DNA of 32,000 nucleotides from Thermofilum adornatum (GTDB lineage: Archaea; Thermoproteota; Thermoprotei; Thermofilales; Thermofilaceae), in NCBI RefSeq assembly GCF_000446015.1, contig NC_022093.1, positions 1,290,001 through 1,322,000 on the forward strand, written 5' to 3'. The notes below the pieces were generated by a model that made no database searches, was not told the origin of the DNA, and saw only the letters and a program-made list of their open reading frames with translations. Of this stretch, positions 1 through 32,000 are shown piece by piece. Made by a program: the position numbers and the translations under genes. Position 1 is the first letter of the stretch. Every line of letters begins with the position of its first letter.

Positions 1-1
1 C

Positions 2-493
2 CAAGAAAACGCCACGTACATCTCATCATATGCAGTGGCAACACCACAAAACAGGTCCGCAAGCATACAGACAAACGCCTACATAAAGGCACCACGCACA
101 GCGGCAGAGATAAGGCTCGCAGGAATCTCACACAACGGCGAACTAGCACACAAGGGGACAATCCGTATACACAGAGGCTCGCAGGAAGCCAGAGGCAAGC
201 TATCATCTAGACTCATACCCCTAACTCCCAATTCCAAAGTTTACGCGGCCCCTACACTAGAAATAGAGTCAGACGACGCCGCAGAAGCACAACACTCAGC
301 ATCACAGAGCCCACTAGACCCCGCCAAGCTCTTCTACCTCCAGAGCAGGGCCCTTACAGAACTAGAAGCAAAAAGACTCCTCCTCATGGCCGAGCTCGAC
401 AAAGTGCTCCCAGAGGATGCAAAAAGAGAACCAACAGTCCAAAAATATTTAGAACTACTTCTAGGAAGCCTAGAGATTAACATTCACAAATAA
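2..493 (+). CDS. sufD: SufB/SufD-family Fe-S cluster assembly protein, C-terminal fragment (5' end lies outside the window)
   Basis: The frame is open from position 2, so the listed GTG at 35 is not the true start. The C-terminal blocks 'PTLEIESDDAAEAQHSAS' and 'LDPAKLFYLQSRALTELEAKRLL' match the conserved SufB/SufD 'P.LEI..DDV.c.HgAt.G..d.e.lFYL.sRGi' signature. It is followed by a T7 run. The choice between SufD and SufB is uncertain. Confidence 0.7.
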   Translation, partial: QENATYISSYAVATPQNRSASIQTNAYIKAPRTAAEIRLAGISHNGELAHKGTIRIHRGSQEARGKLSSRLIPLTPNSKVYAAPTLEIESDDAAEAQHSASQSPLDPAKLFYLQSRALTELEAKRLLLMAELDKVLPEDAKREPTVQKYLELLLGSLEINIHK

Positions 494-510
494 CAGTTTA
501 TATTTTTAAA

Positions 511-517
511 TTTTTTT
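511..517 (+). terminator. Oligo-T (T7) archaeal-type terminator after the sufB/D gene
   Basis: A run of seven T lies 18 nt after the TAA stop at 491-493. Confidence 0.4.
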
Positions 518-535
518 GGCTACCTTAATAAAGGG

Positions 536-549
536 TTATATTTTAAAAA
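536..549 (+). promoter_or_regulatory. TATA-like box for the ABC transporter operon
   Basis: 'TTATATTTTAAAAA' is centred about 25 nt upstream of ATG 564, consistent with a leaderless or short-leader archaeal mRNA. Confidence 0.4.
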
Positions 550-563
550 TGTAAACGATAAAC

Positions 564-1631
564 ATGTCACAACAAAAAACAAGCCCAACGACCAAGACCC
601 TCGTTCTCGCCATCATCGCACTAATAATCGGCGCCATAATCGGCTACGGATTTGCAGCAACAACAATGGTTCCGTATTCCAAGTACGCCGAGCTAGAAGA
701 AAAACTAAAACAGGCGGGCGGAGGAGCCCCATCTGCGCCTGAATACACATTCTACTATGTCTCACACGGTGGACCCGCAGACCCATGGTGGGCCCCAGTC
801 ATAAAAGGGTCCCAGGACGCAGCCAAACTCTTAAACGTTAAAGTTGTCTACTCTGGCCCCGAAAAATTCAGCGTACAGGCACTCGTAGACCTCCTAAACA
901 GCGCTATTGCCGCTAGACCAAACGGGATAATATTAACCATCACAGATTACAACGCCCTAGACCAGCCTGCACGCTCAGCAATATCACAAGGCATACCCAT
1001 AATAGCTGTAAACGTCCCTGATCCAAGACCCGTTAACCAGAGGATACCCTACCTAAGCTACGTTGGACAAAACGAGTACGACGCAGGCTACTACTTGGCA
1101 AAATATTTAGTCGACAAGGGCTACAAGCCTAAACGCGTGGTTATAGGCATACACGAGGTTGGACACATAGGTCTAGAGACGAGAGCAAAAGGAATAACTG
1201 ATGCAATTACACAGGCATATCCAGGAACACCAGTTGAAAAGCTAGACATCACAACAGACCCGACCAAAGCTGCAGAGGCCTTCAAGAGCTATCTAACAGC
1301 ACACCCAGACACCGACGTAATTTTCACGCTGGGGCCGCTTGGCGCACACCCAGCCCTACAAGTTTTAAGGGAAATGAAGCTGACAGGAAAAGTACACCTC
1401 CTAACAGTAGACATTGACGACACAATTCTGAAGGCAATCGATGCCGGCGAGCTTGACGCTGCAGTCAGCCAACAGCCATACGCTCAGGGCTTCCTACCCG
1501 TAGTTTTCATGTATCTCTACGTCAAGTACGGCATCATCCCGCCTCCACAGGTTCCGACTGGTCCTACAGTCATTGACAAGGCTAGACTAGAAACTGTCAG
1601 GAAACAGATTGCTACCACTGGTGGAGCGTAA
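564..1631 (+). CDS. Sugar-type ABC transporter substrate-binding protein (periplasmic-binding-protein type I fold, ribose/xylose-like), N-terminal TM anchor
   Basis: It has an N-terminal hydrophobic anchor 'TLVLAIIALIIGAIIGYGF'. The block 'YYVSHGGPADPWWAPVIKGSQDAAK' and the overall pattern are typical of Peripla_BP_4-like binding proteins. It is the first gene of a binding protein/permease/ATPase operon. Confidence 0.8.
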   Translation: MSQQKTSPTTKTLVLAIIALIIGAIIGYGFAATTMVPYSKYAELEEKLKQAGGGAPSAPEYTFYYVSHGGPADPWWAPVIKGSQDAAKLLNVKVVYSGPEKFSVQALVDLLNSAIAARPNGIILTITDYNALDQPARSAISQGIPIIAVNVPDPRPVNQRIPYLSYVGQNEYDAGYYLAKYLVDKGYKPKRVVIGIHEVGHIGLETRAKGITDAITQAYPGTPVEKLDITTDPTKAAEAFKSYLTAHPDTDVIFTLGPLGAHPALQVLREMKLTGKVHLLTVDIDDTILKAIDAGELDAAVSQQPYAQGFLPVVFMYLYVKYGIIPPPQVPTGPTVIDKARLETVRKQIATTGGA

Positions 1632-1640
1632 AACTCATCA

Positions 1641-1657
1641 AAAAATAATATTTTTTT
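1641..1657 (+). promoter_or_regulatory. Intra-operon AT-rich element: A/T box plus T7 run between the binding-protein and permease genes
   Basis: 'AAAAATAATATTTTTTT' lies in the 39-nt spacer. The T7 run (1651-1657) could act as a partial terminator, and the AAAAATAATA box lies about 25 nt before ATG 1671. Confidence 0.3.
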
Positions 1658-1670
1658 CTAGGTGTAAACC

Positions 1671-2657
1671 ATGAGTATTGGTAAAAATGTTAAACCCCAC
1701 GGATTCATTGCTAGACATCCAGAAATAGGTGTCCTTGCCAGCTTTTTCTCAATAGCACTGATCTTTATAGTGAGGGTTCCAGACAAGTTCCTCACAGTTC
1801 CCACCCTTTACAGCATACTCACGCTTGCAGGAGAACTTGGAGTGGCAAGCATAGGTGTAGCTTTTCTGATGATAACAGGTGAATTTAACCTATCTATTAG
1901 CTCGGTCTATGCATTGGTACCAATGGGTGTAGTCCTCATGGTAAACCTGTGGGGCGTAGACATGCTGGCCGCATCTATTATCATGCTTCTCGTCGCTTAC
2001 GGTATAGGTGTCACCGTTGGGTATATCACTATTAAAACTGGGATCCCAAGCTTTATCAGTTCACTCGGCATGATGATGTTTCTCAGGGGCATACTCTTGG
2101 CCGTAACAGGAGGCTTCCCAGTGAGGCTTGAAAGAGACCACTGGCTAACATATGTCCTGAACGGGCCCATTGGAGATTTGGGTCTAAGGACAAGCGCCGT
2201 CTGGCTACTAGTTCTAACAGCCATATTCGCCTTTATCTTGGACTGGACACCCTACGGGAACTGGACATATGCAGTTGGCGCAAGTAGCAACACAGCACGC
2301 GAATTAGGCGTGTCGGTTTCCAAGGTTAAGCTGACGAATTTTGGCGTATCATCTCTGCTAGCCGGCCTCGCCGGACTAATGGCTCTCAGCCGTTTCAGGG
2401 TCGTTGACCCTACTCTGGGCCAGGGACTAGAGTTAGAGACCATTACTTCTGCTGTTCTCGGAGGCTGTCTCCTCACGGGAGGATATGGAAGCATCTCCGG
2501 AACTTTTCTGGGAGCCTTCCTAATAGCGATGACCCGTGTCGGACTCGTGCTGGCACAGGCGCCCGCCTACTGGTACAGCGCGTTTATTGGAATCATACTG
2601 ATAATTGCGACCGTAATAAACCTCTTCATAGTCAAGAAATACGTGACAAGCGGGTGA
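1671..2657 (+). CDS. ABC transporter permease (RbsC/AraH-type, BPD_transp_2 family)
   Basis: 328 aa and highly hydrophobic, with about 8-10 TM segments. The 'GEFNLSISSV' and 'TSAVLGGCLLTGGYGSISGTFLGA' blocks are typical of ribose-type permeases. It lies between the binding protein and ATPase genes. Confidence 0.85.
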   Translation: MSIGKNVKPHGFIARHPEIGVLASFFSIALIFIVRVPDKFLTVPTLYSILTLAGELGVASIGVAFLMITGEFNLSISSVYALVPMGVVLMVNLWGVDMLAASIIMLLVAYGIGVTVGYITIKTGIPSFISSLGMMMFLRGILLAVTGGFPVRLERDHWLTYVLNGPIGDLGLRTSAVWLLVLTAIFAFILDWTPYGNWTYAVGASSNTARELGVSVSKVKLTNFGVSSLLAGLAGLMALSRFRVVDPTLGQGLELETITSAVLGGCLLTGGYGSISGTFLGAFLIAMTRVGLVLAQAPAYWYSAFIGIILIIATVINLFIVKKYVTSG

Positions 2658-2661
2658 AAAA

Positions 2662-3423
2662 ATGGCGGGCAACATGCTCCTCGAAATGAAGGGCATAGTG
2701 AAAAGGTTTGGGCACGTTGAGGCGTTGCGTGGAGTCGACTTCCACGTGGAAAAGGCTGAAATTGTTGGACTCGTGGGCGACAACGGCGCCGGCAAATCCA
2801 CATTGGTAAAGATAATTGCAGGGGTATACCAGCCCGACGCTGGACAAATGTTCTTCGAGGGAGAACCAGTCGTCTTCAGGCACCCCAGCGAGGCCAGGGC
2901 TAGGGGAATAGAAATAGTCTACCAGCACCTAGCACTCATAGATCTCCTGGGCATAGATAGGAACATATTCCTGGGACGAGAGCCACTAAAAAAGATTGGG
3001 CCCTTCAAGGTTCTAGACAAAGAGAAAATGGAGAAGGAAGCAGGCAGAATACTCCAAGAGATAGGGCTCAAACGTATAAGGTCACCGCAAGAAAAGGTCG
3101 CAAAGTTAAGCGGAGGCGAGAGGCAAAGCGTAGCCATAGCTAGAGCGATGCACTTCAAAGCAAAACTACTTATACTAGACGAGCCTACAGCCGCCCTCTC
3201 GGTCCGCGAAACAAGGAAAGTCCTGGACCACGTACTAGACGTGAAGAAGCAGGGAGTAAGCGTCATACTGATCTCTCACAATATCTACCACGTCTACGAA
3301 GTTTCAGACAGGATAGTTGTGCTAGACCACGGGAGAAAAATACTCGACACGCCAAAAGAGGAAGTTACACCAGAAGAAGTAATAGAAGTAATAAGGACAG
3401 GGGGCGCAGTCATAGCTACCTAA
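2662..3423 (+). CDS. ABC transporter ATP-binding protein (single nucleotide-binding domain)
   Basis: Walker A 'GDNGAGKST', ABC signature 'LSGGERQ', Walker B 'LLILDEPT', and H-loop 'ISH'. It starts 4 nt after the permease stop. Confidence 0.9.
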   Translation: MAGNMLLEMKGIVKRFGHVEALRGVDFHVEKAEIVGLVGDNGAGKSTLVKIIAGVYQPDAGQMFFEGEPVVFRHPSEARARGIEIVYQHLALIDLLGIDRNIFLGREPLKKIGPFKVLDKEKMEKEAGRILQEIGLKRIRSPQEKVAKLSGGERQSVAIARAMHFKAKLLILDEPTAALSVRETRKVLDHVLDVKKQGVSVILISHNIYHVYEVSDRIVVLDHGRKILDTPKEEVTPEEVIEVIRTGGAVIAT

Positions 3424-3457
3424 AACCAAGCTTCCTAGCTACAATTTTTCCTATTTT

Positions 3458-3691
3458 CTACTTGTAAAGTACGCTGTACAAGAGATAGGCTACCAAGCTC
3501 TTATAGTCTGGAAACATAATTTTGAGATGCTTTGGAGCCGTTTCTCCCTCAAAATGAAGCTCAGCTAAACGGCCCATTACTGTCTCTTCTTTCTCTTCTT
3601 TTATCATCTCTAGATCGAAGATTTCAAGGACGAGTTTTCCTGTATCCTTGTCATAAGAAATAGTGTAGCCTACGGGAGCCTGTAGGGGCAT
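3458..3691 (-). CDS. Hypothetical small acidic protein (77 aa)
   Basis: ATG-initiated ORF 50 nt downstream of the MtmB-like gene on the same strand. No oligo-T run lies between them on the minus strand. I recognise no family. Confidence 0.45.
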   Translation of the reverse strand: MPLQAPVGYTISYDKDTGKLVLEIFDLEMIKEEKEETVMGRLAELHFEGETAPKHLKIMFPDYKSLVAYLLYSVLYK

Positions 3692-3741
3692 GAAAATATT
3701 ATGAGTCAGTATTATTTATTTTTTTTCTGACGTATTTATTT

Positions 3742-5094
3742 TTAGATGTATTGAGCGATTTCTCTAATAGTCTCATTTATTGTTTCGAGCCACTCTTTCC
3801 GCGGAGCTATTTTCTTGGCGTCGTAAAGCTCCCAGAAAGGCTTCCCTGGATCGGGGCTCACGATCCTGGCTTCATATCTCTTGTAGAGCTCCACAGCGAA
3901 GCCCCACGCCCTGTTAAAGCCTACATTTTCTTCGACCATTCTGTCAGCTAGGCCAGCCATAAACATGGCATCAACTCCGCCACCATTAGGCTGTGTACCG
4001 TTTTCCGGGACAGGTCCCAGAAGGTTTAACCCGGAAACAACCGCTACAAGCGTGTTCGCGGCTACTTCATAGAGATACTCCCTTGTCCCCCCTCCATTGG
4101 CCGGCCACACATCCCCAACGAGCGGGAGCCTCATATACCTGTTAGCCAGCCCCACGACCGACTCGACCCACATACACTCAATCGTAGAAGTAGCCTTCTT
4201 GACAATGTGGACGGGGTGGACAAGGAAATAGCTCGCATCATAGGCGACCATTGCAAGCAGAATCTCTGCCACGGAGACAATTGCCGAGCCAGCCGGCCCC
4301 CTCGCAAACCCGCCGACAACTGGATCCACGAGCGCCGCGCCCAGCACCCCTCTTAGACTGCCTACATATGCCTTCACTAGCTGGTGATAGTCAGTCTTCA
4401 ACTCGTTCAAGACCGGCAGGAGCTGTGCGTCGCCCCGGCGGAGCAAGCCCAAAGACATGGCTCCCAGGCTACCCACAGAACCTACGCTGCTCTCAGCCCC
4501 GAGTACATGCATACCCGGCCTCCCAGCCATCCTAAGCGCGCTCCTAAGCGACTCCATCTCCCTCAAGCCAGCCAACACCTCGCTTGGCGCACCACTACGA
4601 ACCATCTCACCCATCACGGTCTGCACACTTCCATGGTCGATACCGTCAACCCTCAGGACAAGAGCATATGAAGCGGCAGACTCGACAAAAAACTCTAGTG
4701 GGGTAGGGGTCCCAGCGAGGCCCCCAAACACGAATACCCTGTCACCAGGCTCCCTATAGCCAAGTTTCCTCGCGTCGCGGCCCCTTCCGACTACAATCCT
4801 ATTCCTTGCACTCTTCAGGGCCTCCCGCAACTCCTCCTCGCTGAACTTTGCGACACGAGACTCGTCCACTATGTAGAGCCCGGCCTCAACTGCAAGCGTG
4901 AAGCCTGCCTCGAAGACGGCCTTGCCGAGAGACTCGTCGGGCAGAGGGCTAGAAGGGTCAAAATGTACGCCATACTCTTTCTCTAGCTCTGCAACCCTCC
5001 TAGAGACATGCTCTAGGTCAAACCGCTTCTGCTCAACGTATTCCCCAGCCCTTGCCCTAAACTCTGCTATGAGCTGTCTAGCCACAAAAAACAA
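3742..5094 (-). CDS. MtmB-family (monomethylamine methyltransferase-like) corrinoid-dependent methyltransferase, pyrrolysine-free
   Basis: Uninterrupted 450-aa ORF. The blocks 'ELEKEYGVHFD', 'FEAGFTLAVEAGLYIVDESRVAKFSEEEL' and 'RMAGRPGMHVLGAESSVGS' resemble Methanosarcina MtmB as I recall it. TTG start 20 nt after the corrinoid gene stop, preceded by an SD-like GTGAT. There is no in-frame TAG. Confidence 0.8.
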   Translation of the reverse strand: MFFVARQLIAEFRARAGEYVEQKRFDLEHVSRRVAELEKEYGVHFDPSSPLPDESLGKAVFEAGFTLAVEAGLYIVDESRVAKFSEEELREALKSARNRIVVGRGRDARKLGYREPGDRVFVFGGLAGTPTPLEFFVESAASYALVLRVDGIDHGSVQTVMGEMVRSGAPSEVLAGLREMESLRSALRMAGRPGMHVLGAESSVGSVGSLGAMSLGLLRRGDAQLLPVLNELKTDYHQLVKAYVGSLRGVLGAALVDPVVGGFARGPAGSAIVSVAEILLAMVAYDASYFLVHPVHIVKKATSTIECMWVESVVGLANRYMRLPLVGDVWPANGGGTREYLYEVAANTLVAVVSGLNLLGPVPENGTQPNGGGVDAMFMAGLADRMVEENVGFNRAWGFAVELYKRYEARIVSPDPGKPFWELYDAKKIAPRKEWLETINETIREIAQYI

Positions 5095-5114
5095 AATATC
5101 ACGATGTACTTAAA

Positions 5115-5777
5115 TTATGTATGTTTCTCCAAGAGCCTTATACACTTCTCCACGGCGTCGACAGCGTCCCGGCCATAGGCGTCCGCGCCGATCTCCCTGG
5201 CAAACTCCTCCGTTACAGGCGCACCACCAACAATGACCTTCACCTTGTCCCTTAGGCCCGCAGACTTCAAGGCATCTATCACATTCCTCATCTCAAGCAT
5301 AGTAGTAGTCAAGAGCGCGCTCATACCCAAAATGTCCGGCCTATACTTCTTCACGGCCTCCACAAACCTCTCGGGAGACACGTCCACACCCAAGTCAACA
5401 ACCTCGAAGCCGTTCACCCTGAGCATCAAAGCCACAAGGTTCTTCCCAATGTCATGGATATCCCCACGAACAGTCCCAATAACAACGAGCCCCCTCCTAC
5501 CACCAGCATGCGTCGAAAGCCTCGGCAAAACATACCTCTCCATCAAAGAGTTAAAGAGCTCCCCTGCCTCCACGAGCTCAGGCAAAAAGTACTCCCCACG
5601 CTCAAACCTAGCCCCAACCTCGACCATCCCCCTACGCAGACCCTCCTCCACAAGCCTATAGACATCACAGCCCAGCCCCAGCGCCTCGGCAACCCCAGCC
5701 TCCGCACCCGCATAGTCAAGCTCCGCGACAGCCCTGCTAACTTTTTCAAAAACCCTTGAACAGGCGCCCTCACTCAT
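5115..5777 (-). CDS. Methyltransferase cognate corrinoid protein (B12-binding, MtmC/MtbC/MttC-like)
   Basis: Cobalamin-binding motifs DxHxxG ('GDIHDIGKN'), SxL ('MSALLTTT') and GG ('VIVGGAP'), with an N-terminal helical cap. The size of 220 aa is typical of methanogen-type corrinoid proteins. Confidence 0.85.
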   Translation of the reverse strand: MSEGACSRVFEKVSRAVAELDYAGAEAGVAEALGLGCDVYRLVEEGLRRGMVEVGARFERGEYFLPELVEAGELFNSLMERYVLPRLSTHAGGRRGLVVIGTVRGDIHDIGKNLVALMLRVNGFEVVDLGVDVSPERFVEAVKKYRPDILGMSALLTTTMLEMRNVIDALKSAGLRDKVKVIVGGAPVTEEFAREIGADAYGRDAVDAVEKCIRLLEKHT

Positions 5778-6078
5778 ATATCAACACGACCCTCTCAGGA
5801 ACAAACCTCTGCTCCTCACCCTCTTTCAAGAACCGGTAAACAACACGAGCACCACCCTCAAACTCGTCCACACGCAAAATCCCGACCCTTACACCCCTCT
5901 TAGCCAGCATCAACGCGAAGTCCTCGAAGTAGTCATAGAAGCCACAAGTCACACAAAAGCTACCAACAAACTCCGCGACAAACCCGTCGCCAAGCCACTC
6001 CACAACTTTGACCTGTGCCTCACTGCCATGCATCCTGTTAAACTCTTCACGTACAGATTCAACAATATTCCTAACCAT
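5770..6078 (-). CDS. Hypothetical small CxxC protein (102 aa), first gene of the corrinoid/MtmB-like operon
   Basis: Its stop overlaps the corrinoid gene start by 8 nt (ATGAGTGA). It has a single 'CVTC' motif in a segment that loosely resembles NifU-like domains; this resemblance is weak. A TATA-like AT-rich box lies about 25 nt upstream. Confidence 0.55.
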   Translation of the reverse strand: MVRNIVESVREEFNRMHGSEAQVKVVEWLGDGFVAEFVGSFCVTCGFYDYFEDFALMLAKRGVRVGILRVDEFEGGARVVYRFLKEGEEQRFVPERVVLIYE

Positions 6079-6129
6079 GAGAAAAAGAAGACAAAAAAGA
6101 AAAATATACTTTATGTGAAGCTATTTGCC
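6079..6129 (-). promoter_or_regulatory. Spacer carrying a T-rich terminator for the pilin gene and a TATA-like box for the corrinoid/MtmB-like operon
   Basis: The minus strand reads 'GGCAAATAGCTTCACATAAAGTATATTTTTCTTTTTTGTCTTCTTTTTCTC' and runs directly into ATG 6078. AAAGTATATTTTT is about 25 nt upstream. Confidence 0.35.
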
Positions 6130-6561
6130 TTAAGTCCTGTATGTGAAAGTATAGGTAGCTTCAGTACCCTTTTGTGTTACAGCCTTAACAGTGTAGGTTT
6201 GTCCAGAGGTGAGACCTCCAGTTAGTGAAACAGTTCCGCTCTTTACCTCTCCTGGGTTGAGAGTAAGGCCTACACCTGTGCTTTGTCCAATTGCAGTTCC
6301 CGTTTTATCGTATAGATATAATGCGTCAATTACTACATTTACGTCTCCGATGTTTCTGACGTAAACAGTTAAAGTGTTCGTTCCGGAGTCGTATTGTACT
6401 GCCTCTATTTTTATTCTTTCTTGTAGTTGTGCTGTGCTTGCTTGCTGTGTTAGTGTTCCTTGGTATCCTATTATCCATATGTATGCTAGGACTGCCGCTG
6501 CTACTGCTATAACTATTAGTAGGAGTGTGGCTATTACGGGGCTGACCCCGGTTCTCTTCAT
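6130..6561 (-). CDS. Archaeal type IV pilin-like protein with class III signal peptide
   Basis: The N-terminus 'MKRTG/VSPVIATLLLIVIAVAAAV' is the canonical archaeal prepilin (Pilin_N/DUF1628-type) signal, followed by a beta-rich Thr/Gly-rich domain. The ORF track starts at GTG 6570. I prefer ATG 6561, which sits about 25 nt downstream of the TATA-like 'AATTATATTTATATT'. Confidence 0.75.
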   Translation of the reverse strand: MKRTGVSPVIATLLLIVIAVAAAVLAYIWIIGYQGTLTQQASTAQLQERIKIEAVQYDSGTNTLTVYVRNIGDVNVVIDALYLYDKTGTAIGQSTGVGLTLNPGEVKSGTVSLTGGLTSGQTYTVKAVTQKGTEATYTFTYRT

Positions 6562-6614
6562 GTTTTTCACCGGTAATATAAATATAATTCCTTACCCTTA
6601 AATATTTATCGTTT

Positions 6615-6629
6615 AAAAAAGTTTAAAAA
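6615..6629 (-). terminator. Oligo-T runs (T6, T5 on the minus strand) after the 6677-7513 gene
   Basis: Plus-strand A6 (6615-6620) and A5 (6625-6629) read as T runs on the minus strand, about 50 nt downstream of the stop at 6677. Confidence 0.35.
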
Positions 6630-6676
6630 TGAAAATCAAGGGATGTGTCTCAGAAATTATTGAAGAATTTTTGCCT

Positions 6677-7513
6677 TTATATTCCCCCGGAGTAGTAGTC
6701 TGGCTTTGTCAGCTTTAGGAAGATTTTCTTGAGCTCTTCTACTTCCCTTTTGACCCTCTCGTCTTGTAGCTCTTTTCTGCGTTGCTCGTTTGACTCTAGG
6801 ACGAACTCGAAGAGCTTTGAGGGGAACGTAGAGTTGAGTATGACGGTGTTGGGTATGAGGCAGTGTCCCCCAATATAGTCTGGGAAGTATACTGGCCTGT
6901 CTTTTAGGACCTCGTGGACCTCTGCTATGAACTCTGCTATTACTGGGAGGCTTGCCTCAAACTTGGCTGAGGCTCTGTGTAGCTCCTGCCATGAGGCGAT
7001 CATTATCGCCCTGTATACTGTTTCCCATAGCTTGGCCAGCTCTAGGGACTCGGGCTTGTCTGCACGCTTTACTTTTAGGCCCATTTCTTCTAGGTGTCTT
7101 CCAGCCTCCTCGGCGAAGGACTCTGGCAGGCTTGCGACCCACTTGGGCCAGAAGTAGAGGTGTTGCTTTAGGTTTGGGTGCTTGCCCCTGACGGGAGTAT
7201 AGACTGTGGGTATGCCTAGCTTCTCGTATACACGTCTAGTTGTGCCCGGGGCGACAGTTGAGTGTATGAAGACTGCCCTTGGCTTTAGCTTCTCGACGTA
7301 TGACGAAACGATGTCTATGAATCTCTGGGAGTAGGGGACGGCTACGTGTAGAAAGTCTATTGGGACGGGCACCTCGCCGAGCTGGTTAACTGTCTTCGAG
7401 GGGTCTATATCGTATCCATAAACTTCAAACCTACCGGACTCCCTAGCGACCTGGTAGACGGCCGAGCCTACTTCTCCTAGGCCTGCTACGAGTATCTTTT
7501 TCTTGGCTTGCAT
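6677..7513 (-). CDS. NAD(P)-binding oxidoreductase, UDP-glucose/GDP-mannose dehydrogenase N-terminal/central-domain-like (short form)
   Basis: Rossmann motif 'KILVAGLGEVGSAV'. The 'LELAKLWETVYRAIMIASWQEL' block resembles the UDPGDH central helix 'aEl.Kl..N.f.a.kI.f.NE'. At 278 aa it lacks a recognisable C-terminal UDP-binding domain. Confidence 0.55.
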   Translation of the reverse strand: MQAKKKILVAGLGEVGSAVYQVARESGRFEVYGYDIDPSKTVNQLGEVPVPIDFLHVAVPYSQRFIDIVSSYVEKLKPRAVFIHSTVAPGTTRRVYEKLGIPTVYTPVRGKHPNLKQHLYFWPKWVASLPESFAEEAGRHLEEMGLKVKRADKPESLELAKLWETVYRAIMIASWQELHRASAKFEASLPVIAEFIAEVHEVLKDRPVYFPDYIGGHCLIPNTVILNSTFPSKLFEFVLESNEQRRKELQDERVKREVEELKKIFLKLTKPDYYSGGI

Positions 7514-7550
7514 AATTCTGGCTTTGTCTTGGTCGCTAAAAAATATTTGC

Positions 7551-7955
7551 CTAGCTTTTCTCCAGCCACCAGGTAAACGTCAATATTGCTTCGAGGAGTG
7601 TCGGCAATAGGACGAATAGGAACAAGAGTAGGTAGAATATCGGGGACAAGTCTAGATAGATGCTTGTTCCTTGGACGTCTATAGATATGTTTGTTCCCGT
7701 GCTGGCAATTAGGAGGAAGCCTAGGATCCTAGGGATCATTGAGACTAGGGGTTTGAATGCCGTGGGCTTGAGGATCGAGGCTATAGCTCCTGTAACTGCA
7801 GATACATATGTAAAGAATAGGACAAGGGAGAGGCTTGGCATGGATATGTATCTGGGGGCAATCGTCTGGAGAATTATTGGGAAGGCTAGCCATAAAAGCA
7901 TGGAGACGGCCGTTTTCACTGCGCCCCAGAGGGCTAGTAGGACTTCTCGTGGCAA
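7551..7955 (-). CDS. Hypothetical integral membrane protein (about 4 TM)
   Basis: Hydrophobic 134-aa ORF. TTG start 10 nt after the upstream gene's stop, with an alternative ATG at 7901. It is the last gene of a three-gene minus-strand operon. Confidence 0.55.
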   Translation of the reverse strand: MPREVLLALWGAVKTAVSMLLWLAFPIILQTIAPRYISMPSLSLVLFFTYVSAVTGAIASILKPTAFKPLVSMIPRILGFLLIASTGTNISIDVQGTSIYLDLSPIFYLLLFLFVLLPTLLEAILTFTWWLEKS

Positions 7956-7965
7956 GCTGTAGTCT

Positions 7966-8382
7966 TTAACCGGGAAAGCCGTAGCCAGGCACCCCTGTCT
8001 CTGTTACTGCCTTAAGCGTGTAGAGTCCCGCGATTTTTGACTCGAAGCTTATCCTTACGCTAGAGGCGTTAAAGGGTACGAAAAATTGTATGTCTAGGCG
8101 TTCGCCTCTCGTTAGAGCTTTGGTCGAGGCTTCCTGGCTCTGGCACGTTTTTCCACCGCAGAACGTCTCTATTCTTAGGTTTACGTCTGTAAGGGGGACC
8201 GTTCCCTTATACGTCAAGGTGAGGCCTACCTTGACGCCCTGGGTTTCCGTCTCTAGGGGTTTCCAGGCAATGTCCACTATGTTTCTGTTGGAAAGATCTC
8301 CCGCGAACTCGATGAAAGGTGTTAGTGCAAGGACGACAAGCAAAAGAGAGGCCAGAGACAATAGGAGCCCGCTACTGTTCAT
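7966..8382 (-). CDS. Hypothetical membrane-anchored/secreted beta-rich protein (138 aa)
   Basis: N-terminal hydrophobic segment 'LLLSLASLLLVVLALTPF' followed by an alternating beta-strand-like sequence. The ATG start overlaps the upstream gene's end by 11 nt. Confidence 0.6.
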   Translation of the reverse strand: MNSSGLLLSLASLLLVVLALTPFIEFAGDLSNRNIVDIAWKPLETETQGVKVGLTLTYKGTVPLTDVNLRIETFCGGKTCQSQEASTKALTRGERLDIQFFVPFNASSVRISFESKIAGLYTLKAVTETGVPGYGFPG

Positions 8383-8650
8383 CCTGTTTTCCCTTGGCTA
8401 GTTCGACCCCGTACTTGAGGAGCTGGGCGGCCGCAACGATTCCAACGGAGAGAAAGACCGCCTTTGCTAAGAGGTACAGGGCCTCGGAAGTCAGGACGCC
8501 AATGGTGGCCGAGAGGTCTCCCGAGACAGTTGGTCTCTGGTATACAAGTGCGAATTGGACTGCAAGGACAAAGACAGTTATTATTAGGAGGACGCCGGAG
8601 AAAATAAGTATGAGGGCTATGTTTTTGCTCTTGTATGGTTCTCCATTCAT
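8372..8650 (-). CDS. Hypothetical small membrane protein (92 aa, 2 TM)
   Basis: ATG start and two hydrophobic helices. It is the first gene of the 8650->7551 operon. Confidence 0.55.
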   Translation of the reverse strand: MNGEPYKSKNIALILIFSGVLLIITVFVLAVQFALVYQRPTVSGDLSATIGVLTSEALYLLAKAVFLSVGIVAAAQLLKYGVELAKGKQDEQ

Positions 8651-8719
8651 ATGTAAATGTTTTTTGAAACTTCAATATTAATATTTTGCTTTCTTTTAAT
8701 TTAGCGCGCGCAAAGGATG

Positions 8720-9475
8720 TTAACTATTTTTAAGGTATTTTTCCATGAATGTCTGTGCGTCTTGGAGCATGTATACATTATTAAACATGACGTAAACTGC
8801 GCTTTTCTCTGCATATCTTTGGACTATGTTCCAGAGCTTTTCTAGGTCTTCATCAGTATATTTGTACCTGTAGTTTACCTCGCCCTTGCCTATGCCGTGT
8901 AACCTGAAATAGGTTGTTTCCCGCTCGATGACGGGTAGCGCCTTAAATGGGTCTACTACGTGGACGACGTGTTCGAATTTTTCTAGTAATCTTCTTAGCT
9001 TTTGGGGGTTCTGGCTCCAGTCTCCCCTCACTTCCCAGCCTACGACGAAGTCCTTTGTCTCGATAGCTGAGAAGAAGTCTTCGGCATTCCTGATGTTTTC
9101 TTCTGAGGCGTTAAAGCTAGGCGGCATCTGCAGGACGACGACTTTTGCTTTGAGTGTTTTCGCCGCCTCAGCGGTTAGTTCCCAGGCTTCGAACACTTCC
9201 TTTGTGGGCTTTAGGTAGCCGTATTTGTCTTTATGGTCTTCCCGGGGCTTGAATTTTGATTTTTTCCACGTAGGGCTGTCTGGTGGATGGGTTATTGCCT
9301 GCCAAGCCTTCAACGTGAAGATGAACCCTTCTGGAGCCTCCTGTCTTAGCTTTGCCAGCTTCTCTATGTCGGGGGGGTTGTAGAATGTTTCCTGAAGCTC
9401 GACAACGTTGAACAAGGTGTAGTACTTTTTCCTGCCAGTCGGGAATCCGCAGCATCCCACAAAAGTTCTTGTCAC
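8720..9475 (-). CDS. DUF72 (UPF0759) family protein
   Basis: 'VGCCGFP...YYTLFNVVELQETFY' and 'GFIFTLKAWQAITH' match the DUF72 signature (iGtsGW...tvEin.tFY / F.F.vK....iTH). GTG start. Confidence 0.8.
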   Translation of the reverse strand: MTRTFVGCCGFPTGRKKYYTLFNVVELQETFYNPPDIEKLAKLRQEAPEGFIFTLKAWQAITHPPDSPTWKKSKFKPREDHKDKYGYLKPTKEVFEAWELTAEAAKTLKAKVVVLQMPPSFNASEENIRNAEDFFSAIETKDFVVGWEVRGDWSQNPQKLRRLLEKFEHVVHVVDPFKALPVIERETTYFRLHGIGKGEVNYRYKYTDEDLEKLWNIVQRYAEKSAVYVMFNNVYMLQDAQTFMEKYLKNS

Positions 9476-9582
9476 GAGTAGACTTTGTTTGGTGGGGCTA
9501 AAAATTGTTATGCTTGTGGCGGTGAGAGGAGTCCACGTCCATAAAGTTTAAATCATGAGGGAAAATATTTTATTCGGTACAT

Positions 9583-10701
9583 ATGAAGGAGAAAATACTG
9601 CTAATTTTGAGCTTAGCCTCCCTTGCACTAGTCTTCGCAGTGCTGATCTATGCGTTCGCTCCCGGCCTTTTCCCAGCCTACTATGCACCCGTGGGTGCAT
9701 GGTGGCTTCTAGACCTCTTTGGCTACATGCTCTCCATGGCTGTCCTAGTCACGGCTCCAGTATTCTTTGGTAAATACTTGTCCCCCACGCCGAGCGGGCT
9801 AAGTGTACTTAGGTCGTCCATGATCGCGACGATGGCGGGAGTTATCGGGGGCTTTGGGCTAGTCGTTATGGGCCTCTCGGAGCTTATTGGCTGGGAGGTA
9901 ACGTCTCAGCTGGTCATGCTTGCAGTTGTCTTTGCGCTTCTTCCTTCCCTTTTCTCGTGGCTCTTCTCTCCGCTCCTAATAAACTTGATCTATGGGTGTA
10001 AGCCCGACCCAGAACTCCAGGGGATAGTTAACAATGTTGCTGCTAGGGCCGGAATGAAGCCTCCAAAGGCAGTTATAGCTACACGCATGAAGGAGCCTAA
10101 CGCCTTCGCATATTCCTCGCCACTATTCGGTAGCTATGTTGCAGTATCGGAGGGCATGCTCAGCATCGCTAGGGGGCAGGCGCTCGAAGCAGTCATCGGA
10201 CACGAGCTTGGACACCACAAGCACAAGGACAACACCATTATGCTCATCTTTGGCTTGATACCCTCAGTCATATACTTCCTTGGAAGATTCCTAATGTATA
10301 CGGGAATATATTCTTCTAGCTATCGCTACGACGGTGACCGAGACAGGAGGGGAAACGGCATCCTATTCCTCCTAGCGGGCATAGCACTAATAGTAATCAG
10401 CGTGATTATACAGCTTGCTGTACTGGCGCTATCAAGGCTACGTGAACACTACGCAGACGCCCACGGGGCAAAGGTCACCTCGCCAGACGCAATGATATCT
10501 GCACTTGCCTCGCTCGACGCCTTCTACAATAGGTACAGGGTAGCCAAAGCAAGGATAGACGACAGCAAGCTAAAAATGTTCTTCATCTATGCACTGGCCG
10601 AGCCTTTCATAAGCCTAGAGGAGCTCCTAGCAACCCACCCACCCATAGAGAAAAGGATAGCATTCCTAGAATCCCTGAAACAAGGACCAATTGAAGCTTA
10701 A
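9583..10701 (+). CDS. htpX: M48-family zinc metalloprotease (HtpX-like), polytopic membrane protein
   Basis: HExxH motif 'HELGHHKH', a downstream 'EHYADAHGA' block typical of M48 peptidases, and multiple TM helices. A TATA-like 'ATAAAGTTTAAAT' lies about 30 nt upstream. Confidence 0.85.
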   Translation: MKEKILLILSLASLALVFAVLIYAFAPGLFPAYYAPVGAWWLLDLFGYMLSMAVLVTAPVFFGKYLSPTPSGLSVLRSSMIATMAGVIGGFGLVVMGLSELIGWEVTSQLVMLAVVFALLPSLFSWLFSPLLINLIYGCKPDPELQGIVNNVAARAGMKPPKAVIATRMKEPNAFAYSSPLFGSYVAVSEGMLSIARGQALEAVIGHELGHHKHKDNTIMLIFGLIPSVIYFLGRFLMYTGIYSSSYRYDGDRDRRGNGILFLLAGIALIVISVIIQLAVLALSRLREHYADAHGAKVTSPDAMISALASLDAFYNRYRVAKARIDDSKLKMFFIYALAEPFISLEELLATHPPIEKRIAFLESLKQGPIEA

Positions 10702-10797
10702 ATATTTTCTTTTAAACAATATTTTTCACCCCTTTTGGTAACTTAGCTCTGAATCCTTTTCGTATAACATCCTTTATCTAGCCAAAAAACATATATT

Positions 10798-10817
10798 ATG
10801 GTAAATAATATTACCAT
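10798..10817. promoter_or_regulatory. Perfect 7-bp inverted repeat ATGGTAA-N6-TTACCAT between the TATA-like box and the vapB start (candidate VapB operator)
   Basis: ATGGTAA is at 10798-10804, the ATAATA spacer follows, and TTACCAT is at 10811-10817, 12 nt upstream of ATG 10829. It lies immediately downstream of 'CATATATTA'. Confidence 0.45.
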
Positions 10818-10828
10818 AAGAAAGCCTC

Positions 10829-11071
10829 ATGGAAATCGTAGAGATCGACGGATCAGGCCGTGTCTATATCCCAGCCAATGTAAGACGAAGGGTACCCTGG
10901 AGACGCTTTAAGATCGAGGTAGAAGCAGATCGGATAGTCTTGATTCCGGTTAAGCCGGCCGTGGACAAGTACTACGGGTTAGTTGCCCCTGCAAAGTCCA
11001 TGAGTCCAGAGGAGATTGATGATGCAGCTAAGACCGAGACGGAGAAGCTCTTCCGAAAAGATATACGTTGA
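10829..11071 (+). CDS. vapB: AbrB/SpoVT-domain antitoxin (VapB-type)
   Basis: The N-terminal swapped-hairpin motif 'DGSGRVYIPANVRRRV' is typical of AbrB/MazE-like antitoxins. It lies immediately upstream of, and overlaps, a PIN gene. Confidence 0.8.
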   Translation: MEIVEIDGSGRVYIPANVRRRVPWRRFKIEVEADRIVLIPVKPAVDKYYGLVAPAKSMSPEEIDDAAKTETEKLFRKDIR

Positions 11072-11414
11072 CATTAATGTTCTCTACTATTACTTGACAG
11101 CACACCCAGATTTTGGCGAACGTGCAAAGACTTATATTGCGAGGTGGAGCGGTAACCTGGTAACTTCATCGCTTAGTGCATGGATACTCTACGTTCTTAC
11201 GAGGCTCGAGAATATAGCATCAATTCTGGACGAGGTAGGTGTAGAGCTGGTGCCACTCACGGTAAGTGTCCTTAGCATAGCCGAGAAGCTTGAGAAACCA
11301 AGGGATTACGAGGACAGGATACACTTAGCAACAATGCTTGAGCTAGGCATAGACACGATAATCTCGAACGACAGGGACTTTGACGGTATTGCGGGGATCA
11401 AAAGGGTGTTTTAA
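11016..11414 (+). CDS. vapC: PIN-domain ribonuclease toxin (VapC)
   Basis: PIN acidic-residue blocks 'YVDINVL', 'EDRIHLATM' and 'ISNDRDF'. The only in-frame ATGs (11016/11019) give a 53-56 nt overlap with vapB, so the start is uncertain. Confidence 0.8.
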   Translation: MMMQLRPRRRSSSEKIYVDINVLYYYLTAHPDFGERAKTYIARWSGNLVTSSLSAWILYVLTRLENIASILDEVGVELVPLTVSVLSIAEKLEKPRDYEDRIHLATMLELGIDTIISNDRDFDGIAGIKRVF

Positions 11415-11595
11415 TAACGTTGTGCGTTCTCGTAGAATTGCTAGATGCTAGTGAGGGACGTAGAGATAAAAGAGATGTTTCTTTGGCATTTTACGGGGAA
11501 TGTTTTTGGTGTATAGAAACTTTGGAGATATAGTGGTCTCCATTTAGATAAAAATTAAAATAAAAGTTCTTAATAATAAAAATTAGTGATTTACA

Positions 11596-12780
11596 TTGCG
11601 GGAGGTAAAACTTTACCTATCCAAAGACTTTCTGCCGTGGGCCATGCATTCTTCTTTCGTTCTCGCATTGCTCAAGATGAAGCCCCAGAAGAGGCCACGG
11701 CTTAGCATTTGCTATGTCAACGTGGCTTCTCCAAGACAATATCAAACATATGCGTCGATTCTACGCGAAGAGGGGCTTGAAAGCATTGAGGAAGCCGTAT
11801 CAAGAGGTATTAGAAGCCTTCCAAGTGTCTCTATAGACGACTTAACGGTCATAGAGGGAAGATACCTCTTTGTTAGAGGTGCCGAGAAGGTTTTGAGGCT
11901 TTACCCCTTTTTAGACGTGTTCTCGTTTATATTAACTGTTGGAATACTTGTTAGTGCGATTTTTTCTGCATTGTTGTTTAGCCTTTATTTCCTGGGTCAA
12001 GCAATTCAGGTCTTCTATGGCTACATCATATTTATTCTAACATCAATAATGCTTGCACTGCTCTTCACAAATATCTACACGCTTATCCAGAAAGTGCTGT
12101 TGAAGCTGATAACTTCTGGTAGCTCCTTCGCATCAAAAGAACTTTCAATTAATATAGATGTTGCAACCACTCCTCTTTGTAAAGAGGCTTTAGCCGTGGA
12201 GCCTCTAGCATTTGGATTTATCCCGGAAAACGTTGAATCCATAGACAAGGTGAGGGTTGAAATCCTTATCAAGAGACATGACTGGCTTAGATGTGTTGTA
12301 GATTCGCTGAAAAATTCTATTGAGAAGCTCGAGAAGGAGAGGAGCAAGTACGAGAAGCTTCTCCGGGAACTGGGCTATACTATCGAAACAGCCAGCTCTT
12401 TAAAGTCATCTACAGAGAAAAGAGCCACGGCAAGAGGTGCCTGGCTTTGTCCAAGTTGTGGTGCATTAAACCACTCCAACACATACAAGTGCAGAGTGTG
12501 TGGGTCTCCAAGGCTACTTCAGGTGGCCCGTGAGGAATTGTCTCCTATACAGCGACGCATATTAAGCCTAATAGCTAGCCATGGCGGCGAAGTGGCGCAC
12601 CTAGTTTTGGTTTCCGAGCTCAAAGAGGAAAAACAGCAAATAGTTGAGGCACTGAAATCTCTCTATTCAAGAAAGCTTCTCAGCCCAGTACTTTTGACAT
12701 TCGAGGGAAAGCCGTCTATCGGATACAAGCTCAGCGAAGACGCCAGGAAGCTGTTGGAGTCCATATCTTCCCAAAAATAA
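11596..12780 (+). CDS. Membrane protein with coiled coil, RanBP2-type zinc finger and C-terminal winged-helix domain (putative membrane-tethered regulator)
   Basis: Hydrophobic helices at roughly aa 105-165 and the coiled coil 'IEKLEKERSKYEKLLREL'. 'WLCPSCGALNHSNTYKCRVC' (nt 12442-12501) fits W-x-C-x2-C-x3-N-x6-C-x2-C exactly. The C-terminal 'IQRRILSLIASHGGEVAHLVLVSEL...IVEALKSLYSRKLL' is wHTH-like. The start is ambiguous between TTG 11596 and ATG 11644. Confidence 0.65.
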   Translation: MREVKLYLSKDFLPWAMHSSFVLALLKMKPQKRPRLSICYVNVASPRQYQTYASILREEGLESIEEAVSRGIRSLPSVSIDDLTVIEGRYLFVRGAEKVLRLYPFLDVFSFILTVGILVSAIFSALLFSLYFLGQAIQVFYGYIIFILTSIMLALLFTNIYTLIQKVLLKLITSGSSFASKELSINIDVATTPLCKEALAVEPLAFGFIPENVESIDKVRVEILIKRHDWLRCVVDSLKNSIEKLEKERSKYEKLLRELGYTIETASSLKSSTEKRATARGAWLCPSCGALNHSNTYKCRVCGSPRLLQVAREELSPIQRRILSLIASHGGEVAHLVLVSELKEEKQQIVEALKSLYSRKLLSPVLLTFEGKPSIGYKLSEDARKLLESISSQK

Positions 12781-12856
12781 TGAAATGCCTTTTTAGCTCT
12801 TTAGAAATTTCTGAAGACATCTTATTAACAAAAACCTAATATTTTGATAGAGCATT

Positions 12857-13831
12857 ATGTTGTATGAAATCATTATGGGAAACGTAGCCGTGAAGATAAA
12901 AGATTTCGTGAAAACTTTTGGTCAAACCGTTGCAGTCGATGGCTTAAACCTAGAAATATACGAGGGCGAAATTTTCGGCCTCCTAGGGCCAAACGGGTCC
13001 GGGAAAACTACCACACTTTTAACGACGGCAACTATATACAAGCCTACTTCTGGCGATATCTATGTCCACGGATATTCTGTCTCTAGGCAGGGAGACATAG
13101 TTAGGAGGTATGTCGGCATAGCCTTCCAGGAGCCGAAAGCACTCTGGATAGACAACCCCTACGAGCTCCTTATCTGGCACGCGAGGGTTGTTGGATATTC
13201 TTCGTCTGAGGCAAAACAAGTGGTTAGAGACGTTATGGAGCAGCTGGACCTCTGGGAGCACAGGAAAAAACAGTTCTACCAGCTTAGCGGGGGGACCAGG
13301 AAGAAGCTAGAAATAGCCAAGGTGCTTATCCAAAGACCAAAGGTAGCAATCTTCGACGAGCCAACAGCACAGGTAGACGTCTTGACGAAGCACAAGTTAT
13401 GGGACGTTATTAGGGGTCTGAAGGCTGAAGGCACAACAATAATTGTAGCAACTAACGATATGTTCGAGGCGGAGAGGATCTGTGAAAGGATAGGGATAAT
13501 CTACAAGGGGAAGCTCAGGGCTCTTGGAACTATTTCCGAGCTCAAAGACATGGTTCCCCAAGGCGACGTGATAGAGATAGCCTTCGATGGCCCAGAAGAG
13601 CAGGTCAAAAAGATAATTTCCACCTTCCCCGAAATCGGCCACTTTACCATAGCCGACCACAAGGCAAGAATGTTCCTAAACAAAGGCGAGGAAAAAGCCG
13701 TAAGCATCGTTCAAGCACTTGCAAGTTCAGGAATAAAGGTGAGAAAGATAATGATACAGGAGCCTACGCTGGACGATGTGTTCTTCTACTTCACTGGGGC
13801 CAGGCTGAGGGAGGAGCATGGGGCTGCGTGA
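12857..13831 (+). CDS. ABC transporter ATP-binding protein (ABC-2/DrrA-CcmA type)
   Basis: Walker A 'GPNGSGKTT', signature 'LSGGTRKK', Walker B 'VAIFDEPT', and a C-terminal extension typical of ABC-2 ATPases. An alternative ATG lies at 12875. Confidence 0.9.
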   Translation: MLYEIIMGNVAVKIKDFVKTFGQTVAVDGLNLEIYEGEIFGLLGPNGSGKTTTLLTTATIYKPTSGDIYVHGYSVSRQGDIVRRYVGIAFQEPKALWIDNPYELLIWHARVVGYSSSEAKQVVRDVMEQLDLWEHRKKQFYQLSGGTRKKLEIAKVLIQRPKVAIFDEPTAQVDVLTKHKLWDVIRGLKAEGTTIIVATNDMFEAERICERIGIIYKGKLRALGTISELKDMVPQGDVIEIAFDGPEEQVKKIISTFPEIGHFTIADHKARMFLNKGEEKAVSIVQALASSGIKVRKIMIQEPTLDDVFFYFTGARLREEHGAA

Positions 13832-14627
13832 AGACCTGAACTCGTTCTATATGCTTGTCCTGTGGGATCTCTCACAAATGAAGCGGAGAACAGTCTTCGT
13901 AGTCATGCGTATCTCGTGGTTCGTACTCCAAGTGACAATATTTGGTCTGGCAATGAACGCGATGGTAAGGTTCAGGGGCATGGTCGCCCAGGGAATAGAC
14001 TATTATCACTTCTACCTGTTTGGCGTGTATGCCTCTATGCTCTTCAGCATTAGTGTCTCGAAGGCATACGACGTTGCAGAGGAGTTCGAAGAGGGTATGA
14101 TAGAGTATCTTCTCAGCCTACCAATCAAGAGAAAGGTTCTAGCTCTTGGTCGGTCAGTTGGGGGAGGGCTAGCTGCTTTCCTATTCACTGTACCAATGCT
14201 CCTCGTGATATTCGTGTTGCTCGGGAGCTTTGAACCACTAGCCATGCTGATATCTATTCTTGCCGCGCTCGTGTTCTCTGTGGGCGTGACTGGCTTCGTT
14301 ATATCTGTAGTCTTATCGCTAAAATCAAGCGACACCACCGATATATTCTTCGGCGTTTTGGATGCACTAATCATAAGGCTTAGCACTGTTTTTTACCCTG
14401 CAGTTATCATTGCAAAGATAGCGCCATACTACTATGCTTCACTAGTCAACCCCGTATCTCACTTCGTCGACCTGCTTAGAACACTCTTTTTCTTCGAAGA
14501 ATTCAAGACAATAGCAGTAGCCGACCCCTACCTCATGATGGCGTACCTATTTGGATTCGCCGCTGGGGTAGCAAGCCTGGCAATATACATTGTTGAGAGG
14601 AGAGTAGAGGGGGGTGGCTGGAAATGA
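13818..14627 (+). CDS. ABC-2 type transporter permease
   Basis: Six predicted hydrophobic helices. The start overlaps the ATPase gene by 14 nt and the stop overlaps the next permease gene (ATGA). Confidence 0.8.
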   Translation: MGLREDLNSFYMLVLWDLSQMKRRTVFVVMRISWFVLQVTIFGLAMNAMVRFRGMVAQGIDYYHFYLFGVYASMLFSISVSKAYDVAEEFEEGMIEYLLSLPIKRKVLALGRSVGGGLAAFLFTVPMLLVIFVLLGSFEPLAMLISILAALVFSVGVTGFVISVVLSLKSSDTTDIFFGVLDALIIRLSTVFYPAVIIAKIAPYYYASLVNPVSHFVDLLRTLFFFEEFKTIAVADPYLMMAYLFGFAAGVASLAIYIVERRVEGGGWK

Positions 14628-15400
14628 AGAGTCTAGAAGTTAGGGAGGCACTCCTCATCACATTAAGGGACCTCAACAGATTCTGGAAATACAAGTTCTG
14701 GCTAGGCGCACAAATAGCGATGAACCTAGCAGACATAGTCATTTTTGCCGTGATATTCAACAACCTCGTAAACAGACAGTACATCCCGGACTACGTAAAG
14801 TTCCTGGCCACGGGCATCCTAGCCCTATCTACCTTCGCGTCTGCCTTCTCGATCGGCAGAGAGGTAGGCATAGAGATAAGAAGAGAATTCACCCACTACT
14901 TGCTGAGCCTCCCACTGTCGAGGACAGCCCTAGTATTTGGACGCATAATGAGTGGAACCCTTCGCGGGCTTATTTATCAAGCATCATTCATTATCCTGGC
15001 AATGCTAGTAGTAGGCATGCCAACACTCGAAGGCTTCTTACTTGTCCTTGCAACATCAACCCTGCTTTCTGCCTCTATGTCTAGCCTAGCGATAGCAATA
15101 TCAACTTCGACACGCGACTTTAATCTCCAGGCCACTTTCAGGTCGCTGACGTACTATATCCTATTTTTCTTCTCTAACGTGTTCTACCCAGAAGAAGTTC
15201 TAAAGCAACGCTTCCCATCCTTCCTGTTAGCCTTCATAAAGGTTTCACCCGTATCGCTGGCATCAGACATATACAGGTGGGCTTTCCACTACTACACATC
15301 CATAGACATACAGTTCGAGGCTCTACTACTCACAGCATGGACAACAATAACATTGCTATTGGCCTCCCTTCTCTACATGCGGAATCTAACGAAAATGTAA
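14624..15400 (+). CDS. ABC-2 type transporter permease (second subunit)
   Basis: Paralogous architecture to the preceding permease, with shared blocks ('YLLSLPL.R') and a 4-nt ATGA coupling. Confidence 0.8.
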   Translation: MKSLEVREALLITLRDLNRFWKYKFWLGAQIAMNLADIVIFAVIFNNLVNRQYIPDYVKFLATGILALSTFASAFSIGREVGIEIRREFTHYLLSLPLSRTALVFGRIMSGTLRGLIYQASFIILAMLVVGMPTLEGFLLVLATSTLLSASMSSLAIAISTSTRDFNLQATFRSLTYYILFFFSNVFYPEEVLKQRFPSFLLAFIKVSPVSLASDIYRWAFHYYTSIDIQFEALLLTAWTTITLLLASLLYMRNLTKM

Positions 15401-15405
15401 TTTCC

Positions 15406-16452
15406 CTACATTAACCCTAACCACTTCTTTTCGGGGATATATTCTCCCTTTATGGGGACAGGGTAACCACAGTATTTACACTTCCATTCATTGTCCCTTT
15501 TCTCAAGCTTCCAGTCTACAACCCTATAGTTGTTCCTCACTATGACGGGTCTGCCACATTTTGGACAATACGTTGTCTCGTAGCGTGGGTTATGTAGGTT
15601 TCCAATATATACGTATCTTAGTCCGCTCTTTTTTGCCTCTTCGGCTATTTCAAGGAGCTTTGAAATGGGCGTCGGGGGCTTTCTCCAAGCATAAGCAGGG
15701 AAATACCTATTAATGTGTAGAGGTGTGTCCACGCCAAGCAGGGTGACATGCTTTTCGATTATCCACCTATAACAATCCTCATAGTCGTTTGTGTTAGTGA
15801 CTACCAGATAGACTATTTCTACGTATCCACCTCTCTCCTTTATTGTCTTGGCATTCCTAAATGGAACATAGAAATCAATATTTCCAAGAGGTTTCTGCAT
15901 TCCCTTGCAGCCTTTTATGCTTATGCTCCAGCCATCTATGCCGGCTCTAAGCAACGCGTCGAGGGCCTTCTCAGTAAAATAACCATTAGTCACAAGCATG
16001 AAGTACAATCCTCTTTTAGAAGCATGCTCTGCCACGTCTACAAGAAAGTCGAAGTTCACAGCCGGCTCATTGAAGCTTGCAGAGAGCCCCTCATCCCCTT
16101 CCCGGACAGCCAGCTCGACAAGTTTCTCTGGCGAGAAAACGGGCTGTGATATGTCTGGCATCCGAAAGCTAAGGTGGTAGTTCTGGCACCAGGGACAGTG
16201 AAAATTACAATCATAGCTCGAGAAAGTCAGGGCCGTAGAGTTAGGCCAATAGTGGAACAACGGCTTCAGCTCTATTGGTCTACTTTCAAGGGCACTAAGC
16301 CTCCCATATCCCAAGTGGAAAAGCTCGCCCCCAACATTTACATAGTTACCGCACGCCCCTTTTGCACCAGGCCGTATGAGGCACCTTCGCTCACACACGA
16401 GGCATTGAACCCTGCCGTCCTCTAGAAGGGACCACAGCCTAGCCTTTTTCAT
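15406..16452 (-). CDS. AmmeMemoRadiSam-system radical SAM enzyme (pyruvate formate-lyase activase-like)
   Basis: Radical SAM motif 'CNFHCPWC'. The N-terminal Cys-rich lead 'VQCLVCERRCLIRPGAKGACGNY' and the C-terminal zinc ribbon 'CPKCG...CKYCG' are typical of this family. Confidence 0.85.
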   Translation of the reverse strand: MKKARLWSLLEDGRVQCLVCERRCLIRPGAKGACGNYVNVGGELFHLGYGRLSALESRPIELKPLFHYWPNSTALTFSSYDCNFHCPWCQNYHLSFRMPDISQPVFSPEKLVELAVREGDEGLSASFNEPAVNFDFLVDVAEHASKRGLYFMLVTNGYFTEKALDALLRAGIDGWSISIKGCKGMQKPLGNIDFYVPFRNAKTIKERGGYVEIVYLVVTNTNDYEDCYRWIIEKHVTLLGVDTPLHINRYFPAYAWRKPPTPISKLLEIAEEAKKSGLRYVYIGNLHNPRYETTYCPKCGRPVIVRNNYRVVDWKLEKRDNEWKCKYCGYPVPIKGEYIPEKKWLGLM

Positions 16453-16560
16453 CTATACGAGAATAATGAACGAAGCTTTTTATCATTTTGTGGGGTATAG
16501 GTCAGCGTAGCATAATCCGATACATAAATAAAGAAGCAATAGTAACAATAAAGGATAACT

Positions 16561-19032
16561 GTGGTCTCAGTAAAAACAGGCAGGGGTTTCGCCTACCCTG
16601 AATATGAACCATTCTATCCGCCCGAGCCTCCCTACGAGCTACTCAGAGTAAAGGCTGAAATAGACGTTGACTTAGCATCTAGGTCAATTGAGGGCAAAGC
16701 TCTGAACGTCTTAAAGTGTACAGGTGCCTGTGAAAAGATCGTCTTCCACGCAGTAGACATGAAGATAGAGGAAGTCAGAATCAACGGTAAACAGGCTTCC
16801 TACACGTATACCGGTAAAGAACTAGAAATATACCCCGAAAAGGCTACAAGTGGAGACATACTGGAGGTACAAATAAGTTACAAAACAGTCGAGCCCAGGG
16901 CTGGGGTCTGGTTTATCCCCACAGATAAGGGTAAGCCCTACCTAGCATATACCCAAGGACAGCCAGAAGACACGAGGTTCTGGCTTCCCACATATGATTT
17001 CCCCAACAGAAAGACAGTCGTAGAGTTGGTTATCAGGGCTCCCAAGGGGCTAAAGGCGCTAAGCAATGGAAAGCTAATCGAGCATGCAATTGGGGGAGAA
17101 AAGGAGAAGTGGGTCTATAGGCTTGACTCGAAGATACCTACCTATCTCATAGCATTCGCTGTGGGGGACTTCTATGTAAAAGAGGACGAGTACAACGGCG
17201 TCCTTCTCCAATACGCTGTGCCCAAGGGAAGGGAAGCAGACATCGAGAGAAGCTTCTCGCAGACAAAAGACATGATAAGGCTCTTTGAAGAATACACGGG
17301 CGTAAAATACCCCTACCCCAAGTATAGCCAAGTATGTGTTGACGACTTTGTGGCAGGGGGAATGGAAAACGCGTCCATAACGATTCTGACAAGTGCAACG
17401 CTACACGACGAGAAAGCACACATAGACTTTAGGAGCGAGCCACTAGTATCACACGAGCTGGCACACCAGTGGTTCGGGGACCTTGTAACATGTAAAGACT
17501 GGAGCCACCTGTGGCTGAACGAGGGCTTCGCTACTTTGATGGAAGCCATATGGCGGAGACACGAGCTCGGAAAAGACGAGTTTGTCTACGACCTCATAGG
17601 CATGATGGACTCTTATCTTGCTGAGTACGGGAGATACGCCAGGCCCATAGTTACACGTGTATACAAGTATCCCGACGAGATGTTTGACTCGCACAGCTAC
17701 CCCAAGGCCGCCCTAGTCCTTTGGTCCCTAGCTAGCATAATTGGTGAGGAAAACTTCCGTAAAGGTATAAAGAGGTACCTAGAGGCAAAGCGTGAACAAA
17801 ACGCTGAAACAGAAGAGTTCCGGAGATTCATGGAGGAAGCTTCAGGCCTCAAGCTGGACTGGTTCTTCGAGCAATACGTTTACAACGCAGGGCACCCCTC
17901 CTTAAAGGTATCCTACAAATGGGACGACAAACAGAAAATGCTGGAACTAAAGATTACACAGACACAGGGAGAGGACTCCTTGCCAAAATACAGGCTTCCA
18001 CTCGAACTTGTCATCCTAGGGCAAGACTACAAAGAAGAGAGAAAATTTTTGATAGACGAAAAACAGTACACGTTAAACCTTCAATTGCCTTCAAAACCCA
18101 AAGCGGTATGCATAGACCCAGAATTCAAAATCCTCAAAGCCCTCTCACTAGACCTCCCACCAGAAGAGCTCCTCGCCATAATAGGCTCCTGCCCATACCT
18201 TTACCCGAGAGTTATAGCGGCTAGGGAGCTATCCAAGAAAGCCTCACCTGTCCACATCGATGAATTGGCAAAAATACTTCTCGCAGAAGAAGAGTTCTGG
18301 GGGCTCAGAAGCGAGGTAGCCCAGACCATTGGCTCAATAGGCGGGCAAAAAGCAAGAGACGCGCTTCTGAACGCTTTAAGCCACGTAAAGCATCCACGGG
18401 TCAGGAGAGCCATAGTCAGGGCACTAGCCAACTTCAAGGAGAAACCCGTCGCTGATACCCTATCAAAGATCCTCCTCGACGAAAACGAGAGCTACTATGT
18501 AAGGGCAGAAGCAGCCGCAAGTCTAGGCAAAATAGGGTTAAAGGAATATGTGGACATCCTAGCCAGAGCACTAGAAACGAAGTCCCACAACCACGTAATT
18601 GCGGCCACTTCTCTCGATAGCATAGCCCTGCTCTTAGGAGACGAAGCCCTCGCAACAGTCGAGAAATACCTATCGCCAGACACACCCATGCCACTCAGAC
18701 GGGCAGCAATCGCCTCGCTCGGCTACATGACGCCCACTCAGAGGGTCATCTCTTTGCTCGAAGAGGCCTCGAGGAGCAGGCACCCACACGTAAAGCTAGC
18801 AGTTGTCTCAGCTTGTACTAGGATACTGTCTCCAAAAGTGATGCCCATACTCGAGAAACTCCAGCAAGACGTTTCTGGAAGGGTAGCAAGGAACGCAAGG
18901 GACGCGCTCGAACAAGTCCGCAAGCACGTTGAGAAGGGGGAGGAGTACAGGAAGCTCAGAGAAGAAATAGACAAGCTCAAGGAGGAAGAGAGAAGGCTAA
19001 GCGAGAGGATAGAAAGGCTCGAAAAGAAATAG
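16561..19032 (+). CDS. M1-family zinc aminopeptidase fused to C-terminal HEAT-like repeats and a coiled-coil tail
   Basis: 'GGMEN' exopeptidase motif and 'HELAHQWFGD...WLNEGFA' zinc site. The C-terminal third has repeated 'VR..A..ALG' HEAT/PBS-lyase-like units and ends in 'EEYRKLREEIDKLKEEERRLSERIERLEKK'. GTG start about 30 nt after the TATA-like 'ACATAAATAAAG'. Confidence 0.9.
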   Translation: MVSVKTGRGFAYPEYEPFYPPEPPYELLRVKAEIDVDLASRSIEGKALNVLKCTGACEKIVFHAVDMKIEEVRINGKQASYTYTGKELEIYPEKATSGDILEVQISYKTVEPRAGVWFIPTDKGKPYLAYTQGQPEDTRFWLPTYDFPNRKTVVELVIRAPKGLKALSNGKLIEHAIGGEKEKWVYRLDSKIPTYLIAFAVGDFYVKEDEYNGVLLQYAVPKGREADIERSFSQTKDMIRLFEEYTGVKYPYPKYSQVCVDDFVAGGMENASITILTSATLHDEKAHIDFRSEPLVSHELAHQWFGDLVTCKDWSHLWLNEGFATLMEAIWRRHELGKDEFVYDLIGMMDSYLAEYGRYARPIVTRVYKYPDEMFDSHSYPKAALVLWSLASIIGEENFRKGIKRYLEAKREQNAETEEFRRFMEEASGLKLDWFFEQYVYNAGHPSLKVSYKWDDKQKMLELKITQTQGEDSLPKYRLPLELVILGQDYKEERKFLIDEKQYTLNLQLPSKPKAVCIDPEFKILKALSLDLPPEELLAIIGSCPYLYPRVIAARELSKKASPVHIDELAKILLAEEEFWGLRSEVAQTIGSIGGQKARDALLNALSHVKHPRVRRAIVRALANFKEKPVADTLSKILLDENESYYVRAEAAASLGKIGLKEYVDILARALETKSHNHVIAATSLDSIALLLGDEALATVEKYLSPDTPMPLRRAAIASLGYMTPTQRVISLLEEASRSRHPHVKLAVVSACTRILSPKVMPILEKLQQDVSGRVARNARDALEQVRKHVEKGEEYRKLREEIDKLKEEERRLSERIERLEKK

Positions 19033-19092
19033 AACTCTATCTGGACAAATAATTTATATATAACCACTAAAGGATATTTCTTGGCTGATCAC

Positions 19093-19392
19093 ATGAATAA
19101 AGACCAACTTATAGGTTGGGTTCTAGCAATCGCCTCCATAATAGTCATAGTCCTGTATGGATGGCTCGTCTTCTTCACACAATGGTCACTCTTTCTCCTA
19201 CAGCTAACAGGATTCATAGCTATTGCCGGTGTCTTCGGCATACTTGCATGGATCGGCTATACATTAGCCACGACGCCTCCTCCGAAGCCGATAGAGGAAA
19301 TTGAAAAAGAGATAGAGGAAGAACTAAAGAAGCTTGAACAAGAAGCACAGCAACAGCAACAACAGCCCCAGCAAGGCGCAACCACAAGCTAA
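19093..19392 (+). CDS. Hypothetical small membrane protein (2 TM) with acidic/poly-Gln tail
   Basis: Two hydrophobic helices followed by 'EEIEKEIEEELKKLEQEAQQQQQQPQQGATTS'. The track starts at TTG 19081; I prefer ATG 19093. The TATA-like 'ATTTATATATA' is at 19052-19062. Confidence 0.5.
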   Translation: MNKDQLIGWVLAIASIIVIVLYGWLVFFTQWSLFLLQLTGFIAIAGVFGILAWIGYTLATTPPPKPIEEIEKEIEEELKKLEQEAQQQQQQPQQGATTS

Positions 19393-19487
19393 GCAAAAAT
19401 ACTTTATACTCCATATTTAGGCTAAGAATTTTCTTGTGCCACGGCTTTCGATAATGTTTTTAATGTAGACATATTTTTAGATAGCGT

Positions 19488-20459
19488 ATGGAGTATACAT
19501 ATCTCGGCAAAACAAAAGAAAAGATTTCTAGGATTGGTCTCGGCGGCTGGCAATTCAGCGAAGCCTGGGGCTTGACAGACTACGAGAAAGCAAAGACGGT
19601 TATCGGCGAAGCATCTAGACAGGGCATTAATTTTTTTGACACGGCGATGGTTTACGGGAACGGCAGGAGCGAGAGCTTCCTGGGCAGAGCAATGAAAGAG
19701 CTTGGCATAAAGAGAGACGAGGTAATAATAACGACCAAGATACCTGCAGAGTTTCTGAACCCAATAGACATCCATAAGGCTATCGAGCATTCCCTAAAGC
19801 TCCTAGGAACAAGCTATGTTGACGGTCTACTAGTCCACTGGCCTCCAGCCTGGCACAACTATCCAACCAGAGTTTATGCAAGGGAGCTCGAAAAGCTTGT
19901 AAACGCTGGTCTCGTGAGATACCTGGGTCTAAGCAATTACCCCGTAGAGCTTGTAGAGAGCTTCAGGTCATCTCTAGCGAGAAGCGACATAGAAATTTTC
20001 CAGTACAGGTACAATCTAGCTGAGAGATGGGCAGACGTCGAGATAGTCCCCTACGCGGAAAAACACTCGATAACCATGCAGGCATGGAGCCCAATAGCTA
20101 AGGGCGCACTTACAGGGAAATACACCCCCGAAAATCTGCCAAAGTTTACGGATGTAAGGTCAAGGGAAGCCGTCTTCCACCCAGACAACTTCAAAGACGT
20201 ATGGGGTCTAGTCCAACTAATAAACAGGATTGCCGCTAAGTACTCAAAGTCCCCAGTCCAGGTAGCTCTCAACTGGCTGGTCTCAAGTAGCCCCGTCGTC
20301 GTCCCAATACCTGGGGCAAAGTCCCCAGAACAAGTCCAAGAGCTAGCTGGAAGCGTTGGCTGGAGACTAAGCCACGAAGACTGGCAACAAATAGATGAAG
20401 CAAGCAGGAAAATACAGATCTCATACTCGTTTTACTACTTGGAATCAAACCCCATTTAA
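19488..20459 (+). CDS. Aldo/keto reductase family oxidoreductase
   Basis: AKR catalytic tetrad context: 'FFDTAMVYGNGRSE' (Asp, Tyr), 'TTKI' (Lys) and 'LLVHWP' (His). The 323-aa length is typical. Confidence 0.9.
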   Translation: MEYTYLGKTKEKISRIGLGGWQFSEAWGLTDYEKAKTVIGEASRQGINFFDTAMVYGNGRSESFLGRAMKELGIKRDEVIITTKIPAEFLNPIDIHKAIEHSLKLLGTSYVDGLLVHWPPAWHNYPTRVYARELEKLVNAGLVRYLGLSNYPVELVESFRSSLARSDIEIFQYRYNLAERWADVEIVPYAEKHSITMQAWSPIAKGALTGKYTPENLPKFTDVRSREAVFHPDNFKDVWGLVQLINRIAAKYSKSPVQVALNWLVSSSPVVVPIPGAKSPEQVQELAGSVGWRLSHEDWQQIDEASRKIQISYSFYYLESNPI

Positions 20460-20636
20460 AAACCCAATAAAAAAGGGATTCTTTTTTCTTCTTTCCAACC
20501 TACTTAGAATCTTAGCTGACTGGAATAGGCACAGGTGTGCGTTGTATCATGTGCTTAGATATAGACTTCCCTTTCACTTCCAAAGATTTTATGGATAAAC
20601 TTGAAATAGCAGTAAAAAGTACTTATCTCGATAAAC

Positions 20637-21968
20637 ATGCCAGAAGAGTTTGAGCCCTATCACACATATGTGGCTAAGAATTATTCTCCTGACCTAAAAC
20701 AGGAAGTCGTTGTCACTTTTAGAGTTACTCCAGCGGAGGGCTTCACGATAGAGGATGCCGCGGGCGGCATAGCTGCAGAGAGTAGTGTAGGCACGTGGAC
20801 AACGCTATACGAATGGTACGACAGAAACAGGCTTGAAAAGCTGAAGGGCAAGGCATACTTCTTTGAAAGCCTCGGAGACGGCTCCTACATTGTAAGGGTA
20901 GCTTACCCGGTAGAGCTCTTCGAGGAAGGTAACATGCCCGCTTTTCTCGCATCTGTCGCTGGAAACATCTTTGGAATGAGAAGGGTGAAATCCCTAAGGG
21001 TCGAGGACATATACATGCCTGAACAATTCCTAAAGCACTTTAAGGGTCCGAATCAGGGTATCCAAGGTGTAAGGGAAAGACTAAAAATTTATGATAGGCC
21101 CATAGTCGGCACAGTTCCAAAACCAAAGGAAGGCTACACAGCAGAAGAAGTGGGGAAACTGGCCTACGAGATACTTGTAGGAGGCATGGACTTCATAAAG
21201 GACGACGAGAACCTTGCGAGCCCGAGCTTCTGCAGGTTCGAGGCGAGGGCAAACGCCATAATGAAGGCAATCGACATGGCGGAAAAGGAAACAGGCGAAA
21301 AGAAGACGTGGCTCGCAAACATAACTGCAGACGTGCGGGAAATGGAGAAAAGGCTAAAGCTAATCGCAGACCTAGGTAACCCCCACATAATGGTAGACGT
21401 CGTCATAGCTGGGTGGTCTGCCTTAACCTATATAAGGGACCTTGCAGAAGAACACAAACTGGCCATACACGGGCACCGAGCATTCCACGCGGCATTCACG
21501 AGAAACCCGTACCACGGCATATCCATGTTCACCCTTGCAAAGCTCTATCGCGTAATAGGAATAGACCAGCTACACGTAGGCACACCGGAAGTTGGAAAGC
21601 TAGAGGCTAAAGCAATAGACGTCATTAGGAACGCAAGAGTACTGCGAGACCCCGTATACAGGCCAGACGTCGAAGACAGCATCCATCTAGCCCAGCCCCT
21701 GACAATGTTCAAGCCAGCATTCCCAGTGGCCAGCGGTGGACTACACCCCGGAACGCTTCCAGCAGTGATAAAGGCTATGGGCATGGACATAGTCATACAG
21801 GTCGGGGGCGGAACATTGGGCCACCCCGACGGGCCACGTGCAGGTGCAGCAGCTGTAAGACAGGCAATAGAAGCATACATGACTGGTGTAACCCTACAGG
21901 AATACGCTAAGACCCACAGGGAGCTTGCAAGGGCCCTAGAAAAGTGGGGCACAGTTGTCCCTGTCTAA
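20637..21968 (+). CDS. rbcL: Type III ribulose-1,5-bisphosphate carboxylase/oxygenase large subunit
   Basis: Near-colinear resemblance to archaeal type III RbcL: 'FRVTPAEGFTIEDAAGGIAAESSVGTWTT', 'GGMDFIKDDENL' (carbamylated Lys context), 'AIHGHRAFHAAFTRNPYHGISMF' and 'GGGTLGHPDGPRAGA'. The 443-aa length is as expected. Confidence 0.97.
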   Translation: MPEEFEPYHTYVAKNYSPDLKQEVVVTFRVTPAEGFTIEDAAGGIAAESSVGTWTTLYEWYDRNRLEKLKGKAYFFESLGDGSYIVRVAYPVELFEEGNMPAFLASVAGNIFGMRRVKSLRVEDIYMPEQFLKHFKGPNQGIQGVRERLKIYDRPIVGTVPKPKEGYTAEEVGKLAYEILVGGMDFIKDDENLASPSFCRFEARANAIMKAIDMAEKETGEKKTWLANITADVREMEKRLKLIADLGNPHIMVDVVIAGWSALTYIRDLAEEHKLAIHGHRAFHAAFTRNPYHGISMFTLAKLYRVIGIDQLHVGTPEVGKLEAKAIDVIRNARVLRDPVYRPDVEDSIHLAQPLTMFKPAFPVASGGLHPGTLPAVIKAMGMDIVIQVGGGTLGHPDGPRAGAAAVRQAIEAYMTGVTLQEYAKTHRELARALEKWGTVVPV

Positions 21969-22191
21969 CCCCTCGTGCTAGTTTCCTCCTCGTTGTCTAA
22001 CTTGGTGCCATGGGGGGGACTTAAGCTATTCTTTTATGTTGTGTCTCCAGTATAACATTTGAAACGCTTAGCTCCCCTTGGCTAAATTTCAATTTAACAA
22101 AGGCGTAAAAATATCCTATACAAGTATTGGCACAAAGAATACGCCTATAACTCTTAGAAGTCTTTTTATTTTACGTATCCAAAAAATTGTT

Positions 22192-23010
22192 ATGGGCGGA
22201 GCTCAAAAGGAGAAGGCTCCACAAGAAGATAATCTAGAGTTCTACCTCGAGAGGCTTCGAAAGGCAGAGAATGAAAACAGTCTCTTGTTGATACTGCTGG
22301 TTATCCTAGTTTTACCTGTGGTTTTTCTAGGCTTTATTGGTGCTCTTTTATACGTGTTCATAATAATTGGTCTTGTTATCCTGATAGGAAAGGAGAGGTC
22401 GCCTTGGATTTACCAAGAGACAATAACTGTGAAGAATGCTGGCAGAGAGTGGAGGAAAATAGCCGAGGATGTTCCAAGGCTTTTTCAAAGATATACCCTG
22501 CAAAATATTGCATGGAACATTTCCGGTAACAAGCTTACCATCAATCTGAATTTAGAAACAAGTGTAATTGAGCATTCTCAATATGGCTCCTATGCAAGAA
22601 GCGTGAACTTGGGTCCCTTTACGGTTGAAGCACTCTTTGAGGACAAAAATGGCGACTTGGTTGTACAGATCAGATACCATGGCAAGCCACCAGTGATGAG
22701 GGGTAGCATAGCGGCCGAGGTATACGAAAAGATTATTATGGCGTTTAGGCTCGCTGTAGAAGACGCTTCTGCCCAGCTAAAGTCCCAGTCAAAGAACATA
22801 TCAGATTTCGCCCAGCTGGCTGAGCTTCTCGCCTCGAAAGGAATCGTTGTAGCAGAGGTACGGTGCCCCTATTGCGGCGCAAGCATCGAGCTACCAAAGG
22901 AGGGAGACACAGTAAAGTGTCCCTATTGCGGAGCAACACTAAAAGTAATCGATGTCTATAAGGTCTTGCTGGAAATATTTAGAGAAGAGGCTAGCCAAGA
23001 ATCCAACTAA
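22192..23010 (+). CDS. Hypothetical membrane protein (2 TM) with C-terminal CPYCG...CPYCG zinc ribbon
   Basis: The track ORF begins at TTG 22078. ATG 22192 lies about 25 nt downstream of 'TTTTTATTTTA' (22163-22173), consistent with a leaderless start. Two hydrophobic helices, a soluble domain, then 'CPYCGASIELPKEGDTVKCPYCGATL'. Confidence 0.6.
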   Translation: MGGAQKEKAPQEDNLEFYLERLRKAENENSLLLILLVILVLPVVFLGFIGALLYVFIIIGLVILIGKERSPWIYQETITVKNAGREWRKIAEDVPRLFQRYTLQNIAWNISGNKLTINLNLETSVIEHSQYGSYARSVNLGPFTVEALFEDKNGDLVVQIRYHGKPPVMRGSIAAEVYEKIIMAFRLAVEDASAQLKSQSKNISDFAQLAELLASKGIVVAEVRCPYCGASIELPKEGDTVKCPYCGATLKVIDVYKVLLEIFREEASQESN

Positions 23011-23075
23011 CCCAAGTAAAAACAGGACGCTAAGTCTCGGAGAGATTATACAGAATAACATTTAACTTTTAGGGA

Positions 23076-24629
23076 CTAACCACCCGTCGCCTTTTGGAGT
23101 GGTATTGCGGCAGTTTCTTTTTCTGTCTTTTCCTTGAGGAACTCTTCGATGACCGTATCTATGTTGGCGGTTTTACGCTCGACATATGAGATAAACGAAT
23201 TCAAGAAAAACCTCAGAGGTGCGTAGCGTAGCCCCTCGAAATAGAACTTTGACATGATATCCCTTGCCCAGTACAAGTCATGTTGCAGGCAGGCCTTCAT
23301 AACTTCGATGTGCTCACGGGTAATCGATTCGCGCCTAAACTTATCGATGTTCTTCAAGGCGCCCATTGGCACGAAAAACATTGGAACAATAAGGCTCCTA
23401 TAGCTCTTCAATTCGTCGATGAGCTCGGCTGTCTTTAAGACGTCGTCGGGAGTTTCTTCCGGCAGTCCAAGAATAACCGTAGCTGCGGGGATCACATGGT
23501 TGTCATGCATGATTGCAAAGGCATCTTTTACTATTTCGGGCCACTCCTCGGCCTTGTAAGGTGAAGCCTTTGCAGGCATAATCTTTTTAGCAAGGTTGAC
23601 GCTTCCAGTCTCTATTCCCACTTCTACGCCTAACATTTTCTGTCTTTCTGAAATCATTTCCATGAGCGTCGAGATTAGCTTATAGTTTTCCTCAGAATAC
23701 TTTATGGCCGAAAGACTCGCATGCGCCCAAGCAATCGTCCCAGGAATCTTTTTTAAAACCTCTTGATGCAGCTTGATTAAGGGCTCTGGGCGTGGTTTCA
23801 CCCCGTCAGCCCCATACAGCAAAACGTCCTCGCTGTGAAGCACCACATTTTTAATGCCAGCCTTCAGGTTAACTTCTATTTCCTGGAGAATCTTTTCTAT
23901 GGGAATAAATCTAAGCGGCCTGAGTGTCACGCTACAGAACCTGCATCCCCTTGGACAGCCACGCATTATCTCGACAAGCCCATTAACACTTGCACCTTTA
24001 ATTGTGGGTATCTCCTCGATTCTTGGGGCTTCTCGTGGAGATACATATACATATCTTGGTAGCTCTTCGCCCCTAAGAGCCTTTTCAACAAGCTCGACTA
24101 CAACCCTTTCACCCTCACCATCCACAACTGTGTCTACTCCCCACTTCTCCCACAAACCAAGCTCCCACAGCCACTGCCAAGCCGCTGGACCCCCGGCAAT
24201 AATTTTTACGCCCCTTTTCTTGGCTTCTCTAACAACGGGAGATTCCATAAGTCTTATGAAGCTCCTCCTGTTAACAGGCTCCTGGCCTGTTATAAGCCAC
24301 CACTCGCTACTCGGCGGGCCGTAGGCAAAGTAGTCGTGATGACTTAACAGCAATACTTTCATTGTGTCTAGATGCTTGCCTAGGTGGTCGGGGTCAACTA
24401 TGGCCGCGTTGTAGCCCGCGTCCTGTAGCTTGGCCTCTATTTTTCGAAGGCCATACGGCGCAATTAAGGGCCTACCCAGCTTGTCAACCTTCGGCTTGGG
24501 GCAACAAGCCCATAGCCACAACTGCTCTGGTACTCCTATAGCTGGACCGGTAGCCATGAAACCGATAAATTCTTTGCCGTGATGGTCGCTCATCATTGTT
24601 CTGTCCGTTGTTAAAACCACCTCGAACAT
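23076..24629 (-). CDS. Radical SAM enzyme with N-terminal B12-binding-like (flavodoxin-fold) domain
   Basis: 'CPRGCRFC' is a CX3CX2C motif. The N-terminal 'KVLLLSHHDY...VKIIAGGPAAWQ' pattern is typical of class-B-like rSAM N-domains. There are only about 6 Cys in total. Confidence 0.85.
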   Translation of the reverse strand: MFEVVLTTDRTMMSDHHGKEFIGFMATGPAIGVPEQLWLWACCPKPKVDKLGRPLIAPYGLRKIEAKLQDAGYNAAIVDPDHLGKHLDTMKVLLLSHHDYFAYGPPSSEWWLITGQEPVNRRSFIRLMESPVVREAKKRGVKIIAGGPAAWQWLWELGLWEKWGVDTVVDGEGERVVVELVEKALRGEELPRYVYVSPREAPRIEEIPTIKGASVNGLVEIMRGCPRGCRFCSVTLRPLRFIPIEKILQEIEVNLKAGIKNVVLHSEDVLLYGADGVKPRPEPLIKLHQEVLKKIPGTIAWAHASLSAIKYSEENYKLISTLMEMISERQKMLGVEVGIETGSVNLAKKIMPAKASPYKAEEWPEIVKDAFAIMHDNHVIPAATVILGLPEETPDDVLKTAELIDELKSYRSLIVPMFFVPMGALKNIDKFRRESITREHIEVMKACLQHDLYWARDIMSKFYFEGLRYAPLRFFLNSFISYVERKTANIDTVIEEFLKEKTEKETAAIPLQKATGG

Positions 24630-24636
24630 TCCTTAT

Positions 24637-24909
24637 TCACCCCTCGAGACTAGATGTTTTACCCAACTCTAACAACTCGTAGCCTGTCTCCAGCGATTCC
24701 GGGCAACTCAAATATATTTCGAGACCTATCGATATATTGTTGCTTATAAACTCGGCCAGTTTTCCCAACATTTCGATTCCCCCCTCATCACACAGGTAGA
24801 TAACTAGGTCTGCAGGGTGATTGCTTGCAATAAACCGCATCAATGATTTGTATACCGTCTTAGGGTCTGCATTGTGGAGACCCTTCAAAACCAGAGTTGC
24901 ACGATTCAT
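24637..24909 (-). CDS. Hypothetical small protein (90 aa) translationally linked to the radical SAM gene
   Basis: ATG start, and its stop is 7 nt before the rSAM ATG. The 'DLVIYLCDEGG' pattern weakly recalls DsrE/DsrH-fold proteins; this resemblance is very tentative. Confidence 0.5.
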   Translation of the reverse strand: MNRATLVLKGLHNADPKTVYKSLMRFIASNHPADLVIYLCDEGGIEMLGKLAEFISNNISIGLEIYLSCPESLETGYELLELGKTSSLEG

Positions 24910-25008
24910 TTTGCTCGCCAGATTTCGATTTTTCTGGAAATCAACTACTGTGATGAAAGAAAAATATAAATATTTAATGCTAGATCCTCAAAGGAAAAAC
25001 TGCTGAAA

Positions 25009-26058
25009 TCAATCAACAATCTTTGTCTCTCTTAATATCTTCAAGACAAGCTCCTCGTTCAGCCGAACAGCGTCAAGAATCGTAAATCTTTTCCTGAGCT
25101 CTCCAGCCCTCAAAACACATTCAACTAGCTTTTCTCGGGGCACCCCAAGCTCGCTGGCACTTGTCGGGGCGCCGACCTTTAGTAGAGCCTCCCGTATCTC
25201 CCTCCATTCTAGCCCATGCAGATACGCCATAATAATGGTTCCAACCCCGACCTGCTCGCCGTGTAGACTCTTTCTTTCTGGGACAAACTTGTCAAGGGCA
25301 TGGCTGAAGAGATGCTCACTCCCACTGCACGGCCTACTACTCCCAGCGATGGACATAGCCATTCCTGCAAGCAGGCCCGCCTGAACAAGGAGCTCTATGC
25401 CCCTCGTGCTCCACCTTGCTAGCTCGTCTATCTCGCTTAGCACAATGCGTGCCGCAGACTCCGCCATCACAAGTGAGATCTCTGGTATCTCCTCGCCTGC
25501 AAGCCTCATGGCTAGCCTTGCATCAGCGACGCTTGTCACTTTTCCAATGATGTCTCCCACGCCGCTCGCCAAGAGGCGCCTAGGAGCCTGGGCAACTATG
25601 TCTGTGTCAACGACTACAGCCGTGGGGGGACGTGTAAATATGGATAGGGGATTCCCCTGCGGGTCCTTCAGGGCGACAATTGGGCTTGCAAACCCGTCAT
25701 GGCTAATAGCAGTCGGAAAACTGATAAAGAACCTCTTGCTGAGAAACGCTGCATACTTAGCCACGTCTATTGGTCTCCCGCCACCAACGCCAAGAACGAG
25801 GCAGGCATTACTACTCTCAATTGTCCTCTTAGCGGCTTCAACACTGTTACCGTCGGCAGACTCAGCGAAAACAGTGGAAAAAGCTATTCCTCTCCCGCCA
25901 AAAATGTTCTCAAGCTCTCTTCCGAGCATTGACCACAGATTCCTATCAGTAACCACGACGATGTTCGTGCATCCCAGAGACTCTATGATCTCGGGAAGCG
26001 AGTCCTTTGCCCCCGGCTTAACGACGATTTTTCCGGGAAGCTCTGCACGGATATCCAT
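25009..26058 (-). CDS. egsA: sn-Glycerol-1-phosphate dehydrogenase [NAD(P)+]
   Basis: Fe-ADH/DHQS-like fold blocks 'LVLGVGGGRPIDVAKY', 'DGFASP', 'GSEHLFSHALD' and 'HGEQVGVGTI' are typical of archaeal G1PDH. The TATA 'TTTATATC' (minus-strand reading of 26081-26088) lies about 26 nt upstream of the ATG. Confidence 0.9.
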   Translation of the reverse strand: MDIRAELPGKIVVKPGAKDSLPEIIESLGCTNIVVVTDRNLWSMLGRELENIFGGRGIAFSTVFAESADGNSVEAAKRTIESSNACLVLGVGGGRPIDVAKYAAFLSKRFFISFPTAISHDGFASPIVALKDPQGNPLSIFTRPPTAVVVDTDIVAQAPRRLLASGVGDIIGKVTSVADARLAMRLAGEEIPEISLVMAESAARIVLSEIDELARWSTRGIELLVQAGLLAGMAMSIAGSSRPCSGSEHLFSHALDKFVPERKSLHGEQVGVGTIIMAYLHGLEWREIREALLKVGAPTSASELGVPREKLVECVLRAGELRKRFTILDAVRLNEELVLKILRETKIVD

Positions 26059-26284
26059 AGGAAAAATACCTGTGCAAAGATATAAATCTGTAGCGGGCTC
26101 AGTAGCAGGTAGTCCTCATCACTTATCAGCTCGTCTCTTCCTCAGCACAAGGATATAGACCTTTGCATCAATATATTTTTGTTCTCTTCTTTCTGGCTTC
26201 TAAACATAGACTTAAGATTGGGTATCCGGTGCAAGTCTCGGCTTTATCGCAAAATTTATCCAGAAACCAATGAATTATCTATTC

Positions 26285-27082
26285 ATGATGCGTGTAGCAC
26301 TCCATCAACTAGTCGTTTCTGGAAACAAGGAGGAAAACTTGAGAAAAGTACTGGAAAAGATAGACTCGTTTGACGCGGACCTCCATGTTTTCCCAGAATA
26401 CCTAATGGGTACAAGGGACGGTAACGTGACTAGGGAGCTTGTCTACAGCTTCGGTGAACCACTTGGAGGGGAATTCGCCTCAAAGATTATCTCAAAAAGC
26501 GAAGAATACGGGGTAGGAGTCGTCTTCAGCATGTACCTAAAGGACACCAACGGAGTTAGCAACGCAGCAGTCCTAGCGGTAAACGGAAAAGTCAGTGCAG
26601 TCTACAGGAAAATCCACCTCTTCGATGCATACGGCTACAGGGAATCAGACGTCTTCGCGAGGGGAAACGAGGTTGCCACTGCACATTTTAAAGGCTTCAC
26701 GATAGGTCTAGCAGTCTGCTTCGACTTAAGGTTCCCAGAGCTCTTCAGGGCAATGATGCTAAGAGGAGCAAACCTCTTCATAGTCCCATCAGCGTGGTAC
26801 AAAGGCCCCCACAAGGTGGACCAGTGGAAGTCGCTCACATCCGCTAGGGCGCATGAAAACGTAAGCTTCCTCGTAGCCGTAGACCAGACCGGGGACCACT
26901 TTGCCGGTCACAGCCTAGTCGCAACACCGATGGGACACATCTTGGTCGACCTCGGCGAAGCAGAGAGAAGCCTCCTAGTAGACATAGACCCAACAGAAGT
27001 AAGCCAGGCTAGGGAAAAAATACCCATTGATAAACTTCTTAGACTCGACCTGTATAGAGAGTGGATCAAAGAAGGAAAATAG
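26285..27082 (+). CDS. Carbon-nitrogen hydrolase (nitrilase superfamily)
   Basis: Glu-Lys-Cys triad contexts 'VFPEY', 'YRKIHLF' and 'GLAVCFDLRFPE'. The track starts at 26270. The family consensus 'MRVAL.Q' and an upstream 'AAAATTTATCC' favour ATG 26285 or 26288. Confidence 0.85.
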   Translation: MMRVALHQLVVSGNKEENLRKVLEKIDSFDADLHVFPEYLMGTRDGNVTRELVYSFGEPLGGEFASKIISKSEEYGVGVVFSMYLKDTNGVSNAAVLAVNGKVSAVYRKIHLFDAYGYRESDVFARGNEVATAHFKGFTIGLAVCFDLRFPELFRAMMLRGANLFIVPSAWYKGPHKVDQWKSLTSARAHENVSFLVAVDQTGDHFAGHSLVATPMGHILVDLGEAERSLLVDIDPTEVSQAREKIPIDKLLRLDLYREWIKEGK

Positions 27083-27174
27083 AAAGTTCGGGGAAAGTGA
27101 AATTTGAGACGATTTTGAAATGATTATTCTTGAATTGTAATCTGGGCGCATGCATCGTTTTCTATTCGTGGCAT

Positions 27175-27417
27175 TTAACTCAACTCATCGGTTGCGTCCT
27201 TTTCGGCAACCAATTCAGCCTGTTTTCTCAGCTCTTTAAATGTCTTGTTAATGCTAAGGGTATCCTCAAGCGCTTCAAATGGATCCGAGGGGAGTGGAAT
27301 TATTTGAAGATGGTCTCCCATATTCATTATAAGGACTTTTTCTCCAATGCCTAAAGATTCTCTTAGCTTTTTTGGCAAGGTTATTCTACCCCTCCTATCA
27401 ACTTTGACGATGCTCAT
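27175..27417 (-). CDS. AbrB/SpoVT-domain protein (orphan antitoxin-like)
   Basis: 'VDRRGRITLPKKLRESLGI' is the AbrB swapped-hairpin motif. I prefer ATG 27417 over the track's TTG 27432. No toxin ORF lies adjacent. Confidence 0.75.
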   Translation of the reverse strand: MSIVKVDRRGRITLPKKLRESLGIGEKVLIMNMGDHLQIIPLPSDPFEALEDTLSINKTFKELRKQAELVAEKDATDELS

Positions 27418-27496
27418 TTTCCATGTAAGCAATTTCAGTGAAGCATGGAATTTAAAAAACTAGGTGGAGCTTCTAGCGTAGCTCTGCAGAGGTAGT

Positions 27497-28201
27497 TTAT
27501 GAAAGCATGCTTATGGCTTTAGGGACATCTGCTATACTTTTAACGATAGCTATCCTGAGAGGCCTGTTTACGTATGGGTCTTGCTGGTTGCTGTCTATGA
27601 GTATTCCTCCAAGTCCGCTGGCAACTGCACCCGCAAGGTCCTCGGCTGGGCTGTCGCCGACATGGTATGCCTCAGAGGGCCTGCTCCCAGTAAGTGTTAA
27701 AACTTCCCTAAATATGCGTTGGCCGGGCTTTAGGCAACGGACCTCGTCCGCGTAAACTTGTACCTTGAAGAACTTTGACAGTCCCGCCTTGTCCACTAGT
27801 ATCCTGGTAACGTAGCCAGGCCAGTAGATAACATTGCTTGTCACTGCAAGTGTAAAGCCGTCACTCTCCAGCTTCTCAAGGGTCTCCACGCTGCCTGGGA
27901 TCAGTAGTTCTTCTCCTCTAACCTTGTTCACTGCAATAGCAAAGGCAGAAAATATGTCGTACCTGGAAACTTGTAGCGAGCCTACTGAAAGAGCTATCCC
28001 TATCGAGCTGTCAACGATGCTCTCGTCGTCTATAAGCCCAAGCTTCCTTGCCCTCTTTACCTCCTCGTAGCCACGCTTTATAAAGCCATAAGCCTCCTCA
28101 AAGCTTAAGCCTCTAAGCTGGCCTAGAGCCTCGGCCGCCGCCCTGTAATAAGGGTCTATGTAGAGCAGTGTCCCCCACACGTCAAAAGATACAAGTGTCA
28201 C
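27497..28201 (-). CDS. HAD-superfamily hydrolase (haloacid-dehalogenase-like, DxYGTL-type motif I variant)
   Basis: Motif I 'FDVWGTL', motif II 'VTSN', motif III 'LKPGQRIF' and motif IV 'VGDSPAEDLAGA'. Confidence 0.8.
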   Translation of the reverse strand: MTLVSFDVWGTLLYIDPYYRAAAEALGQLRGLSFEEAYGFIKRGYEEVKRARKLGLIDDESIVDSSIGIALSVGSLQVSRYDIFSAFAIAVNKVRGEELLIPGSVETLEKLESDGFTLAVTSNVIYWPGYVTRILVDKAGLSKFFKVQVYADEVRCLKPGQRIFREVLTLTGSRPSEAYHVGDSPAEDLAGAVASGLGGILIDSNQQDPYVNRPLRIAIVKSIADVPKAISMLS

Positions 28202-28323
28202 AGTGTTTTACCTCTAGTACAAACTAATAAAGATATTCTCTCCCGTGAAGAAGGAACTGTTTCAGGCAGACGCAGAACTATTAAACCCTATAGCCAGCAA
28301 TAAACCATAGGGGTAGATGTTTC

Positions 28324-28943
28324 ATGCAGGGAAAAGACCTTCCGAGTTCTTTTGACAGTCTCTCAGAGGAATTACTTCTCTTAGAAAAACTTTCAAAACG
28401 ATACGGGATCCCCTTAATTAATCGGGAAGACGGAGCTGTCTTATCTGCGTTGGCATACTACGTTAGAACCCTGGGAGGCAAAATATTTGTAGACGCGGGG
28501 CCGGAATAGGCTATTCTACCCTATGGATAATTCACGGCGTGTTCAACTTCGAGGACAATGACAAGGTCTACATTTATGCAGTCGAAAAGAACCCGGCGAG
28601 ATACAAGGTCTTGGAAGACAACATAGAAAAGATAAGGAAGAATATCCTCTCAGAAAAATCATTCATCGAAGTCAGGACAGTAAACGGAGATGCTGTAGAA
28701 TTCCTAGATAAGATCGAGCCCTCCCTCGACCTGGTCTTTGTAGACATCGAGAAAAACCAATACAAACAGGTTCTCAGTTTCCTACCTAGAAAGCTAAGCA
28801 AAATAGGCATAGGAATATTCCACAACGCGCTAATACCAGGACTCGACAGCGACACGAGAAAATTTCTAGAACAACAGGAACAACTTAGCTACCACGTTGT
28901 CCCGACACATCTAGGGCTCCTAATAGTGAAGCGGTTCGACTGA
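28324..28943 (+). pseudogene. Class I SAM-dependent O-methyltransferase (family 3/YrrM-like) interrupted by a 1-nt frameshift in a G run
   Basis: The track ORFs 28324-28509 and 28539-28943 are two halves of one methyltransferase. Frame 1 ends '...GGKIFVDAGPE*'. The frame of the second ORF is open from 28467 and reads 'GAGIGYSTLWIIHGV...'. One extra G in the run at 28497-28500 would give 'FVDAGAGIGYS' (motif I). Downstream, 'DLVFVDIEKNQY' matches the family's 'fD.vFiDadK..Y'. Confidence 0.7.
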
Positions 28944-28958
28944 AATCATAAATATTCA

Positions 28959-29201
28959 ATGGCTAAGCTAACACCAATGAAAAATAAGCCGGAGATAGTC
29001 ATCGTTAGAAAAAGAGGGGTTATTGTAATACCTAAGAATATTAGAGAAGCATTGGGTATAGAGGAAGGCGATATTCTTAGAGTGAGCCTGGAGGAGGATA
29101 AGATTATTCTGAGCAAGGAGAGCTTCTGGGAGAAACTATTCGATAGTGCTAAAGGCATCTATAGCCCCGACGACGCTGAGCTAGAGCTGGATGCCGACTA
29201 G
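28959..29201 (+). CDS. AbrB/SpoVT-domain protein (antitoxin-like, no intact partner toxin)
   Basis: 'RKRGVIVIPKNIREALGIEEGD' AbrB motif. It starts 15 nt after the methyltransferase stop. It is followed by 229 nt with no PIN-like ORF. Confidence 0.75.
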   Translation: MAKLTPMKNKPEIVIVRKRGVIVIPKNIREALGIEEGDILRVSLEEDKIILSKESFWEKLFDSAKGIYSPDDAELELDAD

Positions 29202-29430
29202 CACACTTGATAAGAGTGAGCGTTAGAACATGCTCTCTCCTTACTATAATAATGGTATTCACACACGTAAATCTAGAAGGTATATCTTGATATGAGAAAA
29301 GGGGCGTGTTATATGCAATAGTGTTGTTTTAATCTAGGAGCAACAGCTATTAGACGCTGAGGAGTATTTGAGACGGGAGGTAAGATAATTCAGTATGGAG
29401 ACAAGGCATGCAGTTTTTACTGTGTAAGCT

Positions 29431-29787
29431 TCATTCTCGTAGTTCCACGCGTAAACCATACTTCTCTAAATGTTCAAAGTGGCGATCCTTCGTTACGAGC
29501 ACGAGATCATGGGCTATAGCTGTAGCCGCTAGTAGCAGGTCAGCATCAGGCACAAGTTCGCCCTTCCTCCTCAGCTTGGAGTATAGCTTGCAGTAGGCTA
29601 GAATCGTGCGGTTGTCGAGGTTCAACATTCCGTAGCTCTCTTCAAGTAGCGACTTCACGCTTTCCCTCTTCTCCTCAGGAACCCCGCGTAGAACCTCGAT
29701 AAGCGTGATAACTGAGAGCATTCCCTCCTCGAATACTCCTGTCTTCAAGTTGTCCACGAGCACACTGGTGTCGATCAGCCTTTTCAT
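29431..29787 (-). CDS. vapC: PIN-domain ribonuclease toxin (VapC)
   Basis: PIN blocks 'LIDTSVLV', 'ITLIEVL', 'DADLLLAATAI' and 'TKDRHF'. The ATG overlaps the upstream antitoxin stop (ATGA). Confidence 0.85.
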   Translation of the reverse strand: MKRLIDTSVLVDNLKTGVFEEGMLSVITLIEVLRGVPEEKRESVKSLLEESYGMLNLDNRTILAYCKLYSKLRRKGELVPDADLLLAATAIAHDLVLVTKDRHFEHLEKYGLRVELRE

Positions 29788-30011
29788 CTCAGCTCAAACC
29801 CCTCTCTAAACTCCTTGCTAGACTTCTCTATGTTGTTGAGATCCTCCTCAGTGAGTAATCGTCGTAGCTTCTCAAAAGCCGACCGCGACTTGCTTGATTT
29901 AGCCTCCATGTACAACTCCAGTAGGAAGTTGCTCCAATCCTTGTTGCCTTTTTCCCTCTCGAGTAACTCTTTTACCTCCCTCAGCACGGAAATTGATGCA
30001 TACCTGCTCAA
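29784..30011 (-). CDS. vapB: VapB-type antitoxin (PF02697/DUF217-like helical antitoxin)
   Basis: 'ISVLREVKELLEREKGNKDWSNFLLELY' resembles the archaeal putative-antitoxin family. There is a 4-nt overlap with vapC. TTG is the only upstream start, because an in-frame stop immediately precedes it. Confidence 0.7.
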   Translation of the reverse strand: MSRYASISVLREVKELLEREKGNKDWSNFLLELYMEAKSSKSRSAFEKLRRLLTEEDLNNIEKSSKEFREGFELR

Positions 30012-30201
30012 CTACATCACCATGTTGTTATTGAATTACATCATTATATACCTACCGGATAGAGGCTATCTATTGAATGTCTCTGATTTTCCTTTTCTAT
30101 TTGCTTTAACTTAGGCCGTTATATGCCTGACAACAAAGTTACTGAACGTAGTTTTTTCCTCTAGAATGTAGACCTGCTTAATGCATGCATCTCTCTTAAC
30201 T

Positions 30202-30720
30202 TTAAACACATAAATATGAAGGAGGGATACATTTACAGGTTACGAGGATATACTCACGTGTAATCCTCACATCTACGCATGAGAACCTCTCGGGCAAATT
30301 TTTCCTAATATCCTCTAATTGCTTAGCATATAGTTCACTGTTCTTTGAACCTATAAATGAGCCCGGAGTCCAGGTTCCACAGATTATGTAGCCATTTCTT
30401 CTAGCCAACTTGCATACATCGCTGAATGGAAAACTGTCTCCAGAGATGCTTGTATCCCAAGCAAAACAGATAATGACATTAAATGCCTCGTTACGGAAGG
30501 GAAAAAGGTAGCCATATATTAGCCTTTCAGCCCTCGAGGAATATCCGAGCATCGAGAGACCTTGTCCTCTCGTAATGATAACATATGTGTCTTCTGGGAG
30601 GGCTTCCAATAAGAAATGTATCACTTCAGGGGAACCAGTAGCAACCACAAGTACTTTGTCTAAGGATTCTTCTTCTCCAAGTTTAGTTACGAGATCCTTG
30701 AGCACATCCTTGAGGAGCAT
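30202..30720 (-). CDS. Hypothetical protein, possibly a degenerate Rossmann/methyltransferase-like fold
   Basis: I prefer ATG 30720 over the track's TTG 30732. 'KVLVVATGSPEV', 'FNVIICFAWD' and 'RRNGYIICGTW' loosely follow the class I MTase strand order, but no intact GxGxG is present. It is divergent from the rSAM/SPASM gene. Confidence 0.45.
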   Translation of the reverse strand: MLLKDVLKDLVTKLGEEESLDKVLVVATGSPEVIHFLLEALPEDTYVIITRGQGLSMLGYSSRAERLIYGYLFPFRNEAFNVIICFAWDTSISGDSFPFSDVCKLARRNGYIICGTWTPGSFIGSKNSELYAKQLEDIRKNLPERFSCVDVRITREYILVTCKCIPPSYLCV

Positions 30721-30828
30721 TAAATCCCACAACCATGTCTCCCTAAATTAATATTTCTATAGCTTTTTCCTATTATATTCCGGTGGCAAAACATAAATAT
30801 TGCATCCGCTTAAGCCCTTAGACCTTTA

Positions 30829-32000
30829 TGAGTCTTCCCGAAGGGCTCCAAATCGAGCCGACCAACAAGTGCAACCTTGCATGTGTAATGTGTGTCAGGA
30901 ATACCTGGAGAGGAGAAAAATTCGGACAAATGGATTTTGGTCTCTACCAAAAAATAATAGATGAGACACAGGGTAGCCTAAGGCGCCTAGCACTCTACGG
31001 CTTCGGCGAGCCACTAACACATCCAAGATTCCCAGACATGGTTCGCTACGCCAGAGAAGCTTCAGACTCTACCTACATACTTACAGTTACGAACGGAACT
31101 CTCATGACCCGCGAAATGGCAGAAAAAGTCTTCGGTGCCGGGATAGATGAGGTCGCCTTTTCTATCGACGCCCCAGAGCTGGGACTACTTTCCAAGATAC
31201 GTGTAGGAACAGCTACCTACGATGTTCTTGGAAACCTTTCTAGTGCGGCTAAAATAAAGGATGACTATGATGTAAGGCTGGGCATAACAGTTGTACTGAT
31301 GAAGTGGAACTATAAGTTGCTTCCAGAAATCGCCAGGAAGGCTGAAGAGCTCGGCCTAGACTTCCTCGCCGTCTCCCATCTTGTCCCCTACACCGAGGCA
31401 ATGATGAAAGAAACCGTTTATACAACTGCAAGCAGGCAGGCAGTCGAGTTCTATGAGAAACACGCTGGCGACCTTGAAGAGCTTGCAAAGGAAGCGATTT
31501 ACGACAGTATGCTCCAACACTATACCCTTACTTCGAGTGGGAAAAAACAGCTATACCTCCAGCTCGTCGACAAGCTTGGGAGTTCTGGCTACTCTCTCAA
31601 CGTAGATATTTCAAGGGACGCGGTTCAAAGAAAAGAGTTACTCAGCGAGGTGGAGATGTATATTGAGAAAGCCGCAAGCATAGCAAAAGAGTATGGACTA
31701 GAGGTAAAGCTTCCAAACGTCTATGCAGATGCAAACAAAAGGTCATGCCCCTACATAGACCTAAACTATGCAATGATACTCTGGAACGGAGACGTGGTTC
31801 CATGCATGGATTTAGCCTATACACATCCACTATACACAAACCTCCACCCTAAAACCATCAAGAAGCTCGTTTTTGGCAACGTGGAAAAACAGTCTCTGAG
31901 CGATGTGTGGAGCTCATCAAGTTTCAAGTGGTTTCGTGAGACAAGGAAGAACCTTTCAAAAAATGTTCCCTGGTGTGGGGATTGCCAATTCGCTACGAGA
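30829..32000 (+). CDS. Radical SAM/SPASM-domain protein, 3' end beyond the window (absent from the ORF track)
   Basis: I translated it by hand. ATG 30829 follows an in-frame TAG at 30820-30822, and there is no stop for 390 codons to the window edge. The radical SAM motif is 'CNLACVMC' (C15/C19/C22), with 'LYGFGEPLTHP' and 'VTNGTL'. The SPASM signature is C307-X13-G321-X4-C326 ('CPYIDLNYAMILWNGDVVPC'), then 'WCGDC' (CX2C) at the edge. Confidence 0.9.

Follow-up and report, generated by a model that had tools for sequence, protein, structure and literature searches.

The window analysed here is a 32-kb stretch of DNA from Thermofilum adornatum 1910b, a cultivated hot-spring archaeon that is hyperthermophilic and cellulolytic and does not make methane; the original prediction, made from the sequence, had rightly taken the host for a non-methanogen, and the type III RuBisCO which it had listed among the neighbouring genes was also confirmed (642 bits; cutoff 497). 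The Thermofilum host breaks down cellulose and other polysaccharides (PMC6965361), and is described as a peptide- and polysaccharide-fermenting hyperthermophile. Four open reading frames were found on the minus strand where they had been predicted. In the order of transcription, these encode a 102-aa protein with a single CVTC motif, hereafter the CxxC protein (N186_07215, 5770..6078), a 220-aa cognate corrinoid (B12-binding) protein (N186_07210, 5115..5777), a pyrrolysine (Pyl)-free methyltransferase of the MtmB family (N186_07205, 3742..5094) and, as a possible genus-specific small gene, a 77-aa acidic protein (ORF77, 3458..3691). A TATA-like box, TATATTTTT, was read from the sequence of the same strand at 6100..6108, 30 nt upstream of the CxxC start, and is the putative promoter of a leaderless operon transcript. 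The stop of the CxxC gene and the start of the corrinoid gene overlap by 8 nt (ATGAGTGA) and the two genes are co-transcribed. This is the sole overlapping junction among these genes, with 20-29 nt separating the corrinoid gene from the MtmB gene and 50 nt of AT-rich sequence separating the latter from ORF77, which corrects the translational coupling proposed for the operon as a whole. The GC contents of the MtmB and corrinoid genes were 0.557 and 0.554, compared to a gene mean of 0.487 +/- 0.033, and the GC3 of the pair was 0.61-0.64 compared to 0.534 +/- 0.06. While the hand-counted lines from which the operon had been called GC-rich were exact (0.617, 0.667 and 0.500), the excess over the other genes is modest. 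The entire neighbourhood is syntenic with that of T. pendens, and recent horizontal transfer is therefore not indicated.

A Pfam profile search was used to assign the frame at 3742..5094, which matched PF05369 (MtmB), as had been anticipated, with E=1.6e-68 and 232.1 bits (cutoff 25 bits) over profile positions 9-447 of 450. N186_07205 also matched the M. barkeri MtmB1 structures 1L2Q/1NTH in a phmmer search of the PDB (E=1e-51), its identity to Pyl-MtmB being only 29-30%. The frame opens with TTG at 5094, giving the 450 aa originally proposed, and an alternative GTG at 5085 gives 447 aa. The gene most likely starts at the latter, as the RefSeq protein and all close homologues have that start; the 450-aa numbering is kept for residues below. 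The sequence is identical to WP_020963086.1, named monomethylamine:corrinoid methyltransferase by RefSeq, and the locus is thus a homology-annotated member of a recognised family and not a new kind of system. An AF2 model of the protein (pLDDT 92.5) superposed on 1NTH/1L2Q as a TIM barrel with a TM score of 0.93 and an rmsd of 1.8-1.9 A over 445 columns.

The codon at 4501..4503 is CTC, encoding Leu198 (residue 195 in the 447-aa numbering), and neither an internal stop nor an in-frame TAG was found throughout the MtmB frame. Phmmer paired the window segment 'magrpgmhvLgaess' with 'magrpgmgvXgpets' of 1L2Q/1NTH; Leu198 therefore occupies the position of M. barkeri MtmB1 Pyl202, as predicted, and two MAFFT family alignments placed it in the same column. 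It falls within a barrel strand (196-199) of the AF2 model and is invariant in 47 of the 47 members of the Thermofilaceae clade to which the protein belongs, as is His196, two residues upstream. Hao et al. 2002 reportedly found E229, E259, Q333 and Y335 of the M. barkeri enzyme to contact Pyl. In our alignment these residues, together with M313, correspond to L225, L255, D328, W330 and W309 respectively, all of which are invariant in the 47 clade members and map to successive predicted barrel strands or immediately beyond them. The acidic neighbours of Pyl are replaced by Leu in each of the three non-Pyl clades of the alignment. M. barkeri Glu205, Glu235 and His300 are conserved as Glu201, Glu231 and His296 of the window protein; the acids of this region thus comprise Glu201, Glu231 and Asp328, the last at the position of Q333, and His196, His293 and His296 are invariant in the clade, in which 123 residues are invariant overall. 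From alignment and secondary structure, the pocket is predicted to have been remodelled to a hydrophobic/aromatic set comprising Leu198, Leu225, Leu255, Trp309 and Trp330.

The 220-aa protein combines a B12-binding_2 cap (PF02607, 57 bits) with a B12-binding Rossmann domain (PF02310, 108 bits), the two families expected of it, and its DIHDIG (106), SAL (153) and GG (184) motifs are intact. Its closest PDB relatives were 1Y80, MttC (7XCN) and MtmC (3EZX), with which the His ligand was aligned. The protein scored near but below the cutoff of every substrate-specific NCBIfam model, reaching 197 with TIGR02370 (cutoff 215.3) and 204.9 with the best named model, which is MtgC-type (cutoff 370). By its sequence, N186_07210 is a standard methyltransferase corrinoid protein cognate to the MtmB homologue. 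The corrinoid gene lies 0-80 nt from that of the MtmB homologue in the window, in its 95%-identical relative L084, in T. pendens and in I. lucidum, and the same spacing was seen in nine Methanomethylicia/Desulfurococcaceae loci and in most of about 55 bacterial loci. At seven other Thermofilaceae loci no corrinoid gene was present within 8 kb of the MtmB homologue. Both genes of the pair are under purifying selection, with dN/dS values against L084 of 0.14 for N186_07205 and 0.15 for N186_07210.

No gene for an MT2 (URO-D, MtrH or pterin-binding type) or RamA/RACo, no pyl gene and no tRNA gene was found in the 32-kb window, in keeping with the earlier statement on MT2 and RamA, and neither MT2, RamA/RACo nor pylTSBCD were found within 8 kb of the locus in T. 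pendens, I. lucidum or L084. With MT2 and RamA/RACo missing from the vicinity, the pathway is incomplete as seen. The window does encode a B12-binding radical-SAM protein (23076-24629), so the host uses B12 elsewhere too. Partner genes that are not nearby, in a host that is no methanogen, could suggest that a methanogen-type gene survives here as a relic that is decaying or has lost its function. However, the low dN/dS of both genes, the invariant residues of the clade, the intact frame, the B12 motifs that are kept and the confident model all argue against decay, and the conservation data effectively refute it, leaving a chance close to nil. The lack of an MT2 gene linked to the MtmB-corrinoid pair extended to 84 loci from several phyla, in which transporters and RACo were the frequent neighbours. 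This would fit a pair that works on the acceptor side or in biosynthesis, delivering the methyl group of the methyl-corrinoid protein to a metabolite or cofactor, or one that catalyses both half-reactions, as MtsA does. Methanomethylicia, in which one corrinoid gene is accompanied by two divergent MtmB paralogues, could likewise hold a donor-side and an acceptor-side enzyme. Such a function is nevertheless improbable, as it is without precedent in the MtmB fold family, the Thermofilum locus has a single paralogue, and known systems often have an unlinked MT2, such as MtqA/MtbA in M. methylutens (PMC13044021).

We consider it likely instead that the pair constitutes a Pyl-independent methyl-donor:corrinoid methyltransferase which acts on a substrate other than monomethylamine (MMA) and whose acceptor is encoded elsewhere. 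The 447-aa TIM barrel would serve as the MT1 and bind a methylated small molecule other than MMA in the barrel centre, where the five Leu and Trp residues of the predicted pocket would take the place of the Pyl side chain and the acids that accompany it. The methyl group would then pass to the Co(I) of the corrinoid protein encoded immediately upstream, and the resulting methyl-Co(III) protein would be unloaded by an acceptor enzyme from elsewhere in the genome; any reductive reactivation would likewise come from another locus. We infer this direction of transfer, the class of substrate and the external acceptor, and the likely role would be to take a methyl cap off an imported organic compound or to scavenge methyl groups. 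Our best guesses for the donor are a permanently charged N-methyl compound of the quaternary amine type, as MtqB and the non-Pyl MttB proteins would suggest by analogy, and a methylated sugar or cyclitol, to which the gene context points.

The window protein belongs to a separate clade confined to Thermofilaceae, whose identity to Pyl-MtmB, as to each of the other clades, is only about 30%. Its nearest relatives (at least 48% identity) are all uncharacterised Thermofilaceae proteins, so that the absence of an assigned substrate among close homologues held, and none of the 95 nearest matches came from Methanosarcinales. T. pendens Hrk5 (WP_011752874.1, 73% identical) and Infirmifilum spp. (64%) share the corrinoid-MtmB pair, the His/Leu signature and the syntenic neighbourhood, and are likewise annotated by homology only. 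The system resembles M. barkeri MtmB1/MtmC in its Pfam family, TIM barrel, GRPGM strand and paired corrinoid protein, and differs from it in the residues at and around Pyl202, in its non-methanogenic host and in having no MtbA, RamA or pyl genes nearby. The literature has recorded Pyl-free MtmB homologues from 2010 onwards, and they form more than 1,200 clusters; the phenomenon itself is not new, and the case for novelty is weaker than first thought. The view that such homologues lack an assigned substrate is also outdated. In Methanococcoides methylutens Q3c the Pyl-free MtmB homologue MtqB, whose gene adjoins that of a corrinoid protein, acts as an MT1 which demethylates tetramethylammonium and choline and has only residual MMA activity (PMC13044021, March 2026); it is the only Pyl-free member of the MtmB group with a demonstrated function. 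The MtqB/MtqC system thus provides a precedent for the pair in the window: both MtmB homologues are Pyl-free and comprise about 450-460 aa, and in each case the neighbouring gene specifies a corrinoid protein of about 216-220 aa. The two systems differ in host physiology, and in M. methylutens the acceptor is CoM via MtbA. The MtqB clade is reported to lie near the Pyl-MtmBs and to include Methanococcoides, Methanosarcina and bacteria, in contrast to the Thermofilaceae-only clade with its own His/Leu signature; this restriction to Thermofilaceae and the absence of Methanosarcinales from the 95 nearest matches indirectly suggest that the clade is separate from that of MtqB.

A thermophilic functional analogue of MtqB, acting on choline, tetramethylammonium, a betaine or another N-methyl compound with a permanent charge, quaternary or not, is a possibility that we hold tentatively. 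Quaternary amines are the substrates of MtqB and of all characterised non-Pyl MttB relatives (PMC13044021), and the predicted pocket is hydrophobic and aromatic with carboxylates (Trp309, Trp330, Tyr342, Asp328 and Glu201), a combination that we regard as typical of onium binding. The distance of the clade from all others speaks against this assignment, as does the neighbourhood, in that BCCT or OpuA transporters, which are usual for quaternary amines, were found beside none of the family members. In addition, Methanosuratincola, in whose class the nearest outgroup clade is found, does not use betaine (PMC12244365). The non-Pyl MttB superfamily (MtgB, MtcB, MtpB and MtyB) offers a similar picture of Pyl-free proteins in non-methanogens, with quaternary amine substrates and a cognate corrinoid protein, but is a different family (COG5598/PF06253) with distant structural similarity to the window model (TM of about 0.5-0.6). 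A further likeness is found in Ga0180325_111810 of 'Ca. Formimonas warabiya' DCMF, which is Pyl-free, from a non-methanogen, about 30% identical to family members and also implicated in a metabolism other than MMA use, being the most strongly induced protein on dichloromethane (PMC9768040). It differs in being bacterial and dichloromethane-induced, and is without a biochemical assignment.

The RefSeq name would make N186_07205 a true monomethylamine methyltransferase that works without Pyl. While MtqB has low MMA activity (11 nmol/min/mg; PMC13044021) and Methanosuratincola grows on MMA and H2 (PMC12244365), this is very improbable given the replacement by Leu of the acidic Pyl neighbours in all three non-Pyl clades, and a hydrophobic residue at the Pyl site has been argued to imply a different chemistry (Rother & Krzycki, PMC2933860). 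Pyl machinery is encoded by some Methanomethylicia (PMC5424206), so MMA use there need not involve the non-Pyl paralogues, and methylamine use is not known for Thermofilum.

Convergent to the operon in Thermofilum lie the genes of a CUT2 ABC importer, whose binding protein had as its best NCBIfam match the rhizopine (3-O-methyl-scyllo-inosamine) binding protein, and at seven other Thermofilaceae loci the MtmB gene is part of one compact run of genes that also includes a split UxaA/GarD-type sugar-acid dehydratase. Together with a polysaccharide-degrading host (PMC6965361) and the clade-invariant His196, His293, His296 and Asp328, these neighbours could point to an O-methylated carbohydrate, uronic acid or cyclitol as substrate, taken up by the sugar ABC transporter and subjected to acid or metal activation by the His and Asp residues; 4-O-methylglucuronate from xylan and O-methyl-inositol are examples of such compounds. 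This is rather unlikely, however, since the binding-protein match falls far under the family cutoff (216 bits against 420), the importer adjoins the operon in one genus only, which may be inherited synteny, and is convergent and not co-transcribed with it. Moreover, alkyl (non-aryl) sugar methyl ethers carry a poor leaving group, and we know of no corrinoid enzyme that cleaves them. We would give an equally small chance to the wider idea that the His196/Leu198 clade is a new class of MT1 for an uncharged, carbohydrate-derived methyl ether or another non-amine donor, in which Pyl would be replaced by a site of His and Asp, possibly with a metal. 4-O-methylglucuronate and an O-methyl-cyclitol would be examples of methyl ethers of this kind. 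Were methyl ethers the donors, methyl caps would be stripped, or methyl groups harvested for methionine/SAM via an unlinked acceptor enzyme, by a hyperthermophile that ferments polysaccharides and is neither a methanogen nor an acetogen. Only one of the more than 1,200 clusters of Pyl-free MtmB homologues had a characterised member as of 2026. The Thermofilaceae offer a compact system of two genes in hyperthermophiles that are in culture and have sequenced genomes (T. adornatum 1910b, T. pendens Hrk5 and Infirmifilum spp.), the proteins of which should be stable and easy to assay. The methyl donor, once identified, would widen the substrate range of corrinoid methyltransferases, reveal what replaces Pyl chemistry and account for the retention of a 'methanogen-type' enzyme by fermentative Thermoproteota.

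The four-gene operon first proposed was borne out as a conserved two-gene corrinoid-MtmB core, whereas the outer genes proved to be generic (CxxC) or genus-restricted (ORF77). The CxxC protein matched no Pfam or NCBIfam family and belongs to a family with the motif G.FC.TCG.YDYF.D, which is spread over the archaea in about 170-314 clusters. Its AF2 model (pLDDT 91.7) has the topology a-b-b-CxxC-a-b-b, which differs from the thioredoxin order, and a thioredoxin fold was thus rejected, as was a NifU C-terminal (Nfu) domain, with PF01106 matching no more than 2 of the 61 members of the family, at E=0.13. A Foldseek search of the PDB gave unrelated folds with a best E of 0.013 and no significant match, and a profile search of PDB sequences yielded nothing significant. 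The gene (dN/dS 0.25) directly neighbours the corrinoid gene in the window, L084 and T. pendens alone; the distance is 3 kb in I. lucidum and 7 kb in locus L004, and a link to the operon is confined to Thermofilum and Infirmifilum. Elsewhere its relatives adjoin unrelated genes, and the CxxC protein is thus a generic small archaeal protein and not a general part of MtmB systems. For ORF77, neither a Pfam family nor, by tblastn in 83 other loci, a homologue was found; a same-strand counterpart of 74 aa is present only in L084, with an in-frame 9-nt indel and a dN/dS of 0.26 from only 6 substitutions. It weakly resembles a 66-aa T. pendens gene on the opposite strand of the same intergenic region, with a score reached by 16 of 2000 shuffles. 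ORF77 is possibly a real, genus-specific small gene, and its membership of the operon is only putative.

The 450-aa ORF N186_07205, located at 3742-5094 on the minus strand, was matched over its full length by the MtmB profile PF05369 (E=1.6e-68, 232 bits against a gathering score of 25), confirming its proposed membership of the MtmB family. It is one of four consecutive minus-strand ORFs, all of which were found exactly at the coordinates claimed in the original prediction. Although the coordinates of the 450-aa ORF were right, the start of the gene is almost certainly the GTG at 5085, giving a protein of 447 aa, since the database protein and all close homologues agree on this codon. The codon at 4501-4503 was read as the expected CTC, and the frame contains neither a stop nor an in-frame TAG. 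Searching with phmmer against the M. barkeri MtmB1 structures 1L2Q/1NTH (E=1e-51) paired '...AGRPGMHV-L-GAESS' of the window protein with '...AGRPGMGV-X-GPETS' of MtmB1, thus placing Leu198 (numbered from the 450-aa ORF) at the position of pyrrolysine-202 (M. barkeri numbering), as had been predicted; two independent family alignments likewise place it in the Pyl202 column. An AlphaFold model, generated with 12 homologues as input, was confident (pLDDT 92.5) and superposed on 1NTH with a TM of 0.93 and an rmsd of 1.8 A over 445 columns at 29% identity. In the model, Leu198 is part of barrel beta-strand 196-199, the same location as that published for Pyl202 (PMC9842639). Both profile and fold thus assign N186_07205 to the MtmB family. 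It does not belong to the Pyl-dependent monomethylamine (MMA) methyltransferases, since the UAG/Pyl that defines them and the residues next to it were checked and are absent. An exact-sequence look-up in RefSeq returned the names 'monomethylamine:corrinoid methyltransferase' for N186_07205, 'corrinoid protein' for N186_07210 and 'hypothetical protein' for N186_07215.

The nearest MtmB homologues all belong to Thermofilaceae, with identities of 95% to L084 (a relative on a JGI hot-spring metagenome contig), 73% to T. pendens Hrk5 and 64-65% to Infirmifilum, falling to ~48% in Thermofilaceae/Thermofilales MAGs. When 240 family members were clustered, the Thermofilaceae clade comprised 47 sequences, every one of which (47/47) combines Leu at the Pyl column with a His two residues upstream, giving the signature 'GRPGMH[VLI]L[GA]xESS'. 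In the next clade (Methanomethylicia, Desulfurococcaceae, Baldrarchaeota and Odinarchaeota; ~40% identity) Ile predominates at the Pyl column; a large bacterial group, in which Anaerolineales prevail (~36% identity), has Leu or Met there and Gly at -2. Every Pyl-free clade is ~30% identical to Pyl-MtmB. A profile search gave at least 1,215 family clusters at E<=1e-30, so that the Pyl-free MtmB homologues amount to a large family. Conservation of 95% or more was seen at 123 positions of the Thermofilaceae clade. Four M. barkeri residues which we take to surround Pyl in the crystal, E229, E259, Q333 and Y335, correspond to L225, L255, D328 and W330, and M313, G200 and G297 to W309, H196 and H293, with E205, E235 and H300 kept as E201, E231 and H296. 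TIM-barrel active sites sit on or just after successive barrel strands, and the model places the pocket residues on or just after successive predicted strands. Provided that this list of M. barkeri residues is right, the alignment and predicted strands suggest that a hydrophobic/aromatic pocket with a histidine cluster and a few carboxylates replaces the Pyl-activating acidic environment. Three Logan metagenome proteins (P0130, P0142 and P0211) run full length at 462-466 aa, share 55-57% identity with M. barkeri MtmB1 and are printed with Gln or Cys in the Pyl column ('GRPGMGLQGNETS', 'GRPGMGICGSETS'); either they are close relatives of Pyl-MtmB that truly lack Pyl, or their genes were called under a different genetic code.

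The adjoining 220-aa protein N186_07210 (5115-5777, minus strand) proved to be the B12-binding corrinoid protein that had been claimed, with both B12-binding domains recognised by Pfam and the motifs DIHDIG, SAL and GG. Among solved structures it is closest to the Moorella cobalamin-binding protein 1Y80, MttC and MtmC, and its cobalt-ligand histidine is aligned with theirs. The conserved unit consists of the corrinoid and MtmB genes, which adjoin each other in the window, L084, T. pendens and I. lucidum, as well as in Methanomethylicia-type loci and the majority of bacterial ones, as a rule overlapping by 4 nt. Comparison of the window with L084 gave dN/dS values of 0.14 for MtmB and 0.15 for the corrinoid gene, both genes being under purifying selection, and it is exceedingly improbable that the pair is a dead relic.

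The best-supported reading of N186_07205/N186_07210 is a Pyl-independent substrate:corrinoid methyltransferase (MT1) together with its own corrinoid protein. The barrel would bind a methyl donor other than monomethylamine and, as we infer, methylate Co(I) on the 220-aa corrinoid protein, and the resulting methyl-Co(III) would be unloaded by an enzyme encoded elsewhere. In agreement with the original prediction, profile searches found no gene for MT2 (the methyl-acceptor-side enzyme) and no RamA-type activase within the 32-kb window, which likewise yielded no RACo, Pyl genes, tRNA or Rfam match. An acceptor-side or bifunctional role of the pair itself is quite unlikely. The host, T. adornatum, is a cultured, anaerobic, cellulolytic hyperthermophile growing at 80 C (PMC6965361); as expected, it is not a methanogen, and the window holds a type III RuBisCO (642 bits against a cutoff of 497) as well as peptidases, ABC transporters, two radical-SAM proteins (one with a B12-binding domain) and two PIN/VapC-type toxin genes at 11016-11414 (+) and 29431-29787 (-). 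Neither radical-SAM gene is PylB, the two encoding instead an AmmeMemoRadiSam-type enzyme and the B12-binding protein. The latter (23076-24629, minus strand; 517 aa), with weak TIGR04013/TIGR04014-type matches, gives the window a second predicted cobalamin-dependent enzyme.

The original prediction that non-Pyl MtmB homologues have no assigned substrate holds, as far as known, for the Thermofilaceae clade, but is outdated for the family because of published work on MtqB of Methanococcoides methylutens Q3c. Like the window protein, MtqB is a Pyl-free MtmB homologue adjoining a corrinoid protein (PMC13044021), and with tetramethylammonium and choline as donors it methylates cob(I)alamin at 37 and 42 nmol/min/mg, respectively (PMC13044021). 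By analogy with these substrates, a permanently charged N-methyl donor would be our first, tentative guess for the substrate class of the Thermofilum pair. That it is a true Pyl-free MMA enzyme is very unlikely, and with MMA MtqB itself displays a weak activity of 11 nmol/min/mg (PMC13044021). The distance between MtqB and the window protein is an indirect estimate; no named Methanococcoides protein occurs among the 120 family members listed of at least 1,215, and screening the retrieved sequences by the published size of MtqB (459 aa, 49,382 Da) gave no match. Elsewhere, in strain DCMF grown on dichloromethane, no protein was more strongly induced than a Pyl-free MtmB (PMC9768040), and Thermofilum has been named in the literature for a Pyl-free MttB homologue (PMC2933860). 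We found no mention of the MtmB-corrinoid operon, corrinoids or methylamines in the Thermofilum papers examined.

Gene context makes a methylated carbohydrate or cyclitol a real, if unlikely, alternative substrate. The Thermofilum operon is convergent with a CUT2-type, sugar-type ABC importer at 564-3423 (+), comprising a binding protein (564-1631), permease and ATPase, and in other Thermofilaceae MtmB shares a gene string with a sugar-acid dehydratase. Among NCBIfam models the binding protein is matched best by the rhizopine (3-O-methyl-scyllo-inosamine) SBP, although at 216 bits this lies well below the cutoff of 420, and the adjacency of the transporter is confined to one genus. Moreover, we know of no corrinoid enzyme that cleaves alkyl methyl ethers. 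Since this adjacency is genus-confined and the two operons are convergent, a functional link between operon and ABC transporter is only a lead. The binding protein is 90% identical to its T. pendens orthologue and is thus more conserved than MtmB (73%).

Taken together, the original observation is borne out and its interpretation holds in part. N186_07205 is a new, lineage-specific, uncharacterised family member, already annotated by homology in the public genome of a cultured host; the locus is no new type of system and would be no surprise to a specialist. The core pair is nevertheless a reasonable biochemical target, being compact and thermostable with culturable hosts.

Other architectures were observed around MtmB homologues. 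Seven other Thermofilaceae loci (L003, L008-L013; e.g. L012:4016-9564) carry MtmB without a corrinoid gene within 8 kb, in a tightly spaced, single-strand string of an ABC exporter-type gene (ABC_membrane+ABC_tran, ~750 aa), MtmB, a 197-aa SAF-like protein and a UxaA/GarD-family dehydratase. The 197-aa protein is not a cryptic corrinoid protein (hhalign probability 0.1%, without the DxHxxG motif). In Methanomethylicia and Desulfurococcaceae (L014-L024; e.g. L017:7327-15280), a single corrinoid gene precedes two divergent Pyl-free MtmB paralogues in tandem, of Ile type and Asn type at the Pyl column. Beside them lies a Bmp/PnrA-type ABC importer, with convergent orientation in Methanomethylicia and divergent orientation in Desulfurococcaceae. 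MMA plus H2 supports growth of Methanosuratincola (PMC12244365), but this cannot be pinned on the non-Pyl paralogues because some Methanomethylicia encode PylS (PMC5424206). In the bacterial loci, mostly Anaerolineales (L026-L083; e.g. L043:9411-10061, L076:10186-11913, L051:8983-9762 and L060:1074-3143), a YkoEDC-like ECF transporter lies downstream of corrinoid and MtmB genes, with the PF09819 S-component in 38 loci (median 68 nt downstream), the fused double ATPase in 52 and CbiQ in 33. A RACo/RamA-type activase is present in 20 of these loci, and MT2 is absent from their 16 commonest neighbour clusters.

The predicted four-gene, translationally coupled, GC-rich operon stood in part. The corrinoid-MtmB pair is conserved, whereas the 102-aa CxxC protein N186_07215 (5770-6078, minus strand; one CVTC motif), although predicted to be co-transcribed with the pair here, is not a component of the system. 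The CxxC/corrinoid junction does overlap, by 8 nt (ATGAGTGA), but it is the sole overlap, the other junctions being gapped by 20-29 nt (corrinoid-MtmB) and 50 nt (MtmB-ORF77). A TATA-like box, read directly from the sequence 30 nt upstream of the CxxC start codon, would fit a single leaderless transcript starting at the CxxC gene. The hand-counted GC values of individual lines were exact, yet the excess of the two core genes is modest (GC 0.555 vs a gene mean of 0.487 +/- 0.033; GC3 0.61-0.64 vs 0.534 +/- 0.06). Horizontal transfer was rejected as an explanation, the excess being ~2 SD for GC and <2 SD for GC3 and the locus being syntenic with T. pendens.

The CxxC gene flanks the pair only in Thermofilum, lying 7 kb away in L004 and 3 kb away in I. 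lucidum. In the latter (L002:1661-7247), an AAA_14/DUF4143 gene and a HepT/nucleotidyltransferase toxin-antitoxin pair are inserted between the CxxC and corrinoid genes, whose linkage is therefore dispensable, and a resolvase and a Cas12f1-like TnpB gene lie directly upstream of the CxxC gene. The protein had no Pfam or NCBIfam match, and its family, which lacks a Pfam model, is archaea-wide (170-314 clusters; motif G.FC.TCG.YDYF.D, second Cys invariant), with members elsewhere adjoining unrelated genes. Fusions occur with desulfoferrodoxin (superoxide reductase), CBS, SfsA, nucleotidyltransferase and GNAT domains; they hint at no more than a generic redox or metal role, which the recurrent fusion to desulfoferrodoxin also suggests. 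A confident model (pLDDT 91.7) predicts an a-b-b-CxxC-a-b-b fold, with no significant match to solved structures. A thioredoxin, an Nfu-type Fe-S carrier and a dedicated partner were rejected on the wrong topology, the lack of a fold or profile match and the unrelated contexts of relatives, and profile searches do not support the UniRef label 'NifU C-terminal'.

Nothing ties the 77-aa acidic ORF77 (3458-3691, minus strand) to methyl transfer, and it had no Pfam or NCBIfam match. It may be a real genus-specific small gene: L084 has a same-strand 74-aa counterpart carrying an in-frame indel (dN/dS 0.26, based on six substitutions), and none was found in loci other than L084 and T. pendens. The weakly similar 66-aa gene of T. 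pendens (L001:9351-9551; 16/2000 shuffles) occupies the same gap on the strand opposite to MtmB and has the patterns ...T.KLV[IL]E.F... and ...DYKS[FL]... in common with ORF77, suggesting a possible local inversion between the two.
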